From positions 18,166,001 to 18,230,000 of the forward strand of contig CATNEN010000001.1 of assembly GCA_950097015.1 (NCBI GenBank): a DNA stretch of 64,000 bases, read 5' to 3'. This stretch comes from Macrostomum hystrix. Taxonomy: Eukaryota; Animalia; Platyhelminthes. Shown here piece after piece: positions 1 through 64,000 of this stretch. The translations under genes were made by a program, and so were the position numbers. How positions within the stretch are numbered: position 1 is the stretch's first letter; each line of letters opens with the position of its first letter. Under the pieces are notes generated by a model. That model worked only from the letters and a program-made list of their open reading frames with translations, was not told the DNA's origin and did no database searches.

Positions 1-330
1 GCTGCAATATTCTGTCCTTTAATATCCTATACCTTTCTGCTTATACCTTTCTGCCCTCTCCCATACCTTTGTTCTTCCTTCCTTGCCTATCTGCCCTCTA
101 CCATACCTTTGTGCCTTTCTGCATTCTGCTACACCATTCCACCTCTTTGTTTCCTTTCTGCTCTCTACCACACCATTCTAGCACTTTCCCTGCCTTTCTG
201 CTCTCTACCACACCCTTCTAGCACCTTCCCTGCCTTTCTGCTCTCTACCACACCCTTCTAGCACCTTCCCTGCCTTTCTGCTCTCTACCACACCCTTCTA
301 GCACCTTCCCTTCCTTTCTGCTCACTACCA
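1..330 (+). repeat. Left inverted-repeat arm (inner part), containing ~40-bp tandem units
   Basis: gctgcaatattctgtcctttaatatcc... matches the reverse complement of 15525 downward, including three 40-bp units gcaccttccctgcctttctgctctctaccacacccttcta. Confidence 0.9.
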
Positions 331-561
331 TACCCTTGCACCTCCTTCCCCACTGTAACTTTTATCTGCTTTTTTCTACATCTACCCAGCCTTCCCCGTC
401 GCCTTCCATTCTCTTATTTATTTTCTGAGTGTCTGCGAGCTTCCATCATCTCCCAACTATTTCCCGCCATTTTCCACTCTTTTCCACCCTCTCCATTACC
501 CTCGCAATCTCTCCTACTCTCTGCTGTCGACACCTTAGTTTTCATTTCGGCATTTTTTCAG

Positions 562-3500
562 GGTCGCTCAAAAAAGCATCTAAAAGTGCGAGTAAACGGA
601 CGCACTACATTGCTCAAAAGTTTACGGAAGTCCTCATCTAAAAATTTGACACCGACACAGTTACTACAGGGCATTTCTGCGGCTGCGAGCAACTTTCATA
701 ATAATGAGAATGATGGCCCTTCCGTTTCTGATAACCCAGGAGATATGCCGATTGACTGGGAGAATGTCACTCCACAGAGTCGACCGGAACTTCTGGCGTC
801 TTTTCTAAAGGCAGCAAAAGCTGGCTCGTGTGCGTACTGTTCGGAACCAGGCAGTATTTATTTTGCTCAATGTGCGGCTTTTTTCTGCGAACTTTGTGCT
901 GAAATTCGCCATACAGGGCTTGTACATACTTTATCACAGGCGAGTGTATTTTTTGCGTTTGATTATAAAAGTGCATCTGTAGTTGTGTTTCAGCGTATAA
1001 CTCAATCTCAAGAAGAGATAATTCAATTGCGATATTGATTCAAATTTCAGAATGGAGTTGTCCTCCGTCGAGAACTCAGATTTACTTGTGGCTGCACTCC
1101 TGGCTCAACGGTGAAAGTTAAACTTGTAGATGCCTATAGAGGTCAGTTTTTGTCCACACTTTACTCCTTTTGTTTCTGTCGTATTAATTAATAAACTTCC
1201 TCTTTGCTTCCTTCTAGGCTATCATGCGGCACTGATTAGTGAGTGCGATGATCAACACTGTCGGGAGTTTCTTGTGGCTCAAAACTTTTTCCCTTTATCC
1301 GACAACTGCACTAACTATATCTGTTTCGAGCTTCTGAACACCTTAGACTCGATAATGATCAATGGAATTACGTCTCTGTCAAAGGCTTGTGCTGTCGTTC
1401 AGAATCGAAGATTGGCTTTTGGCTTTTTCCCTGAGGTAGGATCAAAATTTCACGCTAGTGTTAGAATCTTGAGATCTTTTGGTTCTGTTGGATTGAAGTG
1501 TGAATCTTCCGGTATTATCGGGAGACTTTGCAGTTACACAAAGAATTAAATCTTGAAATTCTTGCAAAATACCATCCATTGCAGCGAGACCTATATGAAA
1601 GCATTCTGCGCAATAACACAATCGGCCTTTACCGGGAATTCGTAGCCGAAATCGCGAATTACCCGACCGCTTGCTCACTCTGCCAATCGCCTGATTTGGT
1701 AATACAACATTTGTGTGATAAACAAAAGAAATTCTTCACCGCTTTTATGCATGATACTTTTTCGCACAGGGACCGATATTACACGGCGATGCATTGATGG
1801 GATGGCGACGTAGAGCTGCAGTCTGTGAAAGTCTTGCGCAGGTGCCTGTGCAAGGGGAACTTCCTTTTCCCTTTGTGCGCGTTGATCCATCTGCCCAAAT
1901 CGTTGCTCCTACACATGGCGCTTGTCCAAACTGGGCTGCAGGGGAGCTATCAAGAGCGTGTCGCTCAACCTCAAAGTTTGATATTACAGGCTTCTTCATT
2001 ATCGCCTGTCGTCATGGGTTCATCTGGGCCTGCTCTGATGTGCGCACACCAGGAGAGCGGTGAGCTTGATTTATTTATGACAACTTAAGTTCCCCCACTT
2101 TCCTCGTGCAAACTGCTTTATTATTTCCTCTATTCAGTCTCATCTACCCAACGACATTGCTGCGAGCTGCAGTGGCACGCCTTGGTGTCCCCGAGGAACA
2201 AGCAACTTTCGTTTACGATGTCGCCTGCAAACTTGGGGGCAAGGTTAATGCCAAACTTGCCATACCTGTCTTTCACGCCTACGGCCATGAGTCAAAGTGC
2301 CGTGTAAGTTAAACAGGTTAAATCCTGCTTATGAGTAACGCATCAAAATTACGAGTAAATTAACTAATGATTGCGATCGTACTGTCTCGCATCTCTGGCG
2401 ATTGTAATGGATACTCTTATCAGCAGTGAGAAACAAAATAACTTTTCAGCTGAACAACTCCATCCGCGTGACGTCTGGAGCTGGTATTACAGATGGAGAG
2501 ATCTGCGAGCGTATATTTTCGCTTTTGCGTCCGTTCGGGCGCATACTCAAAGAGATGCGATTGGACAGACGGACCAGGCTTATTGCCCATATTATTAGAA
2601 TGTACCATCTGCGTCTAAATCCTGGTCAGTTTGAGACTAATGTGCTTTTTGCGAATATTTGATTAATTGATGATACTAAGCTCAATGCTTTTCTTTTCTG
2701 ACTGAAGGCGAACGGTGCTTTGCTCCCCAGTAGCAGTCTACAAGGCATTATAATAACATCATTCAGCTTTTGTATAAAATGCGCGAACGTATATTTGTAG
2801 ATTCTTGGTTGGAGTCCAGAGAGAAACTTCTCGCCAAGAAGGATACATTGCTGACTCAGCACGTTAATTCTGTCCAACAGCTCATGCCAGAGTCGGGTAA
2901 TTTTTTGAATAATGCACTAAAAGCAAAAATCGTGTAAAGTTCTCTAAAAGAAGTTTTACAAACGAAAGCTTCAAATTCATGAGCAGTATTCTAATTTTCA
3001 CTTACAAAATTAGGTCTCACTAGTCAGCAGTTAGTGCAACTTGGTGAGCAGTGGCTCCGCGAAGATGCTCATGCAGCTGTTCTGCGTACTGGCGACTGGC
3101 TCCAAAAGATGCGCCGGCTAGCTGTCGAGAAGCGGCGGACCTTGAACGAATTGAACCGCTGCATTGGTAGTCCATTGAAAATATTGCGCTTATTTGGCAT
3201 CCATTTAATAATTTAACCCAAGACTTGCGTTTTCTTTTTTGGTCCAAATTTAAATAGCTAGTGGGAAAAATTACATTACCCACACTGTACGGGCTAATTC
3301 ATTGAAAAACTGTAAGGCGCAAAAGGATGGGGAAATAAGTGGGTCTACTGTATTAAATTGGATTCAGCAGACTATATTTTGCTTTTGATATTTTGAGTGT
3401 ATGATAACTTAAAAGCAGCTCTTCTTACTTCAATTTACAACCAGGATCGCACCAATGTCGACTGCTCACACGCAAGGCTGATGTGATACGCCGGGAGATG

Positions 3501-3803
3501 AGACAGCTGCTCGAATCTAGTGGCAGCCGGTATACGCTGAAAGATGTTGAAAATCCAGCGTCTCCTATTTACTCCCGCCTCGACAATCACATAGCTAGGT
3601 CCTATCCGCTGGCTGTGCAGCTTGCGGCTATTGACATCTTCCTCATTACTGTACGCACAGCAGAGGAATGTCAGCGAATCAGGACCGAGCACGATTCTCT
3701 GGCTCGCTTTAGAGAAGTTAGGATGCTGATGTCGGACCTCAACAGCTGCTCGTCTGACAATTCATCATCGTCTGAAGATGACTCAGCTGAGTTTTTTCCG
3801 TAA
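562..3803 (+). CDS. Spliced KDZ transposase with N-terminal CxC3-like cysteine cluster; start codon not found in window
   Basis: Motifs in order: CAYC...CAAFFCELCAEIRH..H; QNFFP; CSLC..GPILHGDALMG; FDITGFFIIACRHG; GER; FVYDVACKL; IPVFHAYGHESKC; GAGITDGEICERIFS; RTAEECQRIRTE. These match KDZ hallmarks (GxxxxxCRH, YDxAC, FHAxGH, GxxDGExxERxW/F). GT-AG introns separate the segments. Confidence 0.9.
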
Positions 3804-4574
3804 CTGTTGTGATCGCGATGTGTCCTGTGTTCGCTACGACAGTGGAGAGTATTCTGTTTTAAAGTCACTGTTAGTACAAGCTCATGACAGAACTCACTCA
3901 AAAAGTACTAAGAAAGGACCCGGAATGCAGATGTACTGTCTCCCTCACTACTAGGAAACAACAAAGTAATGAGGCATCGCAAACTGCAAGAAAAGCAAGA
4001 TGCAGGACGGAACATATCCCATTAATATAGAGTATGACAGAAAAACAATTTTTTATAAAATGCACTTATAAAAACGCACATTTTGCGAGTCCATTTTATC
4101 CACGCATGCGAAATGTACCATAATGTTATAAATAAATTCTGCGCTGTGTCGTTGGATCCCATACTGTAAGATCTATCATCATTTCAAGGGAGACATGATA
4201 GCAGTTCGAAATTTTAGCTAAGAAGAAGGCAAGTTATTTAGTGATACAGGAAAAATAGGGAAGCTGCTGAGAAGCTTGAACTGTACATCGCTGACTTGTT
4301 GGCAGTAACAAATAACCAAGCACGACTGCCCCGAGTTAACATAGAGTTTTTGCACTACTACTTTCACGCGAGTATACTACGAGTACTAGTTTAATATGCG
4401 GCTGTTGGATTGCTTAATTACTCCTTGTTACTGTATTGTGACTTGTAAAATATTAATTCAATTATTTGTTATCGTGGTTTATTTAAAAAAATGTGCTGTT
4501 TTTCACTGGCGCGCGTTTTGCGAGTCCACCTATGCCAAATGTATTAATACTATTACAAATAAAATCATCTCACG

Positions 4575-4770
4575 CCCTTCTGCCTCTCCCTCACCCTTTC
4601 GCCTCTCCCTCACCCTTTCGCCTCTCCCTCACCCTTTCGCCTCTCCCTCACCCTTTCACCTCTCCCTCACCCTTTCGCCTCTCCCTCACCCTTTCGCCTC
4701 TCCCTCACCCTTTCGCCTCTCCCTCACCCTTTCGCCCCTCCCTCACCCTTCCATTCTCCTCACACCTTTC
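4575..4770. repeat. 19-bp minisatellite (ctccctcaccctttcgcct)n
   Basis: Direct tandem copies. Confidence 0.9.
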
Positions 4771-5049
4771 ACTGTGATTAAGTAAAGTTGAAGTTAAACA
4801 TGATTGACCTTTTCCGTTTTCTTTATTTAATTTTGCTTTTCCAGCAGTTGCGAGAGGCGAAGTTTCTCACCTCTTAGACACTTCAAACCGCAAGTGACGC
4901 AACTTGCAATACTCATGCGCAGGAAAAAAATTGAGGGATGAGGTGTGAATGGGAAACATTTCAAGGAAATAGACCTTTATCTGCTCAAAAATGGAATTCT
5001 GAATGCGTAGCACCTGATTAATTTATATGCACCACTATTTTAATAGTGT

Positions 5050-6075
5050 TACATGTACGTACTTTCATGCAAGCAACATTTTGCATTTTCGGATAACGAT
5101 CAAAGGCACGGGCACGTACGCTCGTAATAATGAGTAGGACACTCCCGAGCGTACAGCAGGGCAGAGACTCTTCCCAGACTAATACATCGCAGAAAATCGA
5201 GAGGAAGACGCCGCCATGATACAGTGATGTGCTCCCGCTGTATTTTTTGCTTCAGGAAGTCGCACACATTTTTGATTGAATTCATGTCTGGGTTCATGTA
5301 TTCATGTATAAGAGAGAAACTTACGCCCTCGCTAGAGTGTCATTTGCAGTATGTATGAAACGACTAAGGTGAGTTCGAGTTGCTGAGTATAAATATTCAC
5401 AATAAGACACCGGATCATGTGCACCGTGAGAGGCCGGTTGTTCTCTTTAAATGTCATTAGCCCTTACAGTTACAATTGAGTACAATTGGTTGTTACATCA
5501 AGCGTGTTTGGTCTGCAAAAGTCTGCATATCAGAGGTGAGACAAATTGCACTAAACTGGATAGATTTCAGCCGAATACCTAAAAAAGCGGCTAGGGAGCC
5601 GGTAGTCCACCAAAGAGCTGACTTACTGTACATGATTTATCTGCATCCAGGCGCGTCCCACCTAGCTCAGCACCGGTAGTGAGGAAAAGGTTTTTTTATC
5701 TTGTGTCACTAAGGAAACTGGGGCAAGCCACAGATGTTAGGCTGCAATTCCAAGTCCAAGATCTTGCATGAGGATCCGATGTATGCTTGATGAGGGAATG
5801 CCGGACAGCTCAGCCCATTTCTTCACATGTGCAGCGGCCATCTTTAAAGATGGCACTCAGCCATCTTTCTTTACATTCAGGCAATTGGTTCTTAAATGCG
5901 CTAGATCTAAAACAGCATTTCTTAGCATACATAATAGAAACCCGTTAACATTTTCATAGGGTTTAACCTTTTCCTGACTGCCCTTTCGTACCCCCACACC
6001 CATTCCGGACGGCTTGGACCGAAATCGTGCCATAGAATTTTTTGGTCTCAAATCTATAGCTCGCATATACACCCT
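5050..6075 (-). pseudogene. Degenerate Tc1/mariner transposase relic
   Basis: ORF 5100-5297 reads NPDMNSIKNVCDFLKQKI...SWRRLP...RVSALLYARECPTHY, resembling the Tc1 SPDLNPIENVW...W...GxxTxY C-terminus. An HTH-like ELSGIPSSSIHRIL lies near 5770-5815. Many stops. Confidence 0.6.
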
Positions 6076-6280
6076 TCACGACTGAGCGATTTTCAAACTG
6101 ATTCGCCACATAAGAATTGGCTTTCCAGAATGCTTTCAGAATGCTTTCCAGAACATAAGAATGCTTTCCAGATATTCAGTGCGTCTGCTTTGCCCCGCCA
6201 TTCTTCGCTACGACTCTCACAGACTAATCATCGCATCACTCGAATCACTGCACTCAGAATCGCAAACCCATGATCCAGAC

Positions 6281-6714
6281 GGTTTACCCCGGATTCGCCG
6301 AATCCCGATTTCCCGATTCTCAGCTCACCGAATCCCGATTCGCCGATTCCTGGTTCGCTGAAATTCCAGAGTCGCCGAATTTCCTGATTTGCGAAATTTT
6401 TATCTTAATTGCATGGAATTATAAAAATGGAATGGCTGGCGGGAAGGGATACTGATGGGGTGGAGAGGAAGTCGGTCATCAGGGTATATAAAGACCATCC
6501 TGTGGCGCATCAGAGACGTGCTATTTCTTATTTTTCATTGAGTACTGATTCTACCAAGTTCCAGAGCAGCGATTAACAATTTCGACAAATCAGGAAATTC
6601 GGCGAATCAGGAAATTCGGCGAATCAGGAATTCTGGCGAACCAGGAATCGGCGAATCGGGATTCAGCGAGCTGGGAATCGGCGAATCGGGATTCGGCGGA
6701 TCGGGGGGTAAACC
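6281..6714. mobile_element. Non-autonomous TIR element (MITE) with 8-bp TSD
   Basis: Ends are ggtttacccc...ggggtaaacc with long mirrored arms of ttcgccga/gattc subrepeats. TSD atccagac at 6273-6280 and 6715-6722. Confidence 0.85.
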
Positions 6715-6778
6715 ATCCAGACAACAGAACCAGTAACGGATCAGAATACGTTATTCTGCACGGGGGTGGAGGAACCTC

Positions 6779-9700
6779 TTAAAGATTTCGTGTTATTTCG
6801 CGTTTCGGCGCCGCCGCGGTAACTACCACGAAGCGGGCAGAAGAGCCGCCAACAACGACCGTGGGGCGGCCAGAGGAACCGCCACCCGAAACGACAATTG
6901 AACGGCCGAAGGAGCCGCCACCGGCGACGGCCGTAGAGCGACCAGAGGAGCCGCCACCCGAAACGACAATTGAACGGCCGAAGGAGCCGCCACCGGCGAC
7001 GGCCGTAGAGCGACCAGAGGAGCCGCCACCAGCTATCACAGTGGAAGGGCCAGAAAAGCCGCCTCCAGCGACATCCTCAGAGCGGCCAGAGGAGCCGCCT
7101 CCGCCGACATCCTCAGAGCGGCCAGAGGAGCCGCCTCCGGCGACATCCTCAGAGCGGCCAGAGGAGCCGCCACCGGCGACGGCCGTAGAGCGACCAGAGG
7201 AGCCGCTACCCGATATCACAGTGGAACGGCCAGAAAAGCCGCCACCGGCGACATCCTCAGAGCGGCCAAAGGAGCCGCCACCGGCGACGGCCGTAGAGCG
7301 ACCAGAGGAGCCGCCACCCGATATCACAGTGGAACGGCCAGAAAAGCCGCCACCGGCGACATCCTCAGAGCGGCCAGAGGAGCCGCCACCGGCGACGGCC
7401 GTAGAGCGACCAGAGGAGCCGCCACCAGCTATCACAGTGGAACGGCCAGAAAAGCCGCCTCCGGCGACATCCGCAGAGTGGCCAGAGGAGCCGCCGCTGT
7501 TGCCGTCGCTTGAAAAAGGTATAAATCTTAGTTCGTTGCGAAAATTGTACACGCGCCGCAGCTCGGCTGAGTTCATTTCCCCGGGATTTTTTATTTCCGG
7601 CATGAAACCACCTTTCAGGTTCTTGAAGTTAATTTTGCAACCCATACCGGCGGCAACTGAAATTCATAATTTAAAATGTTGAACTTCTAAAAAATAAATT
7701 GTAAAGTAAAATCTGTATAACTACAGAAAGAATAAAAAGAACTCGCCTAATATAGACGACTTAAAGTTTATTATATTGTTGCATGACTCACCATAAGCCA
7801 TTCGCACGGCAGCGCGAACCTCCTTCCTCATCAAATCAACCGTAGGTTGCCGTCCAGACAATTGCGTAAGCTGATTTTCTGATGACAGAAGTTCAAATTT
7901 CTAAAAAACGTCGTGCGTCGATTAGTATAGGAGATTAAAGAGATAACCAGTATCCATACATAAGATATTACAAGTAGAACCAAACGGAAGGATATTAAAA
8001 TATAAATACCTACTGAATTTCTTTCTTCACATACTCTTGCTAGTCCTTAAATACTGTTATTATAATTACCTGAATAAGACCACACTCCACGTGGAGAAAT
8101 TCGTCTAATCCTGGAGACGCGCATACACGGAGATTCGTCCCGTCGCGCTTCTTAGAAATAACAACTACATGGTAGTTGTTAAGCATTGCACGGGCCTGGA
8201 AGAAGAGTTGCGTAACGTCATTATGGAGGGAGAAAAAACAGTTAGGCCCGACTGCCGATCTGATCATTTACGAAAAAATAGATTTCTGACAGCTAAATTC
8301 CATATCGCTGTCAGATATGAAACTTAGATTTACCATACTGTCTATTATTACCAGTTGCTCCAACTCAAGCCCCGATGGGCATCGCTGATGGCTCTGCTCA
8401 TTTGCCTCCCCACTGGGGCGCACGAGGTCGAGACGACCTCGAAACCAGTTGGTGATCTCGAATTTAAAAAATATTGCAAATCTGCACGAGTTGCTTCAGA
8501 AAAAGACAAATAAGTAAATAAATACTGCAGGCTTTGGTACCAGCTTTAAGGAATGCATCTCGAATGCAGAAAAATGAGACATCGAATCGAGATGGCGTAA
8601 TTCGGTGTGCTTTCGTTATTTTTAAAAGCTTAGAGCAGATGTTACTGAAGTTATTGATAAAAAAGTACAAAAAAGAATGTCATTTACATTATTACATACT
8701 TTGTTTTTCTGCTCATTATGAAATTTGAAAAATAGCTTTGGTTAGTTATAATGATTACGCAAAAAACTATTTTAAAACGTTTTCGTCTCGCTTCGGAAGT
8801 TTTGTTTTGGCTAGTTCGTGCACGTTATCTTATCTGAAACAACATTGAGAGATGTAAATGCATTCCCAGAAAACTAGACTACCAGAGGCATCTATTTGAC
8901 TGCTATTCTTTCTTTTATTTACTATTATGCAACTGATGAGTTTATACACTGTGACATCGATTGCAATTGATGGCCATTGGCCAGCTATTGATCGAGTAAA
9001 GTTTAAAGATAAGATTTCATTTTATTTAGCCAATTTGTAATTCAAAATGATGAAACAGTTTTAGATCCTTAATCATTGTATGTGAAATTCGACATTTTGC
9101 CTTTATTATAGGATTTAAATATTTTTGGGCAGGCTATTGGCCAAAAAATTAGAATACAATGTTTGATTAGTCTAATCATTTCAGAATGTGCATGCACTGA
9201 TGCACAATAGCTGTAACTGCAAACTCTGTCTTCATAAGTATAATGCTTGTTGCATACTAGATCTCTTGTAGCAATAGTTATATAAATTGTAATGAGAATA
9301 AAAGGGCTTCAAGTTTATAAAATATGGTTACTTTGATGTTTTTAACACTTGAAAACTTTAATAAGTCTATTGCTTTATGTTAGGGCCTAGCTAACAACCC
9401 TGAAGCTGAAGCTAAGATAAAACATCAAGTGTTGTAGCTACTATACTTAATTTGTATTACAGCAAGCTACTCTTCATATAGGGCCTCCTAATAATTTTTA
9501 AACCATTAGGCAATCAAGTTATTGAACCTAAATTTATTTTATAACCTATATATATAATAAAAAAGGTGGTAGTAGTTGTGCCAGAAAAATCACCCCTCAA
9601 AATTTGCTTACACAATGTATTGAAACTTTAGGTAATCTTGTGCCATATGTAGTAGTATAAATTATTACTTTTCTTTTAGGGAATATGTATCTTTGACGTA

Positions 9701-12700
9701 GTTCTAGTTTACTAGAATTCTAATGAATTTTAATGAATTCTTTGTTTAGATGCAGAAATGGCTTCTCGTCAGAACATTTCCAAGCAGACACGGAATGATG
9801 TTCTCTGCTTGCTTGAGGGTGCAAGCCCTCTTGGTCTCTGCATGGATGACTGTGATGAAGACACGATAACTGAGTCTGACCAATTCGGTACACAGGGAGA
9901 AAATGAAGAAATGAATGCTAAGATGGCTGCCGAGGAAAACAATCTAGATTTCAATGTGCAAACAGTTGAATGCAACCTGGTGGATCTGGATTCGAATGAG
10001 GATTACATTTATACTTCTCTGTATGCTGCTGAACACCAGTCTCTTAATTTTCTGGAGGACGTCGTGACTGTTACCAAACCATCTGAACCAACGTCTACTG
10101 AGGGCGTTTCGAAGGCTACCCTGTCAGAGGAGCTTTTGCTGTTTATGATTACCTTTGGGATCAGTAAGAGAGCAATGGAGTTCCTACTTGCGTTGCTGGT
10201 GCGATTCGACCTTAAAGTCCCACTGACTGTCAAGGCTCTGAAGAGAAACTCTAGAAGGGCTACATTCGATTGTGTTTCATTTGCTAATGGGAGCTTTGCC
10301 TACTGTGGAATTTTGGAAAATATTGGATACTGCATTTCACGTGGTACTCTCATTTTGAATTCATTGTACAACAAACTCACAATTGCTGTCAGTTTTGATG
10401 GCGTGCCTCTATTTCGGCACTCTAAGTTGGGATTGTGGCCCATACTTCTTACCATCAAAGGATGTTTGTATCCGGTTCCCCTCCCTATCGCAATCTTTTG
10501 TGGAGTTAGTCGCCCACCGTTGCATCAGTTTTTGGAAAAATTTGTTACCGAACTTCGTCGTCTGAAAGAGTCCTTTGCATCTGTGGGTGACAAGTTTGTG
10601 ATGATCGAACGGTGTGTAATTGTGACTGATGCTCCTGCCAGATCGTTTTTGCAGTCCATCTATGGTCACAGCGCTAAACTGGCTTGTGGCTATTGTCGCA
10701 TAGCAGGCATTTACATTGGTGGCCGAATGTGTTTTCCTTTCAAGCGTTGCGTGGCCCGGGACAAGAAGGCGTATATCTCAATGCGCGAGAACAATCAACT
10801 CGCCCGTTCTCCTCTTTTGTCTATTGTGGACTCCGTCCACGATTTCCCACCTGACTACATGCATTGCTTATGTCTCGGTGTTGTGAAGCGGATGTGCACC
10901 ATCTTCTTTTGCGCTGTCCGTGGGGTAAACCTTCCTTGCCGTTTTTCTGACACAGAAAAGCAGCGCTTCTCTGAACTGATTTCGCGAGTATCCGCGTTTC
11001 TTCCTGCTGAATTTCATCGTAAGTTGCGCGGCCTGCACGAGTTTGAAAACTATAAGGCAGCTGAGTTCCGCACCCTCATTGTTTACCTAGGTCCAGTTTT
11101 GTTCAAGTCCTTTTTGAGTCATGAATATTTTGAGCACATGCTTGTGCTGCATTTTGCATCTTATTGCTTCGTTTCGCCCAACTACTCGAAACTGTACTTT
11201 GACGAGGCAAAGTCCTGCATGGAGGTGTTTTGTCACCGTGCACAGAAGCTCTATGACAACAAACTTCAGTCATTCAACACCCACCTATTATGCCATGTCC
11301 CGGATTTTGTAAGAAATAATGGGCCTCTTGACTTCTGGTCGGCCTTTATTTTTTAAAATTATAATGGTATCCTGAAGCGCCGTCTGAAATGTACCAGTGG
11401 AATGTTTCAACAAACACTTAATAACGTTTTACTTATTCGAGATCTTTTTTCTAGTTTTAAGCCATCTGCGCTTGTGTATTCTGCAATTAGTCCTAATAAC
11501 TGCTGTCTACTCAATAACAATATCGTGCTGATGATCTCTTCTGTTTCGTTTCAAAACGGTGTAACTCTTGTTAGTGGTACTGTGCTCGAATATTTTTCAG
11601 ATCTCTACACGTCTCCCTATCGTTCATCCCTTTTGGGAATTGGTATTTACAGGCTCTCAACCACCCAGTTGTTACATCATGTTCCTGTGACGAAGTGTAT
11701 TCTAATTCCCGACGGTGATGTCTTTGTTGTTATTCCTTACGCCAGTAATGAACTGTATGTTCGTATTTCCAAGACTAGTTAATAACAAATACTAATCAAA
11801 GGATTTTTCCGCTATTGGTTCCACTTAACGTTGGGTTACTTGAGTTATACTTAACGATGAAGCAGGTAGAACTCAAGTTTGAAAAAAGTAAATGTGTATC
11901 AAGTGTTAAATTGCGGTTTGTCAGCACCCTGCAATTGCCTTTTATTGCCACTGTACGGATTCCACTTTATTCAATTTTATATCCACTTCAATCTAAAAAA
12001 GTAACTTTCTGATTCTTATTGTACACAGTTCTTTCACAGTCCTGTTTATTGGGTGAGAGATATTTAGATTATTGAACACAGCTTGCAAATTCGATCGGGA
12101 AACCCTATATTATATTTTCGCTTTTTTGCTATATTATACAGTAAGCTTTACTTTTAGTGAGCCATCATATATAAGAGATATGTTAAGCTTGTACAAGGCA
12201 TCTATGCTAAGCTGCTTAATAAATTACAGTTTATGATGCATCAACGAGCACTACACTGGACCATATTTCAGACAGATGGCGTCGCATACTTCGAAAGCTT
12301 TTCTGCTCTACTTCCGGTCAGAAAATCACTTTCAAATCGTTTCACATGACTTCATCTACCTAGCCGAGCCATATTGTAACTGGACACCATCGAATTGGCA
12401 TGAATCTGGCACCAGTGAGATAGTTCTGACGGCTGATTTGGAATCTGGCTCGCTGGAGGGCCTGGTAATCCAAGTTGCTGCAGGCGTTTCTGATTTACAG
12501 GATTCAATAAAGAAGGCAATGGATCTGCGCTTCAAGAAGAAACTACACCTGGCTCAAATATTGACCTACTTTAAGCGGTACAAATCTGGTCGTGATGTTG
12601 TTCCTCCGCTGAATAGTATTCAGACGGAGACCGAGAGCGAAGCGGAACCTCGGCAGGGGTCAAAGCAAGCTATGTCTGACGAGGCTACATTGCATCCTCC

Positions 12701-15099
12701 CCCAGTGTCAAATGCTGATCCGCTCCTACCTGCATGGCGAATGGCTCAGTCTATATTGTCTACCACTGCCTCTGACACTTCGTCACTGCGAATGACACGT
12801 GACACAGTCGGGGAGAAAGACTATCCAAGTCTGAGGGAGACTCAACCTGGAGACTCAATTGATGCAACCTCCAGCAGATCGACCAGATTCGCTGTCAATA
12901 TTGAGCCCTATCTAGCTGCTCTCCGAAGGCAGGGTATTGATCCGATTTCGGCACGCGGGCACACGCACTTACTGCTTTTGTGCATGTCCGAAATTTCCCA
13001 ACTGAAGCAGACAGTCTCAGGGCTACGGGAGGAACTTCGGTCGTCTGGGTTGCCAACTGCAAACCTGGACGGCAGTGAGCGATTCGGTCTCCCACTTCGC
13101 AATCGAGCAGAGTACGAGGAGTTCAAGAATCTCATTAGCAATGAACCAGAAAGACAGAAAGTTGTGAGTTCAATTAGCTCTTGGTGAAGTGAATAGTTTA
13201 TGTATAGTAAAATACTATAGCTAAATCTCCGTGACCGTGTACTTGGATCAATTGCATGCCTTAATTCCTGCTTAGATTGAGCTACTCAGACGCACCGGTG
13301 GCCGAACGACCGACAAGACTATCTGCAGAATGATCGACTTTTTGCTGACTACCCAGTTTCAAACGCAGTTCAACCAGACAGGCAAAGACTACACACAATC
13401 CGGGAGACCAAAGTTGAAGATCAGCTTTGTAGAAATTATTAAGCCTCTTATTAAAGGTAGGCACTTCGTATTCTCCATAGTTCCTGCATATGGATATTCA
13501 TATGTACATATTTTTTTCGTTGATTGATTTCTGCATGCTTGCCTTGGGTTATGTATTCCTTTTGTATTAGTATTTTACTTGCGTGTTGCCATTTACTCTT
13601 CTGGTCATTTCTAGACGCAATGGCGAATTCCGGTGTTTCTGATTGGTCGGTTGGAACTCGCATTGCGCGCTACCTGCAAGATGTCCGCCAGCGCCTGACA
13701 TCCGAAGAAAAAGCTGCAGCCACTGTGCGCGCGCCTCGGCAGGCAGCCTGGGTGCTGCAGAGCGACAGCGACGAGTCACCCCCGCCTCTTCGCAAACGCG
13801 CGCGCGTGACTGGCCTTATCGAGGAGTGACAGATTACAACACTGACATGTGCTGCATAGTTGTAGTTTTTGGTAGGGCTTTGCAGATATCCACGAATCTA
13901 CGAATAATATAAACGTTGAACATTAAGTTAAAGTTTTTATCCTTATCACATTAGTGTGTCTCAGTCACTTTCTACGGCATCACATATAAGCATCCCGTTA
14001 ATTTTTCTTTTTACAACTTCTTTTGTTGGCCTGTGCTCCGAAATATCGAGCTGAACATGCAAAGTTCTTTATACGCATTTTTAGTCACTGGGGCTGTTGC
14101 TATAAACCATTCTATAAGACTACTATCTAATATATATATAATAAAATGTTTTTTGTTATTTCGCGCTGTTTTTAAGTTTGCTTTTCTATTACTCACCTTT
14201 TGAGTCATATGATTTTGCATACTGTGTTCAAGTCCTCGTTCTTTATTTGCCTATTCGCTTGCCATTTAAAACCTTCCGAAGTAACGCCCTTACGATTAGG
14301 CACAATGACAAAACGCTATCGAATCCCATATCATTAAATCCCATATTATTAAATCCCATATTATTAAATCCCATAATATTTAATCTCATATTATTAAATC
14401 TCATATTATTAAATCCCATATTAATAAATCTCATATTATTAAATCCCATATTATTAAATCCTATATTATTAAATCTCATATTATTAAATCTAATTACTTC
14501 GCTATCGCAAAGTATAAGTACAATGCACATGTAGAATACTACGTGAGACTAGTTTACTACTAAACAATTATAGCTGATTACGTCGTAATCACAAAGTACG
14601 AAATATCTATATCGAGCGAACCCTGCTTCCATTACCTATCATCTCGAATCGACATCGATTTTGACATCGTTTTCGATGTACATTCGAGGTTGAAAACGAT
14701 GTAGTTTTACCGGAAACTCGCACGACCTCGTTTCGAGATCGGAAAACGAGATCGAAACGAGATCGCGCGCCCCAGTGGGTCCTTAGTAACATTCTCTAGC
14801 AAAGCCCTGTCGTCAGCGGTGAGTTGCTTGAACTCATTAGCTAAGAAAGCCATACGATCCTTCGAAAAGCGGTCTGAAAAAGAAATCCAAATAATTCAAA
14901 CTAAAACTAAATTGCCTAAGCCGCTGATTTTTAACTTAATGAATAAAATATGCTAAACTTACTGGATCCTCTTAGCTTCACAAACGTGGACCATGCACTT
15001 CTTTTTCGAAACTTGCCAAGGCGGCCCATAGTTTTCGAAAAAAATCACTTCTGGAAATTCAGTCACATTTGCAATATAACCTATAACTCTTTCAGAAAA
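6779..15099 (-). CDS. KDZ companion gene interrupted by the CACTA insertion: HMG-box-like N-terminus, GTF2I-repeat-like region, Gly/Ser repeat tail. Exons ~15099(or 15050)-14963, 14873-14780 joined to 8406-8352, 8195-8070, 7900-7792, 7656-6779
   Basis: GT-AG sites are phase-consistent. Removing the CACTA and one TSD copy restores ...ENVTKEANEQ... in frame. Joined protein: KKSAWSTFVKLRGSNRFSKDRMAFLANEFKQLTADDRALLENVTKEANEQ ... LMRKEVRAAVRMAYVAAGMGCKINFKNLKGGFMPEIKNPGEMNSAELRRVYNFRNELRFIP. Confidence 0.7.
6860..7500 (-). repeat. 36-bp coding tandem repeat (GGGSSGRSTAVA-like 12-aa unit)
   Basis: Repeated gagcggccagaggagccgccaccggcgac units within the last exon. Confidence 0.85.
9758..11782 (+). 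pseudogene. EnSpm/CACTA transposase with one in-frame stop (TAA at 11354-11356)
   Basis: SFDGVPLF..SKLGLWPIL, VTDAPARSFL, GH....CGYC, PPDYMHCLCLGV, YKAAEFR, FNTHLLCH, GPL..WSAFIF*NYNG. The frame continues to 11782. Confidence 0.85.
12276..13829 (+). CDS. CACTA accessory protein (spliced; DUF4806-like C-terminus). Exons ~12276-13163, ~13277-13456, ~13615-13829
   Basis: Long ORF ending FGLPLRNRAEYEEFKNLI..E. Later exons give MIDFLLTTQFQTQFNQTG...KISF and IARYLQDVRQR, a pattern typical of the second gene of animal EnSpm elements. Confidence 0.6.
14322..14492. repeat. 15-bp minisatellite (aatcccatattatta)n inside the CACTA element
   Basis: Direct tandem copies. Confidence 0.9.
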
Positions 15100-15196
15100 C
15101 TTAGAGAAGGCCAAAAAGTGTGGAAAACGTCAGAAAGAGGGCAAGAAAGGACAGAAAATGTGGAACAGTGCGAAAGATTTTTAAGAGGGAGAGTGC

Positions 15197-15525
15197 AGTA
15201 GAGAGAAGAAAGGAAGGGAATGTGCTAGAAGGGTGTGGTAGAGAGCAGAAAGGCAGGGAAGGTGCTAGAAGGGTGTAGTAGAGAGCAGAAAGGCAGGGAA
15301 GGTGCTAGAAGGGTGTGGTAGAGAGCAGAAAGGCAGGGAAAGTGCTAGAATGGTGTGGTAGAGAGCAGAAAGGAAACAAAGAGGTGGAATGGTGTAGCAG
15401 AATGCAGAAAGGCACAAAGGTATGGTAGAGGGCAGATAGGCAAGGAAGGAAGAACAAAGGTATGGGAGAGGGCAGAAAGGTATAAGCAGAAAGGTATAGG
15501 ATATTAAAGGACAGAATATTGCAGC
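15197..15525 (-). repeat. Right inverted-repeat arm (the part mirrored inside this window)
   Basis: Near-perfect reverse complement of 1-330. Confidence 0.9.
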
Positions 15526-16471
15526 TAAGGACAGAAAAGTATAAGATAAATAGATAATGGTAAGAAAATATAAATAAGGATGGGTAAAGTCAAGAGAAAA
15601 AGTGGGTTTATAGGAAAGCCAATATATAAGTGATATTGGCCTACAATTAGGCCAATAAGGCCTTGCTAATTCTATCATACCTATTCAAATATTGTTTATA
15701 AGGCTGGCCCCATAGCTACTCAAGCCTAGTTAAATATATAGCTTAATAACTGTAGGTAATGTAGGCCTAGCTATGCCCCTATTAAAGTAAAATTTCAAGT
15801 TAGCTATATACTTAGCTATAGTAAAGCATGACTGGTATTAGCAGCAAAGTAAGTAGTTATTAGGTAATATAGTAGTTAGCTCAGCTTAGCTAGTAATAAG
15901 TAACTAATAAGCTAATAACTAGAAAATAAAAAACTACAACATAGTGACTTAAATATATCTATATACTGAACTAGATAGGCTAGCTAATGTTGGCCTTGTT
16001 AATGCTCATATTCATAAAAATAGGGTATAAGCTAGTACACTGCTTTGCCTACAAGACTGTTTTATATAGTAGAAAATAATTACCAAATTCATAAAAATAG
16101 CTAAGCTAAGTGCTAGAAAGTAAAATAACCAAAAATGAGTTAGCATTTGAATCTGATTATTTTTATTATTATCTACTACAAGCAAAAATAATCCTATTTA
16201 CAACAACTGTGTCTAGGCCTATAATAAGCATTGACCTATCTCGCTCCTGACTACATGTATATCCATGTATGGGCTACATTATAATTACCATTGTCATTGA
16301 TTCTCAAGCCAGTATGGTAAAGAGCTTATAAAGCTAGGGCCTGATTTAGATGTTCATTTATTTAATTTATTCTTTTCGAGCTTGCTTACAACTAGGCTCC
16401 TAGTTTTCTTTTCCATTTCAGATGGGTCGGCTTAAATTCTTGGCATGATTAAATTTCGCGCCAAATACCTT

Positions 16472-16773
16472 CCATAGATTATACATTAAAGCCCTTTTAA
16501 TCACTAGAAAGACATGTCATAACGGCAGGCGACATGCCAAGCACCCGATCTAATCGGAACAAAAGCGTACCTTTTTACACGATTTAAAGCACGACAGTCG
16601 GGTGCGTGCCCAGACCCATAGATTATACATTAAAGCCCTTTTAATCACTAGAAAGACATGTCGTAAAGGCAGGCGACATGCCAAGCACCCGATCTAATCG
16701 GAACAAAAGCGTACCTTTTTACACGATTAAAAGCACGACAGTCGGGTGCGTGCCCAGACCCATAGATTATACA
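16472..16773. repeat. Two 144-bp tandem units bounded by three copies of ccatagattataca
   Basis: catagatt begins at 16473, 16617 and 16761; the two units are nearly identical. Confidence 0.9.
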
Positions 16774-17282
16774 CACCCTAATTTGATAGTACCTGGAGCG
16801 AGTGCACAAAAACAAAATTGCAAAATGAAAACTATGCATGGACTGTTTTATTTGATTAAATATGAATTAGGAAATGTCCTAGACAAATTTAATGCTTGTT
16901 CCTAACCGTACGACAGAAACTAAAGTGTCTGTAGAAGTGTATGTATAAGTGTCGGCGAATGGGTGCGTTCGAGTAGCTAAACTAAGCTAAACTCGCGAGT
17001 TTAGCTAGTTTAGAAAGTTGATTATAACAAATAATTATCTGTACGAAATGTATCCCATGAGAACAACACAAATGATACCTCCTTTTCGCGAGTAAAAATG
17101 CCAGTCTAAATTTATTTAATAAGGCAACAAAAAGTATTTGGTAACACATTTTTTCGTGTCGAAATTTGAATTTCATGTTTTCAAAGAACCATTTAGATTG
17201 GAAGTCACGTTTTGGACTATACACTTGAGACAGTTTCAATTTTCGACTACTATTGTGTCTAAAAAAACAATATTCACAAAAA

Positions 17283-19487
17283 ATGACACATACGATTGTG
17301 ATAAACATTGAAAATAGATTGTACAATCTAGAAATAAGCCATGCAGCTGACTTCGATGCTGCAGTCGAGTACATTCGAGGAGGTGAGTTAACAGGCTTTC
17401 CAAAATTCATGAGTGTAATATTGTTGTATATATTTTTCCGTGTCATTCTTAGTGAAGCTTATTAATTTTATCAGTGCGTATCTACTTTCGAATTACTGTT
17501 TTCATCTTTTTATTGCAGCCTCTGCCGACTTCTCTCAAAACGGAATTCTAAAGCTGCTTGTATGCAACCCGAATAGCCTTATCAGAATTACGGGAGTTTT
17601 TGATGAGCGCAACAATCCAGTGCCTTTTCTGTCGAATGAGCATGATGATGGAGTTAATGGAGAGGCAGGTGAGTGATAAATTATTTGTTAATTGCTGCTG
17701 CAGGAAACTGCTGACAAACTTCAATTATGATCTTGCAGATGGTGACCGTAAAGCTGATCAAATTGTAGCACACAGCTCTTCTAAGCTCAGGACTGGATCC
17801 CTTGTTGTACCAACGGGAAAAGTCAGATCCGAGGCAACTGCTTCGGGAAGCAGCTACCAATGGACTCTGGAGGAGCGTCGGTTGCTAGTTACACTCGCCA
17901 TAAAGCATAACGTAAATGAACTTGAAGGATTTGAACGAACTGCGTCTCAGGTCAAATCCCAGTGGTACAATGAGCGGCGCAAGTTTGGGTAAGTTTTGAA
18001 TATATGTACTTTTGTACAGTTCACGTATGACGTGCATGGAATCTTATTTCTTCTAGTCGCATACAGTACTATGCAAGTTATAAAATAAGCATATTTACGC
18101 TTTTTGTACTTAAATGCACGCATGCTTGTACAGAATGTATTAAGTATGTATTTACTTTTACTACACATTAGATTACTTTTTCAGAACTCTACCCATATCT
18201 ACTGTATATAGGCTTTTCAAGCATCCTCCAACTGGCCGGTCGACAAGAGAGTGTGCATACCCGTTTGCTGAGGAGATGAACGACTATATGGGCAGAAACG
18301 CTGCTATTTGTCCACGCTTTATTGCATCCTCGTTGTCCCAAGGCTCTTTAACCTCTGCCGTAGGAAGAGCATCGTCTGCTGTGATTCCGACGCTGTCGAC
18401 TGTCTCGAAGTCAGGAAATATAGGTACATTAAATTTAGCTTTCTTTATGTAATGTGCTTAAAATATACATATATATGGACCCACAAGTACAAAAGCGCAA
18501 CCTCAAATGTACAAGCATTAAACACACATTACTTATTAGCTTTCTTTCTCTGCGTCACTCTATACAGCAGTACATATGCAAGTACAGTGGTCATTGACTG
18601 TATATTTCCACATATTTCAGATCCCCGACTGAAAGCGTGCCGTCAGTGGCAGTCATTGGTTCCAATCGATCAAAGAGAGGTGGAGCAATGTACTTTACCC
18701 GAGGCATCAGCCGAGACGGCTGTCCATCAGCAGTCAGCACCAATGGCTTCTGCACATAGGGTGAGTTATACATGTACATACGCGTGCTTGTGCAATCATG
18801 CAAAATCAAACTTAACGTGTCATAGAAAAAATGGCTGTTCACAGTCATTACATTTTTCATTTTCATTTTCTTTTCTATACTTGACATAGAACCAGTTATA
18901 GTGGGGCTGGCTGAAACTTATTATAAAATAAGCCATAACCACCTTCGATTACCCTCAGCTAATTCTGGTACCTATTTTGACAGCTGGGTGAAAAAAAGTA
19001 ATGCAGAGTAAAGTGTCTTGCTAAAGACCCTTCAGCAAGTGGCTTTTGGATATTGTACCAGTGAATCGATCCCCTGACCTTCAAGCCGAGTCCGACGCTC
19101 TAACCACTAGGCTACAACTCTCTATATCATAGAAAAAGCTTCATAAATAAATTCAAAACATACCCTATTTAGAGGCCAATAAAGAAAAGGAAGAGCCAAG
19201 CCGAGCTTGTCAATACGCTACAACAATTTCAAGAGACCATGTCGACAAAAATACTGAAGATGACCAACCGGGTATCGGAAGCAGAAACCGGAAACAAGCA
19301 GCTGCTATTGAGCCTGGTTGATCGCGTGACTATTTTAGAAGAGAATCAGATGGAGCTACAGCATGAGCGTCTTGCAGTCGAAAAAGAACGACTGCAGAAT
19401 GAACGTCGAGCTTTACAACTAAGGGAAAAAGAACTGGAGATATTAAACACCATGATTGTCTTCTGCCACAATTTAAAGAACAATTAG
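17283..19487 (+). CDS. Harbinger-associated Myb/SANT-like DNA-binding protein with C-terminal coiled coil (spliced)
   Basis: YQWTLEERRLLV...GFERTASQVKSQWYNERRKF, then PPTG..AYPFAEEMNDYMG, and a last exon LQHERLAVEKERLQNERRALQLREKEL. The second Myb helix looks shortened. Confidence 0.7.
18892..19127 (-). mobile_element. tRNA-derived SINE with CORE-like central domain, in an intron
   Basis: Minus strand has A box TAGCCTAGTGG, B box GATCGATTC, then tctttagcaagacactttac...cacccagctgtcaaaataggtacc. Possible TSD catagaa. Confidence 0.7.
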
Positions 19488-20286
19488 TCCAAGTTTCAGA
19501 ACTGTAACACTTAAGCCTCATTTAACTGTTTATTTGATTTTCTGAATTATCATAAAATATAAATAATAGAGTTCCATCTGACATACTTGTTATGACAATC
19601 AAAATCGAACAGATGTAAATCCAGTCATAAAGCTTGTAGTTGTACTTGGCATTAACAGAACAAGATGTAAAGCATTACCACAAACAGCACAAAGACATAT
19701 TAAAAGGGAGCATAAAACACTGTGAAGAAAAAGCGTCATAATGAAAGCAACAACAGAAAATTACAATTTAATATAATAATCAAAATTACAAAGTACACAT
19801 CAATCGGGCACTGTATGGCATTAGGATATTTTTATTATACAACATAAAAGGCACATCCCACTTTGTAAGTTTTTTGCAAGCAAGACAAACAGGAAACAAA
19901 GTGTTGAGCATTTTCATTAAAATGTGTGAATTTATCTGCAAAACTGAAAGCAAACAGTAATAAATAAAACGAACATAAATTTCAGTCATGAGTCAAGAAT
20001 CACAAGTATGTTATATGGCACAATTACCAAGACATTGTCAATAAATTTGCAAGTAATGCTCAAGTTAGACTATAATTGATTTACAATTAATCTATGTTTG
20101 AAAATGCCTTTAAAAAGTTGTAGCTCTTATTAGTAACATAGTGTTATATATTTTTTATGGTATATAGGTCAAGTGGTTTCTAAAGCATGCAAACCTAATT
20201 TGAAGTATTGCTATTTAAACAAATAATAAAGATGAATATAAAGTGCTAAGTGTATTCAAATAGATTTTTCCTAAACAATTACTTAG

Positions 20287-21354
20287 TCAGCAAAAAAATC
20301 GATTGAGACTTATGAATCCATTTCTTTTGGATGAGAAAAGTGTCTGCTTATTAAAAACATTAGCTGACACTTTCTGATAACAATGAGAAATTGTGTAGAC
20401 AGCAAAGAGCTTCAATGATATTGCAGATAGCTTCAAGATTTTCAAAATTAATATAATTAATTCTTTGCCACCTTCTTGCCATGATACCAAATGTTCGTTC
20501 AACACATTGACGAAGAGCACTTAGTTTAATATTGAAATGTTTTGTTGTTCATTCAAGTTTCGACCTTTATATGGTGTTATAAGAGCTGCACAATTTGGAT
20601 ATGCAGAATCACCAATTAGACATAAGCCATGCTGCTCTAGAAAGTCAAGTTGCTGATAAGCAGAAGAATATTGAAAAGTTCGGGCATCATTGGTACTACC
20701 TGGCCAGCCAATAAAGTAGTCAATTATTTTATGGTTGTTTACAGCAACAATCTGTAATTTTATTGAATAAAACTGTTTCCTATTATAGTATGCCATTCCA
20801 TCTTCAATTGGACAGCGAATTCTTACTTCTTTTACATCAATTGCACCCACAACACAGTCGAGAAAAAAAGAATCCGATTTTCACTGAATTGTCTAGCTTC
20901 AACAAGACATTCTTGCAAAGAAGGAAAATATATCATTTTTTTTTAAAAACCCACTATCTTTAAAAGCTTGGAGGACTCGATAAATTATTAAAGATACAGT
21001 ACTTTTAGAAAAGTTAAACAAGGTACCAAGTGACTCATATGACTCTTGTGTAGCAAGGAATCGCAAGAAAAGCAGAATCATACTAATTATATTAGACCCT
21101 TTAGGAGAGAGTAAAGTAAGATATGAAGCAGTTTCTAAGACTAAATCTTGTACAGCGGTCCTAGAAAGCCGAAAAAAATGAATAAACTGGTTATCATTAA
21201 AACTGTAAACAGTTTTCTCAACAAACTCATTTACTTTTGGCCATATTTCTATTACTCTTTTTGGCTTTAATAGACTTAGTTGAGTAGTACTTATGGTAGT
21301 TGTTTGTTCTTCTAGAAGCTCAGCAAATTCAATGCCCACAGATTCCATAAGCAA
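20287..21354 (-). pseudogene. Harbinger/HARBI1-like DDE transposase, frameshifted
   Basis: F..FFRLSR; LRFLATQESYESLG..F..SKSTV; GAID; YYNRKQFYSIKLQ; GWPGSTNDARTF; IGDSAYP; LITPY. Split across three ORFs. Confidence 0.88.
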
Positions 21355-22361
21355 ATACTATTGCGCAGCAGTAATACTATTTAGGTTGCAAACGAAAAAA
21401 AAGCGTTTTCTGACTGGGAAAAGGCGAATATGCGTTGTATTGAGAAAGCAGTGAATAAAGTGTATAGAAATGGAAAAGTTTTAAATATGTAACAAAATTT
21501 AAAAGACTTGTGCGAAAAAAGTTTAACTGCAAAATAAAATATAAACTGGCAGTTACTGACCGTTAAAATGGTACTATTTAGTTGCATCGAAATAGCAGTA
21601 GTGTCAAATGTATATTTGCTTGTTATACTGCTACGTCTAAACTAGCAGTTTAGCTCAGTTGGGTCCTCCTAAAAGCCTCGACGCACCGCCCCTGGCGCAC
21701 TTACTAGTTTTAACAACGATTGCCTGCTAAAGGATTTTATAAAGAAAAGCTTTGTATTTTAGTTTCAATAAAATAGTTGGGTTTAAAAAATACTATTAAA
21801 AAATTTTTTCTCAAAACGAATACGACAATTTTTTTTGATTACTATAACTACCATGTGCGATACTAAGTGGCGATCTTCTTGCCAGGAGCGCACTCGAGTA
21901 CTTATATAATAGATTGCTCTAATAGATAAGAGCTAGTCGGTAATTTCTTTTGATTTGCTCCATTTATTATAATTAAGTAGCTTAATTGGTAATAATCAAC
22001 TACTTTAAATTACAGCCTTTCTTACAGCTGTAGTAAAAGAAATATAGCAATAGGGCCTATGGCTATAGAGTAAATGTAGTCATACTCACACCGTGAGTCA
22101 CATACAGTGCTGTCCTTATTCACCTTCGCTGATAAATTATTAATTTATATAATGAAGCTCAGGGCTTATAAAATGTATTTTTGTCGCACGCAGCCTATTC
22201 TAATTTATAATGACATAATGATAGTATTTAATGCGAGTATGTGCTATTGATGTGGAGTGTGCTGCGGGAATCGAGTGGGAATGTGAGCCAGCATAATTTT
22301 TCAAATTTTAAGTAACTAATAATTGCGACCCACATAGCAGCTGGCCACAAAACAAGATCAT

Positions 22362-24539
22362 TAATCTTAGGGCCGGGTTTGGGGCGGCGGTGAATCAAGT
22401 AGCTGCCGAATCCCCTCTCTCCGGAGTTGTCTAGACTCCCCGTAGGAATGACTGATCGCGGCCATAATGTTACTGTATGAACTAGTTTAGGTCATAATTC
22501 CCCTCCAAACCGCGATCAGATATAGGGGCTCACTCACGCGTTATGAGTGATCATAAAATTCTTCATGTCCCCGCTTCTTTACAGTATTCGAGCCCAGCTC
22601 GACTTTATGACCTCCTTCCTTTAGATACATGTAAATATCACTGTAGGCAGGTCGGCGCCTGCGCTTCCATTGTCCCGGCGGAGTAACAATTGTTGGCCGT
22701 CTGCCGATGGCTGCTCTCGATGAGCACCTGTCGTTTCCCGCCGCCGGTTCATTGGGCAATTGGGGCGGCCTGTCGTCGCTTCGATTCCCCGTTGACAGGC
22801 GGGCGCGAATGTGGGTTGCTTTGATGGATGTCGGGGTTGGCGTGCTGCAAGGCCTATTTAAGCAAGCGCGCTGCGCTGCTCCCTCCTCTAGGACCCCCTT
22901 TTTCTCCCACCGGCTCTCCCCCTTCTCCCCTGCCGGACTTACTTTTGCCGGGCCGGACTCCCACCGGACCCAGGACTTATCCCCCAGACCCAGTTAGGGC
23001 ATAGACCCTAGAGCTCATAGCTCCACAGTTAGTGCAGGCCCATTGCCTGTCCCCATTCCCCCTGAGCGCGAGCCACCTCTTTAGGTGAGCTGTTAAATTG
23101 AGCCTTGAGCTCCAAGCGTGTTGGCCCCCTTGCCGACTCGCAGCATCTTTCCCTTCCCGGCTTTTGCTATCTTACCCCATCCTCTTCCCCGAGAACAACG
23201 GGATTGCAGCACGCGGCCGAAGCGACTCCAGATAAGTAATCCGCGCAGCGGTTTGCAATTATTGCTCCTAAGGGGCTTTCTATTAGTCAGGCGGCATTTA
23301 GTGGGAGGGAAGCTAGGAATTGTTTCGCCTAATAAACTATCCAATCTAAGCACTTTTAACGTTGGGCTTAACTTTATAACAATTTAAATTCTTTTATTAT
23401 GTCTCCTTTTCACCTTTATTTTAACCTTAGACAGCCCTCCACCATGAGTGGCTAATCTATTAGGGGAATGGGCTCTGGCACGGCCGAGCTGAAAGCTGCG
23501 GCGGGAAGGCAATTGTAAGCGCGCATGAGAGTAATATGGAGCTAGGGATTTGTAAGTAAATGCGGAGGGTAGCATGTGCATTTCCTTTCCAGGGGGTTGG
23601 GGGAATCCTTGGCCGGTTTTCCTTCTCCCTCTTGGGTGGGTTCAAGGTACGTGTCGAACTCCCTTTCCAATGGAGTTTTCCCGCTGTCCCCCTTTCGCAC
23701 CTGCGGCCACGGGAACGAGAGTGATGTTCAATTAATCTCACGCTTGCATAATCACTCAGCCAGTGTTCAGCTTAACCTCTCCTGCCTCTGTTTTCCTCAA
23801 CTCACACAGACTCGGATTGCTAGTTATCTAATGTGTAGGCTGCAGTCTAATGTACAGAATGTGTCTGATGTCCCATGAGTAGGATTCTGGCTATGGGTTT
23901 CTTTTTCAGGTTCTGAGTACCACCTTTCTAGACCACTGTAGCGCAAATTCAGGAATCCCCTGGTGAGGCGTGTCTCGATCCATTCTGGGGTCTTCACCCT
24001 AGTCTAAAACGGAAGTTACAGAAGGCTCTATTTTTTCGGCTTGTCTAAGATCTGTGTGACAAACTAGGAGCCGCGAGCTCCGGGGACCCAAGTTCCCAAA
24101 TGTCTGCGGTGGCAACGTAGGCGCATTGGGTGGTGGCGCTACCCTAGATCATTTTCCGCTTTGCCGATAGCCTTTCCGCATTTCTAAGACAAGAGCCTAG
24201 GCCGAGTCGACCACTGCTACCAAGTTTAGGAGTCAGTTACGAACATGCTACTGATGACAGTAGGCTACCTAGCCCTGTCCTATCCGCTTGCGAGTAGTCC
24301 GACATCTATTTAGACTTTTAGCCGGTTTCGAGCACTGCTTGGGGTAGGCACGGCAGTCATGCCTGTGGCCTATGGGTTGAGTGGGACTGGCCAGCCTGAG
24401 GCCGAGAGGACCACTCCCTGCATCCACTGTCTCTCCCTTCATCTCTCCCTTCATCCCTCTTTCCGCGGCAACTCGCGAGACTTTGCGGTACGACTTCTGA
24501 CTCTATCGCCATCCCCACACTCCTTTCCTTCACGAGGAC
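22362..24539. mobile_element. Unclassified GC-rich insertion inside the MULE
   Basis: Abrupt GC shift. Flanked by the direct repeat agatcat (22355-22361, 24540-24546). No TIR or recognisable ORF. Confidence 0.4.
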
Positions 24540-26608
24540 AGATCATCGATTGCAAACCCGCGATTATTTCACTATGGAAACTAAGACACTGTCAATGGCA
24601 TGTGCATTGAACATCTGCATCAAGGTCAGATTTCTGCGAAACTGGTAGATCTAGACTCAGCAGACTGTACAGTGCTAATTTTTTAGCATCTTTCATGCTT
24701 ATTAGATAAGGCAGCAATAACTTTCTATTTTGTTTTATTACCGTTTTAAATTTCATTTCACAAATGAGATTTGAGTTTAGTGCTCAAATTAGTTTGTTGT
24801 ATCTCATAATTGAGATATTGTTTGTTTTGTTTAAATTTTTTAGTCGCAGTTGGTCTAGCTATTGTACTGATTTTTCACTGTTTCAAAAATATTGCGCGCT
24901 ACACAGAGGCTAGCAGAAGGCCTATATTTATAATCACAGCATTTAAGCCATATAAGGTAGTGAGTGTAAAGTTAGGCCTAACCTTAAATAAAAACAACTT
25001 CCAATTTTTTTGTATTCTCAAATATTTATAGTCATGAATTGCTGTTAAACTACATTTTAGTAAAAAAAGTAAGGGAGTAAGTATATTGAAGAAGCATAAC
25101 GAGAAAGAAAGCAGTGCAAAACAATTGTAACACAATAAATATCTTTATATGTATTTCACAATATTTATATATTACTTGTTCCTTAGGATGTTAGGCCACA
25201 CAAAACGAAACCTATAAAGCATATTAATATAATGTTATATTATAATAGCTATAACACTCTTAAGTTATTCGTATACAAACATATCTATGCAGAATATCAA
25301 AGTAACAAATGAGAAAAAATAAATGTATTGGACTAACTAACGCAAAGTTTATATATAAACTAGAAGCTTGGGAGCTGTAAAAATAGGCACAAAAATGCCT
25401 ACTAAAAACTTTGTTTACATTTCAGCTCAATTTTTAGTTTGGACAATTCCAGAAACAACTATAAAAGTAGTGAAATTGGCTTTTTGTTTTATGATTAGGC
25501 AGCCAAATATTAACTTCTGGCTATAACAAAGAATTTAATATAGTTATTCATTTAAATTTCAGATAGAATAACATTTAGAATTTGTTTCAAAATATGCAAG
25601 AAGCCACGGTACATTTCAGCAATGGCTACAACTATTGAATTTGATAAGCAGCATTAAAGCAATATGCTTAAAACATTCAGCAGATAGAATAGGTATACAA
25701 GAAATAAGTGAACCTTATATAAAAATTTTTTTTCATACATTTTTGTATGAGACTTAATATTGTTATGATTATAAGAGATATATATAATAGGCAGGTATGT
25801 AGCATGTAAACAAAATATAAACATAACAAAGAAACATTTAATAGCTTCAATATAAGCATATAAGTATGCAACCACATTATCTATAAAATGTTTTGTATGA
25901 AGAATTAAACTGCAAGTACCCTTAATGTAACTTTTTTAAACTTTTATTTTAAGTGTACAACAATGTTAATGTTTGAAGCTATGACTCTAGTTTCATATGT
26001 TATCGACAACTGTTATTATAAAATTTTTTCAGATGGAGAATTCAAGACAAGCATATACCCACAAAATATACTTTGATAATATTTTCTGTACTCTTTCTTC
26101 ACCTAATGAATGTTCTGTTTCAATAAATTTAAGTAAACTTGCATTTGAATCTATGCATTTTGAATAACTGTTAGTGAATAAAAAAGTGTTTATTTATTCT
26201 CACAACAACATATGATCGAGTCTTCTGGGTTCAATTTGCGTTTTATTTTATTTTCATTTTGAGAGTTGAAGGAATCTTCGAGCAAGCTAAGGTATCAACC
26301 AAGCAATCCTCTATTTTCGCATGCTATTTATTTTTAGTCTGCTGTCTTTTTTGACTGATTAAAAGCACACCAAACCTGGTAATTAAGCATTTAGCACCTA
26401 ACTTTAAATTATCTTTTTGCGTCGAAGTAGGGTTAATAGCTAACAAAATAACCAGAGTCATTGTGACTCTGAGAATTAGCTGTGTGACTTTGAAATTACC
26501 TTAGGCTTATATACGGTTGGGGCCAAAGATATGTACTTTCGGCAGCTTGATTTAGGTAACCATTGTTCGTGATATGCAGATCTAACATTACTTTTAATGC
26601 ATATTTAG

Positions 26609-29600
26609 TTACAGCTCCGGAGAAACTTCCATTCGGCGAAATAACAACAAACGAACATCCCGCGAAATTGTAGCTAATAGAGATGTTGTCTTGCGCAGTG
26701 TCGTGACACGGAGGTCGTCCAAATGATGGCACATGTCGGTGCCGCTAGGAAAAGTGTAGGACACGTAATGACCGGCATCGACCTGATGTCCAAGGTGAAC
26801 TATCGCGCTTATTAGCTCATACCGATGGTTGTAGTACTCTATATCGTAATGCAAGTCGAAACTTGTTCTGTTCTTGATTAATTCATTTTGGCTTTGGTCT
26901 AGCCTGTTTAGAATGATGCACAGGACAGGTGGTGCATTTTGAGGCCATCTGTTATGGACGCATCGGCCGGCACGACAACTTGAGCACGGGATGTCGTCAG
27001 CCACTGATGGATGCAGCGCCGATCTTACAAGCTGACTAAGCTGTTGACCGTCAGCTGGCTGCACTACGAGAAAAAACTCAGTTGAGCCTGTTGGCGTAGC
27101 AAGTGCACCACAGTGCACGCAGAGAACGGACTCGCTGAACTAAGAAAACAAAAGCAAATCTTTTTTCTTATGGAGACAGAACTTAAAAAGGAAAAGCGGA
27201 AAATCAGTTGTAATCAGTGCGAAAAACCTAACTTACCTCTAGTCGGAACTGCAACTGAAGACACGGCTTCAGTGTTAAAGGCACAAAGAACTCGACGCAA
27301 TCGTGAAATTCGTTAACGTCCAGTTGACCTTCGACGCAGCATTCATTTAGAGCTAGATTAAACGATGATTCGCTGAATCCTAGTCCGTTTGAGATTAGGC
27401 TAACAAGCTTCACTATATGGGACTTTTTCGTCCTCTGTAAAGGTGCGTCCTGATAGAGCTGCAGAAACGGCGTTAATACTGGAATTATACCAGCACAACT
27501 TTCCTGACTCATTGGGCAAGCCAGATGGGCGGTATGCAAACGTAGAGCACCGCACTGTAACAAAGGAGGCGACATCCTCGACCGAATCTGCGATATCGGT
27601 TATCTCAACAGTAGCTGGAAACTGTACAGTTGATACGCCTGAAGTCTGTCTGTTACTAGCTTGACTAGTTCGCTTTGGAGCCAGCTCGAATTCACGGCGA
27701 TAGAGCTTTCTCTGCTCATTTCGCTCTTGAGCTGAAAAGCCTTTGCGCCGATGCATGGAATTCGGTCGCGTTCGTCTTAAGAGCAGGTCAAGTTTTTTTG
27801 GCTTTTTAGGATCCCGACGTAGTCCGATTTTTGTCTTGACTGATGAAATATGTGAGCACGATACCTGCGACACACAAGAGCAAGTAGCGACACTCTCGTC
27901 GAAGGAAACAACGTTGTGTCGACCAGCTATATTTGTGACGATAAAATTTCCAAGAGTCTCATTAAAAGTCACTTTGTTTGCCTCTTCTAGCATCCGAATG
28001 CGGCTCGTCTCATCAATACTATCATCTAGATCAGTCCGAATCGGAAATCCAGTTCTGGCTGAAGAGGAGTCTGGAACAGGTGCATCTTCCATAGTTAAAG
28101 GCGTGGAATTAGGGAGCGGCTGAGCTCTGCCTGTCGAGTCCTGCATGGCATCCGTGTATGAAGTTAGATGAGCAACATTTACGTCGATTGAGGAGACCAC
28201 TGAAACTTGACAAGCGGAATGCAGGCTTACTGTCGAACCTCTCTGTAAGTGGGCAATAATCTGCTCAAGCGACATTGTTGGTGATAGTGTAACACTGTCT
28301 GGCGTTTGTCTTAAATATTCATATTCTTTCTTAAGAACGAAATTCCCCTGTCCACAGAGACCGCGCAAAATCTCATTCCTGTAGTACACAGAAATTCTAT
28401 ATAGATGGATGAGGCAGTCGTCAAGTGGTACTTGCTTGAAGTTTTGCATCCGTTGTAGGACTGCATTTAAGGACTCTGACTGATTTTGCGTGACTCCAGT
28501 GATTGGACAATAGAATGATCCAAGCAGCCACTTGCCAAAAAACTTTGGGATCAGAGGGTGCACATACTTCTCAAAGTACTTAGCAAAATTAGCATGCCAG
28601 TTTTTCTTGACTTCTTCGTACTGCTCGATGTACTCCTCCTCGTTGTCAGACTCCAGCAGAGACAGTAGGTTTGACGACAGGATATGCTCATCATCTACAG
28701 TGCCACCGTGCTTCCGTACCCAAAATCTGACGTCTCTCCTCAGATGGTTCCAGCAGCCAAAAAACTTAATGTTAGGTAAGACTGACTTCATTGCCGTCCT
28801 CAGTGCAACTTCGCCATCCATGACGCAGGCAAGATCAACTGTTGATAATGCAGGTAAAGAGGCTTTAGCTTCCTCCCAAAGTTGCCTATGTCGAGCTTCA
28901 AGCTTTCGGTCATGAACGAGAAACAACACGGGGCAAATTGGGTTCCCATGAAACATAGGGAGACGCATGACAAGTGGAGAAACAAGAGCACCAGTCATTT
29001 CAAAACCGGTGTCGTACGATAGGAGTTGCTTTTTGTCTCTCAAAAGCAGGACGCGGTTTAAAAGTTCGACAAGTTCTACATGGCCTGCAGTTACCGCTAC
29101 ATCTGGAAACGTTTGAATGCTCCGAACGAAGCCTGGAATTTCATTTGCAATGATGTGCACATTGCTTATCGCGTCACCACTAAGCTTGTTCATGGCAGAC
29201 AGAGTCTGTTTTAGATTTTGCACTTGTTTAAAATTGCGAGGTAGGCACGCTGGGTTGCTAGTCGAATTTCCTGAGTGAAGATGGTAGGCTTGCGACGGCG
29301 CATTATGAGCTAGATCAACTCTCATTTTCTCCAGCAATGATGGGCAAGTTCGTAGATAGGGCCCACAGCGAACGCTATTTCCATGGTAGACACTGTGAGC
29401 ATCTGGCTGCACACTTGAGCTGCCAACATAGTGAACCAGAGTTTTTCTAAAAGCGAGATAAGAAAGTTCAAGAAGACATTCACACACAGACTAATGGAAG
29501 GAACTTAGAAATGTAATTATTTATTTACGCTTTGTTGACATCTCTTGTCCCATCAGCTAAAATTTGGTATGCATGTCGAACAAATAGTCGCGAAAGTTGG

Positions 29601-31845
29601 CCACCGGCAAGTCGAGACGAATATCTGTACTTGTACAGCTGTGGCTGTCTCCTGAAATAAATAAAAACTATTTTGCAGCTTGAAAAGTTATAAATTATCC
29701 CAATGTCAATGTGGTAGATCCAGGTGCCACCTGCCAGGATCCAGGTGCTAATTACCATGTCTATCGTTGTTGGGCATGTACTCGCTGCATTCTTGTTTGG
29801 TACTTACTCTTGAGGCTCGTGTGCTTTGTGAGAGCATTTTTAGTTAGAATTTAATTTTTTGGAGGATGAGCACCAGAGTTTTGGAGATTGGGATTTTGTT
29901 CTATGCTCTATACGCCCTATGCTCTACGTGGATGCCGAGCCCAACGGAGAAGTCCTGACACCGGCGCACTTCCTGGTCCTGCAGCGTCGGACGGCCGAAC
30001 CGCACGCCCGAGCTACTCCTGCCATTGCCAACCCTGCTGAATCGGATGCGCGCGAAACTGCATGCCTTCTGGGACTGCTGGGAGCGACAGTACCTGACCA
30101 GCTTAAAAGATCATCGGCTCACTCCCAAGCACGGCATTGTCCGAGAGGCGGAGGTCGGCGACATCGTTCTGGTGAAAGGCGAAGCTGGACAAACGAGACT
30201 TGCCTGGTGCACTGGCGTCATCGAGTCGGTGCATCCTGGCCGAGACGGCGAGGTCCGATCGGCGACAGTTAGAGTCGCGCCCAAGCCGGGCCGTGGTCCC
30301 AGGAGATGCATGATCCGCAGACCGGTAGAAAATCTGATTTTACTGGAAGCCGTGACCGAATCAACTTTGCTATGGACTGTTATAATTTACTGACTGTTAT
30401 TGATGCTCGCTCGTTGATCAATCTTTTTGAAATTTCGAATGGGAGTCGATTTCCATGCTAAATAATTTCTCTTCAATCGTTTTTTGTTAACTTCTCGTAT
30501 TGGTGGTGGTGGTGGTATGCTACTGTTGCATAACTGTTTCTTCATTTCGAAGTATTTTGCTATTCCGTAGACTTTTCATACTGTACGGTAGCACAATCAT
30601 TTCCGGGTACCGTAATGAGGAAGCATCATTAGGGGGATAGTGGTGGATTTGAGTGCCTGCCTGCCCCATTGCTATGTGTAGCATCGTCACGTGTACGCCT
30701 GGCGCTTCCCCCTTCTCTGTGTGCGTGTTGCATGTGCATTGTGGGGTAGGTGTCGCGTCAGAGAGAGAGGGGGGATAGAGAGAGTGGATGTACGTGCGTG
30801 CAACCTATCACTAAGCTTTGAAGGTATAAAATATAAAGCAACTGTTGGCCATAGGCCTCTGAGACCTTTTCTCTGCCTTAACAACCTCAGAGTGAGTTAT
30901 TCATTCCTTAACAGTCAACAACAGTAAAGATAGCAAAATAGTTAATATTGGCAGAGTGTAGATCTAGAACTATCAAACAGTAGGATGCCATTTTGCTTTA
31001 TTTCTTAAATGGACATATTGTTACAGGTATGCGCCTGTACTCTGCATGCAGATTCCCACCCTTTGCTACCAATTAAGTATCTATGTTGTCTATTTAAAAC
31101 CCTCTCTTTGAAATTTTTTAAACTTATTCGGCGGATAAACACTTTAACCCTCATTGCTCAAGCGTATTTTATTAGAAGCCGCTCCGATATACGATAATAA
31201 TATATATATTAGGACGTATTTTTATACCCTTCTCCAGTCGTAAAAATGCAGTTTCGTAAATTGTATAATAAATTATAAATTGAATTTAATTATAAATTAT
31301 ACTCTTTTACTATAGAAGTAAGCGTCTTGTTATCATGAAATTAACTTTTAATTTTGCGCATTAATTAAATCTTCTTGTTCTCATTTGAGATTCATAATTA
31401 CATAAAATTTCTTGTTACAGCATTAACCTTGTAAAATATATATTTTTATTTACCAAATTATTTTGAGTACAATATTTATAAAGTCTCACATTAAGTAATA
31501 GAACCCATTAACCCAATACATTTTAAACAGTGTTAATACATTTTTAATACAATACATTTAAGTATGAAAAATATGTGCTTTAAACAATTATAAGCTTCTC
31601 TAAACTTGTTAACACACATAAAAATAATCGTTATTCTATCACCTCGGCAAACGATCGCGTCCTTTATCGGACCACTGATAGCCATCTGCTTTCCAGTCGT
31701 TAGCATGTACGGCTGACTGGGGATTAAATAACAGGAGTGAGCCTTCACTCGGTCTATACAGTGGTGCACTAATTGTGAGAAAATTATCAGATGCATCCGG
31801 TTGGCCTCTAATAATCCGAAGAGCAATTGCCGCTGTTAGACTCAT
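26609..31845 (-). CDS. MULE transposase: CG-1-like N-terminus, DDE core, SWIM finger, C-terminal USP/UCH (peptidase C19) domain; one frameshift at ~27424-27428. Exons 31845-31643, 29651-29529, 29446-27237, 27139-26609
   Basis: RPSEGSLLLFN...DWKADGYQW; LVHYVG..HGN; LSYDTGF (D); VMDGE (D); CWNH; NQSESLN (E); CSCVSQVSCSH. USP motifs: GLPNESGKLCWYNSSINAV, FHDCVEFF, CVHC/CSSC, YELISAIVHLGHQVDAGHYVSY, HLDD. Splice phases are consistent. Confidence 0.85.
29912..30923 (+). mobile_element. 5'-truncated BEL/Pao LTR-retrotransposon fragment (integrase C-terminus, PPT, 3' LTR) in a MULE intron
   Basis: RPMLYV...LTPAHFL; FWDCWERQYLTSL..VGDIVLVK..W..GVIESVHPGRDGEVRSATVR..RRPVENL (DUF5641-like). Purine tract agggggatag, then TG...CA segment 30641-30923. 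Confidence 0.8.
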
Positions 31846-32305
31846 GCAAATGACTTGTATAGAAATGTAGAAGCAGAGCAAGAAATAACTGAAATGAAAA
31901 TTCAAACGAAATCACCGAGTCTGCTTTAGTTGCTTATTTTTTTTAATAAATGATAATTTTTTAAGTGTTCCTTACATCCGAGTCACCATGCAGTGTAGTC
32001 CTGATGGCCATTTCGGCGAAAAGTTAAAATTATTCATTTGTTTTTTTCTGCGTTTCAATTTTTCATTTCCAAAAATGTATAATGAATATTTACATATGGA
32101 TTTTTCACATTTAATTTGCGAACATCTGTATAAAAAATAATTTTTTTACATTTTGTTATACCCTGTAAGTGCGCCAGGGGCGGTGCGTCGAGGCTTTTAG
32201 GAGGACCCAGCTCAGTTTAGCTACTCGAACGCACCCAATGTTACATTAATACGCGACCATAAAATATATTCGAAACTTGGGACAACTTTTTTAGCTTTAG
32301 CCACA

Positions 32306-35300
32306 ATGCAGAGACGCCAGTTATGTTTTGTTACATTTCTTTTGTTGTCCATAATTTTTCTCTGCATATTGTTTCCAACGGTAGCTGTTAATGTAGATGA
32401 AGATGAACCACTAGCTGAGATGATTAAATCTTTGCTTCCAATTAAATTTCTAGAAAATGGTCAGATTAGCCAAAAAGCTCCTACTAAATTTCACGCTAAG
32501 GACGTAAGATCAAATGACCCTTTAAAGAATGCAGAAAAAATGTTTCATGGCTTAGAAAATATCTTCAAAAGTCTTAATGAACCTGACAGTGGTAACTGTC
32601 ATTATGAGTGTCCAAATGGTAAGCCATGCAGGGACCCTGTTAAAGTATGTTCACCTAGTAGCCTTGGCATTTATTTTTTATTGAAGTCAATGTGTTTATT
32701 GAAAGCAACTATTTAAATAAGAAGTGTGATGCAGGATGTCATGCCATATGCCTATTCTACTTTTCTTCTGGAATTTGTACTTTTAGTTTTTTTATTTTTT
32801 AGGCTTGGGGTAGACTGTTGAATGCTCATTAAATTTGAGGTTTTTCTAATTGCTTTTTGCCTTAGTATTCTAATTAATTATATTCTATATGTTAGTAGTA
32901 TATTATTATATTGAAACTGAAATCTAGTTACATATAATTCCATCTTTTTAACCTAATTTTGTTTAATAATTTTTTGTTGTCCCTATTATCACCTTTAATT
33001 GCCAAAATTTACGTGTGTACCAATAGAATAGGTAATATTAGGCCCTAGCCTAGCTGTATATAATATATACTACTGCCTAGCTAGGCCTTATCAAAATACC
33101 TTAGATATACATGTATTTTTATAGGACTTTATGTCATATACTATTCAGCAAAAAGTCTAGGCAAAATTTTAGCCTTAGCTTTGCAATGCTAAATGAACTT
33201 TATCTGTAACATTAAAAGAAGTAAAGTTAAGGATTTATCTTGCTGTTTATAAAATTGTGGCCTTGAGGGGTTTATTAGTCAAATCTTAAATCTGTTTTAC
33301 ACTATATTGTGTGAGAAATTCAGAGTATCTAATATTTGAAGTATATAAATATATGGCAGAGCTTATTCCCATGGTCCTATGCCGATAATTTCAAATTTAT
33401 CCACACAGATCCGTGCCAATAATTTTCTGCTTATCCACACAGCAGCTTGTATGAATAGGTCTACAACTAAGAAAATTGTTCAGCAAAAGCATTGGGACAT
33501 TGTTTTAACTCTCAAGAATTTAACGCCTAAGTCCAAAGGACACACAATCGTAAAGATTCGCAGAGGAAAGCGCAGAACTAGTTAACATGCTTTCGTCGAG
33601 TTTCTAAAACCTTATTTTCATATGGGAACAAGTCAGTAGTATCATTTGCACATGTGCATCATATCATATTTCAAGCATGTGTGCAATACAAATGTCAGCG
33701 TGATTCTTCATGCGATTGTTAGCAACATTACATGTTATTCGAAATTAATGATTATTTGAAATTTAACGTGTGCATTGCTCGTAATTAAAAGAGGCCCTAC
33801 TACAGGTACTGCAGGTTCTGGACATCATGTATGGCCAGTTGTATATAGTACATGAAAATTGCTACACAGTTCCTGTAAAATATGTGCTTTAAGTTCTTAA
33901 AGTTATCGGCAAAACAAGCTGCCGTGTGGATAAGCAGAAAATTATTGGCATGGATCCGTGTGGATAAAATTTAAATTATTGGCACGGGACCGTGGGAATA
34001 AGCACTTCCTAAATATATTGCTTATGTATGTAAATGTATATTATTATATGCCAAAGCCAAAGTTTTAATGATTTTTATTGCTTATTTGTCTCCTAAATTT
34101 ATAGCAAACTCCTAAACGAGTGTGATATAATAGCAATCAAAGTTAATTTTTTATTTAGATAATTTCATCATTACTTAGGTTTCACATGTTATCAGCCAGA
34201 GCAAATATTCCACTAAGCATGAAAAATATCCCACAGGCGGGAAGCCAACACTTAAGCCTGGCTTTAAGACTGTGCCTAATGGCTGTGGCTCACATGGATT
34301 CAAGGTGATGACCGGGTTATGGCAATCCTTAGCCTGACATAAATATTATTTTATAAGCTTGCCTACTGTCTATAAAAACATTGCGTATTTTCGCTACAGA
34401 TTGATGTCTCTTCTCTGCCTGGCCTAACCGACTGCTGCAACCAGCATGACATTTGCTATGGCACCTGTGGCAAGGGTCAGGCTGAGTGTGACCGGGCTTT
34501 TAACACCTGCCTTGCTGATTCCTGCCTGCAAATGAGCCACACTGGCATTGTTAAAACTGACAAGGCTTTGGAAGGTTTGTGTCTTCCTGACAATGTCACT
34601 GTCCCTGCTAAAACCATTTAGGGCCATTTCCCCTCTGCTTCAGAGTTATTGTCCCCGATTCTTCAGGGTTATTGTCCCCGATTCTTCAGGGTCATTGTCC
34701 CCGATTCTTCAGGGTTATTGTCCCCGATTCTTCAGGGTTATTGTCCCCGATTCTTCAGGGTTATTGTCCCCGATTCTTCAGGGTTATTGTCCCCGATTCT
34801 TCAGGGTTATTGTCCCCGATTCTTCAGGGTTATTGTCCCCGATTCTTCAGGGTTATTCTCCCTGATTCTTCAGGGTTATTGTCCCAGATTCTTCAAGGTC
34901 ATTGTCCCCGATTCTTCAGGGTTATTGTTCCAGATTCTTCAGGGTTATTGTCCAGGATTCTTCAGGGTTATTGTCCAGGATTCTTCAGGGTCATTGTCCC
35001 CGATTATTCAGGGTTATTGTCTAGGATTCTTCAGGGTTATTGTCCCCGATTATTCAGGGTCATTTCCTCGATTTTTCAGGGTTATTATCCCAGATTATTC
35101 AGGGTTATTGTCCCCGATTCTTCAGGGTTATTGTTCCAGATTCTTCAGGGTCATTGTCCCCGATTCTTCAGGGTTATTGTCCCCGATTCTTCAGGGTTAT
35201 TCTCCCTGATTCTTCAGGGTTATTGTCCCTGAATCTTCAGGGTTATTGTCCCCTCTGCTTCAGAGTTATTGTCCCCTCTGCTTCAGAGTTATTGTCCCCG

Positions 35301-38300
35301 AATCTTCAGGGTTATTGTCCCCTCTGCTTCAGAGTTATTGTCCCCTCTGCTTCAGAGTTATTGTCCCCGAATCTTCAGGGTTATTGTCCCCTCTGCTTCA
35401 GAGTTATTGTCCCCTCTGCTTCAGAGTTATTGTCCCCTCTGCTTCAGAGTTATTGTCCCCTCTGCTTCAGAGTTATTGTCCCCTCTGCTTCAGAGTTATT
35501 GTCCCCGATTCTTCAGGGTTATTGTCCCTGATTCTTCAGGGTTATTGTCCCCGATTCTTCAGGGTTATTGTCCCTGATTCTTCAGGGTTATTGTCCCCTC
35601 TGCTTCAGAGTTATTGTCCCCGATTCTTCAGGGTTATTGTCCCCGATTCTTCAGGGTTATTGTCCCTGATTCTTCAGAGTTATTGTCCCCGATTCTTCAG
35701 GGTCATTGTCCCCGATTCTTCAGGGTTATTGTCCCCGATTCTTCAGGCTTATTGTCCCAGATTCTTCAGAGTCATTGTCCCCGATTCTTCAGGGTTATTG
35801 TCCCCGATTCTTCAGGGTTATTGTCCCCGATTCTTCAGGGTCATTGTCCCCGATTCTTCAGGGTTATTGTCCCCGATTCTTCAGGGTTATTGTCCCCGAT
35901 TCTTCAGAGTTATTGTCCCTAATTATTTAGTGTATTGTCCCTGATCCTTCAGGCCCATTGTCCCTGATTATTCAGTGTATTGTCATTCTGCCGGCTGGCA
36001 AATATTTTCGAATATTCCCCAACCCGCAGAGTGCCGGGCAGTTGGCTCGACCTTCTACCTGACGGTCAAGTCTGTGGGCTGTGAGTTTCTGCGCGAGTCT
36101 CAGGCCAGAGCCTGCGACTGCGCATACGGCGAAGGTACTTCGCGCAGCCCCGCACAGGAGAAAAGTGAGCCCAGCTGAGCGGCTTTGTTGACTCTGTCAA
36201 TTCTGTGCCAGCCAGCATCCATTGGCATTTCCGTATTTGCTTAGTGCGAACTAAAATGTATACTCGAGACAGGCGTGTCTGTCCCACCACTGACTCCGCA
36301 ATGCCTGCTTGTGCAGCGTGCGTTTGTAGATTACAGGTCTCGCAGCACTTAGGAGTAGACTGTTGGAGTGGAGTTTGGGAATATACTGTTGGAGTGGAAC
36401 TTAGGAGTAGACTGTTGGAGTGGAGGTTGGGAGTAGACTGTTGGAGTGGAGGTTGGGAGTAGACTGTTGGAGTGGAGGTTGGGAGTAGACTGTTGGAGTG
36501 GAGTTTGGGAATATACTGTTGGAGTGGAGCTTAGGAGTAGACTGTTGGAGTGGAGGTTGGGAGTAGACTGTTGGAGTGGAGGTTGGGAGTAGACTGTTGG
36601 AGTGGAGGTTGGGAGTAGACTGTTGGAGTGGAGGTTGGGAGTAGACTGTTGGAGTGGAGCTTAGGAGTAGACTGTTGGAGTGGAGGTTGGGAGTAGACTG
36701 TTGGAGTGGAGGTTGGGAGTAGACTGTTGGAGTGGAGGTTGGGAGTAGACTGTTGGAGTGGAGGTTGGGAGTAGACTGTTGGAGTGGAGGTTGGGAGTAG
36801 ACTGTTGGAGTGGAGCTTAGGAGTAGACTGTTGGAGTGGAGGTTGGGAGTAGACTGTTGGAGTGGAGGTTGGGAGTAGACTGTTGGAGTGGAGGTTGGGA
36901 GTAGACTGTTGGAGTGGAGGTTGGGAGTAGACTGTTGGAGTGGAGGTTGGGAGTAGACTGTTGGAGTGGAGGTTGGGAGTAGACTGTTGGAGTGGAGGTT
37001 GGGAGTAGACTGTTGGTTTAGTGGAGTCTTGGTGATAGGAATGACTGGCAGAGCGGTTAACGCTGTTGCCTCTCACAACAAAGTCCCTAAATTCGATCCC
37101 GCGTGTTCTGCGGGGCGGCAAGAAGGCTTGGGGGGCTTCCTGTGCAATTCACTCTCAGTACAGTGAGAGTGTACACAGCATTTTAAGGCAGATGTACTCA
37201 TCAGTGTAGGCGCGTGCCTGCGTACAGTATCTGGAAGACTACTTATTTAGTCAGTAAAATACTGTGTTAAAAGATAACACTTTATTTCCGTATCTATTCT
37301 TAGAACCTTAGCAGCTGGCTGTTCAGGCATGGTTTAGCATCTTCGTGTCGTCATATTTTGCTTGGTAAAAAAGTGAAATAGAATGGGACTAATATTCTGG
37401 TGATGGTTTTAAAATGCTGGTGACTTTTGTTTCACATTTAGAAATCTTTTACTAAAATTCAGTAAAACTTTATTCCTAGATTTGTTACTTTTATCTTACT
37501 CTATCGTATCGTTAATTATTGCCTGGTTTTCAGTGCAACCATGACCACACTCATGCAACAATGACCTCACTCATGCAACCATGACCTCACTCATGCAACC
37601 ATGACCTCACTCATGCAACAATGACCTCACTCATGCAACCATGACCTCACTCATGCAACAATGACCTCACTCATGCAACCATGACCTCACTCATGCAATC
37701 ATGACCTCACTCATGCAACAATGACCTCACTCATGCAACAATGACCTCACTCATGCAACCATGACCTCACTCATGCAACCATAACCTCACTCATGCAACC
37801 ATGACCTCACTCATGCAACAATGACCTAACTCATGCAACAATGACCTCACTCATGTAACAATGACCTCACTCATGCAACCATGACCTCACTCATGCAACA
37901 ATGACCTTACTCATGCTACCATGACCTCACCATTGCATCCATGACCTCACTCATGCAACCATGACCTCACTCATGCAACCATAACCTCACTCATGCAACA
38001 ATGACCTCACTCATGCAACAATGACCTAACTCATGCAACAATGACCTCACTCATGTAACAATGACCTCACTCATGCAACCATGACCTCACTCATGCAACA
38101 ATGACCTTACTCATGCTACCATGACCTCACCATTGCATCCATGACCTCACTCATGCTACCATGACCTCACCATTGCATCCATGACCACATTAATGCTAGC
38201 ATGACCTCACTCATGCAACAATGACCTCACTCATGCAACAATGACCTCACTCATGCAACCATGACCTCACTCATGCAACCATGACCTTACTTATGCAACA

Positions 38301-38540
38301 ATGACCTCACTCATGCAACCATGACCTCACTCATGCAACAATGACCTCACTCATGCTACCATGACCTCACTGTCCGACCCTCACCTGATTCGCCCAGTAC
38401 GTCAGTACAATCGCGAGGTTCAAGCCAAGGAGGCTGCGAAGGATCCGGAGTCCATCGTGGATGAGCTGCTTGACAGCGGCATCGACTTCACCAATCCGAT
38501 GTTTGATCTGCCCGAAGCCATTGATAGAGATGAACTTTAA
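32306..38540 (+). CDS. PLA2G12: Group XII secretory phospholipase A2-like protein. Exons 32306-32618, 34237-34304, 34400-34574, 36030-36134, 38398-38540
   Basis: Signal peptide; CHYECPNG; PNGCGS; TDCCNQHDICYGTCG...CD..F..CL (catalytic His-Asp present); C...SQARACDC; C-terminal RDEL. Phase-consistent GT-AG introns; AATAAA at 38703. Confidence 0.9.
33355..34009. mobile_element. MULE-type MITE in PLA2G12 intron 1 (~95-bp TIRs, 9-bp TSD)
   Basis: ggcagagcttattccc...ttatccacacagcagcttgt is mirrored at ~33914-34009. TSD taaatatat at 33346-33354 and 34010-34018. Confidence 0.85.
34626..35985. repeat. 23-bp minisatellite (gttattgtccccgattcttcagg)n filling PLA2G12 intron 3
   Basis: Tandem copies with a variant block ccctctgcttcagag. 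Confidence 0.95.
36350..37015. repeat. 26-bp minisatellite (ggagtagactgttggagtggaggttg)n
   Basis: Tandem copies. Confidence 0.95.
37035..37235 (+). mobile_element. tRNA-headed SINE-like repeat, copy 1
   Basis: A box TGGCAGAGCGG and B-box-like ATTCGATCCC. Body shares cagtgagagtgtacac...gtgcctgcgtacagtatctg with 42085-42330 and 47600-47795. Confidence 0.6.
37535..38370. repeat. 20-bp minisatellite (atgacctcactcatgcaacc)n
   Basis: Tandem copies. Confidence 0.95.
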
Positions 38541-38879
38541 AATGGTTCGATGGCACGCTCTGGTCTTGTTTGAGTTTTTGCTTTGCTAAATATTTATTTT
38601 TCTCTGCTAATTTACAAACTGCGCTACTTTAAGTAACAATGAAAGAAGCTAATATTAACTTTCAATTGGATATTTGAATTTACATGTTTTTGTCTGCCGC
38701 TAAATAAACATTTCAGTGGTACTGATATATAAGACATTCAGTTTTTATTTTTCGTCCTACATTCCAGATTTTTCGATTGATTTTTTGCTTCGCATCGAAA
38801 ACACTAATTGAAGATAGTTTTTTCTTCGTTATTTTTTGTCCGAAAGCCACAAATTGTTTTTAAACTCGTGATAATGGAT

Positions 38880-40195
38880 GTAGATTGATGGGGTAGACTA
38901 GATGGTATATTGATGGGGTAGACTAGATGGTATATTGATGGGGTAGACTAGATGGTATATTGATGGGGTAGACTAGATGGTATATTGATGGGGTAGACTA
39001 GATGGTATATTGATGGGGTAGACTAAATGGTATATTGATGGGGTAGACTAAATGGTATATTGATAGGGTAGACTAAATGGTATATTGATGGGGTAGACTA
39101 AATGGTATATTGATGGGGTAGACTAGATGGTATATTGATGGGGTAGACTAAATGGTATATTGATGGGGTAGACTAAATGATATATTGATAGGGTAGACTA
39201 AATGGTATATTGATAGGGTAGACTAAATGGTATATTGATAGGGTAGACTAAATGGTATATTGATGGGGTAGACTAAATGGTATATTGATGGGGTAGACTA
39301 AATGGTATATTGATGGGGTAGACTAAATGGTATATTGATAGGGTAGACTAAATGGTATATTGATAGGGTAGACTAAATGGTATATTGATGGGGTAGACTA
39401 AATGGTATATTGATGTGGTAGACTAAATGGTATATTGATAGGGTAGACTAAATGGTATATTGATGGGGTAGACTAGATGGTATATTGATGGGGTAGACTA
39501 AATGGTATATTGATGGGGTAGACTAGATGGTATATTGATGGGGTAGACTAGATGGTATATTGATGGGGTAGACTAAATGGTATATTGATAGGGTAGACTA
39601 AATGGTATATTGATGGGGTAGACTAAATGGTATATTGATAGGGTAGACTAGATGGTATATTGATGGGGTAGACTAAATGGTATATTGATGGGGTAGACTA
39701 AATGCATGATTAATGGGGCAGACTAATGGTATATTGATGGGGTAGACTAAATGCATGATTAATGGGACAGACTAAATGGTAGATTGATGGGGTAGACTAA
39801 ATGCATGATTAATGGGGCAGACTAAATGGTATATTGATGGGGTAGACTAAATGGTATATTGATGGGGTAGACTAGACGGTATATTGATAGGGTAGACTAA
39901 ATGGTATATTGATGGGGTAGACTAAATGGTATATTGATAGGGTAGACTAAATGGTATATTGATGGGGTAGACTAAATGCATGATTAATGGGGCAGACTAA
40001 ATGGTATATTGATGGGGCAGACTAAATGGTAGATTGATGGGGTAGACTAAATGCATGATTAATGGGGCAGACTAAATGGTAGATTGATGGGGTAGACTAA
40101 ATGCATGATTAATGGGGCAGACTAAATGGTAGATTGATGGGGTAGACTAAATGCATGATTAATGGGGCAGACTAAATGGTATATTGATTGGGTTA
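38880..40195. repeat. 25-bp minisatellite (atggtatattgatggggtagactar)n between the 3' ends of PLA2G12 and Pax6
   Basis: Tandem copies. Confidence 0.95.
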
Positions 40196-40609
40196 AGTAG
40201 ACTTAATGGAGGTCTGATGTATCAACAGTGACGGTAGCAATCATGCTATAGCTTTAAAACATTTGAAATTGATTATTTTGCAGTGTAGATTGGTGTTTGT
40301 GCGGTATTTCACAGCAATATAGTGCTTTAGTCATGTTGCAACAGTATTTATTTAATTAGAGAAAAGCTTTGAGAACAGGTGAGCAGTGAGCACATGTAGG
40401 TGAGCATAGCGCATACTTCTAAAAAGTTGCGTTGCATGCAGTTTTGTTCGCATCAGATATCAGGCTAATAATTCGCTTCGCTGTTTAACTAAACGATTCC
40501 TTGGCAAACACGAGCACAGCTATCATTACCTGATTGTTAACACGAAGCTGTACACTAACTCTACAGTACATAGCTATTTGTCGAGAGTAAACAATGCTAA
40601 TTAGGCCAA

Positions 40610-42728
40610 TCATTTGTCCAATACAGCCAATGATATTGCTTCTGGCTCTTGTACGGCTTCAAGCTGCCGCTGCTGCTGCTGCTGATTGTACTGTGCCTCA
40701 TAAACTGTCATGTTAGCATAGACTGCAGCTACCGGGTCCGCCTGTGGCTGGAGGGTCTGCTGATAATGATGCGGCGCCTGGAACTGCTGCTGCTGCTGCA
40801 TGGCTGCCGCGTAGCTCTGGTATGAGCTGGCCAAATAGGCTGCATCGTAAGACTGCTGCTGCTGGTGCTGCTGCGGCGGCTGCAGCTCTGGAGTATCGGA
40901 CTGTCTGTTGCAGCCCGCAGATCTGGGCTGCTGCTGCTGCTGACTTCGAAGTTTCTCTTCTCTTCGCCATTTCGCACGACGATTCGAAAACCAGACCTGT
41001 GGCGGTTTTTTACGAAGGAGATTGTGTACTTGTGTACTTTTAAAACCAGTGGGTGATTGTCACGGAGCTAGTGGATTGGAATAGATGTACTTTTACAACC
41101 TATGGATGATTGGAATAGACTGGACTGGTTGTACTTTAACACTCTTGCATGATCGGCACGAATGATTTGGACTGGAATGTACTTTTAAAACCTGTAAACA
41201 ATAGTCCTGAGTAGATTGGAACGTGTGTACATTTGGGAACCTGTGGATGATTGCCACGGAGTTGATTGGAGTGAATGTACTTTAAAGATTAGAACGAAAG
41301 AACTCTTCGTTCGCAAAACCCACTCGCAAAAACCATCCGTGACCCCTTGGCCCTGCTCACCTGGATTCTCGGCTCGGGCAGGGCGATCCTCTTGGACAGC
41401 GACTCCCTGGCGAACACGTCCGGGTAGTGCGTCCTCTCGAACTCCTTCTCCAGCCAGTCCAGCTGCTCCTGGCTGAATGCCGTTCGATTCCGCTGCAGCT
41501 TCCGTTTCAGCCGCAGCCGCAGCTCATCGCCGATGTCGCCAGCCGCAGCCGCCGCTTCGCTGGCCGAGGATTCTTCGTCGCCCGACTGGCCGGGCGAACT
41601 GGAAGTCTCTGGGAACTCCGCTGCGATGTGGGATTTGGGATTCGCACAGTTCAATAGCGTGTCAAATTCTGTCTTGTAGCGATAAATATTGTACCGTAAG
41701 ACTAAATTTGAATGCGCGCGCATCGTGTACTTGTCATTCATATGAAAATATAAATGTTTTAATTTATTTTTTAATTAAATATTAATATATATTAAATATT
41801 ATAACTTTAGACGAAACTAACTGCTATTCTTTTTTATAGTTGTAGATACGTAGGTACGAGTATCCGTTGCCTTCGAAACTTGAAGCGATTTTTTGTCGAA
41901 GGAAAGATTAAAAAATAAATACCATTAATACGATAGATATTAGACAAGTGAAATAATAACATATTAGGAAACATATTTTCACTTATTCTACTTGAATTCA
42001 AACGAAATCATACTTCGTATTGGAGGTGACCGTTAGAAATATAATATTATATAATAATTATATATAATAAAATAATAATATTTCAGGAAGGCTGTTGGCA
42101 TGCAATGGCGCACCACTTGGTGACACTAGACCCGCAGCCAGCGAGGAAGCAATTCTGCCCATTTCGCCGACTCCTGAGCACACACGCACACAGATACTGT
42201 ACGCAGGCACACGCTCACACAGGTGTGTACATCTGCCCTGACTTTCTCATCGTCAGGCAGTGTACACTCTCACTGTGCCTTGGAGGTTGGCCTTCAAGGG
42301 CGTAAATTGCACGACAAGCCCCCAAAGCCTTATCTCCGCTGCTGCTGTAATCAAATGATTACACTGGTAGTAAGAAGTTTCGACGTGTGATAACTTTAAA
42401 TGTCAGTTTTTTAGTTATTAAAAAATTGGCCTTTCGTCTAGTCCGAGTATAAATAATACATCTATAGTTATCAACAACCTGAGATTTAACCAAATACCGC
42501 TATATTCCTGTCACACTACTTGTATTGCAGCGTCAGTATGGTGTAACGAATATTCTATACGAATTTTTTTAGAAACTCGCCATTGACTCCGCCGCTGTCG
42601 TCGGCTGGCCTCGAAGCCGCGGCGGCGACGACCGCAGCTGCGGCAGCCTGGTGAAAGCCGTTCAAAGCGGCGGCGGCGAAGTTGGCCACTGAAACTGCCG
42701 CGTGATGCTGGTTGTAGCCAGCTGGTGT

Positions 42729-42759
<31 letters not shown>

Positions 42760-45700
42760 TGCTCATCCAGCTGGTTTGAGCAGTCAGTCTGGTGAGTCTG
42801 AGCATACCAGGCCGCGTGTGCCTGTCCCCAATGGCCTCCCAACAGCTGCAGTTTGTCATAGACCCCGCCATTGTTAAATGCTACCGCTGCTGCTGCTGCT
42901 GCTGCCGCCGCTGCTGCCTGCGAGTGTCCGACCGGGTGCCCGGCCGCGTCAGTAGCCGCAGTCGAAGTCTCTGTTGACAGATTTCGCAGCACCCGGTTGA
43001 TTGAGGACACCTGGAAATCGTCGGGTTTTTTAGCCTAGTTTTTATTAACAAAATAATAATATGATCTTTCTAGGTTGAGGTGAGATGGATTCGGTACAGG
43101 GAGTAAAAAGGAAAGGGAGGTGAGAATATGTTGCAGAGGGGAACGGAAGAACAGAGAGAAGAGGAAACAGAGGGGAAGAGGAGACAGAGGGGAAGAGGAT
43201 ACAGAGGGGAAGAGGATACAGAGGGGAAGAGGAGACAGAGGGGAATAGGAGACAGAGGGGAAGAGGAGACAGAGGGGAAGAGGATACAGAGGGGAAGAGG
43301 ATACAGAGGGGAAGAGGATACAGAGGGGAAGAGGATACAGAGGGGAATAGGAGACAGAGGGGAAGAGGAGACAGAGGGGGAAGAGGAGACAGAGGGGAAG
43401 AGGAGACAGATGGGAAGAGGATACAGAGGGGAATAGGAGACAGAGGGGAAGAGGAGACAGAGGGGGAAGAGGAGACAGAGGGGAAGAGGAGACAGATGGG
43501 AAGAGAAGACATACGGGAAGAGGAGACAGAGGGGAAGAGGAGACAGAGGGGAATAGGAGACAGAGGGGAAGAGGAGACAGAGGGGGAAGAGGAGACAGAG
43601 GGGAATAGGAGACAGAGGGGAAGAGGAGACAGAGGGGGAAGAGGAGACAGAGGGGAAGAGGAGACAGAGGGGAAGAGGAGACAGAGGGGAAGAGGAGACA
43701 GAGGGGAATAGGAGACAGAGGGGAAGAGGAGACAGAGGGGAAGAGGAGACAGAGGGGAAGAGGAGACAGAGGGGAATAGGAGACAGAGGGGAAGAGGAGA
43801 CAGAGGGGGAAGAGGAGACAGAGGGGAATAGGAGACAGAGGGGAAGAGGAGACAGAGGGGAAGAGGAGACAGAGGGGAAGAGGAGACAGAGGGGAAGAGG
43901 AGACAGAGGGGAATAGGAGACAGAGGGGAAGAGGAAACAGAGCGGAAGAGGATTGCATAAGGGAATATGGGATAATGGTGATAGGGGAATCGGTAAAGAC
44001 ACCAGGAAAGACACTCGTAGGTGTGCTTTTATCTCACAATATAATTACGCTACTATTGTTTATCGAAATTCCTTACGCTACGAACTAGTTTGAGTCAATC
44101 ATTTCGAGTTAAACTCCCCATTCTACATTAATTGGCAATAAAATAGTTTTTGTTGAAAACAGCAGAAAAGCCGGATTATCGCTGGTCAGTGAAGCGGCGC
44201 TAAGTTTGACCATCCTCCAACATCAGTGCTCAGAGCTTGGGCATTTTGAGTCGGTCTTTGATAGAGGAATGAGAGATCCATTTTGTTGTTATTAAACGAC
44301 AGTTTTGCTGAGCACTGCATAACTGCCGGGTGCTAATTAGGCCGGCTCAAATCTTGAGCACGCTACAGTTGGCAGCCAAGGATTCCCGCCCCCACCATCG
44401 CCTGATCCCCTTAGTCTAGCCCAGCAATTATCCTCATTTTCCCAATCCGGATGACAGCGGGCATCGGTGGATAAATCTGCGATTTGGAGGCCCACTGGGC
44501 TGCCTGGTCATGCGGAACACCCAAGGCCCCCCACAGTATCCCACTTGCCCGCTGTGGGTGGAATGCTCAAACCGTGCTCAAATATACCTGTGTGGGGATT
44601 TTGTGCATGGGATATTGTCGATTGTTTATGAGCGTGAGAGTGAGAAAGAGCGTGAGAAGGAGAGTCAGGGTGTGAGAAGCAGAGTCAGGAGGTGAGAAGG
44701 AGAGTCAGGAGGTGAGAAGGAGAGTCAGGAGGTGAGAAGGAGAGTCAGGAGGTGAGAAGGAGAGTCAGGGGATGAGAAGGAGAGTCAGGGGATGAGAAGG
44801 AGAGTCAGGAGGTGAGAAGGAGAGCCAGGGGATGAGAAGGAGAGTCAGGAGGTGAGAAGGAGAGTCAGGGGATGAGAAGGAGAGTCAGGGGATGAGAAGC
44901 AGAGTCAGGAGGTGAGAAGGAGAGTCAGGAGGTGAGAAGGAGAGTCAGGAGGTGAGTAGGAGAGTCAGGAGGTGAAAAGGAGAGTCAGTGGGTGAGAAGG
45001 AGAGTCAGGAGGTGAGAAGGAGAGTCAGGAGGTGAGTAGGAGAGTCAGGAGGTGAAAAGGAGAGTCAGTGGGTGAGAAGGAGAGTCAGTGGGTGAGAAGG
45101 AGAGTCAGGAGGTGAGAAGGAGAGTCAGTGGGTGAGAAGGAGAGTCAGGAAGTGAGAGGGAGAGTCAGGAGGTGAGAAGGAGAGTCAGGAGGTGAGAAGG
45201 AGAGTCAGGGTTTGAGTTCGTTGCGGCAATGGCTCACACTGGGGATGGTGTCGTGTCCGCAGACGCCCTCCTGCAGGAGTCTGTCTCGAATCTCCCATGC
45301 GAAGATGCTAGGGCATTCCCGCTTGTACATGGCGATGCGATCCACCACGGATTTGGTGGCCACCCGCGGCTTGGAGCCGCCGATAGCCTTGGGCATCATG
45401 GAGCCGGTCTCGTAGAAGCGACAGAGGATCTTCGACACGCAGCCGTTCGACACCTGCAGGATGCGCGAGATGTCGCAGGGCCGGGCGCCGCCCCTGGCCA
45501 GGTCGATGATGCGGTGCCGGGTGCTGTCGGGCAGCGGCCTGCCGTTCACGAACACCCCACCGAGCTGGTTCACGCCCGAGTGGCCTGCAGGAGGGGGCGG
45601 ATTTCTGTGATTGGGGGCGGATTCCTGTGATTTAGAGGCGGGTTCCTGTGATTTGGGGGCGGATTTCTATGATTTGAGGGCGGATTTCTGTGATTGGGGG

Positions 45701-48700
45701 GGCGGATTTCTGTGATTCGGGGGCGGATTTCTGTGATTTAGAGGCGGGTTCCTGTGATTTGGGGGTGGATTTCTCTGATTTAGAGGCGGGTTCCTGTGAT
45801 TTGGGGGCGGATTCCTGTGTTTTGGGGGCGGATTCCTGTGATTTAGAGGCGGGTTCTTGTGATTTGGGAACGGGTTCCTGTGATTTGGGGGCGGATTCCT
45901 GTGCTTTTCCGTTGGTTAGCGGATAGCGAATTCACACACGAGTTCTTCTTGAGCATCACTTTAGTTTGAGGCTTTATTTGCGCTGGGATTTGAGGGTGAG
46001 TTGCAGAAAAGTTTTAGGCCATGAGTAGTTTTCATGAGTGGTGCTCAGAATTTTTACTTTCAAACCTTAGAGCTGTTCTCACACTTTCTCTCTAACTCGA
46101 GTCAAACTCAAATAATTACTGAAGGGCTTCACCCTGTTTCTATGCTGCTGCTATGCTAAGCTTTAGAGGGGCGGGTGGGCAGCTCAGACTGGGTTGACAA
46201 GTTTGAGTCCCTCGAAATCCCTGCAATGTGGCTACTGGATCTGTTCGGCTTCCCTAGGAAATATCCTACTATACTAAACAAGGCATTATTGCCTTATAGA
46301 ACTGTAGTTAGATGATCGATCTTTTGAGAAGTCTGGCAAGGAGCTACCAGAAATCGGGCAGGAACTAACCTTTATCGTTTTTAACTCGATTTTGAGTAAG
46401 AATTCAAAACCTTTAGTAGAAAGAAAACTTGAAATTAAAAATAATGTCCGGTGCTTCGTCTCTCCGGTGTCTCATCTCTCCCGTGTCTCATCTCTCCCGT
46501 GTCTCATCTCTCCCGTGTCTCATCTCTCCCGTGTCTCATCTCTCCCGTGTCTCATCTCTCCGGTGTCTCATCTCTCCCGTGTCTCATCTCTCCCGTGTCT
46601 CATCTCTCCGGTGTCTCATCTCTCCCGTATCTCATCTCTCCGGTGTCTCATCTCTCCCGTGTCTCATCTCTCCCGTGTCTCATCTCTCCCGTGTCTCATC
46701 TCTCCCGTGTCTCATCTCTCCCGTGTCTCATCTCTCCGGTGTCTCATCTCTCCCGTGTCTCATCTCTCCCGTGTCTCATCTCTCCGGTGTCTCATCTCTC
46801 CCGTGTCTCATCTCTCCCGTGTCTCATCTCTCCGGTGTCTCATCTCTCCCGTGTCTCATCTCTCCCCTGTCTCATCTCTCCCCTATCTTATCTGTCCCCT
46901 ATGTCCCATCTCTCCCCTGTCTCAGCTTTTGCCCGCTAGTTACACCAGTCTGCCGACCCACTCTGCAGGGCGTTAAAAGAGTGAGGCGACGTACAGACCC
47001 TCATGCCGCTATGGCCTGAGGACGGCGACAAGACAAAAAATTGATCCCATAGGCTCTGATCCTATTCTCCCTGCTCCAATTCGACAGTCTCCAAAGCCTC
47101 AGCTCCCGCCAGCCGGCCCGGACCCCTTAGCCGCATTAGTCTCGTTCGAATTGATTTTCAAGAGAGCTCAGAGCTAGCCGCCTCATCAGACTGGGTCCTG
47201 ATTTAATTACCTCAAGCCCGCCGCGCAATCGACTATCCTGGCCTCTCCCCTCTGCCCCACCCCACTCCCTCCCCCCAGTCGCCCAGTAGGGGGAGAACAC
47301 AATCTGATCGGAATTTTCCTACACACTGTGCGAATCGGAGAGACAGTTTGGGCAAGCACTGTATATCACGCCGGGGTAGAGTGAGTAGAGAGAGAGGGTA
47401 GGGTATGAGAAGTATACTGGCTTCGGGTCTCTCCATATTGACGCGGCGATTCCATAGAAAGTCATAGCACTAAGGAGGCCTTAAACATCCATTCAAATTT
47501 CTACATCCCAGCTGATGCTGATGCCAACAGCCTACCCTTGGCCAGGATTCGAACTGCCAACCACAGCCCCTGAGCTCGATTCCGCGGCGAGGCCACATCC
47601 AAGGCACAGTGAGAGTGTACACTGCCTGACGATGAGAAAGTGAGGGCAGATGTACACACCTGTGTGAGCGTGTGCCTGCGTACAGTATCTGTGTGCGTGT
47701 GTGCTCAGGAGTCAGCGAAATGGGCAGAATTGCCTCCTCGCTGGCTGCGGGTCTAGTGTCACCAAATGCTGTGCCATTTCCCGCAGCCCTCCTGCAATTA
47801 CATGCACATACATGAGGCTTAACATTTAAATTTGAAGTTTTCGCAATCATTGTAACAAAATTATATCGATTTACCGAATGCGGCGCCGACTGAAAATGTC
47901 AATCTTTTTCTGGGTCGGCTATGCTTAATCCTCTTCTGTGGCGTCATTCCAGGGTCACTAACCCGCCCCCGCTAGCATGGATTACAGTTATCCCATTTCC
48001 CATTGCGAAGGCCTTGTCACGATACGCCCATGAAAATCACTGCTATGCGAGAGACTGTTATCAGCTGGTGAAATCTGGCCTATTCAGAATCCGCCTTTGT
48101 CTTATCCAGATTTTTTGTGTGTTAACTTTATTAACAAAGCCAGAGTAACTTTTTTATTTCCAAGAAAAAAACTTGTCATCCCTTCTCAAATAAACTCTGG
48201 GAAGACAAAGTCGAAGGAGGATGGATTTGAGACGGGCCAGGAATAGGGGAAATTTGATCGGAAAACACTGGGGATTGCGTGTCACTGCATGGATCTAAGC
48301 TTGGGCTCTAATAACTCACGGAATTTTGTAAATTTATCCTCAAACAGGGGGCAACTCGGCGATTAATTGGGAAGCCTTAAGAGGATCGGCTCGCGTGTTT
48401 AAAATTTTCTGACTTTAGTGATAAACTGATTCTTGCTCTCTGCCCGCCCTCTCCTTTCCGCTCTCTCCTTTCCGCTCTCTCTGTCTCCACTCTCTCCTTT
48501 CCGCTCTCTCCTTTCCGCTCTCTGTATCCGCTCTCTCCTTTCCGCTCTCTCCTTTCCGCCCTCTCCTTTCCGCTCTCTCCTTTCCACTCTCTCCTTTCCG
48601 CTCTCTCTGTCTCCGCTCTCTCCTTTCCGCCCTCTCCTTTCCGCCCTCTCCTTTCCGCCCTCTCCTTTCCGCTCTCTCTGTCTCCGCCCTCTCCTTTCCG

Positions 48701-51700
48701 CTCTCTCTGTCTCCGCTCTCTCCTTTCCGCTCTCTCCTTTCCGCTCTCTCTGTATCCGCTCTCTCCTTTCCGCTCTCTCCTTTCCGCCCTCTCCTTTCCG
48801 CTCTCTCCTTTCCGCTCTCTCCTTTCCGCTCTCTCTGTCTCCGCTCTCTCCTTTCCGCCCTCTCCTTTCCGCCCTCTCCTTTCCGCCCTCTCCTTTCCGC
48901 TCTCTCTGTCTCCGCCCTCTCCTTTCCGCTCTCTCTGTCTCCGCTCTCTCCTTTCCGCCCTCTCCTTTCCGCCCTCTCCTTTCCGCTCTCTCTGTCTCCG
49001 CCCTCTCCTTTCCGCTCTCTCCTTTCCGCTCTCTCTGTCTCCGCTCTCTCCTTTCCGCCCTCTCCTTTCCGCCCTCTCCTTTCCGCCCTCTCCTTTCCGC
49101 TCTCTCTGTCTCCGCCCTCTCCTTTCCGCTCTCTCTGTCTCCGCCCTCTCCTTTCCGCTCTCTCTGTCTCCGCTCTCTCCTTTCCGCCCTCTCCTTTCCG
49201 CCCTCTCCTTTCCGCCCTCTCCTTTCCGCTCTCTCTGTCTCCGCCCTCTCCTTTCCGCTCTCTCTGTCTCCGCTCTCTCCTTTCCGCTCTCTCTGTCTCC
49301 GCTCTCTCCTTTCCGCTCTCTCTGTCTCCGCCCTCTCCTTTCCGCTCTCTCTGTCTCCGCTCTCTCCTTTCCGCTCTCTCTGTCTCCGCTCTCTCCTTTC
49401 CGCTCTCTCCTTTCCGCTCTCTCCCAATCCGTTCTCTCATTAATCTCCCAGTTTTCTATCTCATCTCTCACAATAAACTTGTTTTTAACCTTCAATTGCC
49501 TTCCACTGAGCGTTGTAAAGTGCACATGTTGCCTGCGAGTATGAAATCTAAAAGGGTTCTAAAAATTCCTACATTTTCCGGCACTGCAGCCGGCGTTACA
49601 AGGTGTTGCACGGCAGGCATGCGATATAGAACTGATTCTGCTATATTCAGCGATGCCAATGGCTTGTTATAAACCTTAACAATTTCAAAAGTCATAAATT
49701 AGCTTTGCGTTTCTTAGAATATTTCAGACTAACAAAACAATATGCAGAGCCATGACATTTGCGAGGGGGGAGACAAAGAAGGTTCAGAAGCTAAGGACTA
49801 AAAAATCCTTTCGAGAAAAATGGGATAGGAATCAAGTTTGGGATTTAACTGAACTGAACAGAAGACCGAGTATTTGCAGGAGTTGGGTTGGCCCTCTTAA
49901 GCTGTTGATCTCCTAGGGGCAATTTTCTTGGAATTCTCTTTCTTGAAGGGCTTCAAACTGTTCGAATGATTTCACAGGCCATGGCAGTCAAAGCTGAGAT
50001 TAGAATCTGGGATGTGTATTTGGGGAGATATTTTAAATACCTTGGCAAATACCTGGCTGGCTGCCTGAGCGAGTCTGACTACATTTTTTGGGAAGTGTTC
50101 GGCTGCGAACGAAAATAAATATAGCACTTTTAGTAGGAATTTTAATGCGAATGTTGGCTAGATAAACACATGACCATTGGGAGAGGGGAAGGTGAGGCAG
50201 AGGGGAAGGTGAGGCAGAGGGGAAGGTGAGGCAGAGGGGAAGGTGAGGCAGAGGGGAAGGTGAGGCAGAGGGGAAGGTGAAGCAGAGGGGAAGGTGAGGC
50301 AGAGGGGAAGGTGAGGCAGAGGGGAAGGTGAGGCAGAGGGGAAGGTGAGGCAGATGGGAAGGTGAGGCAGAGGGGAAGGTGAAGCAGAGGGGAAGGTGAG
50401 GCAGAGGGGAAGGTGAGGCAGAGGGGAAGGTGAGGCAGAGGGGAAGGTGAGGCAGAGGGGAAGGTGAGGCAGAGGGGAAGGTGAGGCAGAGGGGAAGGTG
50501 AGGCAGAGGGGAAGGTGAGGCAGAGGGGGAAGGTGAGGCAGAGGGGAAGGTGAGGCAGAGGGGAAGGTGAGGCAGAGGGGAAGGTGAGGCAGAGGGGAAG
50601 TTGAGGCAGAGGGGAAGGTGAGGCAGAGGGGAAGGTGAGGCAGAGGGGAAGGGGAGGCAGAGGGGAGGGTGAGGCAGAGGGGAAGTTGAGGCAGAGGGGA
50701 AGTTGAGGCAGAGGGGGAAGGTGAGGCAGAGGGGATGGTGAGGCAGAGGGGAAGGTGATCTATTGTGGCCTTGTTAAATCCTCATTTGCATAAAGCAGAA
50801 AAGCAAGTGAGAACACCTGTGTATCATAATCTCTCACATCAAAGGTCATTCAGTGACTGACGCACCCATACTTAAATTACAATAAGCAACTAATTTTGAA
50901 AAGGGAAATTTAAATGCGTTGTGATGGACCTGTCCTAACAGGCAGTGTTAGATGTCCCATATTTTCCCAAATTGGAATTGGGAAGTTGTAATTGAAGTGA
51001 CATGGGTTCCAGGCAAAGCAATTGTGCAGCAACTGCAGGGAGACAAAATGCTCTCTGACTGGTTAAGAGTTGAGCACACGGGCTGACATATGATACTCTC
51101 ATTAGGCGATGTAAACTTGGAAAACTGGTGTGTGCTATTTTTTTGCGGGAAAAGAAACAAACTATATTATATTTCTCCAATATTCTGTTCCTACCAATGA
51201 GTTAATCGTTTAAATTAGTCTCGGAGATGTCAAGCACGCGTTCTTACCTCTCCTAGACTTCTTCGAAATCTTCAGTGAGGAGCCGTCATCTGATGTGACT
51301 GAATGACCTGCGTGCGAGGGTATGATTGCTAGCATTGTTGAAACAGCTTTTGCATCCCTGGTAATGAGTTGCAGTAAAAAAACTGCAGGGGGATCCCAAA
51401 ATATGACATTCAGATCCCAAAATGACATTCAGATCCCAAAATATGACATTCAGATCCCAAAATATGACATTCGGATCCCAAAATATGACATTCGGATCCC
51501 AAAATATGACATTCAGATCCCAAAATATGACATTCGGATCCCAAAATATGACATTCGGATCCCAAAATATGACATTCGGATCCCAAAATATGACATTCAG
51601 ATCCCAAAATATGACATTCGGATACCAAAATATGACATTCGGATCCCAAAATATGACATTCAGATCCCAAAATATGACATTCAGATCCCAAAATATGACA

Positions 51701-54507
51701 TTCGGATCCCAAAATATGACATTCGGATCCCAAAATATGACATTCAGATCCCAAAATATGACATTCGGATCCCAAAATATGACATTCGGATCCCAAAATA
51801 TGACATTCGGATCCCAAAATATGACATTCGGATCCCAAAATATGACATTCAGATCCCAAAATATGACATTCGGATCCCAAAATATGACATTCAGATCCCA
51901 AAATATGACATTCGGATCCCAAAATATGACATTCGGATCCCAAAATATGACATTCGGATCCCAAAATGACATTCGGATCCCAAAATGACATTCAGATCCC
52001 AAAATGACATTCAGATACCAAAATATGACATTCGGATCCTAAAATATGACATTCGGATCCCAAATTATGACATTCGGATCCCAAATTATGACATTCGGAT
52101 CCCAAAATATGACATTCAGATCCCAAAATGACGTTCAGATCCCAAAATGACGTTCAGATCCCAAAATGACATTCAGATCCCAAAATATGACATTCAGATC
52201 CCAAAATATGACATTCAGATCCCAAAATATGACATTCGGATCCTAAATTATGACATTCGGATCCCAAAATATGACATTCAGATCCCAAAATGACATTCAG
52301 ATCCCAAAATGACGTTCAGATCCCAAAATGACGTTCAGATCCCAAAATGACGTTCAGATCCCAAAATGACATTCAGATCCCAAAATATGACATTCAGATC
52401 CCAAAATGACATTCAGATCCCAAAATATGAGATTCAGATCCCAAAATGACACTCAAATCCCAAAAATACATTCAGCTCCCAAGCCATCTATATATTGGAC
52501 TCAGATCAGGTATAGAATATTGTACAGTGAAGTGAGCAAGCCATGCCTTGGCTATTAAAATATTCATTCACTCTATTGCATATTCAAAAGAATTGTGTCT
52601 GTGACAATAGCTGATGCAGCTGCATTGCAGTGCAATATAACCAAGAAAATTCCCACACAGCAGTAATGAATTAATAATTACAATGTGCAGCCGAATCCCG
52701 CTAGATAACTGAGTGCAGTGTAATTGTGCGAATGATTGGATTGTGTTCATCTTGCATCGCTTCACGTCTATTGGCTGACACCTGGTGAGCAAGCGGACAG
52801 TGATTGAGCAGGTGGACGGTGAAGGAGGGTGTGACTCAATGGTGGAGGGTGAAGGAGGGTGTGACTCAATGGTGGAGGGTGAAGGAGGGTGTGACTTAAT
52901 GGTGGAGGGTGAAGGAGGGTGTGACTCAATGGTGGAGGGTGAAGGAGGGTGTGACTCAATGGTGGAGGGTGAAGGAGGGTGTGACTCTAAGGTGGAGGGT
53001 GAAGGAGGGTGTGACTCAATGGTGGAGGGTGAAGGAGGGTGTGACTCAATGGTGGAGGGTGAAGGAGGGTGTGACTCAATGGTGGAGGGTGAAGGAGGGT
53101 GTGACTCTATGGTGGAGGGTGAAGGAGGGTGTGACTCAATGGTGGAGGGTGAAGGAGGGTGTGACTCAATGGTGGAGGGTGAAGGAGGGTGTGACTCAAT
53201 GGTGGAGGGTGAAGGAGGGTGTGACTCAATGGTGGAGGGTGAAGGAGGGTGTGACTCAATGGTGGAGGGTGAAGGAGGGTGTGACTCTATGGTGGAGGGT
53301 GAAGGAGGGTGTGACTCAATGGTGGAGGGTGAAGGAGGGTGTGACTCAATGGTGGAGGGTGAAGGAGGGTGTGACTCTATGGTGGAGGGTGAAGGAGGGT
53401 GTGACTCTATGGTGGAGGGTGAAGGAGGGTGTGACTCTATGGTGGAGGGTGAAGGAGGGTGTGACTCTATGGTGGAGGGTGAAGGAGGGTGTGACTCTAT
53501 GGTGGAGGGTGAAGGAGGGTGTGACTCTATGGTGGAGGGTGAAGGAGGGTGTGACTCTATGGTGGAGGGTGAAGGAGGGTGTGACTCTATGGTGGAGGGT
53601 GAAGGAGGGTGTGACTCTATGGTGGAGGGTGAAGGAGGGTGTGACTCTAAGGTGGAGGGTGAAGGAGGGTTTGTCACGAGAATTACACTTTTTATTTAAA
53701 AATTCTAAACAACAAACTGAAATACTTGGCAGCAGAAAATCATAAATCAACATCGATAACTAAACAATGGGGTTTAAAAAATAATTTAGCATTCTTCAAT
53801 ATTGCAAGCATAGTTTTTAGCTACTGGTTTATAGCTGAAGTCAACAAAGCTTATAACAATCAAACAAAATGAGTTTTTCGTGACTCGTGGTGCACAGTTT
53901 ATAATAGCTTAAACACTTTTTCATATTGTATACATTTATAGAAGAGATGAATAACTTTTCTTCTTTGTGACCGGTTGAGCTAAAATATGATGACACGCAC
54001 ATGCTTACAAATAAGAAGTTGGAACATGGCTTTTGATTGTCTTTGTTCTACAATCACCGATCGTGCTGTAGCCCCGTGCGGTTTGATTTGCCTTGCAAAA
54101 GCTTTATAAATTTTCACCTTGGCTGCCTGGTTACTAAACTCACCTGCGGACTTTGTCCCGGCATCGTCCGATGAGCCGACGACCTGCAGCTGCAGCTGCT
54201 GCTGCGGCGCCTCGGCCGCGGACATCCTGGCTGAGGAAAAGTCTGCTGCTGCCGCTGCTGCTGCCGCTGCTGCTGCCGCTGCCGCTGCCATTGCCTCGTG
54301 ATGATGATGATGCTGACTGTGCTGCTGCTGCTGCTGATGGTGATGCTGCTGCTGAGGCTGCTGCATCAGGTAATGATGTTGGAGATGAGGTGGTTGCTGA
54401 TGCTGCTGCAGCTGATAGTTCTGCAGGTAGGAGCCATTGTGAATCTGATGCTGCTGCTGCTGATGGTGATGATGATGCATTGGCAGATGCTGCTGATGCT
54501 GCTGCAT
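40610..54507 (-). CDS. Pax6: Paired box protein Pax-6. Exons 54507-54144, 45584-45238, 43010-~42581, ~41668-41361, 40996-40610
   Basis: Paired domain [23 protein letters not shown]...[12 protein letters not shown]; Pax6 linker motif [10 protein letters not shown]; homeodomain [17 protein letters not shown]...HYPDVFARE...RIQ|[15 protein letters not shown]; poly-Q/H/A termini; phase-consistent splice sites. Confidence 0.95.
42085..42330 (-). mobile_element. SINE-like repeat, copy 2 (Pax6 intron)
   Basis: Reverse complement of 47600-47795 and of 37120-37235. Confidence 0.65.
43150..43950. repeat. 17-bp purine-rich minisatellite (gaggagacagaggggaa)n
   Basis: Tandem copies. Confidence 0.95.
44640..45210. 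repeat. 20-bp minisatellite (agagtcaggaggtgagaagg)n
   Basis: Tandem copies. Confidence 0.95.
45590..45905. repeat. 21-bp minisatellite (gatttgggggcggattcctgt)n abutting the paired-box exon acceptor
   Basis: Tandem copies run up to the CAG acceptor at 45585-45587. Confidence 0.9.
46460..46920. repeat. 16-bp minisatellite (gtgtctcatctctccc)n
   Basis: Tandem copies. Confidence 0.95.
47590..47795 (+). mobile_element. SINE-like repeat, copy 3
   Basis: ccaaggcacagtgagagtgtacactgcctgacgatgagaaagt...ctggctgcgggtctagtgtcaccaa is shared with copy 2. Confidence 0.65.
48435..49425. repeat. 14/15-bp pyrimidine-rich compound minisatellite (ctctcctttccgct / ctctctgtctccgct)
   Basis: Tandem copies. Confidence 0.95.
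50183..50757. repeat. 17-bp minisatellite (gaggggaaggtgaggca)n
   Basis: Tandem copies. Confidence 0.95.
51392..52465. repeat. 21/19-bp minisatellite (gatcccaaaatatgacattcr)n
   Basis: Tandem copies. Confidence 0.95.
52812..53670. repeat. 30-bp minisatellite (gtgactcaatggtggagggtgaaggagggt)n
   Basis: Tandem copies. Confidence 0.95.
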
Positions 54508-54794
54508 CCTTGTTCTTTGCCTTTTTTCTAACTTATTCCTCTAATAATGTTTGATATCCACTTGAGTACAGTGAAACCGCTCGAGTCAGGTCCGGTGGAC
54601 TGAACAAAAAATCAGAAAACTGGTGAGGCAAGCCAACACAAACAAGGTCTCAAAGTGTGCTCAACTGAGCAAGCGGATGCAAGCAGGAAATATTTAGCCG
54701 GGCTGACAGAATCACACGGCACTGAGTGTGTAATCTATTATCTATTACTAAGCAGGCAAGCTGCAAGGCCCAACTGAATCGAGAGCGGTCAAAG

Positions 54795-54900
54795 CCCTGA
54801 CCAATGAGAGGGCGCCTGTGTCCTACCCAATGGGGCGGCTGCTGTGATGTGAGGAGGAAGGAGAGGGCGGGAGAGAGAGCGAGAGCAGGGGCGGCTGCTG
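54795..54900 (-). promoter_or_regulatory. Candidate Pax6 proximal promoter (two CCAAT boxes and GC boxes)
   Basis: ccaat at 54801 and 54827 plus three gggcgg motifs, ~300 bp upstream of the first ATG. Motif-level evidence only. Confidence 0.3.
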
Positions 54901-55544
54901 TGACCCAACCAAATTTGCCGCTCCACTGATTTCTAAGGCTATAGACGCGAACATTTCCGCGACCTCCGCCCGCTCAGGCAGTCGGCATTTGAAAAACTTC
55001 AAGATGGTGGTAGGAGGAAGGCTTCTTTGTCCCTCGTACCTCCCTCCCCACATCCGACGACACATGCTGAGCAGTCCGCGAGGTGCAAACCCTGAATAAA
55101 CAGGAGCAATGGCAGGGCAATAGACTTGGCAACTGCTGCTGTGGAAGCATCATCTTTCTGGAAGACCCTCGGGCCATTTTCCTGCTGAAATTTTGAACCG
55201 ATTTTTTAGTTGAATAATAGAAGGCCCGCCATTATCAGGTGCTACCTGCCTGCGACATTGCACAATGACACCGCGAGTGAGGCAGCTGTCAACTTGTCAG
55301 GCTTCGTTCTCAGCAAAGACTTCAATTATTCTGTAGCTTTGGAATTGCGTCACCGCTGCGGTTCAGTGTAAAATGTCATCCGAGTATAACTGATTCTGCT
55401 GACATTCGATTCACTATTCTCTGTAGTCTTTTTTATTGTTAACTTATTCACAATCCAGAAACTTCAGAAACTTAAAACACCCGAATCTTCACATAATTGT
55501 GGTCTTCACATAGCCCGAAACTTCGCGAAGATCCGAATATTTAC

Positions 55545-56640
55545 AGAGTACCCGAATCTTCTCAGAATCTCCGAATCTTCACAGAACCCGAATCTTCACA
55601 GAATCTCCGAATCTTCACAGAACCCGAATCTTCACAGAATCTCCGAATCTTCACAGAACCCGAATCTTCACAGAATCTCCGAATCTTCACAGAATCTCCG
55701 AATCTTCACAGAATCTCCGAATCTTCACAGAACCCGAATCTTCACAGAATCTCCGAATCTTCACAGAACCCGAATCTTCACAGAATCTCCGAATCTTCAC
55801 AGAATCCCCGAATCTTCACAGAATCCACGAATCTTCACAGAATCCCCGAATCTTCACAGAATCTCCGAATCTTCACAGAAACCGAATCTTCACAGAATCC
55901 CCGAATCTTCACAGAATCCCCGAATCTTCACAGAATCCCCGAATCTTCACAGAATCCCCGAATCTTCACAGAATCCCCGAATCTTCACAGAACCCGAATC
56001 TTCACAGAATCCACGAATCTTCACAGAATCCCCGAATCTTCACAGAACCCGAATCTTCACAGAATCTCCGAATCTTCACAGAACCCGAATCTTCACAGAA
56101 TCTCCGAATCTTCACAGAATCCCCGAATCTTCACAGAATCCACGAATCTTCACAGAATCCCCGAATCTTCACAGAATCTCCGAATCTTCACAGAAACCGA
56201 ATCTTCACAGAATCCCCGAATCTTCACAGAATCCCCGAATCTTCACAGAATCCCCGAATCTTCACAGAATCCCCGAATCTTCACAGAATCCCCGAATCTT
56301 CACAGAACCCGAATCTTCACAGAATCCACGAATCTTCACAGAATCCCCGAATCTTCACAGAACCCGAATCTTCACAGAATCCCCGAATCTTCACAGAATC
56401 CACGAATCTTCACAGAATCCCCGAATCTTCACAGAATCCACGAATCTTCACAGAATCCCCGAATCTTCACAGAACCCGAATCTTCACAGAATCCCCGAAT
56501 CCTCACAGAATCTCTGAATCTTCACAGAATCCCCGAATCTTCACAGAATCCACGAATCTTCACAGAATCCCCGAATCTTCACAGAACCCGAATCTTCACA
56601 GAATCCCCGAATCCTCACAGAATCTCTGAATCTTCACAAA
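55545..56640. repeat. 17-19-bp minisatellite (cgaatcttcacagaatccc)n
   Basis: Tandem copies. Confidence 0.95.
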
Positions 56641-57280
56641 ACTCGAACCTTTGCAAACCTGAAATATTTTATTTAATAAACAGAAAACTAAATTCCAGAA
56701 CATTCGGGTTCGCCAATCATTACCAACAGCACAATGACATATTGGCCATCACACTCGCAGTTGTCTCTCGTCCCCAACTGTGTCACGAATGCTCCTTAGT
56801 CGCCGCAGAAATTGTTGCTATGCAGGATTGCCCCACATCATTGCTCCAAAAACTTTCTCCCATCATAATTGGGGCGACTATTAAAGAGAAAAAAACAAAA
56901 TTCCAAATCTCCCACGCGGGGAAACTTGCTCGAGGCGCGGGGAATCATGCCGCTTTCAAAGAAACTGCTAATTGCTTTGCGGAGGGGGGTTTTTCTTCCC
57001 GTTGATTCTAGCGGCAATTCTTTGATTATAGAACACTAAGTGGCCTCACTGCCAGGCTACCAAAATCTTGCTCAAAGCATCCACGAAGGCACAGGCGGAA
57101 CCCGCTGGCCGAGCCGCCCTGCCAACCCCGCGAGCGAAAAGCTGAGTTATACAGAACAGAACAGCACAGCACAGCGGGTGACAGACAATCAGAATCTAAT
57201 CTAGTAATTAACTGTTGCCAGCCAGGGCATAGAAACTAGCAGACTGCTCCGCCACTAGAACTTCAATACCATGCTTACAA

Positions 57281-58070
57281 CCTATCTCACCCTGGCCTCA
57301 TCCATCTCACCCTGGCCTCATCTATCTCACCCTGATCTCATCTATCTCACCCTGGCCTCATCCATCTCACCCTGGCCTCATCTATCTCACCCTGATCTCA
57401 TCTATCTCACCCTGGCCTCATCCATCTCACCCTGGCCTTATCCATCTCACCCTGATCTCATCTATCTCACCCTGGCCTCATCTATCTCACCCTGGCCTCA
57501 TCTATCTCACCCTGATCTCATCTATCTCACCCTGATCTCATTAATCTCACCCTGATCTCATCTATCTCACCCTGATCTCATCTATCTCACCCTGATCTCA
57601 TCTATCTCACCCTGATCTCATTAATCTCACCCTGGCCTCATCTATCTCACCCTGATCTCATCTATCTCACCCTGATCTCATCTATCTCACCCTGGCCTCA
57701 TCCATCTCACCCTGGCCTCATCCATCTTACCCTGGCCTCATCTATCTCACCCTGGCCTCATCTATCTCACCCTGGCCTCATCTATCTCACCCTGATCTCA
57801 TCTATCTCACCCTGATCTCATTAATCTCACCCTGATCTCATCTATCTCACCCTGATCTCATCTATCTCACCCTGATCTCATCTATCTCACCCTGATCTCA
57901 TTAATCTCACCCTGGCCTCATCTATCTCACCCTGATCTCATCTATCTCACCCTGATCTCATCTATCTCACCCTGGCCTCATCTATCTCACCCTGGCCTCA
58001 TCCATCTCACCCTGATCTCATCTATCTCACCCTGATCTCATCCATCTCACCCTGATCTCATCTATCTCAC
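57281..58070. repeat. 20-bp minisatellite (tctatctcaccctgatctca)n
   Basis: Tandem copies. Confidence 0.95.
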
Positions 58071-58624
58071 AGCTGTATAAGCGCACGCAGTCCGTGCACA
58101 GCTGTCGCGTGAAGACTGCATTATCACACAGGTGCAGTGGGTCATGTGGGCTCGAGTGCCCTACTGTGCTGGTGCTTTCCTGGTCTGTTCCAACCGCTGT
58201 TTGATTATTTGTTTAATCTGCGCTGCGTCAGAATGCACTCCGCAATGGCAGTAGATAGCAGCGGCAGAAATATGAGGGATTTTTTGCAGATCATCGTCTA
58301 ATTCCTCATCAGATTTGCTTTCTACCAATGTCCTTGCTATACAACACTTTACTGGCCCTTGTGTTTCCCACGATTTGCTGCAAGAACAATATTACTGCAC
58401 CATGGAAATGATTATATTATGGGCATTGGCTAACACTCCACAGGATTATATAGGATTTTCAAGGATCCCATTTTGTGGGAGAATTAACTTCGCCGCACTT
58501 ATCATACAAATGATTTGGTGCGTGTATATTGTTATTAGGGGAAATCTATGCGGCAGAACACTCACTCTCACATCCCATTGCTTCACATCAGCGCTTGATG
58601 CAACCTCTGCTGCTCGAATATCAG

Positions 58625-59232
58625 TGAGGGTGAGATTGACATTGTGAGAGGGTGAGATTGACATTGTGAGAGGGTGAGATTGACATTGTGAGAGGGTGAG
58701 ATTGACATTGTGAGAGGGTGAGATTGAAATTGTGAGAGGGTGAGATAGATACTGTGAGACAGAAAGTGTGAGAGAGTGAGACAGAAAGTGTGAGAGAGTG
58801 AGACAGAAAGTGTGAGAGAGTGAGACAGAAAGTGTGAGAGAGTGAGACAGAAAGTGTGAGAGAGTGAGACAGAAAGTGTGAGAGAGTGAGACAGAAAGTG
58901 TGAGAGAGTGAGACAGAAAGTGTGAGAGAGTGAGACAGAAAGTGTGAGAGAGTGAGACAGAAAGTGTGAGAGAGTGAGACAGAAAGTGTGAGAGAGTGAG
59001 ACAGAAAGTGTGAGAGAGTGAGACAGAAAGTGTGAGAGAGTGAGAAAGAAAGTGTGAGAGAGTGAGACAGAAAGTGTGAGAGAGTGAGACAGAAAGTGTG
59101 AGAGAGTGAGACAGAAAGTGTGAGAGAGTGAGACAGAAAGTGTGAGAGAGTGAGAAAGAAAGTGTGAGATAGTGAGACAGAAAGTGTGAGAGGTTGAGAA
59201 AGAAAGTGTGAGTGAGTGAGACAGAAAGTGTG
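58625..59232. repeat. 22-bp compound minisatellite: (gagagggtgagattgacattgt)n then (gtgagacagaaagtgtgagaga)n
   Basis: Tandem copies. Confidence 0.93.
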
Positions 59233-59519
59233 AGGGTTCTATCAGAAAGACTCACAGAAGTAAGACAAGTGTGTTTAAGTTGTCTGTGCATTAAAGATCT
59301 TTGAGAGCTACATAGACTGCTCTTTGTTGTAACGAATGACCGATATGTTTACATTATACAAAATCAAGTTCAGCTTGTTTATTCAAATCTTAATGCAAAA
59401 AATCTCACTCACTTGAATATAAGTCGTTTTAGCGAGCAGCTTACACAGGATAAATAGCTTTACCTTGGTGTTTTTCATGGCATGACAGGTCTGGTATGAT
59501 CTATACGTGCCATGGTATG

Positions 59520-61225
59520 AGTGTGCGGGTCATGACAGGAGTGAGTGGGTCATGACAGGAGTGTGTGGGTCATGACAGGAGTGTGTGGGTCATGACAGGA
59601 GTGAGTGGGTATGACAGGAGTGTGTGGGTCATGACAGGAGTGTGTGGGTATGACAGGAGTGTGTGGGTCATGACAGGAGTGTGTGGGTCATGACAGGAGT
59701 GTGTGGGTCATGACTGGAGTGTGTGGGTCATGACAGGAGTGTGTGGGTCACGGCAGGAGTGTGTGGGTCATGACAGGAGTGTGTGGGTCATGACAGGAGT
59801 GTGTGGGTCATGACAGGAGTGTGTGGGTCATGACAGGAGAGTTTGGGTCATGACAGGAGTGTGTGGGTCATGACAGGAGTGTGTGGGTATGACAGGAGTG
59901 TGTGGGTATGACAGGAGTGTGTGGGTCATGACAGGAGTGTGTGGGTCATGACAGGAGAGTTTGGGTCATGACAGGAGTGTGTGGGTCATGACAGGAGTGA
60001 GTGGGTCATGACAGGAGTGTGTGGGTCATGACAGGAGTGTGTGGGTCATGACAGCAGTGTGTGGGTCATGACAGGAGTGTGTGGGTCATGACAGGAGAGT
60101 TTGGGTCATGACAGGAGTGTGTGGGTCATGACAGGAGTGTGTGGGTCATGACAGGAGTGTGTGGGCCATGACAGGAGTGTGTGGGTCATGACAGGAGTGT
60201 GTGGGTCATGACAGGAGTGTGTGGGTCATGACAGGAGTGTGTGGGTCATGACAGCAGTGTGTGGGTCATGACAGGAGTGTGTGGGTCATGACAGGAGAGT
60301 TTGGGTCATGACAGGAGTGTGTGGGTCATGACAGGAGTGTGTGGGTCATGACAGGAGTGTGTGGGTCATGACAGGAGTGTGTGGGTCATGACAGGAGTGT
60401 GTGGGTCATGACAGGAGTGTGTGGGTCATGACTGGAGTGTGTGGGTCATGACAGGAGTGTGTGGGTCACGGCAGGAGTGTGTGGGTCATGACAGGAGTGA
60501 GTGGGTATGACAGCAGTGTGTGGGTATGACAGGAGTGTGTGGGTCATGACAGGAGTGAGTGGGTATGACAGGAGTGAGTGGGTATGACAGGAGTGTGTGG
60601 GTCATGACAGGAGTGTGTGGGTCATGACAGGAGTGAGTGGGTCATGACAGGAGTGAGTGGGTATGACAGGAGTGTGTGGGTCATGATAGGAGTGTGTGGG
60701 TCATGACAGGAGTGAGTGGGTATGACAGGAGTGTGTGGGTCATGACAGGAGTGAGTGGGTCATGACAGGAGTGTGTGGGTCATGACAGGAGTGTGTGGGT
60801 CATGACAGGAGTGTGTGGGTATGACAGGAGTGTGTGGGTCATGACAGGAGTGTGTGGGTATGACAAGAGTGTGTGGGTCATGACAGGAGTGAGTGGGTAT
60901 GACGGGAGTGTGCGGGTCATGACAGGAGTGTGTGGGTCATGACAGGAGTGAGTGGGTATGACAGGAGTGTGTGGGTCATGACAGGAGTGAGTGGGTATGA
61001 CAGGAGTGTGTGGGTCATGACAGGAGTGAGTGGGTATGACAGGAGTGTGTGGGTCATGACAGGAGTGAGTGGGTATGACAGGAGTGTGTGGGTCATGACA
61101 GGAGTGTGTGGGTCATGACAGGAGTGAGTGGGTATGACAGGAGTGTGTGGGTCATGACAGGAGTGTGTGGGTCATGACAGGAGTGAGTGGGTCATGACAG
61201 GAGTGTGCGGGTCATGACAGGAGAG
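59520..61225. repeat. 20/19-bp minisatellite (gtgggtcatgacaggagtgt)n
   Basis: Tandem copies. Confidence 0.95.
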
Positions 61226-63141
61226 TGAGGTTCACGGTATGATAGGCTAAATAATGCATGGAGGTTCTACTATAGCTCTAATACTTTCTCCTGTGCTCCC
61301 ACCTGTACACATATAAGGGGATCATGCATGGGATGCTAAAATGCAGTACATATAGAGGCCCAGGTGGCTTTAAATAATCTGCTTGTTTATTGAGCGACTT
61401 AAATCGGTAAGGATCCGCGAGTATGTGTGCTCACTTTAACTAGTCTTGCGTTAATAATTTTCTGTTTAATCAAATTTCTGTTTTGTAGGCCACAACCAAT
61501 CCCTAGGATAGAAGAGCGAAAGCAGATAGAAGGGAAAATAGGCTAGATAATTACCTGTGTTCACCTGTCTGCCTTTAGAAGAATCGCTTTTACTCGACCG
61601 CTCGACCGCTAAAAAGGGTGAAACAGAGGGTGGGGACGGGGAGAAACAGAGGGTAAGAAAGGGGAGAAATAGAGGGTGGGGAGGGGGAGAAACAGAAAGG
61701 GGGAAAGGGAGAAACAGAAGGTGGGGAAGGGAGAAACAGAGGGTGGGGAGGGGGAGAAACAGAGGGTAAGAAAGGGGAGAAACAGAGGGTGAGAAATGGC
61801 CCAGATCATGAGAGAAAACTGGGGATATGGAAGTCGGGAAAGAGGAAATTGAAAGGGATAAGCAAGTCTTCCATTAACTAGAACGAAATAGTTAATACTA
61901 ATGCTTTCAATCGATTTAAAACAAACTTCATCAGGCACAGTGTTTGCCCAATGATTTAATTGGCAAAGATTCTTTCGTTTTTTTCTGCCTGGAGGTAGAC
62001 CCACTGAAGCACTGAGATGAAAATTAGTGCGCTAATAATTATTTGGACTTCCAAAATAACATGACAGCTGATCTGAGCAAATCTTCGAGCAGATGAGATG
62101 GACGATCTTTGTACACTGAGATGTAGTTGCTGAGCAGATAGAAAATAAAGTATGTAAGTTAATACATGAGTATTTAGATAGGGATAGAGAGGATAGAAGA
62201 GAGGGGAGAGAGGAAGGGGGGAGAATGGAGGGAGAGTGGAGGGGAGAGAGGAGGGGGGAGAGGAGGGGAGAGTGGAGGGGAGAGAGGAGGGGAGAAAGGA
62301 GGGGAAAGAGGAGGGGAGAAAGGAGGGGAGATATAAGAAGGATGAGAGGGGAGAGGGGAGTGAGAATAGCCAGTGAATTCACAAATTGAGTTTAATATCC
62401 TGAAACAAATGGCTTACATTTACAGTCGGAAATTCGTAAAAACACAAAAATATTCTCAATTGGTCACACAAGTCCAGTGTCTGCCTGAGTTGACTAAATC
62501 GAGTTTCCTGTTGTAAAATGGTAAAAAGCGTTTAAACGTCACGCTCAGAGAGAATTGGACACGAGTAATTGTATTCGCTACGTTTGGCTGAGTAAAAATC
62601 CAAATCTTCCTATTTCCTAAATTGTATTGTTGTTAGACAGGTCTTTGTTGAGCGTGAAAAAACTCAGTTCTAATTGGCATAATATTACAGATGGGCAACA
62701 TATGCTTGTGTATATGCTTCTAGCACTTGACACTTCATGTTGAGCATGCTAATATGAGCATGAGCCATCCTTAACTGTCATGCTAGCCACCTGTGCCACA
62801 CACTGGCCTGTCAAAGTAAATCTGAAAAAATGTGAACTTGGAAAGCGGCAAGATTTTAGATTAGTTGGGCTTTGAGTCGGGTTTGTTATTTTGCTAATTT
62901 GTTGTTTTTGGATTTCAAACAGTTCACGGAGTGACAGCTGGGCTTCGGAAACACTTGCACAATGCATTTCCGCTTCAGGGATGCCCTGAAAATATAACAA
63001 GGCTATTCACGTTCTGAAATTTGACACCGACTACGCGAACATCCTTCTATTAACCATCCATGATACTGTCTCTCAATTTGATCCCAGACATCTTTTGAAA
63101 TGATCCCAGTCATCTTGTAAGTCTCCCAGTTTTTTCTGTTT

Positions 63142-63505
63142 ATGATCCCAGTCAGTTTGTACCTATGATCCCAGTCAGTTTGTACCTATGATCCCAGTCA
63201 GTTTGTACCTATGATCCCAGTCAGTTTGTACCTATGATCCCAGTCAGTTTGTACCTATGATCCCAGTCACTTTGTACCTATGATCCCAGTCAGTTTGTAC
63301 CTATGATCCCAGTCAGTTTGTACCTATGATCCCAGTCAGTTTGTACCTATGATCCCAGTCAGTTTGTACCTATGATCCCAGTCAGTTTGTACCTATGATC
63401 CCAGTCATTTTGTACCTATGATCCCAGTCAGTTTGTACCTATGATCCCAGTCATTTTGTACCTATGATCCCAGTCATTTTGTACCTATGATCCCAGTCAT
63501 TTTGT
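63142..63505. repeat. 23-bp minisatellite (atgatcccagtcagtttgtacct)n
   Basis: Tandem copies. Confidence 0.95.
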
Positions 63506-63886
63506 GACCCCTTCATGCATGTTCTCACTCTCGCATACGCGTTACTCATCTTTACACATGTGTTAATCGTCCGAGTTGTCTGTTCGTCAAATTAAAAGTT
63601 AGAAGGGCTGGTTGCTTGAGTTAGCTTGACTCACCCTTGCATACGTTAAGCATGAAGTTGATCTTCCCATTTAGCTGATGCTTCATCGTGCATGCTCAAG
63701 AGCTTCGTAGATTGAATTCATGCTCATCTACACAATCAACAATTGCTACCTGAATAGTCATCAATAATTAGCTTGGCTGACTTTCTGTCATGATCTCAGA
63801 TCACAGATGTCTGGATGGTACCATTATGCAACCATTTAAATTCAAATCTGCTTTCAAGTGCGACTCAGTGATTTGGTGGCAAACTG

Positions 63887-64000
63887 GAAGAAAATGAGGG
63901 GAAAAGGAAGAAAATGAGGGGAAAAAGAGGAAGAAAATGAGGGGAGAAAGAGGAAGAAAATGAGGGGAAAAAGAGGAAGAAAATGAGGGGAGAAAGAGGA
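63887..64000. repeat. ~23-bp purine-rich minisatellite running off the window end
   Basis: gaagaaaatgaggggaaaaagag copies. Confidence 0.85.

What the first reader, a model, noticed from the sequence alone, without database searches (positions are those of the whole stretch)
26609..31845. Mutator transposase fused to a ubiquitin-specific protease (USP/C19) domain
Seen: after the DDE core and SWIM finger come a Cys box (GLPN...CWYNS), an HDxxEF motif, two CxxC pairs, a His box (YELISAIVHLG...AGHY) and a downstream DD, so the catalytic Cys, His and Asp are all present. Established: MULEs commonly carry Ulp1/SUMO (C48) or OTU proteases; a C19 USP fusion is much less familiar. Inference: the transposase could deubiquitinate itself or chromatin (H2A/H2B) to resist degradation or silencing.
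Basis: partly seen in the sequence, partly recalled or inferred. Interest (0 to 1): 0.8.

Follow-up and report, generated by a model that had tools for sequence, protein, structure and literature searches.

The report
Mutator transposon carrying a deubiquitinase tail
A young 10.5-kb jumping gene in an animal genome carries a predicted single gene that joins its cut-and-paste enzyme to a ubiquitin-removing (USP) enzyme, which likely shields the transposase from the host's ubiquitin tagging; this copy's USP part is broken, a distant relative has it whole, and other relatives carry different ubiquitin or SUMO proteases in the same position.

Summary
The fusion is real, but this copy cannot make the protease. 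The motifs lie in a 10,548-bp Mutator-like element (21661-32208) with perfect 44-bp TIRs, a perfect 9-bp TSD and an empty-site allele. A predicted four-exon gene encodes CG-1-like, DDE, SWIM and USP parts. Of the two frame changes in the USP, one is a predicted 97-nt intron. The other is a true frameshift, present in contigs from three runs; a contig from another study has 5 more bases there and keeps the frame. The His-box exon passes Pfam UCH. A distant protein (P0088, 24% identical) holds transposase, SWIM and a whole USP in one ORF. None of 56 related loci has a USP; 16 score for Ulp1 and 14 for OTU after SWIM, never both. Selection on the USP is inconclusive (8 synonymous of 23 changes). 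Ulp1 and OTU on MULEs, and C19 on one protist transposase, are in print; ten searches found no paper on MULE plus C19. The scan noted MULE-USP fusions on other DNA. Verdict: new variant of a known kind; function untested.

The parts
21652..21660 (+). Left target-site duplication AGCTCAGTT (9 bp)
   Evidence: Identical to 32209-32217; empty-site joint 21643->32212 in DNA run X2
21661..21704 (+). Left terminal inverted repeat, 44 bp, begins GGGTCC
   Evidence: 44/44 match to the right TIR; 2 matches of its first 17 nt in the window, 0 expected
22248..24571 (.). Nested 2.3-kb insertion with TG..CA ends and a 4-bp CTAT duplication (solo-LTR-like, inferred)
   Evidence: a contig of run X2 skips it (joint 22240->24572) and summed contig depth over it is far above the flanks
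26609..27139 (-). Predicted last exon: USP fingers and palm, two CxxC pairs, His box (H 26770), DD (26719-26714), stop
   Evidence: Pfam UCH 42.3 bits; USP2 alignment; model pLDDT 94.7, Foldseek top hits all USPs
27140..27236 (-). Predicted intron 3 (97 nt, GTAAGT..TTAG, phase 0) inside the USP
   Evidence: Sequence; a 2-nt insertion falls inside it in run X5; no spliced contig seen
27237..27422 (-). USP middle part (thumb, DxxEF motifs), out of frame in this copy
   Evidence: aligns to the USP N-half HMM
27400..27424 (-). Frameshift near 27423 and premature stop at 27402-27400
   Evidence: No gap against the window in contigs of X1, X2, X4; one X5 contig (depth 2.6) has 5 more bases behind 27423
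27493..27522 (-). USP Cys box GLPN..C, in frame with the transposase
27850..27882 (-). SWIM-type zinc finger CxCx4CxH
   Evidence: Aligns with the same motif in P0001, P0004, P0005, P0088; P0004 passes Pfam SWIM; the window piece itself does not
27424..29446 (-). Predicted exon 3 up to the frameshift: MULE DDE core (D 29013, D 28818, CxxH 28755-28744, E 28476), SWIM, linker, Cys box
   Evidence: 696-aa ORF; homologues at E 5e-75; invariant residues
29447..29528 (-). Predicted intron 2 (82 nt, GT..AG)
   Evidence: the spliced frame is open
29529..29651 (-). Predicted exon 2, second half of the N-terminal DNA-binding region
   Evidence: Only one of three junction phases gives an open 783-aa frame; matches the N-terminus of P0001/P0005 by eye
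29652..31642 (-). Predicted intron 1 (1991 nt), holding a DUF5641 fragment (29959-30393, + strand; BEL/Pao-type by recall)
   Evidence: Pfam DUF5641 51 bits
31643..31845 (-). Predicted exon 1 with a CG-1-like domain; start codon uncertain (an upstream exon is possible)
   Evidence: Pfam CG-1 22.7 bits, just under the cut-off 23.5, E 8.6e-5
32165..32208 (-). Right terminal inverted repeat, 44 bp
32209..32217 (+). Right target-site duplication AGCTCAGTT

Best explanation
This is a 10.5-kb Mutator-like DNA transposon with 44-bp inverted ends and a 9-bp target duplication, whose predicted four-exon gene joins a DDE transposase to a C-terminal USP/C19 domain that likely removes ubiquitin from the transposase or its DNA complex and so protects it from ubiquitin-triggered removal. 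Shown: the element, its ends, the empty site, the motifs, the USP family assignment and an intact fused relative. Predicted: the splicing, and a full product of about 1023 aa in an unbroken copy. In this copy a frameshift ends the protein at about 790 aa, with DDE and SWIM intact and only the Cys box of the USP left, so the protease is dead here. Inferred: the slot after SWIM is a swappable eraser module, filled in relatives by Ulp1 (a SUMO protease) or OTU (a deubiquitinase). A SUMO eraser and two unrelated ubiquitin erasers can replace each other most simply if they interrupt one SUMO-then-ubiquitin pathway acting on the DNA-bound transposase. The identity of the element is about 95% sure; the confidence given is for the cis-protection mechanism.
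For: TIR 44/44 and TSD 9/9; empty allele. The Cys box is in the transposase ORF. P0088 was found with the USP exon alone and was the only one of those 81 hits to match a MULE profile (E 3e-63). It has Pfam UCH over profile positions 2-234 of 254, and its USP part models at pLDDT 92 and matches USP46-ubiquitin at TM 0.84. Cys, His and Asp are kept in both the window and P0088 despite about 30% identity over the best USP stretch. In 56 related loci, 16 score for Ulp1 and 14 for OTU behind SWIM, none for both (Pfam-confirmed in 2 Ulp1 and 5 OTU loci). L034 (OTU) and L047 (Ulp1) are sister transposases at 100/100. The same either-or pattern is published for Ginger1 (PMC2836005, passages). Helitron-borne VTD domains are active deubiquitinases, proposed to prevent proteasomal degradation of transposition proteins (PMC9741609, passages).
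Against: No activity or substrate was tested. No intact copy was seen in this organism: the window copy is frameshifted, a second copy has several frameshifting indels and lacks the Cys box, and a third joint skips 25530-29880. Selection on the USP is not shown. Many relatives have no protease after SWIM (26 of 56 loci with no protease hit, some cut short; P0001 and P0005 end soon after SWIM), so it is dispensable. CXXC and PHD fingers next to the protease in relatives fit a chromatin substrate as well. The folds were built on alignments of USPs, so they are not independent of the sequence evidence.
Confidence: 0.45

Rival explanations
1. The USP acts on chromatin around the element or its target (ubiquitinated H2A or H2B, or ubiquitinated or SUMOylated silencing factors), helping it escape silencing or insert at promoters.
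For: Relatives pair the protease with zf-CXXC (31 of 56 loci by my HMM; Pfam 49 bits in L016 and L049) or PHD. This copy sits about 15-25 bp from the 5' ends of cDNA-like contigs of a PLA2G12 gene. Histone-directed USPs are among the fold matches, but so are all other USPs.
Against: Neither the window gene nor P0088 has a CXXC or PHD reader. No closeness to a histone-specific USP lineage is seen.
Confidence: 0.22
2. The USP edits ubiquitin signals of DNA repair at the excision break or insertion gaps, steering the repair pathway or damping the damage response.
For: Proposed in print for Ulp1 and OTU on transposases (PMC2836005, passages). It also explains why SUMO and ubiquitin erasers are interchangeable.
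Against: No direct evidence here; it overlaps mechanistically with the best explanation.
Confidence: 0.15
3. The domain is a polyprotein-processing protease or neutral cargo: a USP captured long ago that rides along and decays, with no effect on transposition.
For: Every copy seen in this organism is broken in the USP; 5 of 5 allelic changes listed in the USP exons and linker are nonsynonymous, and 15 of 23 changes against copy 2. 0 of 56 relatives have a USP. Self-processing was suggested for OTU on MULEs (PMC1702500, passages).
Against: The triad and both zinc pairs are retained in two elements only 24% alike. Decay of inserted copies is expected for any transposon gene. USPs need a bound ubiquitin to align their active site (recalled), which makes plain self-cleavage unlikely.
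Confidence: 0.18

Closest known systems
MULE transposases with a C-terminal Ulp1 (C48) or OTU protease (PMC2836005 and PMC1702500, passages)
   Same: N-terminal DNA-binding region, DDE core with CxxH, SWIM, then a papain-fold ubiquitin or SUMO protease in the same chain; TIRs and 9-bp TSD. Relatives in the same clade carry exactly these domains.
   Different: The protease is a USP/C19 with zinc fingers, a separate family; no CXXC or PHD finger here.
Trichomonas vaginalis XP_001314237.1, transposase_11 plus Peptidase C19 (PMC2836005, passage; the cited source paper was not held)
   Same: A C19 deubiquitinase domain fused to a DNA transposase.
   Different: IS5-like transposase family (pfam01609) in a protist, not a MULE; one protein, no assay reported in the passage read.
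Ginger1 transposases (PMC2836005, passages)
   Same: Either OTU or Ulp1 at the C-terminus, never both; 0-4 introns.
   Different: Gypsy-integrase-like enzyme, 4-bp TSD; no USP listed.
Helitron/Helentron VTD and OTU deubiquitinases (PMC9741609, passages)
   Same: Transposon-encoded deubiquitinases of interchangeable families; VTDs were shown to be active.
   Different: Rolling-circle elements; VTD or OTU, not USP.
Rehavkus (PMC6446971, passage) and the scan's earlier Rehavkus-like and fungal MULE-USP notes
   Same: MULE-related DDE enzyme; the earlier notes describe a USP-like tail.
   Different: Here the TIRs are short (44 bp), with no minisatellite next to them and no PHD; those notes are unchecked, and a sequence look-up found no look-alike.

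Membership tests
Mutator/MULE superfamily | DDE triad with CxxH after the second Asp | tested here: met
   D160, D225, C246/H249, E339 of the ORF invariant in 8 of 8 aligned proteins
Mutator/MULE superfamily | Pfam MULE (PF10551) above the cut-off | tested here: inconclusive
   Window 13.6 bits, under 27.6; its homologues P0001 and P0004 pass, P0005 just misses; the ten best named Atlas hits share one family or clan, mostly MULE/SWIM, all under 0.9
Mutator/MULE superfamily | Terminal inverted repeats | tested here: met
   44 bp, perfect, within the 14-500 bp range given in PMC6446971 (passage)
Mutator/MULE superfamily | Target-site duplication of about 9 bp (range recalled) | tested here: met
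   AGCTCAGTT on both sides; empty allele with one diverged copy
Mutator/MULE superfamily | Placement within the reference MULE tree (named clade) | not tested
   No reference MULE set was loaded; the tree holds only relatives found here
USP / peptidase C19 | Pfam UCH (PF00443) above the cut-off | tested here: met
   Window last exon 42.3 bits; P0088 57.2 bits over nearly the whole profile
USP / peptidase C19 | Cys box, His box and Asp/Asn in order | tested here: met
   Present in the DNA in order; one extra residue in the Cys box
USP / peptidase C19 | Triad in one translatable chain in this copy | tested here: not met
   Frameshift near 27423, stop at 27400; met in P0088
USP / peptidase C19 | Thumb-palm-fingers fold | tested here: met
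   P0088 domain TM 0.84 to USP46; window last exon TM 0.79 to USP2; both models used USP alignments
USP / peptidase C19 | Cleaves ubiquitin conjugates | not testable with these tools
   Needs a probe or Ub-AMC assay
Rehavkus | [quoted passage not shown] | tested here: not met
   No tandem array inside 21500-32400; no Pfam PHD in the gene pieces scanned
Pack-MULE (separate captured host gene fragment) | Cargo close to a host gene and not fused to the transposase | tested here: not met
   Cys box in the transposase ORF; no close host USP among 81 hits; the organism's own USP genes could not be searched (no genome)

The most novel reading that the evidence does not exclude
One clade of animal MULEs swaps three unrelated erasers (Ulp1, OTU, USP) in a single slot behind SWIM because hosts destroy DNA-bound transposases through a SUMO-targeted ubiquitin pathway: a protein-level anti-transposon defence, with a fast-evolving, transposon-specific USP subfamily (window, P0088 and possibly P0013, P0099, P0023) as one of the counter-defences.
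Probability: 0.3. Interest if true: 0.75.

Novelty: new variant of a known kind. Interest (0 to 1): 0.5.

Why it matters
Protease tails on transposases have been noted for years, but in the passages read their role is only proposed. This clade gives a natural swap series, with SUMO protease, OTU or USP in the same position on related transposases, so the question of what they counter can be tested by domain exchange. It also adds USP/C19 to the accessory domains of MULEs and points to a divergent, transposon-borne group of USPs that genome annotation would file as host deubiquitinases. The copy in this window is itself broken, which limits its direct use.

Tried and rejected
Assembly error as the cause of the frameshift: rejected; contigs of X1, X2 and X4 cross 27423 without a gap. 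Two frameshifts: rejected; the second break is a canonical-looking intron. Recent capture of a host USP: not supported. No whole genome is held, so no copy count and no genome-wide dN/dS. No RNA holder is listed. X1, X3 and X4 look like cDNA (a contig joining 32620 to 34239 of the PLA2G12 gene, and adapter ends that I recall as template-switch oligos), and X1 and X4 contigs cross the predicted introns unspliced. Contigs drop variants, so this neither confirms nor excludes splicing. dN/dS from listed variants: 8 synonymous and 15 nonsynonymous against copy 2, 5 and 4 for X5, 0 and 5 for allelic changes; only the 40 best-supported of 51 rows were shown; not significant. More MULE-USP proteins: three word-index searches gave 7, 2 and 1 hits with P0088 the only USP fusion; proteins over 1276 aa were not searched. 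Viral contigs: no relative. Atlas: no cluster listed with both MULE and UCH. One or two origins of the fusion is unresolved. The window and P0088 transposases are not sisters in the free tree, but a clade is not rejected (p-AU 0.40; 24 rows, 15 of 56 loci used). Their USPs fall with P0013, P0099 and P0023 at 90/97 in a 27-row tree with long branches, but apart in a 73-row quick tree. The tree had the window row in the wrong frame and was discarded. No complex prediction was run, as no ubiquitin sequence was available to pair with.
Full report
OBSERVATION. The stretch holds a 696-aa minus-strand ORF (27400-29490) and a 176-aa ORF (26609-27139). The first has the DDE residues and CxxH invariant among eight aligned proteins, a SWIM-type finger, and ends in a USP Cys box. 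The second passes Pfam UCH (42.3 bits against a cut-off of 23.9) and aligns its His and Asp-Asp to USP2. A 62-aa middle piece lies in a third frame. The window's own core scores only 13.6 bits on Pfam MULE; its homologues P0001 and P0004 pass.

THE ELEMENT. It is larger than the finding. Perfect 44-bp TIRs bound 21661-32208 (10,548 bp), flanked by an identical 9-bp duplication. A contig of DNA run X2 joins 21643 to 32212, an allele without the element. Perfect ends and an empty allele indicate a young, polymorphic insertion. Two insertions lie inside: a 2.3-kb TG..CA piece with a 4-bp duplication (22248-24571) and a DUF5641 fragment in the first predicted intron. The right end lies just upstream of a PLA2G12-like gene.

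GENE MODEL. Three GT..AG introns (1991, 82 and 97 nt) give a predicted gene of four exons. Only one of three junction phases tried for exon 1 gives an open frame, 783 aa long, from a CG-1-like start through DDE and SWIM to the Cys box. The 97-nt intron accounts for one of the two frame changes in the USP. The other is a true frameshift near 27423. Contigs of runs X1, X2 and X4 cross it without a gap, while one low-depth contig from another study (X5) has five more bases there and keeps the frame. This copy would therefore make about 790 aa, with transposase and SWIM whole and the protease cut after its cysteine; an unbroken copy would make about 1023 aa. That X5 set is not shown to be intact: another X5 contig has a 1-base loss in the linker. 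A second copy in X2 and X1 has frameshifting indels and lacks the Cys box. No spliced contig was seen for any of the introns.

IS THE FUSION MORE THAN THIS COPY? A full HMMER search with the last exon gave 81 proteins. A MULE profile matched exactly one of the 81, P0088 (E 3e-63). P0088 is one 729-aa ORF with the second Asp, CxxH, Glu, SWIM and a complete USP (Pfam UCH 57 bits), 24% identical to the window protein. Its USP models at pLDDT 92 and matches USP46-ubiquitin at TM 0.84; the window's last exon models at pLDDT 95 and matches USP2 at TM 0.79. Both models used USP alignments, so they confirm compatibility, not independent discovery. The window's USP is close to no sampled USP. Among 72 other domains its best scores are P0099 and P0013 (the latter named as a Macrostomum lignano ubiquitinyl hydrolase), and P0088's best is P0013 with the window third. 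A 27-row tree groups window, P0088, P0013, P0099 and P0023 at 90/97 with long branches; a 73-row quick tree does not. Whether the two fusions share one origin is open (p-AU 0.40). The DNA around P0088 could not be fetched, so its TIRs are untested.

THE SLOT IS SWAPPABLE. Of 56 related loci (34 from one assembly, 39 with at least 1.4 kb behind SWIM, 6 without a SWIM end), none has a USP. Sixteen score for Ulp1 and 14 for OTU behind SWIM, none for both. These counts use HMMs seeded from the loci themselves. Pfam confirms Ulp1 above the cut-off in L008 and L048, and OTU in L022, L026, L034, L039 and L050. Seven of the Ulp1 calls are weak (E 3e-5), and all 14 OTU loci come from the one assembly. 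L034 (OTU) and L047 (Ulp1) are sisters at 100/100. CXXC and PHD fingers often accompany the protease.

SELECTION. The listed differences to the second copy in the USP exons are 8 synonymous and 15 nonsynonymous, against about 22% synonymous sites (p 0.12; 0.30 if 28% is assumed for transition bias). The five allelic changes are all nonsynonymous. This fits decay of inserted copies and says nothing firm about the active lineage. The case for past function is the retention of Cys, His, Asp and both zinc pairs between the window and P0088.

MECHANISM. I commit to cis-protection (0.45): the tethered USP would strip ubiquitin from the DNA-bound transposase, and Ulp1 or OTU would block the same SUMO-then-ubiquitin route in relatives. 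This step is inference from interchangeability and from the published activity of Helitron deubiquitinases (PMC9741609, passages). Chromatin substrates (0.22), repair signalling (0.15) and cargo or self-processing (0.18) remain.

LITERATURE. PMC2836005 (passages) lists Ulp1 on Mutator, OTU on Helitrons, either-or use on Ginger1, and a C19 domain on a Trichomonas transposase_11 protein. PMC1702500 (passages) reports OTU on Medicago MULE transposases. PMC6446971 and PMC13359780 (term searches of the main text) do not mention ubiquitin or a protease. A tree file in the supplements of PMC6446971 has one Aegilops entry named 'Ubiquitin carboxyl-terminal hydrolase 13' among MULE transposases; I did not check it, and it may be an annotation fusion. 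bioRxiv 2021.09.26.461848 (passages) has no protease mention; its supplements are closed. Ten searches found no paper describing MULE plus USP. Subscription papers and Repbase reports were not searchable. The scan's own notes describe MULE-USP fusions in Rehavkus-like and fungal elements (unchecked).

VERDICT. A real, young MULE with a USP/C19 tail, broken in this copy and whole in one distant relative, within a clade that swaps protease types. New variant of a known kind; interest 0.5.

Noticed in passing
window:22248-24571: 2.3-kb nested insertion with TG..CA ends and a 4-bp CTAT duplication, with very high summed contig depth in the DNA run and no Pfam hit above a cut-off in the three ORFs scanned; looks like a large solo LTR.
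   Followed up: partly
window:29880-30900: Fragment of an LTR retrotransposon (DUF5641 integrase tail, + strand) inside predicted intron 1; an X2 joint 25530->29880 suggests a deleted copy of the MULE that keeps it.
   Followed up: partly
window:32227-34621: PLA2G12-like gene; cDNA-like contigs begin about 15-25 bp from the right TSD, so the polymorphic insertion sits at its promoter. A divergent gene may begin near 21347 on the minus strand (seen by eye only).
   Followed up: partly
window:33355-34009: 650-bp element with 96-bp inverted arms in an intron of the PLA2G12-like gene, with very high contig depth: likely a MITE.
   Followed up: no
window:34500-64000: A dense series of unrelated minisatellite arrays with periods of 13-30 bp (at least 15 families), alternating in strand skew.
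   Followed up: no
window:1-328 and 15198-15525: 328-bp inverted repeat, 99% complementary, 14.9 kb apart, with internal 40-bp repeats: a possible large foldback element cut by the window edge.
   Followed up: no
P0013, P0023, P0026, P0099: Divergent USP domains grouping with the MULE-borne ones. P0013 begins RPGRK, like the basic motif after SWIM; P0026 ends in a CETHL..GVAVI stretch that recalls an AP-endonuclease start (recalled, no Pfam hit). They may be transposon-borne too.
   Followed up: partly
L009-L053 (one assembly): Several MULE families in one genome carry zf-CXXC behind SWIM, followed by OTU, Ulp1 or neither.
   Followed up: partly
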